Shown here piece by piece: positions 1 through 64,000 of a DNA stretch of 64,000 bases. How positions within the stretch are numbered: position 1 is the first letter of the stretch; each line of letters begins with the position of its first letter. The notes under the pieces are model-generated. The model was given only the letters and a program-made list of their open reading frames with translations. It searched no databases and was not told where the DNA came from. The position numbers were made by a program, and so were the translations under genes. The DNA comes from Dimorphilus gyrociliatus. Lineage: Eukaryota > Animalia > Annelida. Where the stretch lies: positions 868,001 through 932,000 of the forward strand of contig CAJFCJ010000012.1 in assembly GCA_904063045.1 (NCBI GenBank), given 5' to 3'.

Positions 1-521
1 ACACAAGATATTTTGTATTTCAGGAGATTGTTAGACCTACTTCATGTCGAATTATTTAAAGAATAAATTACACTTTAAAATAAGCGTCTCTTTGCTCCAT
101 GTTGAAGTTTTGATAAAAGTTTATTAGTTATTATTTTTTGTATTTTTTTGTACAAAAAACCCAAGAGATGTCGTTGCCATATTAAAATTGACATTTCGAA
201 ATGAATGTAAATATAAATATAGCAATTTTTATATACTATTGAGTGGGGTTTTATATGCTGTACTCTTTATATGAATTTAAGGATTCTCTTATATCTTAAA
301 TACGTTTGATTATCAAAAGAAAGAAATATCCTTTGAGTCAAAGTGATGCGTGAAACGTTACTTGCATAAAAAAAGTAAAAAATATTCAATTGAACCAAAA
401 ATTAATAATTCTATATAATAAATTGACTGATTAAGCGTTCGTAATCCTATTAGTATAGTGAGCGAATAGTGTATGAATCACGTTCAATAGCCGTCGTCAA
501 GAACGACGACTTATTGTCAAC

Positions 522-1250
522 ATGGCTGAATCTCAGGATCAGGTTTTTATTATTTTTATTCAACTTTTTTGAGTAGTTTATAAAATAAGAAAACTTTTTA
601 ATAGAGAAACTAAAGGGTTAAGTTAAAAGGAAAAGGCTCGTTTCTTTATTTTAAATTAAAAGGGACGAGACCAGCTCTTACCCTTGAAATACAGAAAATT
701 CCCTTTCGGGAACATTTTTTTGCATTTAGCAAATAGGCCTTAAGGAGAAAACTGATATACAGCATTTCTAAATTCATTAATCCATTTATTTTAAGCAATC
801 TAAGACAAAAGAAAGGGATAATGAAGCCTCCCCAAGAACTGGTTTGTTTTCCAATTAGTTACAATTAGCAATATCAAAAGCCAACGGTAATGATAAAAAC
901 TTATGTTTTATAGCGAGAAGCAGCGCTAGGGGATCACAAAAAACGCAAAATAAAGAATACTTCAAAGTAGAACTAAACAGGTTGAAAACTAGCTTAGATA
1001 TGGAAGTGGTCAAAATCCAGAAGCCTAAAGTGTACGTATTTTCTCTTTTGCCTTTCTTAACTAAGCGTTGGAATCAGCTAAAACCTTCACACAACATTTA
1101 GAACCCGTGTAACCCCTTATTTCTTATATCCGCTCTTCTCTTTCGATACGTTATTTTCACCAGACATTAAGAAATGGAAGGTATTGACATAATCGATTCT
1201 TACTCTTTTACTTTCTTCTATAGGGCCACCCCATATACTTTACTTTATAT
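522..1250 (+). CDS. Possible small multi-exon gene, product unidentified; may be the 5' part of the gene ending at 3276
   Basis: ATG GCT GAA TCT CAG GAT CAG followed by GT at 543; several short GT..AG-bounded open segments (e.g. KTKERDNEASQEL|REAALGDHKKRK; TLRNG at ~1164-1180). I could not build one consistent model. Confidence 0.25.
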
Positions 1251-2494
1251 ATATATATATATATATATATTAGTATATATACAATATAAACTGCTGACAA
1301 GAAACTAAAGCTCTTTGCCACTTGCAGTCTCACTTTAACTCTCAAAAACACTATTTCACAATAAACAAAACAAATGCATAAAGAAGTCGTAAAATAGGCT
1401 TCTATTTCAATCATGTTCAAGATGTATTGCTAACTATACCATACTGTTTAAGTCTATTATATATTTCAATCTATTCAATTCATATCATTGTTAAAACTAT
1501 CACCTTTGTAAATCATTTGTTGATTTACCTGATCTGCATACATTTCGCCATAGTAAAAAGAAAAAATAATTATAATCAGTCAAGAAAACATTATTGAGCA
1601 ATTTAGGCCTATTTTGCCATTGCATTTATAATTCATTCTCCCCTCTTTTCATTAGTTAGTGAGTTGAAAAATCTTTTCTTATTACAAAGGAAATGAGGGA
1701 AAATGAAATATATATACAAACTTTTCTATATACTGTATATTATACATACTGTATATTCTTACAAAATATATGTATATACAATATATGCTTTATATAGTTG
1801 AAAAAGCTTCTAGCAAACAACGAAAGTGGTTGGCTGGCATTTTGTTTTTGCTCATCAATATCTTCGAAAGATGGTAGTTCTTCCTGAAATTTTCCGTAAT
1901 GGACATAAATGTTTAATCCCAATTATTCAGAAAATATTGCAGTCACGTGTTAACAATTTAGACATCAATTTCCCAGTGCTAAAGCGTCACAAAACTAATT
2001 TTAGCCTGAAAAAAAGACGCCTAATGTTTTTTTTCGCATTTTAGATTAAACTTTACTTGCTCGTTATTAATTAATAATTATGCATAAAGTAACCAAAAGA
2101 GAATATGCTTTAAAAGAAACAGAAAACTTTTGTACTGTTGCAGTAATGGCATTATTCTTTATTTTCTGACTAAGCTAAGTAAAAGTACTATTGATAACAT
2201 TATACAAAGGACCTTGCAAATCGTTCGCAATTATAAATGTTTAGTATTAATTAGTATATTCATTAAACAAAGAAATTATACGCCATAAGATTCTATACAG
2301 CTTATATACAGTATAAATTTATACATATATATATATATAATGCATACATGCACTATATCTTAGTAATTACAAGCTAGTTTCTATAAAATTTCATAAACAA
2401 AATGTTTTCTTTTTTGTTTTATTTTGCAATTGTCTAGACGTTCTATTTTGCCGTTTTCCAATTCTATATACTTTTCTTCTTTTCTCCCATTTAG

Positions 2495-3276
2495 AAAAGA
2501 ACACACGCCTTATGTCTTTAATAACTTAGAGCCCTACTATAACATGCATTTGGCCACGTGTCTAGTTGAAATGGTACGTTATTTGAAAATAGAATACCAA
2601 TACATTTTTGTTGTGTTCCTGTTAAAACAAGTCAATTCTGTTTAGCCCAACGAGGTACGACATGGATATTCTAGAAGAGAGACAGCTATAGGCCTATGCG
2701 ATCCATGGAAAGCTCTCGAAATGGATGCTAAACCTTTGCCGAAAATTGAATCGAGACCAGTACAACCAAAGGAAGAACAAAAGTCTGTAAATTATCGTAA
2801 TTTCCGTAAATAGAACATTATAACGAATAGTCGATTGTAGGCCAAGGAAAAAAGATGGCGATAGACCGCCAAAGGAAGGAAGCACGCATTTACCAAAATT
2901 TCCGGCTGTTCAAGTTCCGGCTAACGATTTGGGAACGAAGAAAATAGATTTCAGCCAGGTTAAACAACTTAGGTAATATAACTTTAAGATATAAATAAGT
3001 TAATTATAAAAGAGAGAGTATATTTAAATTAGGCGAGAAATAGCTAGAAAATATAGCGCTAACGCTGACTCGAGAGTGAATGATGAATACCGTAGAACAA
3101 AGAACGACATTTATAGAATGGAACTAGACAAGTTGGAGGATATTCATGAGGTAAATAGGCAGCATATGAGGAGAACTTACTTCGCTTATCTGCAGAATAA
3201 TAAAGGAGCGAAAAAGGCTGTTTACGAATGTTTTCCGAAGCAACAAACTCAGAAAGAAACCGTTAAGCAGAATTAA
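2495..3276 (+). CDS. Uncharacterised protein, 3' four exons (5' end unresolved)
   Basis: Exons join in frame via GT-AG introns: KEHTPYVFNNLEPYYNMHLATCLVEM|PNEVRHGYSRRETAIGLCDPWKALEMD...|PRKKDGDRPPKEG...KKIDFSQVKQLR|REIARKY...MELDKLEDIHEVNRQHMRRTYFAYLQNNKGAKKAVYECF...*; family not recognised. Confidence 0.7.
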
Positions 3277-3411
3277 ACTGTGCCTTTTAACCGCACCAGC
3301 ATTACGTGTTTACTCTATATGTTTATACTGCATTCCATAATGTTTGTAAAACTTGATTAAGCGTCATTGCATTATTCGAGTTCGTTGACTGGAAACTGTT
3401 GTTGACGAACG

Positions 3412-3933
3412 TTACTCGGTGTTAAGTTGACGCGTACTCTGACCGTCGGCTTTTTTGTAATATCGACGCTGCAGTAAATTTCTTTCCGGTAATCGTTCTC
3501 TACGACCTTTTATGCAACAACAACAATATTCCCAGATATGAAAATAGACAGTTGATAAACATTTCTTCAGCGCTTCCTTAGCATCTTGCTTTTTTCCTGA
3601 ATATTCGCATAATTTTACCATAAAGTTCATAAAAATAATGGAAGATAAAAATAAAATCACCCAGCAGTAATTAACTATTGCCCTATCGTGTCTTCTCTCG
3701 TAATCGTGTTCTAAAATGCAACATGCCAACTTTCCTGTAGAACTCTCTACACAACTATCCGTATGTGAAGGAAAATCCAATAGTCCAGGGCATTTAACTG
3801 TTCTGTTAAATAATGAAGCTAGGCCTCCTACGGTTTTTAAATGATTAACGCTCAAGTTTTTAATCCGATTAGATGATATCCTTCTTAATAGCGCAAGCGA
3901 TAATCCGTAATAATAGACCTTCTTAAATGTCAT
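3412..3933 (-). CDS. Intronless single-pass membrane protein, Shisa-like Cys-rich ectodomain, cytoplasmic CCCC cluster
   Basis: 173-aa ORF: hydrophobic N-terminus, CP-x12-C-x9-CC module, TM (AIVNYCWVILFLSSIIFMNFMV), YCCCC then basic tail. Confidence 0.65.
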   Translation of the reverse strand: MTFKKVYYYGLSLALLRRISSNRIKNLSVNHLKTVGGLASLFNRTVKCPGLLDFPSHTDSCVESSTGKLACCILEHDYERRHDRAIVNYCWVILFLSSIIFMNFMVKLCEYSGKKQDAKEALKKCLSTVYFHIWEYCCCCIKGRRERLPERNLLQRRYYKKADGQSTRQLNTE

Positions 3934-4026
3934 TACCCTTTCGCTCTTCTTTTTTACTCGTCATAAACAAATCTGTTCGAATATTATTTATTACGTAACT
4001 CTATATATTTAAAATCCTAGCAGATT

Positions 4027-4584
4027 ATGATAAAACCAATAATTATTTCTTGGCTTGTTGCCTTTTCTTCCGGCTCGCCTCAACTGTGTAAATACAAAAT
4101 AAGGAAGATTGAGGAAGAAATCCCAAATTGCAAAGAATCATCGTTAAATTGCAAAAGAAGGAGATTGAAGTTCCATTCGTACGTTCCTATAATGGGAAAA
4201 GACGACAAAGATTTCAGGTACATAGAGTGCGATTGGTTCAACAACGATGACACAAAGGCGTCTGTTTGTTGTATAATAAGAAATGAGCCTACTTGTTGTA
4301 AAGTTGCGGTTACTAAAAGGATGAAAAATTTGATGAAGTCAGAAAGAATAGACAGAAACTTAATTATTAGCGGATCAATTATACTAGTTTTTTCACTAGG
4401 CGTTTCCCTCTATCTGAACTTCAGTAGAATTTACTACAAAAGGCAACCGCTGATAGAAGTTAGCAAAGAGACACCACAGTGTCAACCGGAAGCTGAGACC
4501 CAACTTTCGATCTCTCGAATGTCGCCTGTTACAGTTCCATCTTCACCAACCGTTAATAATGCAAAGAGTATGTACTTTGCGTGA
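4027..4584 (+). CDS. Intronless type I membrane protein, Shisa-like/Cys-rich
   Basis: 185-aa ORF: signal peptide MIKPIIISWLVAFSSG, C-x13-CC-x7-CC module, TM (LIISGSIILVFSLGVSLYL), Ser/Pro-rich tail. Confidence 0.75.
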   Translation: MIKPIIISWLVAFSSGSPQLCKYKIRKIEEEIPNCKESSLNCKRRRLKFHSYVPIMGKDDKDFRYIECDWFNNDDTKASVCCIIRNEPTCCKVAVTKRMKNLMKSERIDRNLIISGSIILVFSLGVSLYLNFSRIYYKRQPLIEVSKETPQCQPEAETQLSISRMSPVTVPSSPTVNNAKSMYFA

Positions 4585-4713
4585 TTTTCCTATCAGCTAA
4601 ACATAATATAAATACAATAAGATATGATAATAAGGAATAGGATCAACGATTTTCACTGTTTATATAGAATTAAATGATATTTCCTTTATACTATTTATTA
4701 CATGGGAAATGGA

Positions 4714-5148
4714 TTATTCGTCAACAATTCTATCACTTTTACATTTGTAACAATTTGCGAATAGAATCAGAGCAATTGGTAGAATAATCAATAGAATAAC
4801 AATTGCAGAAGTTGATGTATCGTTTATAATCTCTTGACGATTTAAATTAATCAAAATAAGACCAATAAATATTGGACTAAATAATAACATTATAGTTCCT
4901 ATGATAGCTAAGATCCTAAGAAGAGTGGATCGGCAACGCTTGGGTAAGGACAGGCCCTCGTCCAATTGGCAACACTTGTTCCAATATATTACTAGCGGAT
5001 GATCGGATATATTTTCGAAAATTACCCGCTTATTGCCCGACGTGGAAAATGATAGTGTATCCGTAGACGAATAAGATATACGAAAGGTATCTTTTGGGTG
5101 CTTTAGTATACCTCGAATCTGCAGTGGTTCAACGGATGAATGTCGCAT
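4714..5148 (-). CDS. Intronless two-TM protein with candidate PP1-docking motifs
   Basis: 144-aa ORF with aacaaATG start, RGILK and KRVIF motifs in the N-terminal region, two hydrophobic helices at the C-terminus. Confidence 0.75.
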   Translation of the reverse strand: MRHSSVEPLQIRGILKHPKDTFRISYSSTDTLSFSTSGNKRVIFENISDHPLVIYWNKCCQLDEGLSLPKRCRSTLLRILAIIGTIMLLFSPIFIGLILINLNRQEIINDTSTSAIVILLIILPIALILFANCYKCKSDRIVDE

Positions 5149-7142
5149 TTGTTTTTATCAGTTTCTCGTATTTCCTATAAGATAATTAAGTCCTTTAGTC
5201 AGATTCAGCAAAAGAAAAAACCGATTATTAAAGACATAGATCCCCCCCCCCCAAAAAAAGAAATTAGCTATAAAGCAACAAATAAGACGAGTCCGCTACC
5301 GATAACTCGAGTGATTAAAATCTTGCTTCTCGATAAGTTAGGAGAGGTTGACTATTTCTTGTCGACTGATTTCGTAAGAATTTGTAAACTAACGAGACTC
5401 GTCGTCAATTCGGTAGCTTTTACGACTATATTGAATTTCGTTGATGGTACAGCATAGGGGGGATAAGAAAGCGAAGTACTCACAATTTATAGTATCTGAT
5501 ATCAGCGAAGATACGAACTTAATACTTTCATATTCAATATTTTTCCAACAGCAGGATTTTATTCATCCGTTGTTTTTAAAACTCTCGTGACTTCACTTTT
5601 ACTCTTAAAATTGCCTAAACGAACACAATTTATCAATAATGCATTTAAGTAGTGATGTATATTTTTGTGTAACCCTATATGCATTGCACACACTATACCT
5701 ATGTTTAAAAGCATGCATATGTTTAAATGGGCTTGAGAAATTGATAGTACAATTCATGGACCAGAAAAAGTAAACTCTTTAGCGCCATCTGTTAAAACGT
5801 TCAAATTTTTTGGCAAGAGAAACCCGTCAATTACTCTGCCTCGATACGATTAGTATGTGTAGCAGCCGTCTTCGTAGAAACTGGAAAAAAACGAAAAGGC
5901 GCGATGCAGTTGTTGACTATTCTTGCAGTAGCCGAAGGCAGAAAAAATCTCCCAGAACAAGTGCCCCGTTTCATCTTGGGACAGTCCGTTGCGCTTGTTT
6001 ACCGCTTATTTCTATACACTAGGCGTGTTTCTTTATTGAATATAAGAGCAGAAGTCAGTCAAAGCAGCTAGCAACGCCTTTTTTTCTGCTAATGATCTTT
6101 TTAACTGAAAAAATTTCGACCGTGACGTCTATTTTCCCCAACAGCAAAAACATTCTATACAGGTGTGCACGGTTTTAGCGTTCAATTGATTCTGTTGAGT
6201 TACATTATACCTGTGTTTTTTATGTATACTACATTTATATGTAGGAATATTTTCACTAATATTTAAAAATGAAAAATGAGGGTTTAGACGTCTAATTTGA
6301 AAAATTTGCGCATGCATGCAGACACGCCATTCGATATTAATCGACGCTTAATTACTTAGCAACGGCGCTCTGTCCGCTTATTTGAAAACGATTACTACCC
6401 GACTGTAATAAGTGCAAAATTGTTCGTCCATTAGAGCCGATTGCGACAAATCTTTTCCTTCAAAGGCACCGCTTATATGAATATTTTACGAATGTTGCTT
6501 TTTCTTAATTACCTCATAGGCGTTTCCGTTCTCTCTTCATGCGTCTGCTCGGTGAGAATCAAGTGTAACAACGCTCCTTACCATAATAATTATCAGTATA
6601 GATGATGGTGCTAAATGCACAAGATATTGCATATTCAGCAATCTTGAAGAGAGAAAGAGAGAGAGAAGAGATAGAGTGAGAGAAGAGAGAGATGAGGAGA
6701 GAAGAGAAGAGAAGAGATATATATATATATATGCAGATGGACAGACATAGAGAGACAACAAAGTATATATCTTGATGTGTCTATATCAAAGAATATATAT
6801 TTCTAGAAAGAATTGAGTAGGTAGTTATTCTTTCGCAACCTATAACATAATAAAGACGATGCTTACATAGATATATGCATAGAAGAATAAATATAAATAC
6901 TATATACTCTTTCTATATATTTGCATCTAAACCACATAATTATTTTAGTATTTAGATGTATAAAGATATGCAATCTTTTATTAGATTAAAAGATTTTATT
7001 AAAATCATTGTTAAAACAAGACGTGTGCGAAAGGCATAGCGCGTTATTGTTCATATCGATTCAATCTCGCGTACAGTGAGTATCGAATTTACAAGTATTT
7101 TTTTCTTCAGTTTGTTTTGCAATAAAAATAAAAGGAAAAAAA

Positions 7143-7790
7143 CTATTGAATCTTATTCCGTAATGGTGCCTCAACCACTATTTTCTCAGCACTAGCAACT
7201 GCTCGTACTGCAAATGGATTAACAGAGAGCGGTAATCTGATATTTAAGTGGCATTCCTCGTCCGAGTGTTTGTAAACAATGATCAGTTTGTCGCCACCGC
7301 TTAATACGCGTACTCGGACATTTTCGACGCTTTGCTGTAAATTTACCGTGAGTTTTAAATGAGTTTCTGATATTTCGAACGTTCTATCTTTAATAATTGG
7401 ATCCTTTTCGTTAGTTTGTTCACTACACTTATTCTTTTCTCGGTCATCTTCAGTAGAATCGTCCGACTCATCACTGCGAATATGATCCGTGCAAACAGTG
7501 CTCGATCTTACTCGTAACCTTGGAGGGCGGAGAGCTGGTCTTGGAGGAACGTCAAATGAGTTCGGTTCAGAATTTGAATGTTGCTGGCTGTAAGATTTCC
7601 GACGTGCAGTTGCAGGTTGCCGATAGATATTAACAGTTTTTGAAGGCGGTGAAGGTGATGATTTATCAACTGAAGATTTTAACGATGCTTTTGCTAAAAG
7701 GGTAGAAAGCCACGCGGAACGTTTTGACGCTTCCGCGGCGTTTGCCATTCTACCTGAATTCGCCGATGTCACGTGACGGTCTGACGTCAT
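7143..7790 (-). CDS. Small heat-shock protein-like (divergent alpha-crystallin domain with long disordered N-terminus)
   Basis: 215-aa ORF; C-terminal ~80 aa beta-rich with LPLSVNPFAVRAVASAEKIVVEAP, resembling the LPxxVDP...LxVEAP end of alpha-crystallin domains. Confidence 0.7.
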   Translation of the reverse strand: MTSDRHVTSANSGRMANAAEASKRSAWLSTLLAKASLKSSVDKSSPSPPSKTVNIYRQPATARRKSYSQQHSNSEPNSFDVPPRPALRPPRLRVRSSTVCTDHIRSDESDDSTEDDREKNKCSEQTNEKDPIIKDRTFEISETHLKLTVNLQQSVENVRVRVLSGGDKLIIVYKHSDEECHLNIRLPLSVNPFAVRAVASAEKIVVEAPLRNKIQ

Positions 7791-10700
7791 GATGCTTGTA
7801 TCAAGACCTTCTAGGCTCTGAATTATAAATTAACTGGAGAGGAAAGCGCACCCTATATAGTTCAATTACTTTCAAAAGACGAAATTAGTTGGAATGCAAT
7901 CGTGTCCTTAGGGATTCTTCTTCCAGCGCTTCTACGTATAGTTTTCTCTTATCAGATTGAACTTGGTAGGTCGTAGGGTGTGGAAAAACGTCTCAGCTTT
8001 TCTTACTACTCTAAAGGATCAATCTGAAATAATACTAACTGAGAAAAACGCTTACGAAAAAAAAAGGAATGTATTTTGTTCCCCCGGAAATGAACGGCAG
8101 CTCCGAGCTGATGACAAACTGTATGTGAGTTTAGAAAAAAATCTATTCCACACAGTGATTGTATATAACTTGTGAGCTATTCGGATTATTATATGACTTG
8201 CACAAAAGAAAATAGAAAGTAACACGTACGATATGTTTGTACAAAGTATATTTCAGTTAAACAGGTTGCCTTTAATATTTTTTAGTTTTTAGACCTACAA
8301 ACAACTTATAACCCATAATTGAAAACATCACAGAAGAAGGAAACTGCTTTACCCAGAAAACTTAAAATAATTTGTAATAGTAGAAATGAAGCAAGATGTG
8401 GAATGTATGGGGATTACATGTCTATCGTCGCTTTCTTCCTAATATAGAGTAGCAGAGACAGAGGAACAGAGGCAGAATGAAAGTAGTGCTTTCTAGAGAA
8501 AAACTAAAAAGCAAAAAAACAAAAAAGAGAAACAGCATTAAGAGAGTGAGAGAGAGAATGCTAGGCAAAGATGTAGACAGGAGAGGAAGGAAGGGAAGAG
8601 AGTAAGAGTGTGAGAGAGAGGAAAAGATAAAGACGGAGATAGATGAGTAAATAAACAAAAATAAAGCAATAGACGGATGGTAAAGGTGAAATAATAATAT
8701 TAATAAAAATAATGGAATTTGCTCTTTATACGATCACAAAATGAATCTTTTACTTTCCTTACTTAATATCTATTAGTGACCGGTCTATAATTAAATAAAA
8801 ACAAAAATTTACCACTGCATTAATCATTAATCGGCTTTTTTCAATACAAAACAAGTACAATATTTAATAAATTCGTTATATAGCCGATTTTGTTCTCATT
8901 ATACAAACAATGAAGAGAATGGCAAGTTTCAGTTCTTTCATTTATGCATCTTTTATTTAATCAACACGATCTGTGTAGATTAATACACAAAGGGCCAAAA
9001 AGTGGAGAGCTTTATGAGTGGTTGGTCGGAAAGAAAAAAATGCCCTCTTAGATTTAGCTGACGAGATGTTGATAAAAACATCTTTTTTCTTTTCCTTCAC
9101 TTCCTTGTTTTTCTATTCTTCTTTTTCTTTCTCTTCCCCAACAATCTATTTATCTTGCTTCTATTAATTCGTTTTGGTCATGCCCGCCTCATTTCTTTGC
9201 CTCTTAAATTTAAGCAGGAAGAATTACTATCTTTTAAAAAAGAATTCAATTATGCTACAAACCTCTATAGCTTTTGATCTAAAGTATGTTACACCTGCTA
9301 ATCTAGGGAACTATTCGCTGTCAGTCTTCCGGAGTATAGTATACCCCTAAGCCCAGAGGGGAATGATTCGGATTTACTCCTTTTATGATTACTTTATTCT
9401 TACGTCTTAAAGGCGATATTAAAGGAAAAAGAGTCAATAGAGGTAGTACTTTACAGTAAAATCTATCTTATTTTAAATTTTTCCTGCAGCTGTCATTAAG
9501 GAAAATTTATATTGACTTTTTCCTCTTTAAATAAGAATTCCTCTCAAATAGAAATTTTCAAACGCCTTTTCTACTTTCACATCGATCGACCATTTCATCA
9601 ACGAGCCATTGATCAAGAAAATCTGTTGTTTTCATCAATATACTTCCCTTATCGTCATTCTCTCAGGTTATATTTTTAGAAGTGAAGGGCCGATTGGCTA
9701 CTTTTTATTACATTGCGATGATCGTAAATAAGGCGATTATCGCTGACGACGAAGGCCTATCATCGATAGACGCTTCATATGTAATGTCAACGAGATTTTC
9801 ACAGCGCCCCTGACATTTACAATAGAATCTGGAATCGCATGTACATGGGAAAATATAAATGTAAAATCTGTCTATGGACGATTAAGCGTCACAGACAAAT
9901 CTCATTATTCTTTCTCTTTTATCTAATAGAACAAACCGAACAATTCGCCAGCGCAGGTGTTTTCATTACCTCGATTAGCATCGTACACGCCAATGAAGAA
10001 AACACGTTTTATAGTAATGTGAATAGCCTAGTATACGACTTGATTAGGGGAAGGAGACGGTACAAAAAGGTATTGTATCGAGTGAACTATTCAATGTATT
10101 TGTATGTTAACCTATACAAATAGCGGTAGCACTCGTAATCATATAATGCGTTTATTTGCGCTACATGTATACTTTTGTGTGAATTGGTATTATACTGTAT
10201 ATGGGATGCAAATCTACTTATTGAGAGAGAAACGCTGGATCGTTGATAAAAAAAAGTAACGCTTTACGCGTCTGTCAAGTTTTTAAAGGCGTCCTATAAA
10301 TTAGGAAGGACAAATCGATACCAATATACAGAAAGAAAAGATATATATATTTAGATATATAATATATATATTTATATCTATACAGGTATATATATAGATA
10401 TAATACATATATAAAGCATACAGTCTACAGTATATTCAAAGATAAACACTTTGCACATTGTTTTAATACTGTAAATAGTCTTATACGTAAATAGTCTCCC
10501 TTTTAAACAACTTTTATAATTAATATAATATTTTAAATTATCAATACATAGGTAGGCCTGACGCTTAATACCACCAGCAACCTATTAGTGTAATGTCTAC
10601 TGTCACATACGTTCTCAACGGATTTACATGCGTGAGGCTGTCGCTGTGAGTTGATAAATTATTAACGGCGTTTTAAAGGCACAATATCATTTACTATATA

Positions 10701-12073
10701 ATGTAATAGACCGGCCACTTTTGATACATTAACGAAATTTGATTATTCGATGGCGGAACCTTGTCCAAACCGGCTTCCCGAAAACGTGAGGAACATTGAA
10801 AGACCATCTTTCAGTACGCCCCTCTCGTAACCCCGTAAGCGATCTAGTTAATTCCGTGATTGGTGAACATTAAGACGTCTCCAGCAGGCGAACCGATCGC
10901 TTTTCAGACGTTTGAAACCTGCTACCGACAGTTCTTAATGCCAATTATTTAAGAATCATGAATGCCTAAACTAGAAATATAAGTTTCAATCTAATACGAA
11001 AGAGTATTTCTCTTTCCTAGTATTTTCAGTTAGTTGGATAAAGTTTAGTCAATTAAGAACGCTCCCCCTACCTCTTAATTAATATTACCCCCTTTTAAGA
11101 AAATAAAGCAATTTTAATTTAACTAGATCAATTTACAATCGATGCTATAATTATTTAAAATTACAGTTGACTTCTCTTTTTTTCTTTTTTTTCAAATATA
11201 TTTGTAAATCTATCTTACTTTCGGTTCTCATTTTTTTCTTAGACGCTAATTTTCCATCTAGGGAAAAGAATTATACAGTAGTGAGAAGAAAAGGTGATCA
11301 ATCTGTTTCATTTGCGGTTTTTTTTTTTACAGGAAACTTTAATTTTAATGACATTTATGGGATAGATAATTAAAGAGAATATAAGGAAGAGAAGATAAAA
11401 AGAGAAAGGAAAGGTGTAAGACTGTCAGGAAAAGGACTGAACAAAAAAGAAAATAATGGAGATGAGAGCGAGAAAATAAAACAGACAGCAGTCAGCGAGA
11501 AATATTGACTGCCTGAAATAAAGACAGGATCTATATAGTACTTCAAATCATTTGTAATTGTAGTTAATAAATCCTTTAAGACGAGAATCTGAAGATAAAG
11601 TATAAGAGGCATTTATTTCATAGACTCTCTATCTCTATCCCACTCTTTTCTCTCGCTCTTTGCACTAAGTAAGATGCACATTATATAAGTCTTTATTCTT
11701 CAATAGTGTTGAATAACTTTACTAGTAGTATCAACAAATTTACCAGTTAAATTGTAAATCTTGCTTTATGTATATCAATTGATATATTATACTGGGAAAT
11801 TATCTCTTTGATATCCACTTATTAATGTTATCAGTACAATCAATAATAATCTCAATTCTTCCAATAACAATTTACGAAGAGTCTCTAAAGAACTGGTTTA
11901 TTTCAGCGATTAAAACTTCAATCAATCTTCAACAAAGTCTGCATGATTTGGATAAAAGAAATCGTCATAGAGATTTCGGTGTGCTATCTAAGGTTAAGGA
12001 AGAAAATTGCTGTAAAGGAGTTTTCCTATTGCAGTAATATTATTTTCTTTGTGTATAACAATACGAACTTCAT

Positions 12074-13465
12074 TTAGAGCGGCTTCGGGTTCTTGACTGC
12101 CTTCTTCAGCGCGGTTTTGGTCGTGATGGGTGACACTTCGAGTAAATCCCATGTTGAAACATTCCCGTGATCCTTTAAAAAAAAACACGTCTAACCTGTC
12201 TCTTATAATTACAGAAGCTATGTTTAATTTACTTGTATTTGTACGCCTGCTAATTGTAAATCATCTCGTAATTCGTCACAAACTGATAAAAGTGGTCTCA
12301 TCTGTGTCTTATATTCCTTTTTAGTATCTTCGTCTTGTTTTTCTGTTATTAATTAAGATAGTCACGTATCTATTTTATGCAATTAAGCAAAAGGAATGAT
12401 ATATCTTATAAGCAATAAAAATTGATTTTATACAAACTCTTTGGTAGTGTCAATGCAAAATTTCTAATGTTACTTCTAAATTTAACGACACTTTCAACAA
12501 CATTATCGAAATTTCTTTCGATACCATCTTGTTGTTTCCTTTTCCTTGAAATCTCTATTCCAAATAAGTCCAAAATTCTTTGTACATATGCAACTATAGC
12601 GGCCACGACTGCCGGGCTTCTCGTATTAGCAGTTATCTATAATTCATTGGATGGAACTTAAATATTTAAGCTTTTCAATTACAGACTCGCAACATTCTAC
12701 AAACCTCAGTAACTAGTTTTTTACTTAATTGAGCATTTGTTATACGGATAAGGTCTTCCAGTGCTGTCAGAGCTCTTGGTGTATCAAAATCATCCGCCAG
12801 AGCCTTTTCTATTTTTGTTTGTGTTCCTGATAGGCTAAAAGGAAACATCAAAACCAATAGAAAGGAAATAATATAAAGGGTCAAAACTTACCACTCCCAA
12901 AGTACATTTTCATTTAACTGCTGACAAACCAATTGACCTTTAATATAGGCGTCAGCGTTATTGACAAATGAGGACCAGTAAGAATACAGACGAACTGCTT
13001 TCTCCATAGAAGCATCCGAGTATTCAATCGCTGGAAAGTGTTAAGTGCATTAAAATCTACTCGTTAAGCAGTAAGTGTATAAAACGCTCGTAAAGGCGTC
13101 ACGTATAATTAATTACAGCAACAAACTTACTCTGTTTGTAAGGCCTCATCATGCAAAACAGACGGAACTGATTAGCCGAATATTTCTGTAGTAGTTCTGC
13201 TATGCTAACCGTATTGTTTAATGACTTTGACATTTTTTCTGCATCATTTTTCAAATGTAAATGTCCTAGATGAAGCCAATAGTTTGTCCATTGCTCGTTA
13301 CAAAAGCAAGCCTCACTTTGAGCTATTTCATTTTCATGGTGGGGAAATCTGAACACATAGTTTTTTTATTAGAACTAAGAGATTAGAATAACTATAATAG
13401 ACTAAAAAAGTAATTTTAACCCAATAAAATAAAAAATAAATCTAGAAATATCATCATTAATATTG

Positions 13466-13497
<32 letters not shown>

Positions 13498-14710
13498 AAC
13501 TTGTCTTATTAGGCTTAAATCTAATAAGAAAATCCAATTTTTCTCTTAATGAATAAATGAAAAGAAAAAAAAAATATTTTTACCGTAGGTCATCACCACC
13601 GGAATGTAAATCAAGTTTTTCACCGAATACAGCGCTGTAAACATACATTTATTAAATACTATTCAGTTTGAAAGGCCGCCACTCTTACTTTGCCATTGTA
13701 GAACATTCTATATGCCACCCAGGTCTTCCGAGTCCCCATGGAGAATCCCAATATGGTTCGCCAGGTTTTGCTGCTTTCCATAATGCAAAATCTCTAGCGC
13801 TTTTCTTTTCTTTGTCAGCTAAAATGAAAAATTATAAAGATATAGCGGCGAAAGTAATAGCCCTTTTTTTGCATACCAGATTCCCTTATTTCTGTATCCA
13901 TCTTATGGGTCCATAATTTTCCATATCTCCCATAAGCATTCACATCAAAATAAACAGACCCGTCAACAGTTCTATAGGCGTAACCGTTGCACATTATTTG
14001 ATTAATGAAGGATATTATTTGAGGTATATGTTCTGTAACTCTTGTCGATACTGTGGGTGGAATTACTTTTAACTTAGTTAGGTCCCTCCAAAATTCACTT
14101 TCAAATTGTCTTGCTAAACGTAAGTAAGTTATCCCTAACTGAAAATTTCAATATCAGAAATATAAATAATGTTAGTTAATTTTGCTTCTATTAGTATTTT
14201 ATGATATACTTCATTTGATTTTCTAATTAATTTATCATCGATGTCAGTAATACCAAGTACCATAATTATATCCAAGGTGAACATATTAATCATTATTCGG
14301 CGTATAACATCTGTTCTTATATACGCACTATAATGGGAAAACTTTTAATAATATCAGTTTAATTTTGAATGAATTTCAAAAAGTAACCTGGCATGTCCAA
14401 TATGTGCATGGTCGTAAACCGTCGGACCGCATGAATACCAGGTAGCTATTCTTCCTCTTGGTAAAATTAGGGCTTCTTTCCGTCTAGTGACGCTATTAAA
14501 CATCTTGATGCCAGTATCGAAACCTTCCGGTTTATGCCAAACTACATCACGATCTTCATGCTTGTATATAGGTTTTTTGTGTTTAACTTGCTGTTTTGCG
14601 CTTTCATTGACACTATTTGGTGCGCTTGCAGTATTACGGTAAGTCCTAATCGAAGGTCTAATGTTCTGCAATATTCTTGCCCTTGTACAATTTCCGCAAA
14701 CGAAAGACAT
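12074..14710 (-). CDS. CARS2: Cysteinyl-tRNA synthetase, mitochondrial type (multi-exon)
   Basis: [18 protein letters not shown] (HIGH), [37 protein letters not shown]; presequence-like N-terminus; last exon [11 protein letters not shown]...KPL* with stop at 12074-12076. Confidence 0.95.
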
Positions 14711-15043
14711 TGCTTCTCATTGATAAATTACCAAATATCGCGTTAAATCAAACTATAAAAAGAGAGAAATTTAAAATTTTATTGCGAATTTGACTCCATA
14801 GACAGTATTATCCCGGTAATTTTCCATTCTCCTAAATTAGAACAACTGGATCTGTGTTCCACCTTATAAATGGCTGAAACATGTCAAAGTTAAAAAGAGG
14901 TATACCTACTTAAATCGTAAAGAATTTAGTCCAGTCTGCAAATCTTAGAATTTGTGCGCACTAGAAACCATATTTCTTTCATAAACAAATATGGCTGCCT
15001 CACATGTTTGAAACAGACAAAATTTTACGAAAGAAAAATTACA

Positions 15044-16224
15044 ATGCCCACTGATACTAAGCGTTTACCAGTCCCTGAAACGTCGATATGTCCATCGACA
15101 TTAATCGAAGACATTTCTGCCAAAAAATTGCCTTTGGTAAGAGGCATTTTTCAATAAATCTAGGCTTTTGTATTATCGCTCAACATACATTTTTGGCAGA
15201 TTTCCAACAACAAACGTCGAGACGATCGACTCTGTACTCAATTACGTCATGTTTGTATGTAAACAAAATATAATTGACTGCTTTTTCGGTTCAGAAAATT
15301 GATCTCTTTTAAACAGACGCAAAACTCAAAGTTATCTCACAAGCCCAGGGCTCGGCATATATTGAAATAGGTAATACAAAGGTGATTTGTTCAGTTTACG
15401 GCCCAAGGGAAGTTAAGAAAAGAGATGAATTTTCAATGGATGGACAATTATGTTGTGATTTTAAATTTGCAACGTTTTCATGTCCTCAAAGAAGGAGCCA
15501 TTTAAGCGATAATGAAGAAAAAGAGCTTTCACAGCAGTTGTTAAACGCATTGTCTCCAGCAGTTTGTTTAGTAAGTCAATGTGAATTCCTCTTTTATTTT
15601 TTTCTAAAAGTTCACGTTTCTCGATAAATAGAACAAATTCCCAAAAGCCAGGGTGGAAATATTTGCTTTGGTTTTAGAGAATGATGGAAGTGGTGGGTTC
15701 TTATATTTCCTCTAAGAATATTATATTATTTATATTAAAAATTTTCCTTTATTTAGCCTTTTCTGCTGCAATTAATTGTGCATCGCTGGCTCTTGTAGAC
15801 GCATCAATAGAATTATATGACATTCCTGTTGCAGCATGCGTCGTATGTATAATAACATTTTATCTATTTTCTTATTTATCGATATCCTTTAAAGAGATAT
15901 GATGGAGTAAATTTAATTGTCGATCCACAATTGAACGAAGAATATTCACATCAAGAAAGTAATTTATCTGAGGAAAATGGCCAGGTTCTAGTTGCGTATT
16001 TACCTGTTCTAAAACAGATATCAGCTTTAAATCACGTGGGCTGCCTAAGTAGTAAAGTATTAAATCAAGTACGTTGGATTGTCTAACGGATAACTTTACT
16101 GTTCGTTTAATTAATATACTTTTTGTTTGAATAGTCGATGAAACTCTGCATAGAAGCTACACAAAAGATGCATACTATATTTCAAGAATGTATAAAAGAG
16201 AAAGTTAAATCGATTATGGATTAA
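15044..16224 (+). CDS. EXOSC6: Exosome complex RNase PH-like subunit MTR3 (multi-exon)
   Basis: MPTDTKRLPVPE start; SQAQGSAYIEIGNTKVICSVYGPRE; DFKFATFSCPQRR; EIFALVLENDGS; SAAINCASLALVDASIELYD; stop 16222-16224. Confidence 0.9.
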
Positions 16225-18152
16225 TCAGATAATTAGTTATCAATTTTTTCCCTAATCTTTGAAAGATTTTTAATAAAAAGCAACAGATTTGTAAATATTA
16301 ATAAATACAAATATGCTGCCTGTTATTTATAAAACTAAATTGTAGAGATTGTTTCTTTTCGTTGCGTTTTCCTAATAACAACCTTCCTTAAAGGGGAAAA
16401 ATACTAATTAGAGATATGAAACAGTACACTGAATCTTAATGATGGCCTATCTGTCCTTATGCTAAGTATGTATATAGTTGAGTTTACTTTGCGCATTACA
16501 GCTAGAAAGCATACATTTTGCTCGATAAATAAATCTGTTTTTGCTATATAATTTATTTCAGACTTGTGTTTCCACTATCCCTAAAATAATTCATCAATAC
16601 ATTGATGATTGTTAAAAATAATCAATATTGTAGCACCAATATTACCATTTCGATTTATAACCACGTAGGCGTTAGAGCTAACTTTTGTATAAATAGAGCT
16701 AAATCCGCTGAACATGACATTCTAATTTCAAGGCGAATAAAGAGGAAGTAAAAAACTTTTATTTTAAAACCATATTCGTTCAATGTCTTGCTTAGTTATC
16801 GTTTAGGATTTCAAATGCATACGTATAATAGTAATTATTTTTTGATCAGCAGATACAGGTGCAGTTTTATTGTTATTCTGTTCAATAGTCGCTTATTTAC
16901 TTCCTAGCACTTAAAGAGTTGCAAATATTTGGTCCATTTATACCTTTCAGTGGTCCAAATTCATGTCAAGTAAAATAAATAGTGAAATGCAGCGCAGGTA
17001 TTAATGAAAAAAGGGTTGCATCTTTTTATCTGTAAGCAGCTAGAATGAACAAATAGGCCTTCATCACTGTAATTCTCCAAAACGAGAAATTACGCCTATA
17101 CATAGAATTGTTACCGGCTATTCCTTTATCAGGTTCTATCTAAATTGTTTGCGATGGATTGTCAAACATATTATATACAGTATATAAAAGAATAAATAGG
17201 GTTGTTATATATGATTGATAGTTGAAACCCCTTAATTGGAGAGAAAAAAATTGAATTAACTCTTAAGCAAGGAATATTTTTTAATTGATTATTTCATGTT
17301 ATTAATGAGAACATTTTCAATTTTAATAAAATTTTGATGGATTATTCCATTTAAAAGCTTGTCTTATAAAATGAATTGATCCAACTCTCAACCTTTTCCA
17401 TTTTTTTTCATTATTTTTTTACGATTGCGAAAAAGCCGCTTAAATATAAAAATAAAGAGAGAAATGAAAAAAAAAAGTAAGAACAAATACAACATTAAAG
17501 TAGAATTTTTTTATTTAAAAGCTTTATTCTATCTTGATAGAAATAAGATAAATTTTCGTGTTATCAGAGATAAAAAGAACTTTCGAAGTAAAAATGCGTT
17601 AAAACACAAATAGATTATTAATTTTGAATAAAGTAGTTAGTAAACAAGTTTAAAATTTGTTTGTACAAATACAGAAGGATATAGTTTCTTTCTGAAATAT
17701 AATTCTTTATTTTCGTCTCTTTTTATAGAATATTAATAAAAATTTATTTAAAATGGAGATTTAAAAGTAATGAACACATATACAATCATTATTATAACAA
17801 CTAATTAAGCTATGCAGTTACGAAACTGCTATTGTATTAATTAACACTAATTACTGACGGATTTTTCCTTGGTACGTAATGTCTGCTATTCTTAGAAGAG
17901 AAAGAATAAAACATTATCCTGTTAGAGACAAGTTTTATTAATATAATGAGAAATTTGTAATTAATATTAATATAATCATTAATATGTAGGATATTTAAAG
18001 AAAAATTCATGTTATTTTTGCAATATCTTATTCTGTAAAATTATTTCTCATCGCATTCGAATAAAGTCTGAAAGGGGATTTCCAAAATATTCCTAGTTTT
18101 CTTTTCTATTCAGAATTACACTGTATGTCAGATCAACACTGGCTTGAAAATA

Positions 18153-18947
18153 ATGACAAAAATGAGCGGAAATGATAAGAAAGATGTCCAGTTTTGTAAT
18201 AATGGTTCTCATCCTATACTTGCTTCAAGAGATGGAAGTTTATCTGTGAAGAGAAAAGCAGACAATGGTGATAAGATAGAAGCAAGATGCGATTTTCTAA
18301 CTAGTCGAAGTTCAACAGGAGAGACAGTATTGCATAAAGCAGTTAGAATGAATAATTTGTGTTATGCAAAAAAGCTACTATCAATGTATTCTACCCAGTT
18401 GGTAAACATTTTCAACTACAATAGGGAAACGCCCTTACATATCTCAGTAAAGCTTCTTAAAGAAGAAATGACTACTTTGCTTATTAGATATAATGCAAAT
18501 GTGAATGCAATGGATCTTAAGGGAAGAACACCTTTTACTCTTTGCTTTCTGTTGGGTAGCAGGGAAATGTTTCGTTTGTTTCTAAACAGTGGAAAAAAAA
18601 TATCATTTGACATAACTGATTTTGATGGAAATCCACCATTACATCTGGCGTTTGTGAATGATCATAAGGAACTTGTACTAGACATTCTCCAATCAACAAG
18701 GGAATTTAATTTAAATGATTATAATAGAAAGTGTGGAAGTACTATTGTTCACTTAGTAGCAGAGTCAAATGATTCCTCTTTTATGAATAAATTGATCAGG
18801 TCGAATCCACAAATCAATATAAATATGCGGAACTTTGCTGGATATACTCCATGCGAGGTTGCAAAAGGGCGAAATTTTTCTAAAATGGCTGATTTATTAG
18901 GTAAGTACACAGCACTGGAAACTGTAGTGGATAATGACTCTGAATAG
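18153..18947 (+). CDS. Intronless six-ankyrin-repeat protein, IkB/cactus-like layout
   Basis: Six ankyrin repeats (GETVLH, RETPLH, GRTPFT, GNPPLH, CGSTIVH, GYTPCE) and short acidic tail ETVVDNDSE; first ATG at 18153. Confidence 0.85.
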   Translation: MTKMSGNDKKDVQFCNNGSHPILASRDGSLSVKRKADNGDKIEARCDFLTSRSSTGETVLHKAVRMNNLCYAKKLLSMYSTQLVNIFNYNRETPLHISVKLLKEEMTTLLIRYNANVNAMDLKGRTPFTLCFLLGSREMFRLFLNSGKKISFDITDFDGNPPLHLAFVNDHKELVLDILQSTREFNLNDYNRKCGSTIVHLVAESNDSSFMNKLIRSNPQININMRNFAGYTPCEVAKGRNFSKMADLLGKYTALETVVDNDSE

Positions 18948-19473
18948 CAATCCCATGATAAATTTCTACCCATAGTCGTATAAATATGCAATAGACGACA
19001 TGTAGCATTTATAAATATGACAATGGATATGTGAAGATTCAAGCTATTAGTTTACACATTTTTACAAGAACTCTTATCGCTGCTATTCATTGAGTGGCTC
19101 CATCTGTTTTGTATAGTATGGATCTCTCTAGTGGTACTTTTTCAGTTGGTCTTTGCAAACTATACAAAAGACTCTAAATTTTTGGACTCAGTAATAAAAG
19201 CAGGCTATTATAGCAATAATGTTCATTATTCTTATATTGTATAATACATGGTTATACTATGTTTATCATCACTTAATTATTTAAATTATTCGGAAAATGA
19301 AAAATCAGTAATAAACAGTTAATTTATTCCTAGTTGATTGTAAAGAAAAACAAAACAACCTTCTAATCTAAACATGAAGAAATAGCAGATAGAGTTAAAT
19401 TGAGTTATTGTTACTTTTTTCTATCTTTATCTTTTCTTCTTTATATATTTTTTCTATTACTCTTTTTCTACCT

Positions 19474-19477
<4 letters not shown>

Positions 19478-19514
<37 letters not shown>
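19478..19514. repeat. (CT)n microsatellite
   Basis: About 18 consecutive CT units; similar (TA)n, (GA)n, (CA)n tracts at ~1246-1270, 6650-6730, 53975-54005, 56275-56370. Confidence 0.95.
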
Positions 19515-19519
<5 letters not shown>

Positions 19520-20386
19520 CCTCTTTCTTTCCTTCCTTCTTTCTTTCCTTGTAAAGGAAGATATAGTATACAGTATTTCAAATAAACTATTCTCTTATTG
19601 TTCTATAAAACGACCTTATTTCACACCAAACAAAGTTTTAGATAAGAAACAACAACTTCTCTTCTCAGGTCCCATATTTATTTACGCACTTATTCTACTT
19701 CTTTGCTTGCAATATTTCCTAAATATATTTAAAACAATTTATAAAGAATTTTATCAATACTTAATAGATTTTTTGTTAATTATTCTTTCTTTATCCTTTT
19801 CCTTTTTTCCCTTTTGGAATTTATTCACTAATCCCTTTTTTTCAACTTTCTCCTTGTCTTTGTCTTTCTTCTGTTAGTTATCATTTGCTTTCTTTTTTAA
19901 TCCCTCTTTCACAAAAAAAAGAAAATGAAGCAGATAGGGAGAACAAGAAATAAAAGAGATAGGGAGAGAAGGGTGAGGAAAAGAAATCTAATTATAATCC
20001 ATAAGTAGGCCTAACTAAATAGAGAGGATAAAACTAATCTGCGAATAGTTGAATTTTAGCGGGTGTATTATCTCACTCGTTTTCTTAAGTCTTAAATTTC
20101 TGAAAGCGTCTATCTAATGCCTTCCAGTATTCTTTATCTGGTGTTTATTTCTTCTTCTCTTCTCTTCCTTATATTCAAAGTGCTTCAACAAACGATCGCG
20201 TTTGATAAAATGTATAATTTAATATAGATTAGGATACTAATAAAATGTAAATAAAACTGTAAATTAAAAAGTGTGTGTCAAATAAACAAAGTCTTCCTTC
20301 GTAAATTTAATTTGCAGTAAGATAAACAGGGTGTTTAAAAGGCGCAAAAGAATGGTCAATGCTTTTCAAACTTAAGTTGATCGTTG

Positions 20387-20415
20387 ATTGGCTCTGATTT
20401 GGGTAGAGGCGGGGC
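20387..20415 (+). promoter_or_regulatory. Inverted CCAAT box and GC box upstream of Alx
   Basis: ATTGG at 20387 and GAGGCGGGGC at 20406-20415, 60-90 nt before the ATG; motif match only. Confidence 0.45.
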
Positions 20416-20474
20416 TGGATTCACAAAGTCGGCGCAATGGCTGTAGATAGTTTAGATAAAAGATAAGGTGTGGC

Positions 20475-22975
20475 ATGTCTGAGAGAGATTCTAGGCACTC
20501 GATCAAAGATATTCTGGGTGAAGGAAACATGGATAGTCCGATAGAAGAGACTGGTTTGGAGGCTACAGAGGATGTTGGTGACGATGAGATTTCTAAAAGG
20601 AAGAAGAGACGTAATCGAACTACTTTTACAAGTTTTCAATTGGAAGAGATGGAACGAATTTTTCAAAAGACACATTATCCTGACGTTTACGCACGAGAAC
20701 AACTCGCTAGCAGGTGTAATCTTACTGAAGCAAGAGTTCAGGTAGGCCAAATGAAAACTTCAATGTTAAATTCCTGAAATTTGTAGTTCGTTTTTTTACT
20801 AACTTTGTAAAAAAAGATTTGTTCATCGATTACTTACAACCTAGTTAATATTAATTGGTCTTACTGAACCGAACTTCCTTATATTTGGTTTTCGAGAGTC
20901 GAAGGTCAGTGAAGGAAAACACCCTATCGCATAAACATTACATTATACGTTTTGTAGATTGGAGAGGTGGCGTAACCAATTGAAATGAGGCATAAATCTA
21001 TTAAACTATACACATAGGTCTACAATTCAACAGTAATTTACGTATGAGCATATGTATTTTTATTCTGAAATCGGTATACAGCTGTGGATTTTACACTTAG
21101 ACTAACGTAACGTCTTATCAGCATTTGCACATATGTTCACCAAACACGCTGTGCGGACTGGTCGGTCTTTGCTGACAGATAAAAGATGCTCTTATCACAT
21201 AATGAGATTATAGAAGATATTGCAAGTCGAGTGAATCCAATTTAAGAAAAATTCTTACCGTAATGTGTTTGTACGATAATCATAAGGTCATTTGTGATTA
21301 CGTAATCCCGTAAGAAACTCCCGTAATGATGAGGGATAAATGGCTTATTATATTCTAATTTAGATTCTGATTCCATATTTAGTTACCCTTAAGAATTTAT
21401 TAATTTTCGTTTCATTTCAATTAAAAGAAAAGCATATTACTGTGGCTAATTTATGCAGTTTTTTCATTAGTACGATATTTTGTATGCATCCCCAGTAGTT
21501 CTGCGATAAGCAAGAAACACTAAGTAGAAACGTTTAAGATACCATCAACAAAATATAAGGATGATTATTTTAAACAATATACTAAATAAGCCCTTGAAAA
21601 CATGACCAATTATGTAGATGACATGTTTGTTTTAGCGTTTCGGATTTCGTAGCATCTGTTTATTTTAGTACAAGCAGCATCTCTAATTCCTGCTCGGTTC
21701 GCTTCTTTATTTATGTTTAATTGACTGATAATTACCTTCTACACCTGCCTTTTATTACGTATTCGCTGCGTGCTTACTTGAGAATAAACACGTGGCAAAC
21801 TGACGAATCGTAAAAAAGCCTAACTAAACCTGACAATGTTTGTTCAAAACCTATAAAATAAAGATGTACGTAAAGTCTTCAACAAAGAGTTTAAATAGAA
21901 TCAATCCAAGTATTTCTAGTTTTCTTATTAACCAATAAATATGAAAGAATTATTTGAAAGGATGGTCAATTTATTAGACCATATGCATTGCTACAATTCT
22001 CAAATGCGTGCATACTGTCAGATTTAATCTCATCTCAACTTCCTGATCTTTGTTAATTGAATTAAGATGGTTAGTTTGGCATACTGCCATTGTTTAGAAA
22101 AGGGTTCTCTATTGGCTTTCGTATGCTTTCTATATGGAGAATTTCTCACGTGATTCTATTATATAAAAAAGAAACGTCTATAAATTGTTTACGTAAAGAA
22201 CAGTTCAAAACGAATTTTATATATTTATCTCTATCGAAAATCTATTTGAAGCAAAAGCGTTGATATTATGAATGTAAGTAGCGTCCGAAACCTCTTGACC
22301 CGGCTGCATGGCATATCAGTGTCTGCATGCCCCGGGGATCAATTCGAGTCGAGCGTCGTCTGTCTTTGGAGAAAAAATGCGTTAATTGACACTCGTTTAC
22401 AATTTAATTAACTATTTGTTTGTCATTTAAAATAGATCTCTTATCAATTAAAACAACTCCTTATCAATAAAAAACTAGAGGTGGTATAATGTCTTATTTA
22501 TATACCTTGTTATACATAGGTCTGGTTTCAAAATAGAAGAGCAAAGTGGAGAAAAAGAGAACGATTTTCTCAGATTCAGGTTAGTATAATTTAGAGTATT
22601 TGAACATTTATTTCTTTAAATGGTGCTAATAAATTAAATAATTTAAAGGTTATGAGAAATATGGCAGCCGCAGCCGCTGCTGCAGTAGCCTCGGCACCAT
22701 CATACCCAGATATGACGGCTCAATCGACCCCCTGGTTAAGTTCTAGTTCCAATATAGATACCCAGGCTCCATTTATTGCCGGTCTGCAGCATAGTAATCC
22801 GCTACAACATAATGCTGTTGCTCTACAACATCATTTTCTGGCAGAGGAGAACGAAAGGTCGTCGAATTCTCTTGCAGCATTGAGGATGAAAGCACGAGAG
22901 CATTCTACTCAACACATAGTCTCGCCAGCTCATTTAAAATACCACCTGTGGCACCCGAATAAGCTACAAGTTTAA
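20475..22975 (+). CDS. Alx: Aristaless-related paired-class (Q50) homeobox protein, Alx family; exons 20475-20741, 22520-22579, 22649-22975
   Basis: HSIKDILG octapeptide/eh1; [36 protein letters not shown]...EARVQ|[16 protein letters not shown] matches Alx1/4-type homeodomains; OAR motif [16 protein letters not shown]. Confidence 0.9.
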
Positions 22976-23820
22976 AATATTTTGTAGATATACCAAGAAT
23001 TTGCTTCTAAAGGAGAAGCTATGAAATTAAGTAAGAATTATTATTAAGCATAATATAGCAGCTTTTCTGAATTATATAAATGTGTCACATATATATATAT
23101 ATATATAAATATTACATAAGACTTTTCTTATTTCATTACGGTATATAAAAACTTGGATATTGATTTTTTTGGAGTTTTTTTCGAATAAAACAATAATGTA
23201 TACTAATGTAAATACTTGTACATGACTTTAGTAAATGTGTTACCCGGAAATGGTTATATCAATTCAATAAAGAAAGAAAATTTGCTATTTCCATACGGAA
23301 CGTCATGATAGCATTTTACCGTGGATAGGCTAAGGAAAATAAAGAAAATATAAAAAAGACAAGCTGTTAAGTGCAGAACATCGACAATCTGCCGAACATA
23401 TGCCCGGCATGCCGCCGAGCGTGTACACTATTTATTCAGTTGCTTGTCTTTCTTGCTTACCGACCGATCCCTATGGGATGTCGCGCTCTTTTATCTCCTA
23501 TTTAAAACATGCCAAATTATCCGACCGTCTGATGGGAACCATCTATAAACAATTTATAGTTTTCTTTCTAAATCTTTCTCAAGAGTACCGATGGTGATCA
23601 ATATCCATTTTAAAATTTCCGCGCAATTTATTACCAGTTTTTATCATATCAGAACTTAAGGTCACGGACAATAGGCGAATCTAAACTTGCCTGAATCAGG
23701 CCTGTGATATAAAATAAGAAGTGACGTAAGCGATCAATAATATTGCATATTAAGCTCAAAGTATATATAAGCGAGTGAACGAGCAGTACAGCAGTAGACA
23801 TTCGAACAGCTCTTGTGAAT

Positions 23821-25859
23821 ATGTCAAATCATCAATATCTAGAGATAGAGGCTCGTAAATCGAGCTCCTTCTCTCCTAAAAAGCCAAGATTTTGGCAAAT
23901 ACAATTACACGATTGTGATGAAAAGTGCACAGTTACAAAAGGTTAAAACATATTAAATGAATTGCGATTTTTAACTTATCGATGTCTTCTTAATTCTATG
24001 TTATAGCTGGATTAATCGGTTATCCGGGAAGAACGTTTCCAACAAGACGTCATAAAAGTCACAGATCAGCACTCAAGTTCATAGAATCTTGCGTTTCTCG
24101 TCAAACAAGTCGTGGTTATGTTAAAAAAATCAGAAAAGCTATTAAATCTCATGAAAATAATAAAAAACAAACACTAAAGAGAGGAAGGCCATCAAAGAAA
24201 ATCACTGCTCCTGGAATAAATTCTAGGAAAGCAAAAACATCTGATAAAAATGAAGCAATTAAAAGATCAAGATCTCCTAAAAAAGTAAAAGTTGCTGACA
24301 CCGTCGCCAAGGCAACCCCTTCAAGGAAGAGAAAGGCGAATAGAAGTTTAAGCAACTCAAGAAATAAGAAAGTAGTTAGAGTCACTAGCCAACCAACTAA
24401 ACCTACGAAGAAAAATAGAAAACAGACAAATGCAGCTTCACCGAGATCAATACTGAAAAAGAAAGATACTCCACCGAAATTATCGAAGCAAGATACTCTT
24501 GATATTGACTCTGCATTAGAAGCAAAGGAAACGATGACAAAAAATAAAATAGTGCAGAGAATAGCAACACTTACAAAAACAGATTCTAAACCTTTCATTG
24601 CCAAAAGTCCTTCAATTCCTCAAAATATGGAAGCTCATACTTTATTAGAAATTCCATTGCCTGGTGGTCAATATAGTTCAGGTTTTGGATTGCATATTGA
24701 TGAGGATCGTATTCTATTTGGTGATGAAGAGGGAAGTATTATAGAACTTGATCATAGAGGAAATGTTATAAAAAGAAGTAAATTGGATCAAGGTGTCAGA
24801 TGTATTGTAAGAGATGGTGGTTTCGTTTATGCCGGAGGAAATGATGGAGGTTTATATGATTTGACAAATGGTCCACCGCGTTTAATGTGCAAAATAGAGG
24901 ACTTCGGAAAAGTCTATAGTTTAGATGTTAAACACGGAATTATTGCGGCCAGTGATGAAAACGGTTATGTTGCATTAGTTAATTATGAAGGAGAAATAAT
25001 GTGGAAAAAAATGGAATCAACTGACGGATGGATGGTTATTATGGACGATAATTTTATATATCATGGAACCATTGGTGCAGTCTCTAAAATGGAAAAGATG
25101 ACCGGAGACGAAATATGGAAGCAAGAAGGCCTATCTCCCGTAAACTACGGCGTAAAGAGGGAAGACAAAGTTTTGGTAGCGGCAGTTAATAGAGTAGTTC
25201 AAGTTGACACCGAAACTGGAAAGATACTCAATGAATATAAAGATAAAGGTGCCGATACCATCTATTGCTGTGACAAGGGAGATGGTCTTGTATTTGCAGG
25301 AAGCGATGATTGTGTTCTTGTATATGAGGAAGAAAGCGAAAAGTTACTGTACAATTTAAAGGTGAAGCACCGACCTTATTCCATCAAATACTATGGAGGT
25401 CGTCTCTATCTTATTGGAAAAGCAATGTTTACGATATTGAGTTTAACTAAGGAATCTATAGAGAGTATGTTAGAAAAAAGAGGCAAAAATAAATTTTCCT
25501 CAAAAAGAATTGAAAACATATTGAAAAATGTACCCCTTGTTGCTCCCCTTACTCGTGTTGAATCCATAAACACAGTCAAGGCCAAGGGTGGTATTATGCT
25601 GGAGTGCGTAAAAGATGGTGAAAAGTTACGGGTCAAACCAATTGGTCCATCATTTGAACGTAAGTTATCATTTATAGAAATTAATTTTATCAATTAATCA
25701 AACTAAATATATCCTATCAAAACAGCCGATTGGTACGTTATGTTTCCACAAAGCTTACGTGTAGAGGGAGCAAAATATATCGTTGATAAGCTTGAAGTTG
25801 CTGGCGAATCATCCCGTTTCTACCGAACAGTTGGAAGAATTCAAATGATTGAAGATTAA
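23821..25859 (+). CDS. WGR domain + basic H1-like linker + PQQ/WD-like beta-propeller + bacterial-type C-terminal domain, 635 aa; exons 23821-23941, 24007-25659, 25726-25859
   Basis: Three exons sum to 1908 nt in frame; WGR-like YLEIE...RFWQIQL...VTKAGLIGYPG...ALKFIE...SRGY; K/R-rich linker with KRGRPSK; propeller repeats; C-terminus LECVKDGEKLRVK...EPDWYVMFPQSLRVEGAKYIVD...FYRTVGRI; TATA-like gtatatataag at 23761. Confidence 0.85.
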
Positions 25860-26129
25860 CCACAAAAATCCTCAAAAATCTATTAGTCACTAATAAAGAG
25901 AAAACAGGATAAAAGTTAAAATTACTATAATCACGTGATATTGACAATGTAATTTACTGTATATAAGATATTTATTTTTTTCTTAAGATAAATATATACA
26001 AAGCAAAAGATTCAATCTCTTATTGTTAAAATATATAAAATCAATGTGAAACAACACTAATTCAAACAAAAGGGAATAAAAATAAAGAGTGAGAGATAAC
26101 AGAAGGATTAATTTGAAAAATAAACAATT

Positions 26130-26845
26130 TATCTTGGATAGATCTCCCCTCCCTCTTTTTATCTTCGATTATAGGAGATAAAATCGCGTAACTTTTCAAG
26201 TAGCTAGTTATAGGTAACTGAAGGAGCTGGTTGTGTTGTTTCTGTGAATAAAATACTCATATTAAAGATGAAAATGATACTTTCTTTTTTCTTGTTAATT
26301 TAGCCTTTTGTTAGAAATACCAATTTGACAAACAAACTTTTTTGTCCTCTTCGCGGTCTTTTGATTGTAGCAATTGTGTTAATTACTATTGGTGCTAAAT
26401 TGATATATTTGTACTCTAAACTTTCGTTTTTGACCCAATTTGGTATTTTTTTCTGTACTTATTAGCTCTGGCTTCTTAGATAACTGATTATTAATGGGTT
26501 AGTCGGATTGTCAACAGTTTAAAAGGCTAGAAGAGGTCGTCTGTATCTGGTTTTCCACATAAAGGTATATTCAATTAAGCAATTAAGCCATATTGCTTTA
26601 TATACAATTTTTAGATAAATAGGATACCATAATATTTTATATGGTAATTCAAGTGTCGCCATCTACTCAAGATTGAGTAAGTAGCTATCGAATGAGCATG
26701 CTAAAAAGAGAGTAACGGTGCTCTTGATCAGTCGTTTTCTTTTGAAAAAAGTCGCGCCCGTTTTTGTGTCCTTCACCTCCAACGAACTTATTATGAACCA
26801 ATTACAGAAAGTTATAAAGTCGCGATTGTAGCGCAAATTCGCCAT
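26130..26845 (-). CDS. Possible small multi-exon gene divergent from RAD21, unidentified
   Basis: aattATGGCG start at 26845, open protein-like segments (LSKKPELISTEKIPNWVKNESLEYKYINLAPIVINTIATIKDREEDKK) with splice-like boundaries; no consistent full model. Confidence 0.25.
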
Positions 26846-27020
26846 AATTTAACCAAAATTTTGTAGAAGACTGATATAATTTATAAGTAATATAATATAT
26901 TTAAATAATTATAATGGGATACGGAATAGATAAAGCTATCTCGTAATATTTAAGCGATTGGGTCATATAGTGCCATCTAGTGGAATCATGATTTAATCTT
27001 GCACGCGCTGAGCGCGTTAC

Positions 27021-27029
27021 CGCCATTTT
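27021..27029 (+). promoter_or_regulatory. YY1-like motif near RAD21 non-coding first exon
   Basis: CGCCATTTT in a GC-richer patch preceding a CAG|GTAAAA donor at ~27084; similar AAGATGGCG at 56810 before PYCR. Confidence 0.35.
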
Positions 27030-27253
27030 GATGCTTGGTTTTTTTATGCGGCAACTGATCGTTTTCTGGGATTTTCCAATCAGGTAAAAACATAAACAAC
27101 CGATCTTTTTCTCATCATTTGTATAATTGAATTAGAATTTAATCTGGAATATTCTTGAAACCGATTTCAGTATTTAAACTGATAAAATTACTGTATTATG
27201 GTTCCAATTTATTATTTGTTATCGACAGATTGTAAACAACCAGTTAAATCGGG

Positions 27254-29440
27254 ATGTTTTATGCACATTTCGTATTAAGCAAAAAAGGGCCACTAGCCAA
27301 AGTTTGGTTAGCGGCCCATTGGGATAAGAAATTAACTAAAGCTCATGTTTTTGAAACGAATATCAACAACAGTGTTCAAGCTATCTTACAACCAAAGGTA
27401 TGTTGAAATATTTTTATTTACGACATACCAACAATATGGGATCATTAATTTTTTTCAGGTTAAAATGGCTTTACGTACATCAGGACACTTGCTTCTTGGT
27501 GTAGTAAGAATATACTCAAGAAAAGCAAAATATTTACTAGCTGATTGCAATGAAGCTTTTGTTAAAATTAAAATGGCCTTCCGTCCTGGAATGGTTGATC
27601 TACCCAGTGGACAACAGCAAGCCTCTGTTGCAGCAATTACTCTTCCAGAAACTTTTCATGATTTTGAATCCACTATGGCAGATTTAGCGTAAGTTATTCG
27701 AAAGTTTAAAAAGGAAAGTATTTTTAATGGGCCACATATTCATTCCTTTAGCGATTTCGACGTCCAAGCCCAACTTTCAGTTAATCAAAGTAAACCCGAA
27801 GATATTACAATGAAAGAAGATTTAGGGACGATCTCATTTAACGAATTTGGAGGAGGTGATATGGAATTTGATGACAGTCAAATGTTACGAGAAGATTTCG
27901 ATGAAAATTTCCTGCAACCCTATTCATCTGATGCCGACAAAATGGATATAGGTGGAGCAGGTGCTGATGATGATCTAGGGCAATATATTGGTAATTAAAG
28001 GAATTTCTCTCATATCTCGGATATATATTATGTCATTTTATGATTTTCTAGGTGATGATGACCCATGTCCAGCTGACGACTTGTCATCAGACGATGATAA
28101 CAACGACGATCTTGGTAATATAGAACACGCAGATTTAATTGGAGCAGATGGCAGTGGTTTTATGACCCACGAAACTGGCAACATTTTTGAAGATCCTGCG
28201 CCACCCTCTGAGCCTCCAAAAGATTTTGACATGACTACCGGTGCACCGAAAGACACAACTGTTAATCAACCAAACGTAACGGCAATGACAGACAGAAGTG
28301 CTGTCCCTGATCAAACTACCCTTGTTACAAATGATAGAGAAGCGTTTGCTTTAGAGCCGTTAGATGTCACGAGTGTCCATGGTTAGTAAAGTTTATAATT
28401 TTGTTTTTCAATTATTATAACTTTTCGATTTAGGTGGAGTTGAAAGGCGAACAAAGAGAAAACGACGTCTAATCGTTGATGAACAAAAAGGAATCTCATC
28501 TGAAACCATGAAACTACAACTCTCCGATACCGGGGATATTTCTACATCTCTTGATTTGGCTCCTCCAACAAAACGCCTTATGTTATGGAAAGAAACTGGG
28601 GGTGTTGAAAAATTGTTTGCCTTGTCGGCTGATCCAATTTGTTCAAAAACTATAAATCAAGTAATTGCTATTTAAAGTTTAATTATTTAATTTAATAATT
28701 TAAAACTATTTCTTTACAGCATTTTATCAACAGTATGGTCACCAGAGCAATTGGTGATGATGACGATGATATTCGCAACGAATTACAAGTTCCAGGTGGT
28801 TTTGGAGACATAGAAACAGCTAGAAATAGAGCCTCAGTCCGTTCATCAGTCAACGACAGGAGTTTAGCAGATGTGGAAAGAGTCAGACATGATTCCTCAG
28901 TTTTGTCGGTTCCAAATATTGATCAAGATTCAACCCTTCAAAGATCAAGAGAAGACGAATCTTTGGCACATATTTCAGATTTGCCTCTGATAAACGACAC
29001 ATTACCTCCCGACGTTGATATTAACCCAGCTAGTGTGGGTACAGTGGAAGATATATTTGATATGGCTTTGGACAGCGTTGCTCCACCAAGTGTTGGTGGA
29101 GATTCAATAGGTGGAGAAGAAAATGAAGAGGAACAAGAAGAAAGACGTTGGGGCAAGAGAACACATCAGTTAATTCGAATGATTGATTCTAAAATGGATT
29201 ACTCCGAAAAGTTATCGTTTAGTTCATTGCTGCTAAAGAACAATAGAAAACAGGTTAGTTTTTTTGATATTTTATAAAAGCAAATCATTAAATGTATCTT
29301 CTATTTTAAAGGTGGCTTCAAAATTCTACACTCTATTGGTTCTAAAGAAGAATCAAGCTATAAATATTGAACAGGATACACCTTTTGGTGAATTAATAAT
29401 ATCCAGAGGACAAAATTTCCAATCTTGCATGACAGCTTAA
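27254..29440 (+). CDS. RAD21: Cohesin kleisin subunit RAD21 (multi-exon)
   Basis: [35 protein letters not shown]; [43 protein letters not shown]; [10 protein letters not shown]; C-terminal [18 protein letters not shown]...[10 protein letters not shown]. Confidence 0.97.
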
Positions 29441-29733
29441 ATATTTTCCAAGCTGATAATGCCAAATTGTTTTGGTTTTAAAAGTAAATATATATATATA
29501 TGTACATGTTTTTATTCGTTCTAGTTAGAAAAATTTGCATGTTTGGCGACGATTCAGCCTACATTGTGCTTTTATGTAAATAATTCTTTTTATTAGATAG
29601 TTGATACATTTCACTACGTTTATAATGTTTGTTATGCTTATTTATTTGGCTTATATTTGAAAAACTTTCTGAAACTGTTATTTGTAAATTTCCATTTATC
29701 ATACACGAAACATGTGATTTTTATCGTAAAAAA

Positions 29734-30282
29734 TTAATAAACGTGAACCATGCCGTACAAAAAAGTCCAGAATAGTACATAGGTCTGAAAACAAAAATGA
29801 TCGTTAAGGAGAATATTTAAATGTTAATTAAGCAACTATTTAGATTTGGCTAATATTTTTTTAAAGGATACGAATAATCCACCAAATAGTCCGTTAGTTA
29901 GAATTGTCCATTTGCTAATGAAATATCGATTCCAGTCAGAACCAATCTTTATCCATAGAATGATCTGTAATCCATTAAATGATGGTATGTAGACAAAAAT
30001 TTTAGAGCCTATTAACGCAATTTATACTTACACTTAGAGCCAAAGAGGCTATGAAATAGAAAATAAACCCATATAACCCTGTTAAGCCTAAGATTCCCGC
30101 TGCACCGCCTGAGAGAGCAGACATGGATGTCCTAGAATACTCCAGTATAGCACTATTATTCCTTATAGAGAGTTCATTATATAAAATATCTACAAATATA
30201 ATTGTTATAATTACATTACATTACTAGTTTGATATAGTTTTCAACCTTTTTTTTGGTTTTTATCATCACCTTCGGACGCCAT
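29734..30282 (-). CDS. EMC6: ER membrane protein complex subunit 6 (four exons; missed by ORF track)
   Basis: Spliced translation [65 protein letters not shown]|[15 protein letters not shown]...GLFGGLF|[16 protein letters not shown] matches EMC6 hallmark segments. Confidence 0.97.
29785..29871 (-). other. U12-type (minor spliceosome) GT-AG intron in EMC6
   Basis: Donor GTATCCTTT and branch site TCCTTAAC 18 nt before the AG, both matching U12 consensus. Confidence 0.85.
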
Positions 30283-30456
30283 TTTAAGATTCCACTAATC
30301 TGGAATAGTGTTCCGCACTAAATATTAATCAGTAAATTCATTCAAGGGCTCGCAGTACAGTCAGCTGCCAAGATGGGGATAGATTTTTCTTTCGTCTGTT
30401 CAAGATATATTCAGGAAATAGTTTTACATCTGGACTCATAAATTAAACATCTCATC

Positions 30457-32860
30457 ATGCATAAATCTCTGACTATTCCGTGTGATCAACTGACTCAAAG
30501 AGGTTGGTAAAGCATAAAGAAATTACTCATTTCTTCATCTTTGCTTTTATCAGGTGGAAACTCGGGGGAACTTTTCGATCAATTAAAGTTAGTTATGTTA
30601 AACTTTTATTCTTAAATACATATGGGTACTTAGTCCAACTATAAATAGCAAAGTCATCAGTATTTATATCAATAAATAGTTTTGGATTTGTGTATAAAAG
30701 ATTATTCAAATTTGGTCTATTTCTAATTGAAAATTTAAATTCTTGATTCATACTGAATAGTTGTGATTAAATTTTGTGCTTAATTTTTAAGGGGAGAGGC
30801 ATTTTGTAAGAAAGAGAAAACGAAATCTTCTTCCTTTGAACACTCAGTTGACATGATGAGAAAAATGTTTGATTATGCGTGCAATTCAAAATTATGTGAT
30901 GTTATACTCGTAGCTGGAGACAAAAAAATTGGCGCTCATAAATTAGTTTTGTCAGTTGCAAGCGATTATTTTAGTGCAATGTTCAGTGGGAAAATGCAAG
31001 AATCAATTGCAAGTGAAGTACTTATCAGAAAATTCTCGTTTATTCAAATATTTACTTATATGTTATAATTTAATTCTTTTAATAAGGTTACCCTTGAAAA
31101 TGTTGATCCAAATGCCCTATTCTCTCTCATCCGTTTTATTTATACCGGTAATTTATTTCATTTAACTGATTAACTATTCTAATTCGACAATTTATATTTG
31201 AATATTTCAGGTGTATTAGAAATAAAAGAAGATAACGTTGAATCTCTACTCGCTACGGCATGCATGCTGCAATTGGATAAAGTTAGGGATTATTGTTGTA
31301 GCTTTTTAATGAAAGAACTGCACCTGTCCAATTGTATCGGCATTCGTAAATTTGCCTCCCTCCACTCATGCACCGAATTATTCGAGGCTGCAACTAATTT
31401 TTTTATGGTACTTATATTTTATGCAACTGTCAGAAAACTGTTAGTTTTATTCATTTAATATCCCACAGGATCATTTTACTAATGTTGTACATCATGAGGA
31501 ATTCTTTACTTTAGACGTAGAGGATTTCGGGCAGATTCTTGCCTCGGATGATTTAAATGTTAACTCGGAAGAAGAAGTTTTTGATATTTTAGTTAAATGG
31601 ATTCAATATGATGAAGCGGAAAGAAAACAACACGTTCCATATTTATTACATTTTTTGAGATTACCGCTTTTGAATCCAAATTTTCTAGTTGATCACGTCC
31701 AATCGCATGGTCTGGTCTCAAACAACAGCGAATGTTCCAAACTTTTTGTTGAAGCTCTCAAATATCATTTATTAGCAGAGAGAAGGCAATCATTACAAGT
31801 AAATAAATAGAATTTTCTTTTTGGCGCTTTCATTCTATTTTCTATTTTTTTCTTTATTTCTAAAGAATTCCAGAACGAAACCGAGAAAGTCAACAGTTGG
31901 TCATTTATATACTGTTGGTGGAACTGATCCTAATAGTGGCTGTACTACTATTGAAAAATACCAACTACGATGTGACAAATGGGAAGTTGTTGCTAAAATG
32001 TCTGGTAGAAGATTACAATTCGGTGTAGCTGTTCTGGATAATAAATTATACGTTGTTGGAGGTAGAGATGGTTTGAAGACAATGAACACAGTCGAATGTT
32101 TGGACCCGTTGAGCAATCTATGGTCTTTCATGCCATCTATGAATACTCACAGACATGGATTGGGTTAGTTCAATTTTCGAATCAAGTACTAGTATATTCT
32201 TTTGTTATATTACTAATTAATTATTTTTCAGGTGTTGCTGAATTAAATGGTCCTTTGTATGCGGTTGGCGGACATGATGGTTGGTCCTACTTGAACACAG
32301 TTGAAAGATGGGACCCAAGCGCTCGAAGTTGGAACTATGTTTCACCCATGACAACTTCAAGGAGTTGCGCTGGTGTAGCTGTGCTAGATTCCAGATTATA
32401 TGTCGTTGGAGGACGAGATGGATCATCTTGCTTAAAGTCAATGGAGTGCTTTGATCCGCACACCAATAGATGGACAGTTTGTGCCCCAATGAATAAAAGG
32501 AGAGGAGGTATAGGGGTGGCAACTTTAAATATGTTTTTATATGCTGTTGGAGGGCATGGTGCACCATCTAATGATCCATTATCTACTAAATTAGATTTAG
32601 CAGAGAGATACGACCCGAAAACAGATACTTGGACAACTATTGCTCCTATATCTTCGGGTAGAGATGCTGTTGGTGCTTGTGTTTTAGCCAGTAAATTGTA
32701 TGTAGTTGGTGGGTTTGATTGTCAGTATTTAGATATCGTTGAACGGTACGATCCGGAGACAGATGAATGGGAAAAAGTTTGTAATTTGAAGCAGGCTAGG
32801 GCTGGGGCTTGCTTGGTGCATGTTCCAAATACAAATAGCCTGCAAATTGATAGCTTGTGA
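30457..32860 (+). CDS. KLHL5: Kelch-like BTB-BACK-Kelch protein, KLHL1/4/5 group (multi-exon)
   Basis: [21 protein letters not shown] (BTB); KPRKSTVG...[31 protein letters not shown]; [20 protein letters not shown]; ends DSL-TGA at 32858-32860. Start at 30457 inferred from in-frame splicing. Confidence 0.93.
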
Positions 32861-33250
32861 CAAGTACAGCCTCACACGATAAATATAGCAGAAAATATTT
32901 GTCATATTTGCTCATCATTAAAATTACCTATCTTTCAACAACAATCTCATTCATGTGTCAACAATCTTTATCGTGATAGGTCGTCAAGAAATAATCAAAA
33001 CATACAAAGCACCTTAATAGAATCACAAGACAACTTGGGTAAAGATCCTAAGAACAAAAGACAAATGGTCAATTCCATGAACAATTTCACCCAAACTTTC
33101 AAAAGCGACAATGCGCTTGAACCAATTTGGTTAAAGCCTAGGCCACTACCTCCACCTCCACAAAAACACAAATGCACGAGAAAGATAAAAATATTTTTTT
33201 CGCAATGTAAACTAACGAGACAGCATGAAAATAAAAAGCTAAGTGATTAA
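32861..33250 (+). CDS. Candidate 129-aa stop-codon readthrough extension of KLHL5
   Basis: Frame after TGA stays open (QVQPHTINIAENICHIC...KPRPLPPPPQKHKC...KKLSD*) to TAA 33248-33250; ORF-track entry 33035..33250 is its 3' part in the same frame. Confidence 0.7.
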   Translation, partial: QVQPHTINIAENICHICSSLKLPIFQQQSHSCVNNLYRDRSSRNNQNIQSTLIESQDNLGKDPKNKRQMVNSMNNFTQTFKSDNALEPIWLKPRPLPPPPQKHKCTRKIKIFFSQCKLTRQHENKKLSD

Positions 33251-33266
33251 TGGTATCGTGTGAGGC
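32869..33266. repeat. 13-bp perfect inverted repeat (32869-32881 / 33254-33266), imperfectly extendable to ~21 bp
   Basis: gcctcacacgata and tatcgtgtgaggc are exact reverse complements; flanks caagtaca / ctatactag pair partially. Confidence 0.9.
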
Positions 33267-34736
33267 CTATACTAGTTAATAATATAAAGTTAAGTTTATT
33301 ATGTCACAATGATAATTTATCACGAGAAACATACAAATTCCAATGTGAAAAGATGTTTACAATCATAATTGCTTTATACGTTAATAAATATTCCAAGTTG
33401 GTTTTGTAAGATAATTTATTCTTTCAATATTTATAATACATTTAAGTATCTTGTATGATATGTCTCATTTTAGTATACTTTTTAATTATATAATTTTCTA
33501 AACTTGCAGAAAGGAAATCTGTGCTAAACACTGGAATTTACAGTTTTAGAGATTTCCTATAAATTTTCATATTCGATTTTCTCTATTTTGAGAATGAAGT
33601 TAATTATGGCATTTTCCTGCATGCTAACAAAGAAAACGTCATTTAATGAATCTCAATCTAAATAAAACTGTATGGGGAAAAGAAGTCTAATGAACATTAC
33701 CTGCTTCAAGTCACTCAATCGTGCAGACTTTACAATAGTGACACAGTATCAAAAGAATAACTTAAAGCCTCTATTCATTACATCGCTTAAATATATCACT
33801 TGGGTACTCTAATATACTCTTTCTAAAATTTTTGTTAAAGTAAAGCTTCAAAATGAACTTTTCCATTTTGAAATATTGTTGAAAAACCGACTTATCAGTT
33901 GTAAAATGACTTTTAGATTGCTTTTACGATGTTATTCTTTGTTTAATGAGAGGAAGTTATTTTTACGTGTTAGTGATATTGATTTTGCGTTATCAGTGAT
34001 CTCTAAAAACAAAGTTTGCATTAATTTGAATACTTTCGTTCAAAGAAATTCTATATGCTAAATAACTTTAATTATATGAAGTTAGCGAAAGAGATACAAT
34101 TTTCATTAAATTAAACTTTGAATATGAAATTTTCGTTGGGACTTTTATGCGAAAGCGGAAGCTAGTTCAACGGAAGTAGAGGTGCGGAGATAAAATAAAT
34201 TGGTAAAAGATATACAATGATTATGCATTTTTCATGGAAATGTCATGTATGCTATAAAAAAAGTGACATATAACTGTTCCAATTTTAATACAATTACGCT
34301 AGGGTTACCAAGATAGTTCTTTGTTTCGAAGGATTAATTTGTTAAACCTCTGCTCATTGGCTACTTCGTTGACAAAAAAGTCAATATTTTTACAACAAAT
34401 ATTAATTTTTTTGTTAAATCTCTCATATAATAAAGAATTTATTTATAAAGTAAAGAAAATTACATAAATTAGCAGTCTTTTCAACGCCATTTGTTCTAGA
34501 TTTTTCCAATCGAACGCCACGGCATTCTACTTCCGCTGCATATTTAAACCAATCAGCTACTGCCTAATATAATATTTACTCTTTAAGCAGACGACAAGAC
34601 GGTTTCACCGAATTGTAAAACGTGCTTTTTAAAAGGTAATATTAACTGAATTATGAATTTTTTTAAAGTATACTAGTTTATGAATAATATTATAAGATAG
34701 ATCTTAATTAATTTGCCCTCTTAAAACAGAAACGAA

Positions 34737-37170
34737 ATGAAGAAGAGCCTTCTCATTCTTTTGCTAGTAGGCCTACTAGCCTTCTCGAGCGTTCGATGCG
34801 AAATTGAAAATGATGATACGGTTGAAGACGACGAAACAATGGAAACTGAGGATGATGCTATAGATGAACCGAAAGAGCCTATTGTACCAAAATCTGAAAG
34901 AGTAAGTTTCATTTTAAATCTGTAAACCATCAATAACATCTGTTTCTTTCTCTAAAGCCTGATTTTAAACCTCCAAAATTGGCTGGACCGGCCTACTTTC
35001 ACGAATCGTTTCTTAGTGCTGATGTATTAGGATCCACGTGGAAATTATCAAAGGCCAAAAAGGACGATGCTGACGAGTCTATTTCCAAATATGATGGAGA
35101 ATGGACAGTAGAAGAAGGAGAAGCTGCCTTGAAAGGAGACTTTGGCTTACATTTGAAATCAAAAGCTAAGCATCATGCTATCGCTTCCAAATTGACAGAG
35201 TCATTCAAATTCGATGGGAAGCCACTTATCGTTCAGTAAGTAGTATAGAATTTTAAGTATTAATCGTTAAATATAAACCATTAATGCATACAGATATGAA
35301 GTGAAATTTCAAAACGGTCAAGAATGTGGCGGTGGTTACGTCAAATTGCTCAGTGATAGTTCTAATTTAGATTTGGTTAATATTTTTTATTTTCATTATA
35401 GTATACCTTCTGTATTTTAATTAACTTTATTCTATTTGGCTATTAAACAGAGCAAATTTATGGATAAAACTCCATATACGATAATGTTTGGGCCTGATAG
35501 ATGCGGACAAGATAGCAAATTGCATTTTATCTTCCGGCACAAAAACCCGGTTACTGGCGAATATGAGGAAAAGCATGCCAAAAAACCTACTACCTCTTTT
35601 GAACATGTTTTTGATAAGAAAACTCATTTGTACAGATTGGGTAAAATAAATAATTTATTTTTTTTTTCAATAAATACAATGTAACATTTACTTTCCAGTT
35701 GTGAATGCCGATAACACTTTTGAAATATTCATCGATCAAACTTTAATTAATTCAGGAAGCCTTTTAGAGGATTTTGAGTGAGTACTTGTCTCTTTGTACG
35801 AATGTTTTAAAACTTTTTTGTGAATTTGTAGACCAGCCGTCAACCCTCCGAAAGAAATAGTCGATCCAGAAGATAAGAAGCCAGAAGATTGGGATGAACG
35901 TGAAAAGTAAATATTGAATTAAATCTTTTTTTCATATGTAATCTTTTATTAAAAACCAGAATACCTGACCCAGAAGCCAAAAAACCTGAAGACTGGTATG
36001 ATAATGCTTATTTACCTAGTTTAACAAAATTGTAACAATTAATATTATAAAGGGATGAAACTCAACCTGAAAAAATTGAAGATGTTGATGCCACAATGCC
36101 CAGTGGTTGGTTGGAAGAAGAAAGTGAGCTAATTGCTGACCCAAAAGCTGAAAAACCAGCAGATTGGGATGATGATATGGATGGCGAATGGGAAGCACCT
36201 ATGATTAGTAAGTTTAAGCTCAGGGCTGTAGATTTTTATTAACTAGGATAATTTAATCAGATAACCCAAAATGTGAATCTGCTCCGGGATGCGGAAAATG
36301 GACTCGCCCCATGGTTGAAAATCCCGCTTACAAAGGAAAATGGAAGGCTCCTCTCATTTCAAATCCCGATTACAAAGTAAGAAATTCAATACAAAAATGC
36401 AACTTAGATATATTTTAACTCTTTTTTAGGGAAAATGGACTCCTCGTATAATCGAAAATCCTAATTATTTCGAAGATAAGGAACCATATAAAATGACTCC
36501 AATAGGTGCTGTTGGCTTGGAATTGTGGTCTATGTCTGACAATATTGTCTTTGACAACTTCCTCATCACTCACTCAAAAGCTGTTGCGGATGAGTGGATA
36601 TCTGAAACTTATACTTTAAAACATACTCAAGAGTTAAGCACCGCTAGTGGAGGTGAAAACGTTTTCCAATGGCTGGTTAAAGCTGCCGAAGAAAGAAAAT
36701 GGTTATACGCCGTTTATATAATGGTCGTGCTCTTGCCTATTGTATTGCTTTCTGTCTGGTGTTGCCCGAATAGCGGACCAGGAGTTAAAGTGAGTATTAT
36801 AAAGTAGCATATCTTCATATACTGGAAGCTATTACTTTACAGGCTAAAGAGTTAGCCAAAAAAAAGACTGATGAGCCAACCGCTGATGATGAAGTTGACG
36901 AGGATGTGGAGAATGAAGGAGAAGACAAGAGTGAAAGCGATACCCAAAACGAAGCAGAGGCTAAAACTGAGGGCGGAGGTGATTCAAAGAAAAAAGCTTC
37001 CAAGAGTGCTTTAGATGCCACTAATGAAGACGACGAAACCGTAAGTTTTAATTTTTATAAGTTTTCGTAAATCATTTTATCTTATATTTCTTTAGCCTAA
37101 CGAGCCTGAACAAGAAGGCGATTCTAGCGCTAAAAGTACCCGTAGACGAGCAAAGGCTCGCAAAGATTAA
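34737..37170 (+). CDS. CANX: Calnexin (multi-exon)
   Basis: Signal peptide; [11 protein letters not shown]; [19 protein letters not shown]; [12 protein letters not shown]; KPEDWDE repeats; GLELWSM; TM; acidic tail ending RRRAKARKD*. Confidence 0.97.
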
Positions 37171-37600
37171 CTAGTCTTTAGTCCAATTTTGTTATTGAAA
37201 TATTACTTTGTTACTAATCGACTTAGGACTTCAAATTTCTAGACTGCCTAATTTTCTCTGGCGAAGAAACGAATGTTCGATAGATATCCATAAATATATA
37301 TGTATCTATATATGCATTTGTATATATATATATTTCTATAATGATTACATCCTTTAAGTTTATTGGAAAATTATGCAGTGTAGTCAATTTTTTTTGTAAA
37401 AACGTATTGAAAAGTATGACTGTTTGCATGTTTGATATTTAATTAAGCGAATACCCATTCCATATGAATGTTTTTCACGAATAAAAAATGAAGATGTGCC
37501 TTTCAGTTTCTGTACAATGTATTTATTAATCGCTATGTAAACGACAGTGTTATTCGATAGTTATGATGATTTCTGGATTTTTTATTTTGGCAATAGAAAC

Positions 37601-38857
37601 TTATCTGTCTTTAAAGATGGCATAGTTTCTCTGGACAAGATAATTTTCTAGACACTTTGGCTGTCCTTCAAGTGAATCAAACAAAGACACTAGTTTGTAG
37701 CCGTCTTCACTTTTCTGCTTATATTCAACCAAATATCTTGGTTGCCATTTAGCACAAGCTGTAAGCTCCTCGAAGAATTGACTTGCTTCATCTGTCCACT
37801 CATCTATAGGTATAACATTAGCTAGGCAGCACTCTACAGCTTGGTATTCACAGTTTTCAACAGCTTTAGGTAATTTACGCACATCTTCCGGAAACCTTAC
37901 CCATTCCGAATCTCCATAGTCCACGAAATAAAGATCAATTTTATTATCAGCAATATCATTTACACGGGCTCTGTACCATTTATCATCAAACTCAAATCTA
38001 CCTGCAACCATGTCTCCAATTGCCAGACAAGGTAGTTCTCCATCGTCTTTACTCAAGGATTCGGATATCTTAGTGTTTATGTCTTCCAGCGTTAGCCCGT
38101 CATCTTTATCCAAAAATTGACACCAAAAATGTCCAGGATTATCAATAGCAGATATAAAAACTTTTCTATAGGGAATTTCTGTAGGTATCATATCTTCCAC
38201 TTTCATATATTTTTTAACAGTCTCCTTGGGCATTTGACGAAAACGCCTCGTTGAATCTTCTTGTACTTCGTCAAATATTAAGCGTTTGGCATTATCTATT
38301 TGTTCTTCAGTCCCTACTAACTCAATTTCGTTAAATTTAGACTCAACTGGAATTTTCTGAATTGATATTTTACAGGAAGTCGCTTGCTTCATACGAAGGA
38401 TTGTTGCTCCACCTTTTCCAATTATACATCCAACACTCTTTTTTGGAACATGGATGATTTTTTTCTTAATATCAGGGATGCTCTTGAGAATCTCTTGAAT
38501 TCGAAGCTCCGCTTTTATAACTTTATTTCGTAGTCCACATATTTCCAAAGTTCTCTCTGTTTTACTCTCGTCTTGTTCGTCTACAAAGTGAAGTTGAACG
38601 CCGGTTTCCTTTGCAATAGCTTTTATTGCCATGCCATCTTTTCCAATTATATGACCACATTTCCTTTGTTCTACTTTAATACGAATTCTTGTATATTGCG
38701 ACTGCATGGCGGCTTTTGCTAGTCTATCCTCTTCGTATGGATCAAACTTCTTTTTAAAGAGAAGGTATAGTGAAAAAGCACATATTGTCGTGGTAGTGCA
38801 TAATACGGTTATCTTTAAACCTAATTTTGCAGTTGAAAATTTGCTTAATAATGTCAT
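37601..38857 (-). CDS. TDRKH: Tudor and KH domain protein (Papi/TDRD2 family), intronless
   Basis: N-terminal hydrophobic anchor, two KH domains (GHIIGKDG, GCIIGKGG), extended Tudor (WYRARV...LYFVDYGD...QAVECCLA). Confidence 0.93.
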   Translation of the reverse strand: MTLLSKFSTAKLGLKITVLCTTTTICAFSLYLLFKKKFDPYEEDRLAKAAMQSQYTRIRIKVEQRKCGHIIGKDGMAIKAIAKETGVQLHFVDEQDESKTERTLEICGLRNKVIKAELRIQEILKSIPDIKKKIIHVPKKSVGCIIGKGGATILRMKQATSCKISIQKIPVESKFNEIELVGTEEQIDNAKRLIFDEVQEDSTRRFRQMPKETVKKYMKVEDMIPTEIPYRKVFISAIDNPGHFWCQFLDKDDGLTLEDINTKISESLSKDDGELPCLAIGDMVAGRFEFDDKWYRARVNDIADNKIDLYFVDYGDSEWVRFPEDVRKLPKAVENCEYQAVECCLANVIPIDEWTDEASQFFEELTACAKWQPRYLVEYKQKSEDGYKLVSLFDSLEGQPKCLENYLVQRNYAIFKDR

Positions 38858-39125
38858 TTGCAATTTATAGTGTTGCGTAAAGCCAGAAAAAAAGTAACTT
38901 TAAAGTACAGCATGCAATTCGCTGCAATTGGACTACGTAACCAGATTAGTATGGTTCAGTATCATTTTGCGAAAGCTTTTGTGATACTTGCTCAGTAGAA
39001 TAAGAACCCGGATGTGTTAAGCTACTGACGAAATTTCTGGAATAAAAACTCCCTCTTACCAAGCTGATTTATCAAACTGATGCTCGAAAATAGTTATATA
39101 GATTGTGATATAAACGCCTAACACA

Positions 39126-40105
39126 ATGTCAACTCCGGCTAGACGGCGTCTAATGAGGGATTTCAAAAAGTAGGATTATCATTTCTTCTCTGTACAAAAT
39201 GGCCGACAATGGCTTTCTTTCGATTTAAAATAAAAAATTATAATCTCTTTAGGCTGCAGGAGGATCCCCCACAAGGTATAAGCGGAGCTCCTTCGGATAA
39301 CAATATAATGTTTTGGAATGCTGTTATATTTGGGTAAGTTTTCATAATACGATTCCCTTAGGTTATAAGGACAGCATTTACAATTGTTGCTTGTAGCCCT
39401 CAAGACACGCCGTTTGAGGATGGAACGTTTAAATTATCTATAGAGTTCACAGAAGAATATCCAAATAGGCCACCACAAGTGAAATTTGTTTCCAAGATGT
39501 TTCATCCAAATGGTAGCTATGATTATTGCGTATAAATTTGGTTGATGACTCATAAACATTTTCTCACAGTTTACGCGGACGGAAGCATATGCCTAGACAT
39601 CCTGCAGAATAGATGGAGCCCCACATATGACGTTTCGGCGGTATTAACAAGTATTCAGGTATTTATAAAATAGATTAGATTTGCGTCGGTTAAAACTGCG
39701 ACTGGTCTCTTGACAGTCACTACTACACGATCCGAACCCCAACTCTCCCGCCAATAATGAAGCGGCTATTTTATATCGTGAAAATAGACGTGAATATGAA
39801 AAGAAGGTGCAATTGATAGTATCAGAAAGTTGGGAAGATGATAATGATGACGATGATCAAGCCCAAAAACCAGAAACATCTTCAAAATGATAGTTTCAAA
39901 ACGATGACCAGTCGCAGAGATTTCTTCCACTCTTCTCCGTATTCATTCTTCTCCTTCGATACAGTCTCTCCTCGATGAACCGAACCCAAAAAGCCCTGCG
40001 AATAATGAAGCTGCTCAATTATTCGAATCGAATAAGAGAGAGTATACTAGAAGAGTGAAAGAGATTGTAGAACTGAGCTGGATATTCGTTCCGTCGGTTA
40101 ATTAA
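39126..40105 (+). CDS. UBE2A: Ubiquitin-conjugating enzyme E2 A/B (Rad6) with two alternative last exons (39717-39890 and 39965-40105)
   Basis: [21 protein letters not shown]; [34 protein letters not shown]; two homologous phase-0 terminal exons [13 protein letters not shown]... and [13 protein letters not shown]... Confidence 0.96.
39696..39917. repeat. 12-bp perfect inverted repeat bracketing UBE2A terminal exon A (39696-39707 / 39906-39917)
   Basis: ctgcgactggtc and gaccagtcgcag are exact reverse complements. Confidence 0.9.
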
Positions 40106-41437
40106 ACAAACAAAACAAAGTTCGTTTGCTTGTCATTGACAGTCGAATTTATTACATACAAAATGCAAATTATAAAAAGACAAGCTGTGCACATTTTAGT
40201 GTTTATTTCATTTCAAGCTTATTTATGTACTATATATATATAATACAAATATATCTATATAAATATGATCTTACATATTTATATAAATATATATTTATTA
40301 TATGTATGTAAGTTGTAGATATATAGGCAACCTGTATATTTGTGCTAAATATATTATTTTAAATAAGAAAATGTTTTTATTTTTGTGTGAATAAACTGGT
40401 AATTTTATTCTACCATTCTGTGATAGACACATATAGTTATATACTATATATATCTTATCTATATATATATATGTATATGTATATAAAATGAATAGGTATA
40501 CCTACAATCAGCATAATATCTATCAATATATGTAATACATATGCTCTATATACATATTATAAATGCTTTATCATGTGGATGAATATTATATAACTATATG
40601 GAGATAATTATTTAAGAAAAAAAATAACTCTGTTTGTGTTTGCTCTTTTACAACCCAGCCCTTTGTCAGCAAATATATCGTTCAAAGTTTTAAATTGGTG
40701 AGAGATCCTAAAAGGAAGTCAGAATATCAAGTTTTTTTTATAAACAAGTTTAATATCTTTGTCGTCTAGTAGTGACATCTTTTGGGTGTTTCAAAAGATA
40801 ATTTGTATATTAACGTACTAAAAATGATATTTTTATTATTGTTCTTGAAAATATAATTTCAAGTGATTTCTGAGCAAAATTGAATTAAATATTTTATTAT
40901 TTTTTCTTATTTTGTAATGCTTTGACCAAATTAAACTTTTAATGATATCAAAAGTTACAATTGTACAAACCAAACATATATAGTAGAATTTCATATGTTT
41001 TCTGTCATGATTACCGCCAATACAACAATACTATAAATATGAAAAATTTATAGACAGAGAAAACTGTAAAACAAAGCAAAATCGATGAAACAACTTGAAA
41101 GTATATAAAAATTTTATAATTGATAGATTTCCTTTCGGTAAGGTTTCATCTTAATTCAATATTTTGAAAGCATATAGAAAATCTGTGGAAAATAAGTTAA
41201 AGTCAACAGAATCATATGTAATATAGCGCATATGAATAAATTAAACTGGTTAGAATACTTGAACAAAACTCTTTTAAATATATTTAGAGGGTTTGAGCCT
41301 TCAAGTTTTTTTGAAATAGATATGTAATACGACGATCAATGAGCATTATACGGTAGGGACAAATCAATTTCACCATTCCGGCAGTCTGCTATTCAAACTG
41401 ATCGATAACCGTACACACCTTAAAGAAAATACAGTAC

Positions 41438-42262
41438 ATGATGGATAATAGGAAAATAACGGAGGAAGTAACTTTTAAATTATGTTTACCGAAAACAGCC
41501 TCACTGCCAACAGGTGTTTGTTGCTTTGATGGAGGGTTAAGTCTTATCCTAACTGACAATTTGAGATCAACAGTTGAATTGCTTTGTATTGAGGACGGCA
41601 GCTTTTCAGAAAGTTTAAATTTGGCCAGCGTATGGGATATTTGTTTGATGGGTAATAACCTATACTGCACTGATCCTAAATCGTCTACAGTTCGAATAAT
41701 AGATGTTGGTAATGGTATGCATTTACGTAAAACTCATAGTAGAGGCCGTCATTTGACCGAACCTCGAGGGATAGCAATAGATGAAAATCAAATTGCTATT
41801 TGCGATTCTGTCGCATCTTGCGTCTACTTGCACGACATCAGAAGTGATACTGTTACTGAAGTGCTTCATGGGAGCGTACTTGCTGAGCCTAATTACGTTG
41901 CGGTTTCTTTACCACATGTATATGTCTCTGACGCATTTAAGAACTCCGTGTATGCTTTCGATGTACGCAGACTACCCAGTGTTTTGTGGACATTTGGAGG
42001 TAGTCAAGGGGAAAATAACGATCAACTTGATAATCCCGCCGGTATTGCTTTAACGGAATCGACAATTAAAGTCGCCGATAATAATAACAACAGAATAGTA
42101 AGCATTCAAAGAGAAAATGGCATATTTTTAAATTACGATCTGTCATGGGAAGACGGACTCAACGAGCCACAAGCAATTGCTATTCATGATAATAGAATAT
42201 TTGTTACAGAATCCACATCGAGGAATGTAAAAATCCTTGATTTTGATAGACCTTTCGATTAA
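41438..42262 (+). CDS. Stand-alone NHL-repeat beta-propeller protein, intronless
   Basis: 274-aa ORF with NHL-type repeats LTEPRGIAID, LAEPNYVAV, LDNPAGIAL...VADNNNNRI, LNEPQAIAIH. Confidence 0.85.
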   Translation: MMDNRKITEEVTFKLCLPKTASLPTGVCCFDGGLSLILTDNLRSTVELLCIEDGSFSESLNLASVWDICLMGNNLYCTDPKSSTVRIIDVGNGMHLRKTHSRGRHLTEPRGIAIDENQIAICDSVASCVYLHDIRSDTVTEVLHGSVLAEPNYVAVSLPHVYVSDAFKNSVYAFDVRRLPSVLWTFGGSQGENNDQLDNPAGIALTESTIKVADNNNNRIVSIQRENGIFLNYDLSWEDGLNEPQAIAIHDNRIFVTESTSRNVKILDFDRPFD

Positions 42263-43061
42263 TTTGAGTCACATTTAATCAACTTTTGAAAACAATTCAA
42301 AATTTTATCAAGTTTAAAAGAAAAAGAAAGAGAAATTGGCTATTTTAATGACAAACCGAAGGATTTTTTTATAATTCGGATATTAAATAAATCCAATATC
42401 TTATTGTTAAGCCGATTTGAAAAATCAGTGATTAACGGAGAGATATATGTTTCTTCGTAGAGTTGTTAAGCATTAAATAATTCAATTAATCGCCAAATAA
42501 AGGTTTCTTTTGAAATTATTATTAAAATGATAAAAAGAAGCAGTTGACACTCCAGAGATTTATTAAATGTTATAACATTTAAGCCCAAATTAGAAGTTGG
42601 AGTAGAGAATTTAATTATAATTGAATTATTTGACAATACTAATTAAGCGGAAGTTTCAGTAATAACGGACTATTAATATACTACTAATATACCTTATTAA
42701 GCTTTTTGGTGGAAGAGCAGTTTTTTGATAGGAAAATATGAATATATTATATATTTCAATATTTAATAAACTAAGTTATGATTCTGTGATAAACAACTCT
42801 CTGTAACAATTGGATTTATCTCAGAGTATTCATTATACTTTCATGGATAGTCTTTGAATAAACAATTCATTATTAATGCTTTTTCTTTGAACGTAGTTTC
42901 AATATTATTGTTCATTTTTTTATTGTTTTTATTCAAAGAGAAGAGAAAAATAACGTTCAACCAGATACGACCGTATTCTTAGTACACACATTTGTATGGT
43001 ATACTGTATGTAATAGATAAACAAGTTAACTTATTGCAATTAATTGGTTAGTAAAATAAAA

Positions 43062-43072
43062 TGCGCATGCGC
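43062..43072. promoter_or_regulatory. NRF1/EWG-like palindromic site upstream of the RTK gene
   Basis: TGCGCATGCGC about 440 nt before the inferred ATG; motif match only. Confidence 0.4.
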
Positions 43073-43508
43073 GTGTCATCTAGTGCAATTGTTCAATTTT
43101 TTTTATGAAAGACTACAAAAAATAAATAGTTTCTCATGGTCCTTTGTAACGTCAGGTTAGTTTAAAGAATTTATTATGATATATTGTATTTTATATATAT
43201 ACAGTATATATATATATATATACTGTTAATGCATTGTCTGGAATTAACATTACCCAGAATCAAAGTAAAAAAAAAAAGGAAAAGAGCGAAGAAACTTGAA
43301 AAAAAGAAGCGAAATAATATGAACTCGCCTGACAATTAACAAAACAATTTACTAATTGGCGCTTTATGTATTCAGATTAATTAACTACAGCAGAGACAGA
43401 GCGAATTTATCACTCGGAAAAGTTTTCTTTTTATTTCATATATAATAGAGAGAATAAGAAAAAAGAGAAATATAGAGATACTCATTTAATTATTAATAAT
43501 AAATAAAT

Positions 43509-46500
43509 ATGAGATTAACGCCAATCAAACTACTTTTTATTCTACATATTCTATTTATGTGTGAAGTTTCCGGTAAGTTGTCTTTTTTTTATTGTTTTAT
43601 TAATAAAAGTGTACAACTCTATTTACTATAAAAAATATATATCTACAGTATATATAAACGTATATGGCAGACTTTTGAACGAGAATTTAATCTTATACTT
43701 CGTACCTCATTCAAAAGATTTGAATGAAAAGGAAACGGAGTTGAAAAAGTTTTTACTACTTTTTGTTCAATTGATTCTTATGCGGTGTACATTATAATTA
43801 ACTCTTAGTAGGCTATATCACTTATTATCAGAGCACAAAGCGTCTTTCAAACATTTCCGATATATTACGCGCAGAGGAAGAGTCTTATAAACAAAATTGT
43901 GTCAAAAAATGTTTAGTGATAAGATTATGTACTTCATTTACAAATATAGATCCATGTGTTTACACAAGCGCAATAGAGGCTGCTGGTAGTTGAATAACTT
44001 CCTCTCTCGACATTGTTTAATCTCTAATATTGAATACGGCGGTTTTGAATTTCTTGTTTCGTTAATTATATTAAGAGGGTCCTTTGTTATCTTTGTAGAT
44101 TCTCAAAATACTTTGAACATAACTGGTCAAGTTTACGCAAGAAATCTTATAAGATTCAAGTGGAACTATGAAAGAGGAATGAGTAATATAAGTATTAGTT
44201 TGGGACCCAACTTGAAAGTATTCTCTTACGCCAATCAGGAGGTAATTAACGACATAATAAATGACTATATATATATATATTTTACAGTGTGATGTAATTA
44301 GTTTTATAGATTATTCAACTTTTGTTCAATTTTCTTCTCTTTAGAGTATTGTAACTGCATTGAAAGAGAGAACATTAACAAGCTTCACTGTGACTATTGA
44401 TTGGGAAAATGGAACAAAAACGGAAGAAAAGGGAAACATAAGTGCCCTTCCTAATCTTTGTCCGCCCATTTTAAGCAGAGTGTACTGTAATGTCTCTTTA
44501 ACGACAACTTATAGCTCAAGATCCGGTTCGTCAACAATAGAATATAATTATGATAGTGATCTAAAGTTTTATCTAGAGAAGAAAGCTGTAAGATCTATAT
44601 TAAATTTTTATTCTAAAATTATTAATCTTAATTTCTTATCACTTAGCTGAATAGAGTTTGGTTTCATGAAAGTACTATTGAACAACTATTGAACACTTAT
44701 CCTTACTCGCCTGATGACAATGAACTTAAGAGGATAGAACAAGAAAATTATGTACCTTTGATTGAGTTACACTGCCAAGTAGATGGTTGCTCAAAAAATA
44801 TTATGTTAGTAATTTATTGTATTGATATATGCTTATATATATACTGTATATATATATATATATATAAAGTGTTTTTCCCTTGTGTTTTTTTCTATATTTA
44901 TACAGTTTTCAATGGTTTGAAATGAAATCGAATGAAATTGAATTAATTGGTAATACATCTATGGTTCTCGTTCGAAAATATTCAACTGATAAAAATTCAA
45001 CTTATACTGGCTCCAAACGAAAGTATTTTTGCATTGCCACAAATGAGCTTGGTTCGACTAAATCTTCTATTATCACTATAGTTGAAACTCGTAAGTAAAT
45101 ATTACCTTGTTAAATAATTAACTAAACAATCTTATTAATCGATATCTTAAACAATCAAGAACCTTACAAATACTCGAATAAAACTATCAGAACGTTAAAC
45201 TTGCCAAGAAATTCTCCGGTAAACTTAGAGTGCAGTATACCAGCAGATTTCAAATACAGAACAGATAGAGGAGTTCTTGGAATAAATCCAAGCAACGAAA
45301 ATGATAAATATTCCTTCTATACGAAAACAATTTTTGGTCAACGACCAAATTCACCCTACGGTAAAGAAAATATATTAAATGGGTTAAATAGTAAATAATA
45401 TAAACGAACTTTAGCATCAATGAAGATATCAAAGTTAAAATCAAATCATTCTGGTCGATATTGTTGTTATTATATACCACAAACTGAAAATTTAGTAAGA
45501 AGATCTTTCATTTTATATAGCTCCTTTATTATTCATAATAATATTTGTTGGTTTTAAACATAATAGAAATCTGAACCAGAGTCAAAATATAATTATAATT
45601 GTACAATTATAAATATTGACGCAACAAAGCAACCGCTTCGCGAAGATTGTAAGGACGATGAAGAATATGTTAAATTAAATGGTTCAACGACAGAAATTAA
45701 TATTCTAGAAGGAAATTATAGTACATTATCGAGTCTTGTTTGCGAATTATCGTAATTACATTAATTATTTTGACTGATAATTAATTGAATATATAAATAG
45801 AGAGTTATTTTACTTTTCTAGGGAGAAAAACAAATTCAAATGGACATTCGAAAGAGCCAATAAATTATCTCCATATCCTTTATTTACTATGTACAAATCG
45901 GACAGTTATCGTAGAGTCAATTATTCTCAGTATTGGATTGAGAGAAACGGATTGTTTTTTGAGTCTGATTATCTACATAGAGAAAACGCCGGATTATGGA
46001 ATTCTTCGTGGTTCGATCAGGTTACTGGAACGTGGAACAATATAAGTTATAAAGTAAACGTGATACGTTAGTAAATTATTTTTAAGTATTTCTATATTTA
46101 TTTAACAGTCTTGATATTTTATTTTTATGCCTTAATCTTTTCCTTAAACCTTATACTAATCTCTTCTTTCTATCAATAGCACATCCGACAGTAAGGAATA
46201 ATTTAAACATTTCGGCACTTTATGGAGATGATGTAAGCATAAAATGCGATAATTATCCGTCAGATACAAATGTAATCCTTACAATCAACGGAAAACAACA
46301 AGAGGAAGGTGGCAAAAATATACATCTAGCTGCTATTAGTTAATTAATTAAATATCTTGTTAATTACTAGGCCAGAAGGTTATTCATTTGAGAAACGTTA
46401 CAAAGCCAGCATCGATTGCCTGCGAAGTTAGTAACAAAAACGGAATTCATAGGAAAATAGGATATTTGACAGTATACGGTTGTAATTTTCTTATTGACAT

Positions 46501-48550
46501 TTACCTCTTGTAAATACTGTTAGATATATTACAGAAAAAACACAGATCGTTGTCAAACCAAAGAATTTGTCGTTTTCTTATCTTAGAAATGACTATTCAT
46601 TCGATTGTATCCCAAAGACAGATCATAGATTGAAAGTATCTATACAATGGGACACTGCGTATTTTAAAGTTGATCCTTCAAGACATTTAAAAAATTCCAA
46701 GTAAACTATTCTATAATTTTTTAGAAGGTAATTGCAAGCAGATTACGCATCTTTTATTTTGTTTCTTTGTACAGCTGTACTTTAGTGGTAAGCGCTCAGG
46801 AAATATCTGATTCTTCGCTCACTACATCGTTCACTTGTATTGTAAAAACTAAATACGATACTGTTACTGCTTCAGCAAAAATATCTAAATTAATTAAGCA
46901 TGATACATCTCAACTGAAATATAAAAGTAAGGAATCTTATTTAGGTAAATATTTAATGATTAATCAGAATGATTGCCGTTACTCAACTCTGTCTTATTTT
47001 TTTTTATGTCTAGGAGTAATGTTTATAATATTTCCTGGTCTTCTATTGGCAATTATGCTAAGCGTTAGCGTGATTTTTGTTATAAAGTATTACAAAGATA
47101 AATATTCGTTTGTGGGCGGTAGAAAAGTTCGATTACCTTCTGAGAGCTCTGAAAATTGTCTTGCAACTAAATCCGTACCGGAACAATCGGATACGGAAAA
47201 TAATCCATCTAGCTCTGAGTCTCTAGCAACAACTGTGTACCAAGATAATCTCTCATATAGTATGTTTTTTTTTTTTAACAATCAATCTTTTTAAAGTAGA
47301 TTTAACGTTTTTCTTATTTATCATTATTATTATTCGTTTAGCGGTTGTCGAAGTTTTACCACCATTTCGAACTTATGACGAAAGTTTACGAAAGGAAATA
47401 ACTCAAATGTTCATTCCAAACGATTGTCTACGAGTGCAAAATACATGTATTGGAACGGGAAATTATTCGTGCGTTCGTAAGGCGGAATTATATTCTGTAT
47501 CCTTAAAAGATGGATCGGCGAGCAATTACCAAATTGTAGCTGTAAAAAAGAAGAAATGTGAAACATGCGTAAAGGGAAGCAATATCGAGATGTCTCCTGA
47601 TTTTTTATTGCAAGAAGCTGTCTCTATGAGGTCATTAAATCACCCTAATGTTTTGCATACGATAGGTGTTAGTTTTGATATTCGAAATAATCCGCTGGTA
47701 GTTATTCCCTATATGGAATTAAAGGATTTAAAAACTTACGTTTCGGATGAAAAACTGGTTAGTATAGGCCAAAGATAATAAAAGGTTTAAAAAGAAAAAC
47801 ACGGGAAAAAGAATATAAGAATGGAAGAAAAATAGTTAAAAGATTTTCTCTTTTTTTTGTCCTGCAGCAAATAACACTGAAGGAATTAGCGGACTTTTGC
47901 CGGCAAGTAGCTTGCGGTATGGAGTACTTAAGCTCTTTGAATTTTGTACACAGAGATCTAGCTGCTCGAAACTGCCTGTAAATATAAATCAATCAAAGCT
48001 TTATGCAAAAGTTAAATAAGAAATTACTATAGTTTGTTTTTTGTGTTTTTTTTTCGTTTATAGATTGAACGAATCAAAAATAGTCAAAATATCCGATTTC
48101 GGATTGACAAGGAAAATAGAGAACAGCGATTATTACAAGATTCTTAATCCTAGACCTTTACCCGTAAGGTGGATGGCTCCTGAAAGCATATTTCAACAAC
48201 ATTTTAATAGTGCAAGTGATGTGGTAATGCTTTTTTTCTTCTCTAGCTATTAATCTTCAAAATCAGATAAGAATTCAGTAATGGAAAATTTCTTTTTCGA
48301 ATTTTTTCAGTGGTCTTTCGGAGTTCTAATGTGGGAGGTAGTTATGAGAGGTAAAACGCCATGGGAAGGATTCCATTTTGAAGAAGTTAAGCAAGCTCTA
48401 AGTCGTGGAATAAGATTAAATCTACCATCTTATTGCGACAATGAGTTAAAAAGGATTATAGAAAGCTGCTGGAGATTTTATCCTCAACAAAGGCCATCAT
48501 TCCGAAACTTACTTGATTCATTAAGCGATTACTTAGCAGAAGCTACTTAG
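43509..48550 (+). CDS. Receptor tyrosine kinase: signal peptide, PAN/apple domain, several Ig-like domains, TM, Met/Ron-like kinase (many exons)
   Basis: Exon 1 [21 protein letters not shown] (43509-43572); PAN-like [20 protein letters not shown]; Ig motifs [25 protein letters not shown]; [26 protein letters not shown]; [35 protein letters not shown]. Confidence 0.9.
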
Positions 48551-48877
48551 CTATTAACAACTGAATTAATCTTATTGAGATTTTACAAAGCGTTCACTCG
48601 AAACATCTTATGAATTAACTGTTTTATTTGTATTCTAAATTTCAAGGGTCATTTTTATTTGTTTTTACAATTTTAATATTCAATTGCTTCAATATACTGA
48701 ATATTCACTATACGAATTTTCTACAATTCTCTGCAGTACAAATCTCATAACGAAACAAAAAAAAAAAATAATAACATTAGCTTCTTTTATGTACATAATC
48801 TCAAGTAATCAAATATAGTATGAACCAAAATTCTTGGCTACAGGAAAGAGAAGAATTCCTTTCTATAAAAATTAACG

Positions 48878-50811
48878 TCATGTGCCCAAACAACTCTCTG
48901 ATTCAAGAATCTCCTGTCTGGAAAACAGAAACAATTAATCATTATGTTTATCTAGCTTATGTTTAATTTCGTCTATTTACGTTCTCTCTAATAATAGAAA
49001 ACAAACACTTACGAGGTGACGCTTCTTGGCGTTATATCTCTTTTTCTTACTTCTTTCTTTAATTTTTTTATTAAATAGACGGCAACCATTGATATAATTA
49101 AAACAATTAGCACCAAAACAATTAATACGTAATAAATGATGTTTTGCGATGAGAAAATATCTGTTTTATTGTTGCTGTTATCTACAACAGACTTATTTCT
49201 TTTACCTAGAAATCATAAAAAAAAAACAACCATAAGGTAATAAAAAAGCCAATTGATGTGGTTTTCGTAAATCTCAATGTTAATTATTGAGATATATTAT
49301 AGAAATAATCGAGATATTATTAAATATAGAATGATAATAAAAAATACCTATATTATATGGAAGCTGTGTTGTAGCGGTTGATTTCTTAACCAATATATTA
49401 TTTTGAATGGTAAAATTATATTTTATGTCTGAAGTATTAATAAAGGAAGTAGTAGTAGTAGTAGAAGTAGTAGAAGGAGAAGAAGAAGAAGTAGTAATAG
49501 TAGTGGCAGTAGTTTTGCCCTTAACTTGAAATTGTGAATTATCCACTTTAGTATTATTAATCGTCGTTAATTCCTCAATAGCTCCCCCTTTTTAATAAAA
49601 GAATAATGAGGGAAAAAATCATCAAAGAAAACTTAATAAACTTATTGAGATAATTGAATTTAATTAATAAAAAGAATATATATTTACCAGTAATCTCTAC
49701 ATCAAACATTTGACTAACATTGGATGAAATGCATTTATACACAGCAGCTTCCTTCACTGACGCAATTTTTAAGATACTACCATAAGTCTTTTTCTCCTTC
49801 TTTAATAGTTTTTTATTATCTTTTTTCCAAATAATATCGGGTGACCTATAAAGGATTATTAATAATTATTACTATTATCTTTTTCTAATTGACTATTATA
49901 GCAAAAGTAATGTTAACTAACGAATTTTTAAATAAGCAGAAGAGATTCAACGCGCTGCCATAGTCGACAACAACTTTACTTTTAGACGAAGTTATTAGCT
50001 CTTGAACTATAAAATGACATGGATAAAAAATACATATTAATAAACAAGTTACACAGTAAAAAATAATGTTTTTTAAAGGCAAAAGCTTACATGCGGAGTG
50101 TTTATCATGCGACTGGTTTTCACCATTAAATACATAAGTTTTGTTATCTCTACATCGTTTTTCATATTCTGAAGGCTTCAATTCGAATAGATAAATATAA
50201 TCTGTTGGCAATAAGAAACGATTCTGTAAATTTATTTAATTACAACTTTATTGTAATATAAAAAGTAATAAAAACCATTTATAATAAACTCTTTAACGGA
50301 ACCGAATTCTCCTTTATCATAACAATCAAGAGGTAGCTTAAAGTACTTTTCTGAATTAAAATTAGCTAAAGGTAAAGAAATAAAGTGGAAGTTATTAAAA
50401 AAAATATTTAAACATATGGAATATTAAATTTTTTTACTTGGTTTGGCTAACGCCGTTGCTAAGCAGGCCAAGAAAACAAGCACCAGTTGACAGAAAGTGT
50501 TCTTCAAGTTATTTTCGCACTGTAAACCTATACGAAAAAGTGATTCCTTCTCAATATAAATAGGTAAAAAAAGAAGACGATAATAAATGAAAGAAAGAGA
50601 GGTAGAGAAAGATGAGGAAAGAATGATACAATGAATTTCATTACGAATTTATCGCAAAAAAAAAGTCTATTCAACTGTTAAATCATAAAATATAGTTGAT
50701 ATATATTTGATTCCACAGTTATTCAATATAAAAATTACGACTTTACACTCTTATACAAGGTTATTTTGACGAAAGTTACCACTGCTCACCTTTATACCTA
50801 TTCTCAGCCAT
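48878..50811 (-). CDS. Type I membrane protein with Ig domain and Thr/Ser mucin-like stalk (multi-exon)
   Basis: MAENRYKG|LQCENNLKNTFCQLVLVFLACLATALAKP signal; LNLFC...IIWKKDN...GSILKIASVKEAAVYKC Ig core; TTATTITTSSSSPSTTSTTTTTS stalk; TM YYVLIVLVLIVLIISMVAVYLI; short basic tail. Some internal junctions and the last exon are uncertain. Confidence 0.75.
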
Positions 50812-53800
50812 AAATAAACCATTATAATAATATCAAATAAATCGCTCAACAAGCAACTTGATTCTTTATAAATAATCTAAAAATATATATATATTTTGTA
50901 CTCGACAGTCATTACCACCTAACCTTATGGGAAATCCTTTTAAAATAAGAAATCTAATTAAAAAACCTTTAACGAAATGATCACAAAACCTGGAAGCAAG
51001 GCCTCTCAATAATTTACAACAGTTTTTCAAGATAAAAAAAAAAAACACAATACATCTCATATCTCTCGTAGAGAAAGAATTGGTCTAACGTCAAGCATTT
51101 TTTCCTTATCAGATTCGTTATCAAAAATGAATGAGTGTCAGAGCGCTAAGAGAGCCACCGAGTTGTATGAAACAAAAAACCGTTGATGATAATAAATCAT
51201 CATATCTATCCCCTTTTCACAGATTGTTAATGAGAGAATACGCCTAATAAATGAAAAAAATAAGTTGAGTAAACACATCATTAGAATAATAAAAGAATTG
51301 AATATCTATCTCAAATAGATATTTGAAAAAAAATTGAGATAGAAAGAGAAAAATATAAAGGAAGAAGAGAAAGAAAGAAAGAGAAAAAGAATAGAGGAAA
51401 AGAAAAGAGAGAAAAAATATAGAGTACAAGTTATACTCTTAAGTTTCGAAAATTGAAAAAAAATCCATATTTATGAGTATTCTTACTAATAATAATAAAA
51501 AAAAGAGACATACCATAATTTTATTTATCTTTTATTATTTTCTTTTATTTATTTTTTTTAAAAAAAAAAAACAAGTTAACATCGATTTAGTGCAAATACC
51601 TGCTAGTTGAAAAATCAATCATTCATGTCAGTTTACGCATATTTACAATTCCTATTAGAATTAACTTTAGGATTATGTAATCATTGGAGAGAATTAAAGT
51701 ATTGAATGAAATGAATAGATTCTATAAGTCATCGTAGAAGTAACTTTTTGAATTCTAATGGAAGTTAAATGGTGTTAAATAAACAATTACATTCCTTCGA
51801 CGTTTGGGCGTTTGAAAGTAGAAAGGCGCCACAATTCTTAAACAGACCCGACTATTAAAAGTCGCTTTCGGCAAGAGAAAAAGAAAGAAGAGACAAGAAG
51901 AAATAAAGAAAAGAGAAGAAAGAAAGAAATGAAATAGATATTTCTGATCATTCTTCCTCACCGCCTCTTTTTCAAATATCTGGATTTTTAATAAGGGTTA
52001 CTACTATGGCTGAAATATCCAATTCGGCTTGTTTGAAGATGATTTCGACTACAAAGAATAAAAGAACAAATATAGAGCAGGTTAATCCACGCAACATACA
52101 ATATTTGCATTAAACCGCCAACCCTACGTAAGAGCAAACAGGATAGATATAAAAATTTCTATATATATGATTTTAATTTCTTCATATGAAAGAAACTTTT
52201 TCTTTCTTTAACTTTCACTTTCAATAGGAAGATACGAATTTCTCTTAATATCTAAAAAGATAATTAAATCGAAATAAAGTTGGCCGTGAACAGAGAGAGG
52301 TTTAAAGATTGAAAAGTAGAGAGAGAGAGAGAAAGAGATACGGGATCAGATTTATTATTTTAATATTCTTTTGAAATTTAACGAATGAATAAGTTTCTTA
52401 CTTGGACTAAATTGTTGTCTTTTTAAAAAAGAGAAAAGAAAATAACACATTAACTTAAAAAAAACACCGAAGAATTCATTTATTGTCCTTTAATGTCAGT
52501 AAGAAAGCGTTGTAGTACAAAGCTGGAATTTTTCCTACCTTAGTAGGATTACAAATAGGCGAAAATAAAGTAGGCGGAGAGTAGGATCGCAAGAGCTATA
52601 TAAAAAAAGAAAAAAGTGGGGGTGGTAGAAATTTAAAGGGTTAGAACAAGCTCTAAATTCTCATGCAAATACGTTAAAAATGTACAAATAATTTCAAAGT
52701 AAACAATTCTACTTTTTTTTTTCAAGTGGTCAGAGCGGTAGCGATCCAAATCGATATGAGGCTATGAAAATACTAGGGTCATAAATGGATCCGTGTATGT
52801 TTTCTTAACACCTTCGTTTCTTAGCTCTCCAAAGAGCATAAAACAAGTTCCAAAGGGCTATTAAACTACTATATATAGCTGAATGATTTCCACATATTTG
52901 TTCCCTTACTATTAATCTTTAATCCGAGTAATTTGAGTGCAACAATAAAAATAGATTAGGAATTTTGTCTCATTTGCATATAATATATTTTTATTTGTTG
53001 AACTTTAAAACGGCTCGAAATTCCATCGTTGCCGTAAAGTAGATAACTTTTGTCAATTATCGATATATATATGTATATATTAATATAAAAAAAAAGAATT
53101 TAAAAGTAACGATTCTTCTTAAACTTTCCTTATTATTGAATATAAAATTTTGGCCTGACATCTTGGGTTTAACAGAACCAAGTGAAATGTAGTGAATAAA
53201 ACGGAATAAATTGGTTTTAAACGAACAATTACTACTAATCAAGTGCCTTTCTTTACTCATCTATTACCCAATAAAACTTATGAGTTTCAATATAATCCAA
53301 TTTAAAAGATCAAACGCTTTTTTTAATTACCACTTATAAAATCTTGTTTTTTATCAGAGAACGACTTGCCTAAGCGTCTAGTAAGTATTGCTCTAAGTTT
53401 TACGACTTTTGACGGTTCTAAGGCTGTCATCGATTCAGAAGAGATACCATCGCTTGATTCATTCATTAGATAGAAGTTTTTGATAGATTAGTTCCGGAAC
53501 AATTGAACCAATTTTGAATCTTTTCATACTACTTAATTACATCACGACAAAGGTTATAGTGGCTGTAACGAGCCTATTTTCACTCCAGACTAGTATGACT
53601 CTTCAGAGTGTGTAAATCGGCTCAAAGTTGTAGTTTATACTGGAATTTTATTGACTTTTCAGAGGTGCAAAGGCGTTACCCTTTGACATTCCTCTTAAAT
53701 CTTTTATATTGAGGCATTTTATTCTTTTCCATATAATTAAGTTCACGTTTCCGTATAAATAATTTTATACTTTTTACAACAAATATCTAGCGGTCGTCTT

Positions 53801-56330
53801 TCAGTTCAAAAGATTTTTATCCAAGTTTATAGGTGTATAGTATATAACTCTTTTGATTTACAAAATATCTCACAATCATAACTTATCTATAAAACGTCTT
53901 TCATTGTTATCGATTAACTGGGAAATATGTGGTAGTAAAATGGTATTAAAAAAACTGTTTTTTATGAAAAGTAGAGGGAGGGAGAGAGAGAGAGAGAGAA
54001 AGAGAGCGAAAGAGATTGAGAGATAGGGAGAAAGTGATACAGAGAGAAAGAGAGGATAAATCTTTTTCTTTTTACTACATATAAATTACTAGTATAGGTT
54101 TCTTGATAAAAAGATAACACCTTAATTTTTTTCTTCGTGTTCTTCTTTTTATTTCGACTAACTATATTATATAATTCTTCTTAATTGCTTTATTGACCCC
54201 TGAACGACCTTAATATGGTATTCCGACCAGCTGCCACTCTTATTCAAAGCGTTCAATGCATTCAGTATCCGAACTCGGCTTTCAATACACATTAGTCGAA
54301 TAATCGGTCGCAGACTTTTCTTAGAGGTGAGAAAATGTAAGGAAAGGAAAGGGAAAACATAAAGCATAAAATTAATGGGAACGAAGTATGACTAAAAAAA
54401 AAAATCAATATGTCTGGGAAAATAATCGTGATGTCTGCTCATATACACTATTGACAAACAAAGGGGATACACCGATAACGGGTAAATACGTGTTAAACAT
54501 TAAACTAAACGTATTTATGAATCGATATCGGCCACTTTCTTCTAAACTTCGTGTTTTTTTCGACACCCACGCGCAACTTTCAAATTAGCCTATAAGCTTT
54601 ATAAGTTTAATAAACAATGGCGTAATTATTCCAAGGTTTGTCTTGATTATTCAAGTATAATTAGCTTTATTTAGAAACAATAATAATTAATAATATCTAG
54701 ATAGGAAACCCTTTTAATACCAAAGAGCAGATGTGAAAGAGAAGGGATAAATATTTGATCCGTATTTCATACTTTCCGTTTGTAAGCTTGGTATGATTCA
54801 TGGAAAAATGAAACTATAGACTCCCTATGCTAATTTATATAATTTTTTAGAAAAGAGGAAGAAGAAGACAACGCTCTTCTTCTAATAAAATTGAATTAAG
54901 GGAGTATTAGTATTTTTAATGATTGGACTACGAATAAAAGAATTTTGACCGAAAAAATTCCGTGGTGGAAAGATTAATTTCAATCCTGCCAACAATTGCA
55001 CCATTTAGATGCTGAGAGAATGAGTCATACGGGAAAAAAAAGAAAAGGTCATGTGTTTTCATCTACTCCTAATTTTTGTCATTGCTAAAGCAATGAGAAA
55101 TTTGAATTTATAATAAATTCCAGACATTACAGCTCGCTTAACGTCAATCAACCTTTATGAGAGTTTACCAAGCCAAAGTATTATAAAAACGTTAAATCCA
55201 ACATATAAGGAATCTTAATAGTTAGAATATAAAGCGAATATACTAATATATATATATGTATATATAAATACTATACATTTCTATAAAATAATGATATATT
55301 AAAACAACCTGTGCATACACTATACATTGATTAATTGGGCCTCAAATAGTTATACAACATTACCTAAATATTATGGTATATATATATATATATACGTCCG
55401 ACAAATGAAAAGAAAACATTGATTATTACAAGTTGAAAACCCTGCCAAAACTTCAACAACAAAAATTACGTATAATATTCAAACATTCAATATAGATCAT
55501 GTATCCGTTTAAGAAGCCAACCTTTCTCTTACAATTGAAAAATACTATTAAAAAAACCAGTATTCAATATACATTTCCTCTGTCTTTCTATATAAATATG
55601 ATTTAAAAAAATCCGATAAATAGAAAATATTAATAATCAAACCTTTTCTAATAAATGTGCAAATTGAGAGGCACATGTTATTTTCAAATAATTCGGCTAT
55701 TCGTTCAAAGTTAAGAACACATGTGCTTTCAACGGATTCGTCTAAGTGTAAATGCCGTCTGGAAATTCTCTAACAGCGCCCTCTTCTTGTATCAGTCGTC
55801 TAGTCAATAACCACGATAGACGAAAATGACATAGTAAATTGCCAAGGGTTTCCTCTCGTTTTGTATCTTCTTTTTAAATATAGAATATAAGCAATCAGTG
55901 TAGATCGTCTCTTTACATTGAAATAAAAATAAAAGCCGTATACTCCGATATCTTTTTCTTTATGTTTAACATTCGTTCAAAGTTCTATTGATAAAAATCA
56001 ATAAAAAGTTAATATGACTGATGTTTAAAAAAATATAGTAATATACAAATATGTATAGAAAACATTAAGGTTTATGTTAATTAATATAAAAAAGTAATAT
56101 GGCCATTTTTTTAGCATTCTATTTTTCAAAATGTGCTGCTTTGTAATTGTCAATTATGAATGATGAGAGATATATATGGATGCATAGTATTAAAGGTGCC
56201 AATTTTTATGAATGAATAACTAGCTTTTAAACGTTCGTCTATATATTTTATAAATAACACATATACTGTACATAAATATATATATATATATATTATAATA
56301 TATTTACACACATACACACATACACACACA

Positions 56331-56363
<33 letters not shown>

Positions 56364-56907
56364 ATATATAGGCTTATTTTTATTGAACATTATATAACAC
56401 TATTATTATTAATAGCAATAAATATAGTTTATATAATACTGTATATATTTATAACAGACATTTGTACAAAATGAAACTGGCTCATAGATAAATATCGATT
56501 TTTGCTGACGGTCTATATAAGTAATTTAACAATAAAATATTATTAATATCTAGCTGAAAATAGCATCCAGCTGATTTACGACTTGAAACACCCACAACTC
56601 AATATTTAGTGCTCAGCGTGGTTAAGCTATCTCGAAGATTATTACTGAAAATGTTGTTTTTGGATATCGTCATTATGATTTCTATTTAAAAAACAACAAT
56701 AAATGGCATAGTAAAACTGTTATCTAATCAGTATTTTTTGTAAATTAGAATTAATAGAGTATTCAACTCGACACCTGGTAATTAACACCTAGAACTATCG
56801 TCCAACCAAAAGATGGCGCTAGACTGACATATGATCAAGGTCAATTAACGTTTTACATATCTACATTACTCATCTGAGTCGAAAGTTCCAATTCGTTAAA
56901 ATTAGAA

Positions 56908-59724
56908 ATGAAAGTGGGTTTTATTGGTGCCGGTCGAATGACCTATGCCTTATGCAAGGGGTTTTTAAAGTCTTGTAAGTATCTCTATGGAGTATTACTG
57001 TATTAATCATTCGAATTATTAAAATATCCAAATAAAGCGTTTGCTATTTTTGTTAAATTGATAAAAAACTGTTTATGAGACTTTTGTTTTTTTGCATCGT
57101 CTTCTTTCATACAATCATCTATCCAAAAGACTAATAGATAAGAGTACCATATAGTTAGAGCGTTAACATTATAATAAGCTCATTATTACGTTATTGTAAA
57201 ATATTATACAAGATATTGCATCTTAAAATTATTGCGTTGTCATTGAAAAGTATAGTTGCCACATGGCTTTCTTTCAATGAATGTTTCACTTCTTTTTCCC
57301 GCCAACATTTAAAAATAGAATTTTAATTTGTACTAGTATATTACAGTATTAATTATATATAAACATGTTTCATTTTATTGTTAGCACTTGTAAAACCATC
57401 AGAAATAACTGCTAGTGACCTCAATAGATCAAAGTTGAGAGAAATAAAGGTATAGTAATTGAAAATGCTTTTAATTAATTAAAATAAATAAATTTAATTA
57501 GAGCTTTCGTATACAATGTGCAAAAACATTGCGATCGCACTAGAAATTTGTATATAATCTTTTCTTACGCGATTTTATTCAGATTTGTTGATTATTATAT
57601 ATCAGTACTAATGAAGATGAATATAGTAATGTGCATAAAATGTGCCTAAAATGCTCAGATGTTTTAAAATTTTAGATCGAAGATTCTTCTTATATTAAAA
57701 ATATGGCAGCACGTATTTCTCTTCCTGAAAATACATATTGTAACTGTTAAACATAGGATAATCAGACCTATTTCTAGAACATCTCGATAAATATGAGTCA
57801 TTTTGCAACATTTTGTCAAAATAGTCACCATGTGTTGATTAGGCTAGCGGAACAAAATTGACATTAGAAGAGAGAACAGAAATTCTCGTCTTATCAGAAG
57901 AAGGCAATTCTGCAAGAGATATTGCTAAAAAAATGAAGAGGCATAACTCAACAATCTCTTGACTCCTCAGCAATCCAGAAGGTTATGGCCTAAAGATGAA
58001 GAATAGATCAGAAAGAAAACTCACAGTGGAACTATTAGGAAGAAGATAGAAAGCACTACCAGTAATAAGTAGATTTCGGCTAAAAGAATAAAACACCAGT
58101 TGGTTCTGCTTGGCATTAACCAAAAAATTCGATGTTTTAAATGAACATAACCCAAAATATCGAAAAATATTAAAAAGGCCAAAACTTTTGATGATATGGG
58201 GAGGAGTTGTTACCTATGAATGGAAGACTTCTTCCTATGCATTTATTGGGCTGAGTATGTAGTCTGCTGCAGGATATAGCCCTTATACATAGGGTTCTTA
58301 AAACAAAAATCTTTTTGATAGAAGATATTAAAAAAATGAACTGCCATAAAATTCTTCAGATTTCAACATTATTGAAAACATCTGGGGAATGATGGCCAAA
58401 AGAGTATAGGAAAATTGGAAGTAGAGTTGAAAACAGCCATCTCTGAGGCCTGAACTGATTGTATCAGCCTCCTATTTATTAAAAGCTGTATTGATTCCAT
58501 ACCAGATAGATACAGACTGTATTTGGCAAATAAGGAAAAAAATACAGAATATTATGCAGATTAATAAGTAGATTTTAAAGGAAGACAGATATTTGTCGTC
58601 ACATTTTAAAAGTAATATATATAAAAGAAAATCTTTGATTTAGAAGAGCAAGAAATCTGAGCATCTTGGATATATTTTGCTCAAATGACTATACTCATCA
58701 TTACTAATATAATATACTATTTTTCCAACAGATTTTAAGACAGTCGTACCAAAAAAAAAGATTATGTACAAATTTTTAGTGCTACCACAAATTGTTTTGC
58801 GCAGTGTTTGTACATTATACTGTATATTAGTACTATTATTACAATTTAACACAGAGGGACCTTGGTATCAAAACTGCTGAAAGTAATGTAGATATCGTTG
58901 GTAAAAATAAAGTGGTATTTTTAGCTGTGAAACCGAATATAATTAAAGACATTTTAACTGAAATTAACGATAAATCAAGTATAGAAAAGGCATTATTCGT
59001 TTCTATAGCAGCCGGTGTTACAACACAACGAATAGAAAGTGTATGAATTATTACTTAATTATTTAATTAACAACTGGTTCTCTTTTTTTTTTGGTAAAAA
59101 ATTAGCTTCTTCCGGAAAAAGCAAGAGTAATTAGAGTAATGCCAAATACTCCTTGTTTAGTTCAATCGGGTGTTTGTGTTTTTACGAGAGGTAAGCATGC
59201 TAATGAAAGTGATGCTGATTTAGTTACGGAAATGTTAAATTGCGTGGGTCTCGTTGAAGAAATGCCAGAAACTTTGATGGATACTGTTACCGGACTAAGC
59301 GGAAGTGGACCAGCTTATGTGAGTATTTGATTTAAAACAGCCTTTAAAATTATTTTCAAGTTGATAGGCCTTTGTAACAATTGAAGCTTTGGCGGATGGA
59401 GGAGTAAAAATGGGTTTAAACAGAGAACAAGCCTTGAGGTTGTCTGCTCAAACTTTAATGGTAAATGGAATAATAAAAAAAAACGAAATATTAAACATTA
59501 TACCAAAGTTTATATAAAATTGTATTAAAACACCTCAGGGTGCGGCTAAATTGGTCTTGGAGAGTGGTAAACATCCGGAAGTTCTTAAGGACGATGTCTG
59601 CTCACCAGGAGGTACGTCTATTCACGCTCTCCACCAATTGGAAAAAGGACAATATAGAGCAACTTTAATGAATGCTGTTGAAGCTGGTACTTTACGCTCA
59701 AAGGAGTTGGGTGAACCAATATAA
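56908..59724 (+). CDS. PYCR: Pyrroline-5-carboxylate reductase (multi-exon)
   Basis: [11 protein letters not shown]; VFLAVKP; FVSIAAGV; RVMPNTP; [10 protein letters not shown]; [12 protein letters not shown]; [12 protein letters not shown]; stop 59722-59724. Confidence 0.96.
57840..58450 (+). mobile_element. Decayed Tc1/mariner (Tc3-like) transposase remnant in PYCR intron 2
   Basis: [48 protein letters not shown] (Tc3-type HTH) and [18 protein letters not shown] (SPDLNPIENLW motif), with stops and deletions; no clear TIRs. Confidence 0.85.
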
Positions 59725-59895
59725 ACTAAAAGAAACTATATATTTTTTATTATTTACAATTAACAAATTTACAAATGAATTTCTCCCTTTCAACTATAGT
59801 TGATATTGCACGATTGTTTAACTTTTTTCTTATATGAAAACGAGACACAATTGATCTTTAACTAAATAAAGTATACATTTTATTTTTTTTACTGG

Positions 59896-60862
59896 ATGAC
59901 TGAATACGAATTGTCCTTTAACCAAATCGCTGACAAAAGTGAGAAACTCGTTCTGGACACTTTTTCGTTGACTACTACTCTTTAGTAAATAATTGTTATT
60001 CCGACGGATTGCTTATCAATAGTATTTTCACTTTTATCAATAACTAATTAGCTTTTTCCTTACTATCACCCTCTCAATAATTTCATATTAATAAAGTAAA
60101 GGAAAAAACACAACTGGTTAGCTATAAACTTGTTTGCTATTTTCTGTTTTGAATAGTATTGAATAAATATTTATGGAATTCTTTCTGTTTTATTTATCAC
60201 TCCTACTTAGTATGCCCTTTGATTAGTATGACAACTGATTCTTCAAAATAGGTTCTTTTGTATGCTATAGCTGCTTTATTGATGATTCTATTCGTGACAA
60301 AGTTTATCTTTCACACTTTAGATTTTATTGATTCTTTCAATAGATTCTCATTTACAATTTTAAGACTTTAATCATTGCCTTATTTTTAGATATTGATGAT
60401 TCAACTTTTATTATCAAATAAGAATCGTTCCCAAATTGCCTATAAAGAAAAGATATCTACTATCTTAAGGCGACATCTATCGGTTTGTATATTTTAAAAA
60501 TAGAAAAGTTTTTTAGTACAAAGAATAGGTTATTACATACATTATATAATGTTAAAATGAAAGATTTTTATAGCCACATAAAAGTTCATTTTTAATAATC
60601 TTGAGTAATGTCATATACATAACTGATGAAACAATATTCTATATAAGCAACAAATATTTTTCTATTAGAATAAAAATCAATTGATTTCACTTAACTCTTT
60701 GAATTAACTGCCGGAGCATTTCGAAAAAAAGGTGTTTCTTTCTAAATAAAATATAGGCTTGTGAAAACCTAATAAAGAAACATCTTTTTACTTAATCCAT
60801 GCTATTCTTGGCAGCTTATCCAAAGAAAGATACTTAGATGTCTGGAAGAATTAAAATATTGA
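59896..60862 (+). CDS. Possible small multi-exon gene, unidentified
   Basis: Splice-bounded open segments MTEYELSFNQIADKSEKLVLDTFSLTTTLL, ILMIQLLLSNKNRSQIAYKEKISTILRRHLS|LIQRKILRCLEELKY*; middle exons could not be put in phase. Confidence 0.2.
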
Positions 60863-61012
60863 AATAATATAGAACATTTATGATAAAAAAAGAACTTTTT
60901 GATTTAATTTTTATCTTCTCTAAACAAATCTATTAAAGTCTCTTTTTTCCTTTTCTCTGTTTGTATTTGTTACTTTATTTTGTTAAAGATGATTATATGT
61001 AAAAATATATTA

Positions 61013-64000
61013 TTACAAACAGTCCGCTTTTTTATTACTAATTTGAATACTTCGTGCAACAAAAGCATTGTCATTTGTTTCAATCTCTTTAGTAAGAGTA
61101 GGATAGTGGGATGTAAAGTAGCATGGCGGAAAGGAAAATCCCAAACAAGTAGCATTTAATGAACAGATGGCTGAGCACTGTTCAACAGACTCTATTCCTT
61201 GTCCCGTATATCTATATTTTTCTTTCAAGTGCGTTTTTTTACTTAAAAGAGTAAATTTAAATGGTTCACTTCTATTAGAAGCAAGGTCGAATGAGAATAC
61301 TCTTATTTCACAAAATTTCCCAAATATACCCTTGTCACCAGAAAAATCTTTTATAATAACGTATCTACCCCAAACAGACTTTCGATAACAAGAGTGCTTT
61401 AAATTTCCAGGTTTATATACAAAAGTTTTTTGATTGCAAAGTTGTCCAGAATCGGATGAACTGTCGTTGGATATATATATTTTAAAACGCCTATCCTCAC
61501 CCGTTGAAATTTTAAAGTAATTGATTCGAGTATAGTTGTTCCTATGGTCCAATTCGAGAATGAAAATATGAGTATAGTTTTTAACCGTTAGACAGCTATC
61601 TTTTTCACCGTCAACTAAATAAGAAGTATTTTTATGTTTAGTTCCTCCGGTGAATTCAAGAGACTCTGTTTATAGACAAGAAAGTAATTTTTTTAATTTT
61701 CGACTTGAATCATAAAATTTAAATCTATTAGAGAAAAAACTAACCAACAGGAACTTCAACTCCGTTCACATTTTTCAGATCCCAACCATATACGGCAATA
61801 TCGCATATCATTACTGTTCTATTCTCTCCAGAAATTATCAGGTGAGTTCCAACAGGATTATTATCGCAATAAAATGTAACTTGTTCCCCATTCAATGCAT
61901 CAGTATGATTGGTATCGTTTGATAAACATTCCGTATAATCCGTATTATTAAGCCAATCTTCGGATGGATATGGCCAAATGTTTGTAATATATATTTTAAT
62001 ATTTTCAAAGTTCTCTTTATCAATAGAAAGGCATAAGATATAGAATATGTAACAATTAATTGATATATTTACTTACTTGAATGCTCTGGTAAGATTGAGA
62101 CTGATTGAATTGTAACTAATTCTTGAAAATCAACACCCCACCAATTATTACCTCTCTCATTAGTTTGACTGCAGCTTATATTCTTTGTATATATAATATT
62201 GTTGAAAGAGAAAATATCGACGGCTTTATTTGCTGCATGTTGTGGATAAGGTGTTGAACTTTGGGTAACGAAAGAATTGACATTTATATATTGTTTCAAC
62301 AGTGTATCTGTTTAAGAGAAATGTAGATTGTTAGTTGTCTATACTTTCTAAGACAATCAAAAAATTGAAACTAAGGCCAAACGTACCTTGAGCGTTGTTT
62401 GGAGTTCCATAGACAAAAATTTCGCAAATATCAAAAAATGCACCAGTAGTTAGTAGATTATGTGTTTTTGGTCCATTAGATATTTCAACATAACGACCAA
62501 CCGTATGTAAACTACACGAGAAAATATTAGTTGAGCCAAGGGTCATATTTGAAAAGGGAACAATAGCGCAGATTGATAAATTGGCGTCCGGATTGATTGA
62601 GTAAAATAGAGATATGTTTAAAACATCATTTGCTAATAAATATAACACCATTAATAGTAATCGATTGACACGTTATTATAAAGTATTTTTAACTAACTTG
62701 CAATATACGAATTTCCCCTCACAACATGGACGTTCTTTACATTATAGGTAGCTTTTAAATCTATAATTAACCAGAAATTTTCCGTTCCCGCTTTCCAACA
62801 TTCATTATCATAATGAAAGCCTTGTCGATAAATATTGTCAGTTGTCAAAGTAGCTGTTGTCTTCTCGGTTGCTGATATAGAAGACCAAACCGGTTTTCCA
62901 AGCGCAATATTCGGATGTGCAGCTAAATTAAATATAGTTTTATCGTTAAATTGTAATATTCACTATTAAAATATTGATCAAATTTGCTTACAATCTTTAC
63001 TCTCCCCACCAAAGATTTCAATATTGCAAACTGTAAAGTTTGTATGAAGTTCTTTCTCAATTACGGTAACTAATTCTCCAACACTGGCGGGGTCACAGTC
63101 GTAATATCTATTCTCGACCCAATAGCAAGTTGAGGCAACATTATCAGTCATACTTAAATCCGTAACGGAGATGTTGAACTTAATGGAATTGGCTAGTAAG
63201 ATTAAAATACACAAGAAACTAAGTTAATTTGTTCAATTGATTTATAAGAAAATAAGGTTTAAGAGATATAAAATACGAACTTTCACTTTCTAACAGGTCC
63301 ATATGTTCGCAGGCGGTTTTTTCGTAACAGCAGTCTGTATCGTCTAATATCTTGTAACTATTCATGTATTTATCTTTGCTAATTGCCAGTGTTCCGTTGG
63401 TTATTTCAGAGAAAATCTGATGCTTAGAACAATATGAACCATTTGTATGAAATCCATCACAACTTAGGTCAGATTTACAACTCTGTCCCATTTGCTGTTT
63501 TGTCTCAACACAACTGCTGACAACGGTAGATGTATCGTAGAAGAAAGGATAACGCTTATAGTTGATAATATCTGTAGAACAAAAACTTAGTGTCTAAACT
63601 AACTATTTAACTGAAATTGTGTAGTTAGGAAAACCTTCTTTATATGCCATTACTGTAACTCTTTGAACGAAGAATATTTTACGTAGATATAATCTCCACC
63701 ATTTAAGTTTATCAATAGACCAATTTGACGAAGTACTTGATAATAAATGTTGAAATTTACCGAAATTTGCTGTAAAAGAAATGTTAATAGAATAATGATT
63801 TTCTACTTCTTAGAGAGCTTACTATTCTCAAAGTAAATTTGAATATTTAAATCAAGATTTAGAGTTAGCACTTCTGATAAGGCAACTCTTTTACCAGACT
63901 TTTCATACAAGTGAAATGCAGTAGTTTCCCAGGATCTTTTAAAAATTTCTCTACAAGATACAGTTCTTATACCAATAGCAAAGCCTCGATTGAAGAAAGT
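61013..64000 (-). CDS. Multi F-type-lectin/discoidin-like domain protein with C-terminal PAN/apple domain (5' end beyond window)
   Basis: Repeated FTP-like units (NIALGKPVWSS, QSSTPYPQHAANKAVD...SCSQT...NNWWGVDF, VGRYVEI...FDICEIFVYG, WGRYVII...FCEIRVF) and terminal ESVEQCSAICSLNATCLGFSFPPC. Confidence 0.8.

What the first reader, a model, noticed from the sequence alone, without database searches (positions are those of the whole stretch)
23821..25859. Bacterial-type WGR/PQQ-propeller gene domesticated in an animal genome, with an added histone-H1-like linker
Seen: 635-aa spliced ORF (two GT-AG introns, host-like AT content) between Alx and RAD21, so not contamination. The order WGR - propeller - C-terminal 'ECV..G.KLRV...W.V.FP..LR.EGA.Y.VD...FYR..G.I' matches, from memory, WGR-domain proteins of actinobacteria, cyanobacteria and myxobacteria, often annotated 'molybdenum metabolism regulator'. 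This copy has a ~140-aa K/R-rich linker with an AT-hook-like KRGRPSK. Inference: horizontal acquisition (or patchy ancient retention) repurposed as a chromatin or nucleic-acid/PAR-binding protein.
Basis: partly seen in the sequence, partly recalled or inferred. Interest (0 to 1): 0.75.

Follow-up and report, generated by a model that had tools for sequence, protein, structure and literature searches.

The report
Annelid WGR-propeller chromatin-type gene
A small marine worm carries a real, spliced and conserved gene of a rare family otherwise known from bacteria. Its nearest relatives turn out to be other eukaryotic copies tied to DNA-binding domains, so a direct bacterium-to-worm transfer is unlikely.

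Summary
Window 23821-25859 (+) is a three-exon, 635-aa gene, identical to the public Dimorphilus gyrociliatus protein DgyrCDS8746. It is single-copy and lies between a paired-type homeobox gene and RAD21. Intron 2 is spliced in metatranscriptome contigs. A related worm has a syntenic orthologue under purifying selection.

The domain order is:
- a degenerate WGR-fold domain;
- a 153-aa basic linker (net charge +36, AT-hook KRGRPSK, two SPKK);
- a seven-bladed PQQ-type propeller;
- a 67-aa beta-barrel with no Pfam or PDB relative.

The origin story is only partly supported. The family also occurs in eukaryotes, where the same core follows BRCT, SAP or linker-histone domains. The worm gene sits in a eukaryote-type clade (support 97/98). 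A multi-exon homologue exists in another animal genome. Forcing the worm gene to group with bacteria is worse but not formally rejected (p-AU 0.085).

Basic tails recur family-wide, in bacteria too. Three of twelve bacterial loci lie in type XIII retron loci.

Best reading: a DNA- or chromatin-tethered scaffold of an old, patchy eukaryotic subfamily. Its function is inferred, not shown.

The parts
23762..23770 (+). TATA-like box (TATATATAA), 51-59 nt upstream of the ATG
   Evidence: Read from the sequence only; not tested.
23821..23941 (+). Exon 1 (codons 1-40 plus the first base of codon 41): N-terminal half of the WGR-like domain
   Evidence: 76% aa identity to sister-species exon L002:2514-2636. 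dN/dS 0.03.
23942..24006 (+). Intron 1 (65 nt, GT..AG, phase 1), inside the WGR-like domain
   Evidence: The same position holds a 61-nt GT..AG intron in the sister species. No RNA contig covers it.
24007..25659 (+). Exon 2 (1653 nt): rest of the WGR-like domain, the basic linker, the propeller, and the start of the C-terminal domain
   Evidence: RNA contigs of runs X1 and X2 lie on 24072-24393, 24780-25270 and 25458-25659.
23821..24131 (+). WGR-fold domain (residues 1-82, interrupted by intron 1); the signature Y/W-G-R reads A-G-L
   Evidence: The Atlas model of residues 1-82 matches ten of ten WGR-bearing clusters, TM 0.65-0.72. The Pfam WGR model does not hit at E<=1. hhalign against the family's own WGR gives 5% probability, though it aligns end to end.
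24132..24590 (+). Basic linker (residues 83-235): 33 K + 14 R, net charge +36, pI 11.5, SPKK at residue 130
   Evidence: dN/dS 0.42, so the sequence is relaxed while the composition is kept. The motif PPKLSKQDTL is shared with the K-rich exon of locus L012.
24177..24197 (+). AT-hook-like KRGRPSK (residues 98-104)
   Evidence: Kept as KRGRPTR in the sister species. A similar SRGRPS sits in the MMETSP member P0156.
24591..25565 (+). Seven-bladed PQQ-type beta-propeller (residues 236-560)
   Evidence: Pfam PQQ_2 29-29.7 bits against a cutoff of 27.6. AlphaFold2 model pLDDT 91, pTM 0.89, 29 strands. Foldseek gives E 6e-17 to propellers. dN/dS 0.05.
25566..25856 (+). C-terminal 67-aa five-stranded beta-barrel ('C-dom', residues about 567-635), interrupted by intron 2
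   Evidence: Family HMM 86.5 bits. No Pfam family and no PDB sequence relative. Model pLDDT 87. Weak OB-like fold matches, best Z 5.3. TM 0.87 to the bacterial family in the Atlas.
25660..25725 (+). Intron 2 (66 nt, GT..AG, phase 1)
   Evidence: Removed exactly in contigs of two metatranscriptome runs. A homologous phase-1 intron is present in the sister species.
25726..25859 (+). Exon 3 (end of C-dom, stop codon at 25857-25859)
   Evidence: The sister species encodes a near-identical exon.
25892..25897 (+). AATAAA, 33 nt after the stop codon
   Evidence: Read from the sequence only.
20475..22975 (+). Upstream neighbour: paired-type homeobox gene with OAR motif (Alx/Arx-like)
   Evidence: Pfam Homeodomain 1e-15 and OAR 2.6e-6. 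Same neighbour in the sister species.
27345..29277 (+). Downstream neighbour: RAD21
   Evidence: Pfam Rad21_Rec8_N 1.2e-20. Same neighbour in the sister species.

Best explanation
This is an expressed, selectively maintained annelid gene for a modular nuclear-type protein. A conserved two-domain core (seven-bladed propeller plus a small OB-like beta-barrel) is delivered to DNA or chromatin by its N-terminal parts: a degenerate WGR-fold domain and a strongly basic linker with an AT-hook. Shown: the gene, its splicing at intron 2, synteny, constraint, the domains, and the homology. Inferred: nuclear location, DNA or chromatin binding, and the propeller as the recognition platform for a partner or ligand. 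In origin it belongs to a eukaryotic subfamily (clade E1) of a family shared with bacteria. It has been in animals since before this worm's lineage split from at least one other animal lineage. The link to bacteria is therefore old and indirect, not a recent bacterium-to-worm transfer.
For: Gene reality.
Conserved orthologue: the sister species has the same two intron positions and the same neighbours, OAR-homeobox / gene / RAD21 / BTB-Kelch.
Constraint: dN/dS is 0.03-0.07 for the WGR-like part, 0.05 for the propeller, 0.14 for C-dom and 0.42 for the linker.
Homology of the core: 298 clusters at E<=1e-3 and 33 at E<=1e-30.
The core repeatedly follows DNA or chromatin modules:
- WGR in bacteria and in P0010.
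- BRCT+SAP in P0004.
- Two BRCT in Stenamoeba P0030.
- A linker-histone domain in P0038.
- K/A/P-rich tails in bacterial P0023, P0043 and P0036.
Phylogeny: the worm pair is sister to P0003+P0006 (97/92), inside an 11-row clade with P0004 and P0010 (97/98). All recognised bacterial rows lie on the other side.
Other animal: L012/L013 carry at least 8 exons over 12 kb on 0.37- and 1.68-Mb contigs, nearest to P0003 and then to the worm. They have a K-rich exon sharing PP.L.KQDTL. The same assembly, linked by an identical repeat ORF on four contigs, has a dynamin-binding-protein gene whose only named relatives are Capitella and Biomphalaria.
Nucleic-acid theme in bacteria: three of twelve loci sit inside type XIII retron loci. 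Deinococcus and E. coli WGR proteins are reported as DNA-damage induced (PMC8533742).
Against: - No localisation or binding data exist. The function rests on domain association alone.
- The WGR signature residues are lost (A-G-L where the family has Y-G-R), and the Pfam WGR model does not hit.
- C-dom matches OB folds only weakly: Z at most 5.3, and no Foldseek hit at E<=1e-3.
- The AU test does not formally reject placing the worm pair with bacteria (delta lnL 24.5, p 0.085). The worm branch is long (1.07).
- Most E1 members come from unnamed sequencing runs. Their eukaryotic nature is inferred from domains, introns and neighbours.
- No RAD21 or homeobox synteny was seen around the other animal's copy within the DNA available.
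Confidence: 0.6

Rival explanations
1. Direct horizontal transfer from a bacterium into the dinophilid lineage, followed by intron gain and addition of the basic linker.
For: The WGR-propeller-C-dom order is the typical bacterial architecture. The family is missing from every named animal protein seen other than DgyrCDS8746. The AU test does not reject grouping with bacteria at 0.05.
Against: The best tree puts the gene in a clade without recognised bacteria (97/98). Its nearest relatives carry eukaryotic features such as BRCT+SAP and introns. A homologue in another animal genome shares a linker motif. One E1 member (P0010) already has WGR, so the architecture need not come straight from bacteria.
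Confidence: 0.1
2. Eukaryote-to-animal transfer: a protist copy of the E1 subfamily entered an ancestor of some spiralians, rather than vertical descent with many losses.
For: The distribution is very patchy. In the sampled tree there are three separate eukaryotic clades among bacterial rows. The family is rare even in bacteria: 0 of 400 other Bacteroidota genomes and 6 of 400 other Actinomycetota genomes. No synteny was seen between the two animal copies.
Against: It cannot be told apart from ancient retention with the present labels. The animal-like copies group together: P0003, then the worm, are the best matches of L012 and L014. That needs only one entry into animals either way.
Confidence: 0.25
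3. The protein is not chromatin-related. It would be a cytoplasmic or RNA-binding scaffold whose basic linker is simply a disordered spacer or a nucleolar or RNA tether.
For: The fold neighbours of C-dom are mostly RNA-binding OB domains such as RNase R, Rho and IF1. Propellers are generic interaction platforms. The WGR signature is degenerate.
Against: The AT-hook is kept between the two species. Relatives carry BRCT, SAP and linker-histone domains in the same position.
Confidence: 0.2
4. Assembly contamination or a dead insertion.
For: None was found.
Against: The gene lies on a 2.86-Mb scaffold between animal genes, with spliceosomal introns and host-like GC. It is syntenic in a second species, shows dN much lower than dS, and has spliced RNA.
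Confidence: 0.01

Closest known systems
Bacterial 'WGR domain-containing protein' with a PQQ_2/BamB-like propeller, about 475-500 aa (for example the Sphingobacteriales MAG protein P0008, and Emticicia agri L022:4995-6437)
   Same: Same order of WGR, linker, seven-bladed propeller and 67-aa C-terminal barrel. The core is 28-33% identical, E 1e-44 to 1e-51. C-dom has TM 0.87 and rmsd 0.9.
   Different: The worm copy has introns, a three-times longer and far more basic linker with an AT-hook, and a WGR without the Y/W-G-R signature. It groups with eukaryotic copies, not with these proteins. None of this family has been characterised experimentally, as far as the library searches showed.
Eukaryotic members of the same core family: BRCT+SAP-core (P0004), 2xBRCT-core (Stenamoeba stenopodia P0030/P0040), linker-histone-core (P0038; MMETSP P0156), WGR-core (P0010)
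   Same: The same propeller plus C-dom core sits behind an N-terminal DNA, chromatin or damage-response module and a low-complexity basic or acidic spacer. P0004 and P0010 are in the same clade as the worm gene.
   Different: The targeting module differs. In the worm it is a WGR fold plus an AT-hook, with no BRCT, SAP or H15 domain.
PARP1-3 WGR domain
   Same: The predicted fold of residues 1-82 matches WGR domains, including PARP-linked ones. The domain is associated with DNA-related partners.
   Different: There is no PARP catalytic domain. The Pfam model is not matched, and the Trp and Arg of the signature are replaced.
Histone H1 C-terminal tail and HMGA AT-hook proteins
   Same: Lysine-rich, with SPKK motifs and an R-G-R-P core flanked by basic residues.
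   Different: There is no H15 globular domain in the worm protein. The resemblance is compositional only.
Type XIII retron accessory proteins (WGR-like + HEAT/ARM; SWIM protein), Mestre et al. 2020, PMC7736814
   Same: Bacterial cousins of the worm gene lie next to these genes and to RT_XIII in L022, L021 and L024. They share a WGR domain.
   Different: The propeller gene is not listed among type XIII components in that paper's main text. Nine of twelve bacterial loci lack the retron. The worm genome copy has no such neighbours, and PADLOC finds nothing in P0001.

Membership tests
WGR domain (Pfam PF05406) | Match to the Pfam model above its gathering score (22 bits) | tested here: not met
   No WGR hit at E<=1 for P0001 or for the separate exons. 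Relatives P0010 (51.7 bits) and P0024 (61.1 bits) do match.
WGR domain (Pfam PF05406) | WGR fold | tested here: met
   The Atlas model of residues 1-82 has TM 0.65-0.72 to ten of ten clusters that carry WGR. This is a predicted model compared with predicted models.
WGR domain (Pfam PF05406) | Signature Trp/Tyr-Gly-Arg | tested here: not met
   The profile alignment places A-G-L (in AGLIGYPG) opposite Y-G-R (in YGRIGTDG). hhalign probability is only 5%. AGLIGYPG is identical in the sister species.
PQQ-type (BamB-like) beta-propeller, Pfam PQQ_2 | Match above the gathering score, and a propeller fold | tested here: met
   29.0-29.7 bits against 27.6. The profile matches PQQ-propeller and BamB chains in the PDB at 1e-14 to 1e-20, behind designer propellers at down to 9e-33. 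The model has seven four-stranded blades, pLDDT 91. Foldseek gives E 6e-17. No PQQ cofactor binding is implied.
WGR-propeller-C-dom family (bacteria and eukaryotes) | Co-linear propeller plus the 67-aa C-terminal barrel with F-P...R..G...Y.V...FYR..G.I | tested here: met
   Full-length core alignments to 30+ members. The C-dom HMM scores 86.5 bits, E 9e-27. The invariant F, P, V, Y and G are kept.
AT-hook | R-G-R-P core flanked by basic residues | tested here: met
   KRGRPSK at residues 98-104, kept as KRGRPTR in the sister species. DNA binding was not tested.
Linker histone H1/H5 | H15 winged-helix globular domain (PF00538) | tested here: not met
   No hit in P0001. The relative P0038 does have it. 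Only tail-like composition and two SPKK motifs are present.
Bacterium-to-animal horizontal transfer | The recipient gene nests inside a bacterial donor clade | tested here: not met
   The gene lies in clade E1 without recognised bacterial rows, support 97/98. The constrained alternative is 24.5 lnL worse, p-AU 0.085, so it is not formally excluded.
Bacterium-to-animal horizontal transfer | Absence from other animals | tested here: not met
   Multi-exon homologues lie on Mb-scale contigs of an assembly that also holds an animal dynamin-binding-protein gene. Further intron-split copies are L014, L015 and L045. The organisms are unnamed, so the breadth across animals is unknown.
Bacterium-to-animal horizontal transfer | Integration in the host genome (not contamination) | tested here: met
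Type XIII retron system | Adjacent RT_XIII, SWIM_XIII and WGR-HEAT genes | tested here: not met
   This applies to some bacterial cousins only. The worm gene has animal neighbours and no PADLOC hit.

The most novel reading that the evidence does not exclude
The propeller plus C-dom core is an undescribed, ancient module that reads an unusual nucleic-acid or chromatin state. In bacteria it is recruited by WGR or basic tails, and sometimes serves type XIII retrons. In eukaryotes it was captured into the DNA-damage and chromatin toolkit behind BRCT, SAP, linker-histone or WGR domains. A few animals (dinophilid annelids and at least one other, probably spiralian, animal) kept it beside RAD21-type genome-maintenance functions.
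Probability: 0.3. Interest if true: 0.75.

Novelty: new variant of a known kind. Interest (0 to 1): 0.55.

Why it matters
If the reading holds, this defines an uncharacterised family of chromatin or DNA-damage proteins. The family has a new small domain and spans bacteria, protists and a few animals. It also gives a compact, tractable animal (73.8-Mb genome, PMC7854359) in which to study it.

It corrects a tempting 'bacterial gene in an animal' story. The bacterial look comes from a shared old architecture, and the immediate kin are eukaryotic.

The link of bacterial cousins to type XIII retrons offers a testable hint about what the core recognises.

Tried and rejected
- The word-index protein search found only the worm protein and its sister. 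With the core alignment it found only four family members, so it gave no names.
I redid it through genome handles.
- Paper searches for the run and assembly accessions gave nothing useful.
- Run X7 (85% of words held) laid no contig, a filter effect according to the tool.
- No RAD21, homeobox or other window neighbour was found around L012/L019, L013-L016, L001 or L004.
- No WGR exon could be found upstream of the other eukaryotic copies by tblastn or HMM.
- C-dom has no Pfam family (seven members weakly touch Pab87_oct, E at least 0.01) and no PDB sequence relative.
- Fold searches gave only weak OB-like rows.
- The propeller matches only generic propellers.
- PADLOC finds nothing in the worm protein.
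- The retron linkage is not general: none in six Actinomycetota loci, Actinoplanes, Anaeromyxobacter or Aureispira.
- The AU test was not decisive.
- Complex prediction was not used because no specific partner is claimed.
Full report
**Organism and gene model**

Exon 2, translated by reference, matches at 100% the 635-aa NCBI/UniRef protein DgyrCDS8746 of the annelid Dimorphilus gyrociliatus. That protein sits on a 2.86-Mb scaffold.

Reading the sequence and the ORF list gives this model:
- exon 1 at 23821-23941;
- a 65-nt GT..AG intron;
- exon 2 at 24007-25659;
- a 66-nt GT..AG intron;
- exon 3 at 25726-25859.

The exons were searched separately by reference. For full-length work I used the database record P0001, which a tool returned.

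The neighbours are a homeobox gene with an OAR motif upstream and RAD21 downstream. The gene is single-copy in the 77.9-Mb assembly.

**Expression and conservation**

Two marine metatranscriptome runs of one study hold contigs 95-99% alike. These lie on exon 2 and join 25659 to 25726, so intron 2 is spliced out in RNA of a very close strain. Intron 1 has no RNA cover.

A second species at 70% protein identity (Logan runs SRR23372228 and SRR23372229) has the gene between the same neighbours: OAR-homeobox, gene, RAD21, BTB-BACK-Kelch. It has exon 1, both introns at the same places and phase, the AT-hook and exon 3.

Synonymous sites are saturated, while dN stays low. The dN/dS values are:

| Region | dN/dS |
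|---|---|
| Exon 1 | 0.03 |
| Rest of the WGR-like part | 0.07 |
| Propeller | 0.05 |
| C-terminal domain (exon 2 part) | 0.14 |
| Linker | 0.42 |

This is a working gene, not contamination and not a relic.

**Domains**

- *Pfam.* Only PQQ_2 is seen, at 29 bits against a cutoff of 27.6.
- *Residues 1-82.* The Pfam WGR model is not matched. hhalign against the family's own WGR gives 5% probability, although it aligns end to end and puts AGLIGYPG opposite YGRIGTDG. The ESM Atlas model of residues 1-82 matches WGR-bearing clusters in all ten rows, TM 0.65-0.72. I call it a degenerate WGR fold that has lost the signature Trp/Tyr and Arg.
- *Residues 83-235.* This stretch is 31% K+R, net +36, pI 11.5. 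It holds KRGRPSK at 98-104 and an SPKK at residue 130; a second SPKK lies at residue 18, in the WGR-like part.
- *Residues 236-635.* With a 32-row alignment this part folds with pLDDT 91 and pTM 0.89, into seven four-stranded blades plus a small barrel. The propeller resembles only generic propellers.
- *The last 67 residues.* They form a five-stranded barrel (pLDDT 87). It has no Pfam family and no PDB sequence relative. Fold matches are weak and OB-like, with best Z 5.3 to the cold-shock domain of RNase R, which is below the tool's own trust level. By shape it recurs in the bacterial family (TM 0.87), in phage MoxR-type ATPases, in giant-virus RING proteins and in HNH proteins.

**The family**

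An exhaustive phmmer search found 298 clusters at E<=1e-3 and 33 at E<=1e-30.

Examples are P0005 from a Myxococcales MAG and P0008 from a Sphingobacteriales MAG. P0008 has relatives in Emticicia, Actinoplanes, Anaeromyxobacter, Aureispira and an alphaproteobacterial MAG. The Atlas clusters are mostly Actinomycetota and Cyanobacteriota.

The family is rare. In samples of 400 other genomes per phylum it was found in 0 of Bacteroidota and in 6 of Actinomycetota.

There are also many eukaryotic members:
- two Stenamoeba stenopodia transcripts with BRCT domains before the core;
- an MMETSP transcript and relatives with a linker-histone domain;
- a protein with BRCT+SAP;
- versions with a VWA insert.

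One member sits on a contig with Pex19, PPR and sulfite-oxidase-type neighbours.

Bacterial members without WGR often carry K/A/P-rich histone-like tails at either end. The basic or DNA-binding front end is therefore a family habit, not an annelid invention.

**Phylogeny**

I built a careful IQ-TREE tree (LG+C20+F+G4 by PMSF) from 58 core sequences aligned to the family HMM.

The worm pair is sister to P0003+P0006 (ultrafast bootstrap 97, SH-aLRT 92). It lies inside an 11-row clade (97/98) with P0004 (BRCT+SAP), P0010/P0022 (WGR), P0007/P0021 and P0059/P0143. Every recognised bacterial row lies on the other side. Two further eukaryotic clades sit among the bacterial rows.

Forcing the worm pair to group with ten bacterial rows against that clade costs 24.5 log-likelihood units, p-AU 0.085. 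That is disfavoured, not excluded. The worm branch is long and the bootstrap had not fully settled.

**Other animals**

Short hits of 54-77 aa proved to be exons.
- In ENA assembly ERZ24900295, contigs of 0.37 and 1.68 Mb (GC 0.29-0.33) carry at least eight exons of a homologue over 12 kb.
- Its best matches are P0003 and then the worm protein.
- It has a K-rich exon containing PPSLAKQDTL, against the worm's PPKLSKQDTL.
- An identical repeat ORF links this contig to three others of the same assembly. One of them carries a dynamin-binding-protein-like gene whose only named relatives are Capitella teleta and Biomphalaria glabrata.

The organism is thus an animal, probably a spiralian.

More intron-split copies lie in ERZ26693581 and ERZ23495076, and in GCA_013332895.1. 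GCA_014466255.1 has a tandem pair nearest to P0010. None of these organisms could be named here. No shared synteny was visible in the DNA available.

**Function**

Nothing has been tested experimentally. The inference runs as follows.
- The same core is repeatedly placed behind modules that bind DNA, nucleosomes or damage-response phosphoproteins: WGR, BRCT, SAP, H15, AT-hooks and basic tails.
- The worm protein has a conserved AT-hook in a +36 linker.
- The small barrel is OB-like.

I therefore read the protein as a DNA- or chromatin-tethered scaffold whose propeller recognises a partner or ligand.

In bacteria, three of twelve loci examined put the gene inside type XIII retron loci:
- Emticicia agri: WGR-HEAT, this gene, SWIM, RT;
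- a Sphingobacteriales MAG: this gene next to the RT;
- an alphaproteobacterial MAG: this gene, WGR-HEAT, SWIM.

The other nine loci lack the retron.

Mestre et al. 2020 list RT, a SWIM protein and a WGR-HEAT protein for this retron type, and no propeller gene in the main text (PMC7736814). A Deinococcus study notes that a WGR protein is induced in the radiation response, and that E. coli MolR was described as part of the LexA regulon (PMC8533742).

These are leads pointing to nucleic-acid-centred roles. They are not proof for the worm protein.

**Verdict**

The architecture match to bacteria is confirmed. The WGR is confirmed at fold level only.

The origin claim is weakened. The gene belongs to a eukaryotic subfamily and is shared with at least one other animal. 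Old, patchy retention, or an older transfer between eukaryotes, fits better than a direct bacterial donation.

The genome paper reports no horizontal-transfer analysis of this gene (PMC7854359). I found no paper on the family.

Noticed in passing
L022:1753-9881; L021:3956-8334; L024:337-5605: Bacterial WGR-propeller-C-dom genes lie inside or beside type XIII retron loci (RT_XIII, SWIM_XIII, WGR/HEAT_XIII by PADLOC) in Emticicia agri, a Sphingobacteriales MAG and an alphaproteobacterial MAG. The retron classification paper does not list a propeller gene for this type in its main text.
   Followed up: partly
P0053, P0076, P0083, P0103 (proteins): The 67-aa C-terminal barrel also occurs as a tandem pair after VWA domains. 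By shape it also occurs at the end of phage MoxR-type AAA ATPases, giant-virus RING proteins and an HNH nuclease family. It behaves as a mobile, unnamed domain.
   Followed up: partly
L014:3604-4344; proteins P0093 and P0046: The N-terminal tails of some eukaryotic members carry RRSxR[LI] motifs. From my own knowledge these resemble the HMGN nucleosome-binding core. The worm protein lacks them.
   Followed up: no
P0007 and P0115: An unidentified insert of about 150 aa, with the pattern VSLMWN..DDLDL...CGG.LDVDMN, sits inside the propeller of two eukaryote-like members.
   Followed up: no
L016:1338-6251 (GCA_014466255.1): Two tandem copies of the family lie in one 8-kb contig. The second copy has one intron.
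   Followed up: partly
L012, L017-L020 (ERZ24900295): A 94-aa ORF of a repeat element recurs, in identical or near-identical copies, several times per 20 kb on four contigs. The introns are full of (TA)n runs.
   Followed up: no
window 18144-18947 (+): A single-exon 267-aa ankyrin-repeat ORF lies upstream of the homeobox gene.
   Followed up: no

Follow-up and report, generated by a model that had tools for sequence, protein, structure and literature searches.

A candidate for lineage-specific programmed stop-codon readthrough in a KLHL1/4/5-type kelch gene of Dimorphilus gyrociliatus

In a kelch-type gene of the annelid Dimorphilus gyrociliatus, programmed readthrough of the stop codon may have arisen within a single lineage, a reading that the sequence leaves evenly poised. 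The gene was analysed within a window of 64,000 nucleotides (the whole stretch of DNA studied, to which all coordinates refer). Its coding region closes at a UGA that is followed in the same frame by 129 sense codons, and the open stretch is bracketed by the two arms of a predicted long-range RNA stem. The elements concerned are the following.

30457..32857, + strand, BTB-BACK-kelch coding region of 606 aa, starting at ATG 30457
30400-30500, 30552-30587, 30792-31017, 31087-31146, 31210-31406, 31468-31798, 31866-32162 and 32231-32857, + strand, exon blocks of the kelch gene
32858..32860, + strand, UGA stop closing the kelch ORF, candidate leaky stop, the same in RNA contigs X2, X3, X4 and X6
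32861..32866, + strand, CAA-GUA hexanucleotide after the stop, with C at +4
32861..33247, + strand, in-frame extension of 129 sense codons, N/Q/K/S-rich, containing RPLPPPP, single-copy in the genome
32869..32881, + strand, 5' arm of the perfect 13-bp stem, 8-nt spacer from the UGA, duplex -22.4 kcal/mol
32895..32903, + strand, one unit of a 9-nt tandem duplication that gives rise to a 'CHIC' motif, missing in the X6 relative
33248..33250, + strand, UAA closing the extension
33254..33266, + strand, 3' arm of the perfect 13-bp stem, beginning 3 nt past the UAA
33269..33277, + strand, outer imperfect helix of 4+4 bp, pairing with 32858-32866 (UGA and spacer) in MFE and centroid

Under the favoured reading, translation would mostly end at UGA 32858 and yield the ordinary 606-aa kelch protein of CUL3-adaptor type, and a minority of ribosomes would accept a near-cognate tRNA at the UGA. 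Such decoding would be favoured by the poor termination context UGA-CAA-GUA and by the 13-bp stem, which with its 8-nt spacer and 372-nt loop would stand at the mRNA entrance of the ribosome whenever the UGA occupies the A site. Ribosomes that read through would add a 129-residue N/Q/K-rich, probably disordered tail ending at UAA 33248. A longer form of the kelch protein is plausible on these features, and from them we infer that readthrough may occur, at some level, and that the tail may be of use.

Gene structure and product

Kelch-gene exon junctions were exact within 1-2 nt, and their GT..AG joints were seen in three spliced RNA contigs. Once joined, the exons gave an open frame beginning at ATG 30457, and a TAA lay in frame upstream of it. 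Pfam analysis of the 606-aa protein gave BTB, BACK and six Kelch_1 stretches (2 + 4), and the best named matches were KLHL5, KLHL4 and KLHL1 (56-67% identity). The N-terminus is short, the BTB domain beginning near residue 45. Its domains and matches place the gene among the BTB-BACK-kelch adaptors of KLHL1/4/5 type; an earlier sequence-only reading of this DNA had named it KLHL5, which was borne out at the level of that type.

Mature mRNA and 3' ends

Three further elements were placed on the transcript behind the stop.

33230..33235, + strand, AATAAA inside the end of the extension, crossed by every RNA contig, with no sign of use
33383..33388, + strand, AATAAA before the likely main 3' end; contigs X3 and X4 end at 33394 and 33455
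33406..33509, + strand, optional GT..AG intron of a long 3'UTR isoform, with joint 33405/33510 in X2 only

The three spliced RNA contigs, and contig X6 from a worm in a coral metatranscriptome, carried the TGA unchanged and were unspliced there. Since the spliced contigs also extended past both stem arms, reaching 33394-33455 or 33889, a TGA created by assembly error, a splice removing the stop and a poly(A) site always upstream of the 3' stem arm were all excluded. The RNA checks called for by the sequence-only reading thus came out in its favour: the stop is real in RNA, it is not spliced out, and the mRNA continues beyond both arms. Its suggestion that the AATAAA at 33230-33235 could act as a poly(A) switch was retained for the presence of the signal and dropped for the switch, because the contigs cross it and RNA depth falls after about 33400-33455, which places the 3' ends near 33394-33455. 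The X2 isoform with the 33405/33510 joint continued to ~33889; continued coding in this spliced isoform was considered and rejected, as it would give merely 12 further codons.

Stop codon and its context

The hexanucleotide CAA-GUA conforms to CAR-NBA, a consensus for readthrough (Namy et al. 2001, cited by PMC4446449); given C at +4, the chance of the rest of CAR-NBA was ~0.04 with the composition of the window. UGA-C was present as previously claimed, and it agrees with published readthrough stimulators (PMC3159437), as do the 8-nt spacer and the long-loop stem. UGA 32858 shares its codon position with the stop of an 81%-identical relative. The stop position is therefore ancestral and the 129-codon ORF is not the product of a recent nonsense allele, an origin excluded by termination of the relative at the identical codon.

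Open frame behind the stop

TGA 32858-32860, the 129 open codons and TAA 33248-33250 were found at every coordinate given earlier. The stretch holds no stop in frame 0 versus 10 and 11 stops in the other two forward frames. The chance of such an open run was recomputed as ~1e-4 from the segment's own composition, or 1e-5 to 3e-5 when the flanks or the window supplied the composition, in line with the previous estimate of near 1e-4 or lower. Across ~14,000 genes, 0.4-2 post-stop open runs of this length are expected genome-wide, so that the 129-codon ORF alone is not significant; ORF, stem and stop context combined are significant. The segment is composed of 42% A and 21% C, compared with 35% A and 13% C downstream.

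No other genomic copy of the tail was found by DNA, protein and pattern searches of the worm's own genome. No homologue was detected in a word-indexed search of 5.8e9 proteins or in an exhaustive HMMER search of 1.84e9 representatives, no Pfam family was assigned, the Atlas feature search returned no homologue, and language-model recognition was low. A single-sequence AlphaFold model was unconfident (pLDDT 39). Codon usage and position-specific composition of the tail were UTR-like and unlike the CDS of this genome, and codon-usage scoring gave no coding signal in any tail frame in a rough test that had one training exon out of frame. Of the long isoform proposed earlier, the open frame was upheld, and the tail was without homologue, Pfam family, coding-like codon usage or confident fold. 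The CxxC motif ascribed to the tail is likewise present and arises from the 9-nt tandem duplication that the ~98% relative lacks.

Long-range stem

The perfect 13-bp stem between 32869-32881 and 33254-33266 proved real as complementarity, and its imperfect outer extension by 4+4 pairs takes in the UGA. The 13-bp inverted repeat brackets the open stretch with a loop of 372 nt, and the extended duplex of 32858-81 with 33254-77 was calculated at -26.7 kcal/mol. When the local 600 nt were simulated with a Markov model, 7.5e-4 of trials contained a perfect stem of at least 13 bp with its 5' arm beginning 3-15 nt after the stop. The arm 13-mer was found at only these two sites in the 78-Mb genome, with 1-mismatch copies at control level. 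About 0.009 inverted repeats equally rich in G+C are expected per 64 kb, and the 64-kb window showed no excess of such repeats.

The stem was present in both MFE and centroid (z = -3.75). Pair probabilities were ~1.0 for eight of the 13 pairs and 0.15-0.94 at both ends, for a fold from the stop onward only. When at least 160 nt of upstream CDS was included, other pairings beat the stem by 5.6 kcal/mol. The 13-bp stem 8 nt after the stop is a prediction, with competing folds when upstream CDS is included.

Comparison with related worms

The X6 relative is ~98% identical and covers the first 74 of the 129 tail codons, the 3' stem arm lying outside that coverage. Its tail differs from the reference by three synonymous changes, one missense change and an in-frame 9-nt deletion at 32895 (four of the five differences classified), and the 5' stem arm is identical. 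The probability of at least three synonymous changes in four was 0.02-0.05, to be multiplied by 1/3 for the in-frame indel. Two of the synonymous changes precede the first in-frame start codon of the tail, which lies at 33035. The tail has 4-5 changes in 222 nt versus two synonymous changes in ~520 nt of CDS; its substitution rate roughly matches that of synonymous change in the CDS, so that by rate there is no sign of constraint.

In the 81%-identical relative, a TGA-TAA tandem stop stands at the same codon and is followed by further stops. This relative has no open frame behind the stop, its best stem consists of eight A/U pairs, and its sequence could not be aligned with the tail region. 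The tail is absent from a 64% orthologue. The sequence-only reading is weakened by this, the nearest available relative (81%) being without the tail. No further close relatives were retrieved with a 60-aa C-terminal query, exact-product look-ups and metagenome pattern scans, a result that says little. From these comparisons, the tail would appear to be former 3'UTR sequence, recruited once the lineage had separated from the 81% relative.

Alternative explanations

The segment may instead be ordinary untranslated 3'UTR, in which the 129-codon run is the genome's chance outlier and the helix has another role (mRNA stability, localisation or binding of a double-strand RNA-binding protein) or none. 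We hold this to be possible and rather doubtful. It is favoured by the expected number of runs of this length among ~14,000 genes, the UTR-like codon usage and composition, the orphan character of the tail, its lack of conservation in the 81% relative, the roughly neutral divergence from X6, and the finding that in some contexts other folds outdo the stem. An untranslated segment nevertheless calls for several independent coincidences, namely the ORF (1e-4), a stem with the canonical 8-nt spacer (7.5e-4), UGA-C and the rest of CAR-NBA (~0.04 each), and the synonymous-biased, in-frame pattern in X6 (~0.01-0.02). Improbable in our view is a relic at the DNA level, left just behind the stop by the insertion of an element bearing terminal inverted repeats, by an inverted duplication or by a template switch; the repeat would then mark where the event began and ended, and the enclosed ORF would be functionless. 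Such an origin would suit a repeat that brackets exactly the compositionally distinct segment, arms that are flanked by TA (the left end, TA-CAG, resembling Tc1/mariner-like ends) and the absence of the segment from the 81% relative; it would leave unexplained an end-to-end open frame in phase with the host stop. The single-copy state of segment and peptide, the arm 13-mer without another copy, 1-mismatch copies at no more than control level, the lack of transposase or other homology and the lack of repeat excess in the window also speak against it. A TIR transposon or MITE was rejected specifically, as multiple copies sharing terminal repeats were not found and only this locus was recovered.

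Still less probable is A-to-I editing, by which a duplex containing the UGA would serve as an ADAR substrate and conversion of UGA to UGG (Trp) in some transcripts would open the 129-codon tail. The A of the UGA has a 5' G neighbour, which ADAR disfavours, the outer helix is weak and A/U-rich, and position 32860 was A in contigs of four runs, although contigs hide minor variants. For editing it may be said that the UGA is base-paired in the predicted helix with its A opposite U, that the duplex runs to ~21 bp with small bulges, and that, according to Firth et al. (PMC3159437), editing may lie behind some readthrough candidates. The slightest chance is given to other means of bypass, comprising selenocysteine insertion, a minor splice form removing the stop, and independent initiation within the tail. 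Selenocysteine is encoded by UGA; a selenoprotein was rejected, since a SECIS search of 32600-34200 (a check that the sequence-only reading had proposed) gave no match up to E = 10 and the 81% relative has TGA-TAA at the same codon. For a splice, joining to an AG at 32868-69 would keep the frame, and a GT lies at 32857-58, yet all spliced contigs cross the stop unspliced. Independent initiation is opposed by the position of the first in-frame start codon, 33035, behind two synonymous X6 changes.

Known systems and significance

To our knowledge, insects and viruses offer well-documented cases of cellular readthrough with a defined RNA stimulator, and spiralians hardly any. The sole annelid readthrough proposal found was for a Platynereis neuropeptide precursor (PMC3890597). 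If readthrough of the kelch gene is true, it would provide a compact, tractable cassette of ~420 nt in a small-genome model worm, a snapshot of how 3'UTR gives rise to a readthrough extension, and a second, independent kelch-family adaptor produced in two forms. If it is false, the locus would be a warning that ORF length, stop context and stem may coincide. More tentatively, and with doubt prevailing, the full viral-type cassette (UGA, CAR-NBA, 8-nt spacer, long-range stem) may have been built de novo within the worm's own lineage, turning 3'UTR into the tail in convergence with Drosophila kelch. Because the helix would clamp the neighbourhoods of both stops together, the stimulator would be melted by any ribosome that reached the end of the tail, and the isoform ratio could be subject to feedback.

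Drosophila kelch undergoes UGA readthrough from ORF1 to ORF2 and has a predicted 3' stem of 14 bp with an 8-nt spacer and a 268-nt loop (Firth et al. 2011, PMC3159437). Both genes encode BTB-BACK-kelch adaptors and combine UGA, an 8-nt spacer, a stem of 13-14 bp and a long in-frame ORF behind the stop. The loop is 372 nt in the worm gene compared with 268 nt in the fly, and the stop context is UGA-CAA-GUA compared with UGA-AUG. The worm gene belongs to a different KLHL subfamily, since its best named matches are KLHL5, KLHL4 and KLHL1. In the fly, ORF2 and the stem are conserved in 12 Drosophila species and translation has been shown, whereas the predicted worm tail is an orphan of 129 codons that the nearest relative lacks.

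The alphavirus nsP3/nsP4 junctions (VEEV, EEEV, SINV) have UGA-C, with a stem (10-12 bp) that is set 8-12 nt from the stop and closes a loop of 101-154 nt, and alphavirus readthrough loops may hold further structure (PMC3159437). The worm gene resembles them in the UGA followed by C and in a comparable spacer and extended 3' stem; the alphavirus cases differ in being viral, in their shorter loops and in being backed by compensatory substitutions and reporter assays. In Anopheles and Drosophila, readthrough was gained in old genes long after gene birth, and structures were gained and lost (PMC5100048). The worm candidate is alike in affecting a pre-existing gene, but the insect cases rest on multi-species coding signatures and the worm tail on one ~98% relative covering 74 of 129 codons.

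The worm CAA-GUA, placed right after the stop, is likewise comparable to the CAR-NBA and CAR-YYA contexts of TMV and of yeast BSC4 and PDE2; those contexts were worked out in plant viruses and yeast, for the most part behind UAG (PMC4446449). The fit of CAA-GUA to CAR-NBA is an addition to the sequence-only reading, which had not contained it.

Kelch gene and transcripts

The UGA at 32858-32860, which ends a kelch gene, is a candidate for programmed stop-codon readthrough, to which we give roughly even chances; translation of the 129-codon tail behind it is predicted from sequence. The window is A+T-rich animal DNA (G+C 32%). The gene model was built on the GT..AG joints of three spliced RNA contigs, and genome-wide searches were run on the 77.9-Mb assembly (349 contigs). 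From ATG 30457, which is preceded by an in-frame TAA, the coding region is spread over at least eight exon blocks. Pfam finds a BTB domain, a BACK domain and six kelch repeats in the 606-aa product; its closest named relatives are KLHL5, KLHL4 and KLHL1, in keeping with the KLHL5-type gene named in the sequence-only reading. The N-terminus (30457-30587) is very short, with the BTB domain beginning near residue 45, and the long N-terminal region of vertebrate KLHL4/5 is missing.

Three runs (X2, X3 and X4) were taken as RNA assemblies because every intron is skipped in their contigs; transcripts are 100% identical between the 2017 and 2020 runs, which carry two organism labels, as expected if the species was renamed from Dinophilus gyrociliatus. 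All three have contigs with the TGA that stay unspliced from about 32231 to 33394, 33405 or 33455. This excludes both an assembly error and removal of the stop by splicing, and it places both arms of the stem described below on mature mRNA. Of the objections foreseen in the sequence-only reading, a splice skipping the stop and a poly(A) site always upstream of 33254 are thereby excluded. Its further idea, that AATAAA 33230 acts as a cleavage switch, found no sign of use in the RNA contigs, which could miss minor use. An X2 long isoform reaches about 33889-33942 at lower depth.

Features of the 3'UTR
33406-33509, + strand: optional intron (GT..AG joint), removed in X2 only
33383, + strand: AATAAA near the likely main 3' end, RNA depth falling beyond about 33400-33455

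Stop codon and open frame

TGA 32858-32860 is followed by 129 sense codons (32861-33247), beginning CAA GTA, until TAA 33248-33250, at the coordinates first proposed. CAA-GUA matches CAR-NBA, the readthrough hexanucleotide consensus directly 3' of the stop (PMC4446449). Stops number 0 in frame 0 and 10 and 11 in the other + frames, and the chance of an open frame 0 is about 1e-4 at the segment's own composition, which is distinct (A 42%, C 21% vs A 35%, C 13% downstream). Chance should leave 0.4-2 open runs as long as this one among about 14,000 genes, so the ORF by itself proves nothing. A SECIS element, suggested earlier as a check on selenocysteine, was not found around the stop and in the 3'UTR.

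Behind TAA 33248 the same frame is open for 52 more codons (33251-33409; chance about 0.01 at local composition) until TAA 33407-33409, which sits within the GTAAGA donor of the optional intron; splicing lengthens the frame by 12 codons, up to another stop.

The tail found no homologues in protein database searches (HMMER among them), no Pfam family and no paralogue in its own genome. Its codon usage is not coding-like, without G enrichment at first codon positions; language-model recognition is low and the predicted structure has a pLDDT of 39. RPLPPPP, outside X6 coverage, matches the RxxPxxP SH3-ligand pattern and is a candidate ligand.

Stem

The perfect 13-bp inverted repeat 32869-32881/33254-33266, reported in the sequence-only reading, was verified, with an 8-nt spacer and a 372-nt loop. 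Its duplex energy is -22.4 kcal/mol, or -26.7 kcal/mol with 4+4 outer pairs including UGA. The stem is present in the MFE and centroid structures of 32850-33285 (z = -3.75; 0/100 shuffles fold equally well), and with folding confined to RNA that starts at the stop, which is the state met by a terminating ribosome, the pairs at its centre come close to a probability of 1. Once at least 160 nt of upstream CDS are folded along, it loses by 5.6 kcal/mol to a local hairpin (32856-32866 with 32896-32906) and to pairing of the 3' arm with C-rich 33135-33167. The partner of the stop-codon region in that hairpin is a 9-nt duplicated stretch, absent from X6.

A perfect stem of at least 13 bp starting 3-15 nt past the stop arose in 7.5e-4 of Markov-simulation trials. 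Of the four non-microsatellite inverted repeats of such length in the window, all but this one are A/T-rich, and no repeat with at least 7 G/C appeared in simulations. In published readthrough cases the stop is followed by a spacer of 7-12 nt and a stem of 10-14 bp that closes a loop of 52-268 nt (Firth et al. 2011, PMC3159437). Drosophila kelch likewise combines UGA with an 8-nt spacer and has a 14-bp stem, whereas its loop, at 268 nt, is shorter (PMC3159437).

Related worms

X6, a 2024 coral metatranscriptome holding a ~98% identical worm, has a contig covering 32754-33082, thus the first part of the tail only. The CDS portion has 0 changes in 104 nt; the tail has three synonymous changes (ATA>ATC, GTC>GTT, GAT>GAC), one missense change (CCT>CAT, which turns Pro into His) and an in-frame loss of 9 nt that takes out one tandem-repeat copy. 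That deletion takes along 'CHIC', so the CxxC noted earlier stands in the window and is lost in X6. The probability of 3 or more synonymous changes in 4 is 0.02-0.05, with 4 of the 5 differences classified and the fifth near the contig end. Tail divergence (about 2%) is not below CDS synonymous divergence (estimated from 2 synonymous differences over about 520 nt); the type of change thus points faintly to coding constraint, whereas the rate gives no such sign.

P0001, the kelch protein of a more distant relative, is 81% identical across the last exon. Its genomic contig, L002, is syntenic with the window: Rad21-like, kelch, calreticulin and KH/Tudor genes share their order between L002 1-12627 and window 27900-36000. 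The P0001 ORF terminates at precisely this codon position, yet with TGA-TAA, followed by many stops and a best stem of 8 A/U pairs. The two kelch 3'UTRs gave no alignment, whereas the 5' region of calreticulin gave one of 659 nt at 71%. A 64% orthologue stops at TAA, followed by 39 chance codons. Since P0001 stops at the same codon and neither relative has the tail, the stop position is, on these comparisons, ancestral and the tail lineage-specific.

Weighing of explanations

Programmed readthrough has against it that the tail is young and orphan, that its composition is UTR-like and that the stem depends on folding context. If this were an ordinary 3'UTR in which ORF and stem arose by chance, a single gene would have to combine several independent accidents: the open frame, a stem at the canonical spacing, a UGA followed by C, a match to the remainder of CAR-NBA, and the pattern of differences in X6. 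Insertion of an element bracketed by the 13-bp repeat would account for the repeat but leaves the end-to-end open frame unaccounted for, and fails the copy-number test (the arm 13-mer has two sites in the whole genome, both at the stem). A-to-I editing and other routes of stop bypass have little support.

X6 spliced transcripts also cover 30468-31666. They suggest a close lineage of Dimorphilus that inhabits corals or coral tanks and would readily supply comparative data.

What the first reader, a model, noticed from the sequence alone, without database searches (positions are those of the whole stretch)
39696..40105. Rad6/UBE2A has duplicated alternative last exons (acidic tail vs no tail) gated by a 12-bp RNA stem
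Seen: after ...LTSIQ| two homologous exons follow. A (39717-39890): [58 protein letters not shown] (39965-40105): [47 protein letters not shown] perfect 12-bp GC-rich complement (39696-39707 / 39906-39917) covers the region just upstream of exon A's acceptor and loops the exon out. Known: yeast Rad6 ends in SWEDD plus an acidic tail that promotes histone ubiquitination, while vertebrate UBE2A/B lack it; competing RNA pairings control mutually exclusive exons in arthropods. Inference: one gene yields a fungal-like tailed and a vertebrate-like tailless E2, chosen by RNA structure and polyadenylation.
Basis: partly seen in the sequence, partly recalled or inferred. Interest (0 to 1): 0.8.

Follow-up and report, generated by a model that had tools for sequence, protein, structure and literature searches.

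The report
Rad6 gene with two alternative endings
The Rad6/UBE2A ubiquitin-conjugating enzyme gene of the tiny marine worm Dimorphilus gyrociliatus really is spliced to either of two duplicated last coding exons (acidic tail or no tail); the exon pair proves to be old and widespread in molluscs, insects and annelids, while the 12-bp RNA stem around the first exon is real but its role is untested.

Summary
Observation confirmed. The window is Dimorphilus gyrociliatus (annelid, GCA_904063045.1). After exon 4 (ends 39658) lie two homologous, in-phase last coding exons: A 39717-39890 (acidic tail) and B 39965-40105. The perfect 12-bp GC-rich complement 39696-39707 / 39906-39917 exists. Transcript contigs show both joints, 39658>39717 in three studies and 39658>39965 in two; B has roughly a quarter to a third of the branch depth.

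The public annotation holds only the 167-aa A form, so the 156-aa B form is new there. Both exons are under purifying selection against a diverged lineage (dN/dS 0.13 and 0.10).

The polyadenylation idea fails. The 74-nt spacer has no poly(A) hexamer, and A-form contigs run on through exon B, so this is a choice between two 3' splice sites with a shared 3' end.

The same A-then-B pair occurs in snails (Nucella, Bulinus, Plakobranchus), insects (Gryllus, Cotesia, Timema) and three unnamed eukaryote contigs. Public models often keep one exon or wrongly fuse both. B exons group with vertebrate UBE2A/B (95/87).

The stem is far beyond chance and unchanged in the diverged lineage, but shows no covariation and no counterpart elsewhere. 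Its role in favouring B is inferred. The kind is known (Drosophila PGRP-LC, pip); I found no paper on Rad6.

The parts
39126..39169 (+). Rad6/UBE2A coding exon 1 (ATG at 39126). Transcript contigs start near 39008-39010.
   Evidence: Joint 39169>39253 in three runs. The annotated CDS spans 39126-39890. Translation [15 protein letters not shown].... An Illumina adaptor abuts 39010 in X4 (table 7).
39253..39333 (+). Coding exon 2.
   Evidence: Joints. Reading frame verified.
39397..39512 (+). Coding exon 3 (ends ...FHPN, the HPN motif).
   Evidence: Joints. Translation.
39570..39658 (+). Coding exon 4 ([12 protein letters not shown]..., holds the catalytic Cys). It is the common donor for both last exons.
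   Evidence: Joints 39658>39717 and 39658>39965 (table 5, cut +3).
39659..39716 (+). Proximal 58-nt intron, removed in the A form. Its last 34 nt are identical in the diverged lineage L015.
39696..39707 (+). 5' arm of the 12-bp stem (CTGCGACTGGTC). It sits 9 nt upstream of exon A's AG, directly after the likely branch-point A-run (ttaaaac).
   Evidence: (I5). Unchanged in L015.
39717..39890 (+). Alternative last coding exon A: SLLHDPNP...ESW plus the tail [18 protein letters not shown] (8 acidic, 2 basic residues). Gives the 167-aa isoform, which is the annotated one.
   Evidence: dN/dS 0.13.
39891..39964 (+). 74-nt spacer. It is 3'UTR in the A form and part of the 306-nt intron in the B form. 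It has no poly(A) hexamer and carries exon B's strong pyrimidine tract.
39906..39917 (+). 3' arm of the stem (GACCAGTCGCAG), starting 15 nt after exon A's stop codon. It lies inside a 36-nt block that is unchanged in L015.
   Evidence: (I5).
39965..40105 (+). Alternative last coding exon B: SLLDEPNP...LSW plus IFVPSVN, with no acidic tail. Gives a 156-aa isoform that is not in the public annotation. In A-form mRNA it is untranslated.
   Evidence: Joint 39658>39965 in X1 and X15. (dN/dS 0.10).
40106..40433 (+). Shared 3'UTR. The first AATAAA after the B stop is at 40390-40395.
   Evidence: X4 record 16 runs without a break from 39714 to 40433. Hexamer scan.

Best explanation
This is the single Rad6/UBE2A-type E2 gene seen at this locus in Dimorphilus gyrociliatus. 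Its last coding exon, which encodes the C-terminal helices 3-4 and the tail, exists as two tandem homologous copies.

The donor at 39658/39659 is spliced to one of two acceptors:
- The proximal acceptor (exon A, 58-nt intron) gives a 167-aa enzyme ending [10 protein letters not shown]..., an acidic tail.
- The distal acceptor, 248 nt further on (exon B, 306-nt intron), gives a 156-aa enzyme ending SWIFVPSVN.

Exon A ends in a stop codon and has no donor and no poly(A) site of its own. A-form mRNA therefore carries the spacer and exon B as 3'UTR, and both forms end at the same 3' end. These points are shown.

The exon pair arose by an old tandem exon duplication that annelids, molluscs and insects share. 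This is shown for the taxa sampled.

The following is inferred. In the pre-mRNA the 12-bp GC-rich stem pairs the stretch between exon A's branch point and its AG with the spacer just after exon A's stop codon. That would hide exon A's weak pyrimidine tract and loop out 198 nt. The effective length of the distal intron would fall to about 100 nt, in a genome whose splicing favours introns of about 66 nt. The distal exon B could then compete against the 'first come, first served' advantage of exon A.

The functional consequence is also inferred, by analogy with yeast: the tailed form would be the better histone H2B ubiquitinating form.
For: Gene identity:
- The annotated 167-aa product has a Pfam UQ_con hit.
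- Both exons best match UBE2A/B, C. elegans UBC-1 and yeast Rad6 chains.
- The genome is named through GCA_904063045.1.

Both joints in RNA contigs:
- A joint in X1, X15 and X4, three separate studies.
- B joint in X1 and X15.
- Branch depths (A versus B) are 3120 versus 970 in X15 and 6.9 versus 4.0 in X1.

Shared 3' end:
- Records 2, 6 and 16 run from exon A through exon B without a break.
- The spacer holds no poly(A) hexamer.

Selection, measured against L015 (dS about 0.2):
- dN/dS is 0.13 for A and 0.10 for B.

Antiquity:
- A-then-B tandems in L005, L008 and L009.
- Nucella, Gryllus, Cotesia and Timema models contain both copies.
- The Gryllus locus shows a stop codon after the first copy.
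- Bulinus and Plakobranchus each have an unannotated second exon.
- B exons form one clade, support 95/87.

Stem:
- Perfect 12 bp, -22.6 kcal/mol, present in the MFE and centroid folds.
- 0 of 300 shuffles reach it, and 0.05 such repeats are expected per window.
- Its 5' arm is intronic, so the stem can exist only in the pre-mRNA.
- Both arms are unchanged in L015 and lie in fully conserved 34-nt and 36-nt blocks.

Context from papers:
- D. gyrociliatus has a median intron of 66 bp, and its splicing is tuned to short introns (PMC7854359).
- RNA pairings control 3' variable regions and counteract first-come-first-served splicing in Drosophila (PMC6191721, PMC8791459, PMC9013439).
- The yeast Rad6 tail promotes H2B ubiquitination (PMC10550974).
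Against: Limits of the RNA evidence:
- Only assembled contigs were available, not raw reads. Isoform ratios are rough, and there is no information on tissue or stage.
- X4 shows only the A joint.

Limits of the stem evidence:
- The arms carry no substitution in the one relative available, so there is no compensatory change.
- At the local noncoding rate, 24 unchanged nt has a chance of 0.07-0.14.
- The conserved blocks also hold splice signals, which could explain their conservation without any pairing.
- The fold of the whole 341-nt stretch is no more stable than its shuffles (z = 0.28).
- No comparable stem flanks exon A in L005, L008, L009, Bulinus or Gryllus. Plakobranchus is marginal at 16 of 300 shuffles.
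- No second competing box was found in the gene.

Limits of the functional analogy:
- The tail is short (8 acidic of 18 residues) next to yeast's tail of about 20 mostly acidic residues. Its function in animals is untested.
Confidence: 0.6

Rival explanations
1. The two exons are true alternatives, but the 12-bp complement plays no part in choosing between them. The ratio would be set by splice-site strength (a weak proximal pyrimidine tract against a strong distal one), by intron length and by protein factors. The complement would be a lineage-specific accident, kept because it overlaps splice signals.
For: - There is no covariation.
- The arms lie in blocks that also hold the branch point, pyrimidine tract and AG of exon A and the start of exon B's pyrimidine tract.
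- Seven loci from other taxa keep both exons without a comparable stem.
- The overall fold has z = 0.28.
Against: - A perfect 12-bp run with 67% GC at exactly this place is very unlikely by chance: 0 of 300 shuffles, and 0.05 expected per 64 kb.
- It can form only in the pre-mRNA.
- It brackets exactly the exon that must be skipped.
- It is predicted in both the MFE and the centroid folds.
Confidence: 0.33
2. Exon B is a decaying duplicate, and the 39658>39965 joint is splicing noise. Only the annotated A form would matter.
For: - Only the A form is annotated.
- X4 shows only the A joint.
- In A-form mRNA, exon B is merely 3'UTR.
Against: - Exon B has an intact reading frame in the right phase and a strong acceptor.
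- Its dN/dS is 0.10, with 6.5 synonymous against 2.5 nonsynonymous differences.
- The B branch has about a quarter to a third of the depth in two independent studies.
- Orthologous B exons are kept in molluscs and insects and group with vertebrate UBE2A/B.
Confidence: 0.04
3. One reading: the isoform is chosen by alternative polyadenylation after exon A against polyadenylation after exon B, as in classical alternative last exons.
For: - In Gryllus an AATAAA lies 55 nt after the first copy's stop codon.
- Bulinus, Plakobranchus and L005 also have poly(A) hexamers in their long spacers.
- The model may therefore hold in other species.
Against: - In Dimorphilus the 74-nt spacer has no AATAAA or ATTAAA.
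- A-form contigs from three runs continue through exon B, one of them to 40433.
Confidence: 0.03

Closest known systems
Drosophila PGRP-LC, pip and CG42235 3' variable regions: tandem duplicated, mutually exclusive terminal exons controlled by competing RNA pairings (PMC6191721; review PMC9013439)
   Same: Homologous tandem 3' exons are spliced to one common donor. Intronic RNA pairing is proposed to decide which 3' splice site is used. The result is protein isoforms with different C-terminal parts.
   Different: - Here there is only one pair of boxes, not a docking site with several selectors.
- The proximal exon has no poly(A) site or donor of its own, so the distal exon stays in the mRNA as 3'UTR.
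- There is no mutational proof.
- The gene is a core E2 enzyme, not an immune receptor.
Looping-out or 'balancer' RNA structures that counter first-come-first-served splicing (Dscam1, PMC8791459; 14-3-3 zeta and others, from my own knowledge)
   Same: A stem whose arms flank the proximal alternative exon would bring the donor close to the distal acceptor and offset the proximal exon's head start.
   Different: Those structures are supported by covariation across many species and by in-vivo mutants. Here the stem is seen in only one lineage and is untested.
S. cerevisiae Rad6 with its C-terminal acidic tail, against S. pombe Rhp6 and human UBE2A/UBE2B without one (PMC10550974)
   Same: - Isoform A ends SWEDD followed by an acidic run, like yeast Rad6.
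- Isoform B stops a few residues after SW, like UBE2A/B.
- The UBC core is the same in both.
   Different: - The tail is shorter (8 acidic of 18 residues) and is followed by [10 protein letters not shown].
- The two states come from one gene by splicing, not from different species or paralogues.
- Exons A and B also differ at 15 of the 39 positions of helices 3-4.
Tandem duplicated exon substitution events of vertebrates (PMC9741552, PMC8373072)
   Same: An old tandem exon duplication, both copies under purifying selection, giving isoforms that differ in one homologous segment.
   Different: Those are internal exon pairs. I found no mention of UBE2A in those papers (0 occurrences in the hits). 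Among the vertebrate Rad6 sequences used here, only the B type was found.

Membership tests
Rad6 / UBE2A-UBE2B family of E2 enzymes | UBC (UQ_con) fold | tested here: met
   The annotated 167-aa product of this locus carries PF00179.
Rad6 / UBE2A-UBE2B family of E2 enzymes | HPN motif and catalytic cysteine ([16 protein letters not shown]), plus the Rad6-type N-terminus [14 protein letters not shown] | tested here: met
   Translation of exons 1-4.
Rad6 / UBE2A-UBE2B family of E2 enzymes | Closest solved relatives are Rad6 orthologues rather than other E2 classes | tested here: met
   Both last exons hit UBE2B, UBE2A, C. elegans UBC-1, Arabidopsis UBC and yeast Rad6 first (E about 1e-13). Cdc34 and Ubc9 score far weaker.
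Tandem-duplicated alternative (mutually exclusive) terminal exons | Adjacent homologous exons in the same phase | tested here: met
   24 of 39 residues identical, E 2e-16. Both exons follow an AG and start with the codon for Ser111.
Tandem-duplicated alternative (mutually exclusive) terminal exons | Both exons joined to the same upstream donor in RNA, and never to each other | tested here: met
   Joints 39658>39717 and 39658>39965 are seen, and no A>B joint. Exon A ends in TGA TAG and has no donor. Caveat: these are contigs, not raw reads.
Tandem-duplicated alternative (mutually exclusive) terminal exons | Both copies kept by selection and conserved in other lineages | tested here: met
   dN/dS 0.13 and 0.10. 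The same pair is found in molluscs, insects and unnamed contigs. B exons form a clade, 95/87.
RNA-structure-controlled splice choice (looping-out or competing pairings) | Complementary boxes in the pre-mRNA that flank or mask the regulated splice site, beyond chance | tested here: met
RNA-structure-controlled splice choice (looping-out or competing pairings) | Conservation with compensatory changes | tested here: inconclusive
   The arms are identical in L015 (dS about 0.2), so no covariation is possible there. No comparable stem exists in seven loci from other taxa.
RNA-structure-controlled splice choice (looping-out or competing pairings) | Two or more boxes competing for one docking site | tested here: not met
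   No further copy of either arm with up to 3 mismatches lies within the gene. At most this is a simple loop-out, not a docking and selector system.
RNA-structure-controlled splice choice (looping-out or competing pairings) | The splice ratio changes when the pairing is broken and is restored by compensatory mutation | not testable with these tools
   Needs a minigene or genome editing.
Alternative last exons coupled to alternative polyadenylation | A cleavage and poly(A) site between the two exons, used by the proximal form | tested here: not met
   No poly(A) hexamer in 39891-39964. A-form contigs read through exon B.
Yeast-type Rad6 acidic tail | A disordered, mostly acidic extension after helix 4 (SWEDD...) | tested here: met
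   The tail is [18 protein letters not shown], 8 acidic and 2 basic residues. It is shorter than the yeast tail described in PMC10550974.
Yeast-type Rad6 acidic tail | The tail stimulates histone H2B ubiquitination | not testable with these tools
   Needs biochemistry or genetics.

The most novel reading that the evidence does not exclude
An exon duplication at least as old as the protostomes, and possibly the bilaterians, gave animals two Rad6 enzymes from one gene. One form keeps the ancestral xDPNP helix 3 and an acidic tail, as in fungi and amoebozoans. The other is a derived DEPNP, tailless form.

On this reading, lineages then sorted the pair differently. Vertebrates, nematodes and crustaceans would keep only the B type, vertebrates duplicating the whole gene instead. 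Drosophila would keep the first copy. Molluscs, annelids and many insects would keep both.

In the compacted Dimorphilus genome the exon-A-specific 3' end was lost, and a lineage-specific RNA stem evolved to keep the distal exon in use. The two isoforms would divide Rad6's jobs: H2B ubiquitination with Bre1 on one side, PCNA/Rad18 and N-degron/Ubr work on the other.
Probability: 0.3. Interest if true: 0.75.

Novelty: new member of a known kind. Interest (0 to 1): 0.58.

Why it matters
Rad6 (UBE2A/B) is a central E2 enzyme. It acts in histone H2B ubiquitination, in PCNA-dependent damage tolerance and in N-degron proteolysis. What its C-terminal tail does, and why yeast has one while humans do not, is still discussed (PMC10550974).

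Many invertebrates turn out to make both a tailed and a tailless form from one gene, through an old and selectively maintained exon pair. That provides a natural experiment: two isoforms that differ only in helices 3-4 and the tail.

There is also a practical result. Public gene models of this gene are often wrong:
- The two exons are fused in Nucella, Gryllus, Cotesia and Timema.
- One exon is missing in Dimorphilus, Bulinus and Plakobranchus.

The Dimorphilus locus is very small, with 306 nt from the donor to the distal acceptor. That makes it a handy minigene for testing whether a single 12-bp stem can overcome proximal splice-site advantage in a short-intron genome.

Tried and rejected
- **Full-length spliced isoforms.** They have no reference and I did not type them. 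So I made no direct look-up of the 156-aa B isoform and no structure prediction.
- **First homologue search.** It used a hagfish UBE2A fragment and was swamped by vertebrate sequences. Region-restricted queries on ORFs that carry an A or B exon worked instead.
- **Atlas search with exon A.** It gave only unnamed UQ_con clusters.
- **Covariation from closer relatives.** Exact look-ups of four small ORFs around the stem found nothing. Only one diverged lineage was reached (L015), and its arms are unchanged.
- **P0272, an apparent A-spacer-B fusion protein.** I rejected it as an artefact of gene calling with TGA read as Trp. The DNA keeps the TGA stop codon ('translates_to_query: no').
- **Nucella locus.** It was not on record.
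- **Duplex-energy test in other taxa and longest-run test.** No conserved stem was found. The 17-nt, 82% repeat at the matching place in L008 (I6) is not above shuffles.
- **Terminal inverted repeats of a transposon around exon A.** I rejected this reading because exon A is ancestral and sits at the same place in other phyla.
- **Promoter and terminator scan.** It is not relevant to a eukaryotic gene.
- **Literature.** Searches for Rad6/UBE2A/Ubc6 with alternative or duplicated exons found nothing on this.

Full report
**1. What is in the sequence**

The region 39126-40105 (+) holds a Rad6/UBE2A-type gene with short introns.
- Coding exons 1-4 are 39126-39169, 39253-39333, 39397-39512 and 39570-39658.
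- They translate to [15 protein letters not shown]...[34 protein letters not shown].
- After the donor at 39659 come two homologous exons in the same phase.
- Exon A (39717-39890) encodes SLLHDPNP...SESW plus [18 protein letters not shown], then a stop codon.
- Exon B (39965-40105) encodes SLLDEPNP...ELSW plus IFVPSVN, then a stop codon.
- The two share 24 of 39 residues (E 2e-16) and 73% of nucleotides at their start.
- Both match UBE2A/B, C. elegans UBC-1 and yeast Rad6 about equally well.

The 12-bp complement CTGCGACTGGTC / GACCAGTCGCAG lies at 39696-39707 and 39906-39917 (I5). It is part of both the MFE and the centroid fold.

**2. Is the stem more than chance?**

Several tests say yes:
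- In the whole 64-kb window, perfect 12-mer inverted repeats within 400 nt and with GC of at least 50% occur at only two places. A first-order Markov model expects 0.05.
- None of 300 shuffles of the 60 nt before exon A against the 74-nt spacer reaches a 12-nt run.
- The duplex energy is -22.6 kcal/mol.

Against this, the whole 341-nt stretch folds no better than its shuffles (z = 0.28). Only this one helix stands out.

**3. Organism**

The neighbouring single-exon gene (KH, KH and Tudor domains; 37604-38857, minus strand) is found exactly on contig CAJFCJ010000012.1 of GCA_904063045.1. PMC10212961 names that assembly as Dimorphilus gyrociliatus.

The annotation there has a 167-aa UQ_con product spanning 39126-39890. 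That is the A form. The 156-aa B form is not annotated.

**4. Are both exons used?**

Only Logan contigs could be laid on the region, not raw reads.
- The joint 39658>39717 is present in X1, X15 and X4, from three different studies.
- The joint 39658>39965 is present in X1 and X15.
- The two branches of the assembly bubble have depths of 3120 against 970 (X15) and 6.9 against 4.0 (X1). B is therefore a substantial minority, but these figures are rough.
- A-form contigs continue without a break from exon A through the spacer into exon B (records 2 and 6). In X4 the contig reaches 40433 (record 16).
- The spacer has no AATAAA or ATTAAA, and the first AATAAA after exon B is at 40390.

The event is therefore a choice between two 3' splice sites 248 nt apart, with a common 3' end. 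It is not alternative polyadenylation. Neither form places its stop codon upstream of a splice junction, so neither is an obvious target of nonsense-mediated decay (inference).

**5. Selection within the lineage**

A Logan genomic contig, L015, was reached through protein P0272. It is 94% identical to the window over 1.5 kb and keeps all the introns.

| Region | dS | dN/dS |
|---|---|---|
| Exons 1-4 | 0.23 | 0.00 |
| Exon A | 0.18 | 0.13 |
| Exon B | 0.22 | 0.10 |

(All values.) Exon B is therefore kept as coding sequence, not merely as UTR.

Noncoding divergence is 0.08-0.11. Both stem arms are unchanged. They lie in the two longest fully conserved noncoding blocks here, the last 34 nt of the proximal intron and 36 nt of the spacer.

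This fits constraint but does not prove pairing:
- The chance that 24 nt stay unchanged is 0.07-0.14 at the noncoding rate.
- The conserved blocks also hold splice signals.
- With no substitution in the arms, there can be no compensatory change.

P0272 looked like an A-spacer-B fusion protein. That is an artefact of gene calling with TGA read as Trp, because the DNA keeps the TGA stop codon.

**6. The pair is old and widespread**

A search with exon A against 1.84 billion representative proteins returned many ORF fragments of the form 'intron remnant + [17 protein letters not shown]...ESW + acidic tail'. Fetching their contigs showed the same A-then-B order in three unnamed eukaryotes:
- L005/L006: A at 347-517, B at 1068-1199.
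- L008: A at 1045-1224, B at 2035-2166.
- L009: A at 10088-10228, B at 10678-10806.

Region-restricted homologue searches then gave named species:
- The Nucella lapillus model (213 aa) strings A and B together.
- The Gryllus, Cotesia and Timema models string together SLLSDPNP...EQSF and SLLDEPNP...SWLNFQ.
- Plakobranchus, Octopus, Argonauta and Sinanodonta models hold only the A type.
- The Bulinus model holds only the B type.

Three loci were checked at the DNA level:
- In Gryllus the first copy ends EQSFVD followed by TAG. The second copy lies 1.25 kb further on and has its own acceptor.
- Bulinus hides an unannotated A exon inside its last intron (L016 4731-4910).
- Plakobranchus has an unannotated B exon 2.1 kb beyond the annotated gene end (L017 24126).

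A maximum-likelihood tree of the 39-residue cores was built. It has few columns, so only the strongest splits count.
- All second-copy exons, together with vertebrate UBE2A/B and the arthropod SWLNF type, form one clade (95/87).
- The spiralian A exons group together (85/74).
- The insect first copy comes out next to the B clade (89/77), so its orthology to spiralian A is open.

In the search with a mollusc A-type exon, fungal Rad6 proteins ranked ahead of most animal B-type proteins. Non-animal sequences share the xDPNP motif and often have acidic tails. So A looks like the conservative copy and B like the derived, animal-specific one.

No B exon was found within 2-3 kb downstream of A in L010 or in L011-L013. 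Either it lies further away there or it has been lost.

**7. Is the stem conserved elsewhere?**

No. Two tests were applied to L005, L008, L009, Bulinus, Gryllus and Plakobranchus: duplex energy and longest Watson-Crick run between the 60 nt before exon A and the spacer. Neither gives a signal above shuffles. Plakobranchus is marginal, with a 10-nt run reached in 16 of 300 shuffles.

Those species have spacers of 450-2100 nt. Several have poly(A) hexamers in the spacer (Gryllus, Bulinus, Plakobranchus, L005), while L008 and L009 have none.

The stem therefore goes with the extremely compact Dimorphilus arrangement, where the spacer is 74 nt and there is no separate 3' end for exon A.

**8. Mechanism proposed**

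Shown: one donor, two acceptors, both used, and one shared 3' end.

Inferred:
- The proximal 58-nt intron is of the size this species splices best. The median intron is 66 bp, and splicing is tuned to short introns (PMC7854359).
- The proximal intron is also transcribed first. On both counts exon A should win, despite its poor pyrimidine tract (ctgcgactggtctcttgacag).
- Exon B has a long pyrimidine tract but needs a 306-nt intron.
- Once the spacer is transcribed, the stem can form. It would cover the stretch between the likely branch point (ttaaaac) and exon A's AG, and loop out 198 nt. About 37 + 47 nt plus the helix would remain between the donor and exon B's AG.
- That would favour B. The observed mixture would reflect a race between recognition of the exon A acceptor and stem formation.

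This is the logic shown experimentally for Drosophila 3' variable regions and for Dscam1 'balancer' pairings (PMC6191721, PMC8791459). Here it is a single pair of boxes, with no competing selector.

**9. Function of the two proteins (inference only)**

In yeast the acidic tail raises H2B-K123 ubiquitination and Rad6 stability. [quoted passage not shown]
- Isoform A ends SWEDD plus an acidic run.
- Isoform B replaces this with IFVPSVN and also differs at 15 of the 39 positions in helices 3-4.
- A division of labour between chromatin work and other Rad6 pathways is plausible but untested.

**10. Novelty and verdict**

The kind of system is known: tandem duplicated alternative terminal exons, possibly steered by RNA pairing. 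I found no paper that describes it for Rad6, UBE2A or Ubc6, and public gene models mostly get it wrong. I rate it a new member of a known kind.

My confidence by part:
- Alternative splicing to both exons: about 0.9.
- Antiquity of the exon pair: about 0.85.
- A role for the stem in splice choice: about 0.45.

Noticed in passing
window 37604-38857 (-): A single-exon gene for a 418-aa protein with two KH domains and a Tudor domain behind an N-terminal hydrophobic stretch (TDRKH/Papi-like). It lies head to head with Rad6: the start codons are 268 nt apart (38857 and 39126), and Rad6 transcripts begin near 39008. This looks like a shared bidirectional promoter. One X15 contig (record 5, 4134 nt) runs across both genes.
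   Followed up: partly
window 32869-32881 / 33254-33266: This is the only other GC-rich perfect 12-13-nt inverted repeat within 400 nt in the whole window. It falls in the stretch that another note (s1-080257) reads as a KLHL5 readthrough candidate with a long-range stem.
   Followed up: no
P0271 (Nucella lapillus), P0273 (Gryllus bimaculatus; L014 6232-6357 and 7609-7779), P0274 (Cotesia congregata), P0275 and P0276 (Timema): These public gene models join both alternative last exons of Rad6 into one protein of 200-235 aa. In Gryllus the stop codon after the first copy is bypassed by an invented 33-nt exon at L014 6625-6657. All of these are annotation errors.
   Followed up: partly
L016 4731-4910 (Bulinus truncatus); L017 24126-24242 (Plakobranchus ocellatus): Bulinus has an unannotated A-type exon inside its last intron. 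Plakobranchus has an unannotated B-type exon 2.1 kb beyond the annotated gene end.
   Followed up: yes
L015 (Logan contig from SRR23372229), protein P0272: The collection's gene caller read TGA as Trp on this eukaryotic contig. That produced a false 140-aa ORF spanning intron, exon A, spacer and exon B. The contig itself is a Dimorphilus lineage about 6% diverged from the reference, with intron 2 about 40% different.
   Followed up: yes
L011-L013 (JGI metagenomes 3300006913, 3300027544, 3300005649) and L010: An A-type exon with a long acidic tail is present, but no B-type exon within 2-3 kb downstream. Either B has been lost or the spacer is much longer. From memory, these JGI samples may be gutless-oligochaete symbiosis metagenomes; I did not check this.
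   Followed up: no
window 40200-40560: A long AT-rich (TA)n-like low-complexity stretch lies in and beyond the Rad6 3'UTR. Transcript contigs break here, and read laying skipped repeats at 40270-40313 and 40444-40494. The exact 3' end could therefore not be read from contigs.
   Followed up: no
window 39920-39936 / 40049-40065: A 17-nt, 88% complementary pair joins exon B's pyrimidine tract with a purine-rich stretch inside exon B (I1). It could mask the B acceptor, or it may simply reflect pyrimidine against purine composition. It was not tested against shuffles.
   Followed up: no
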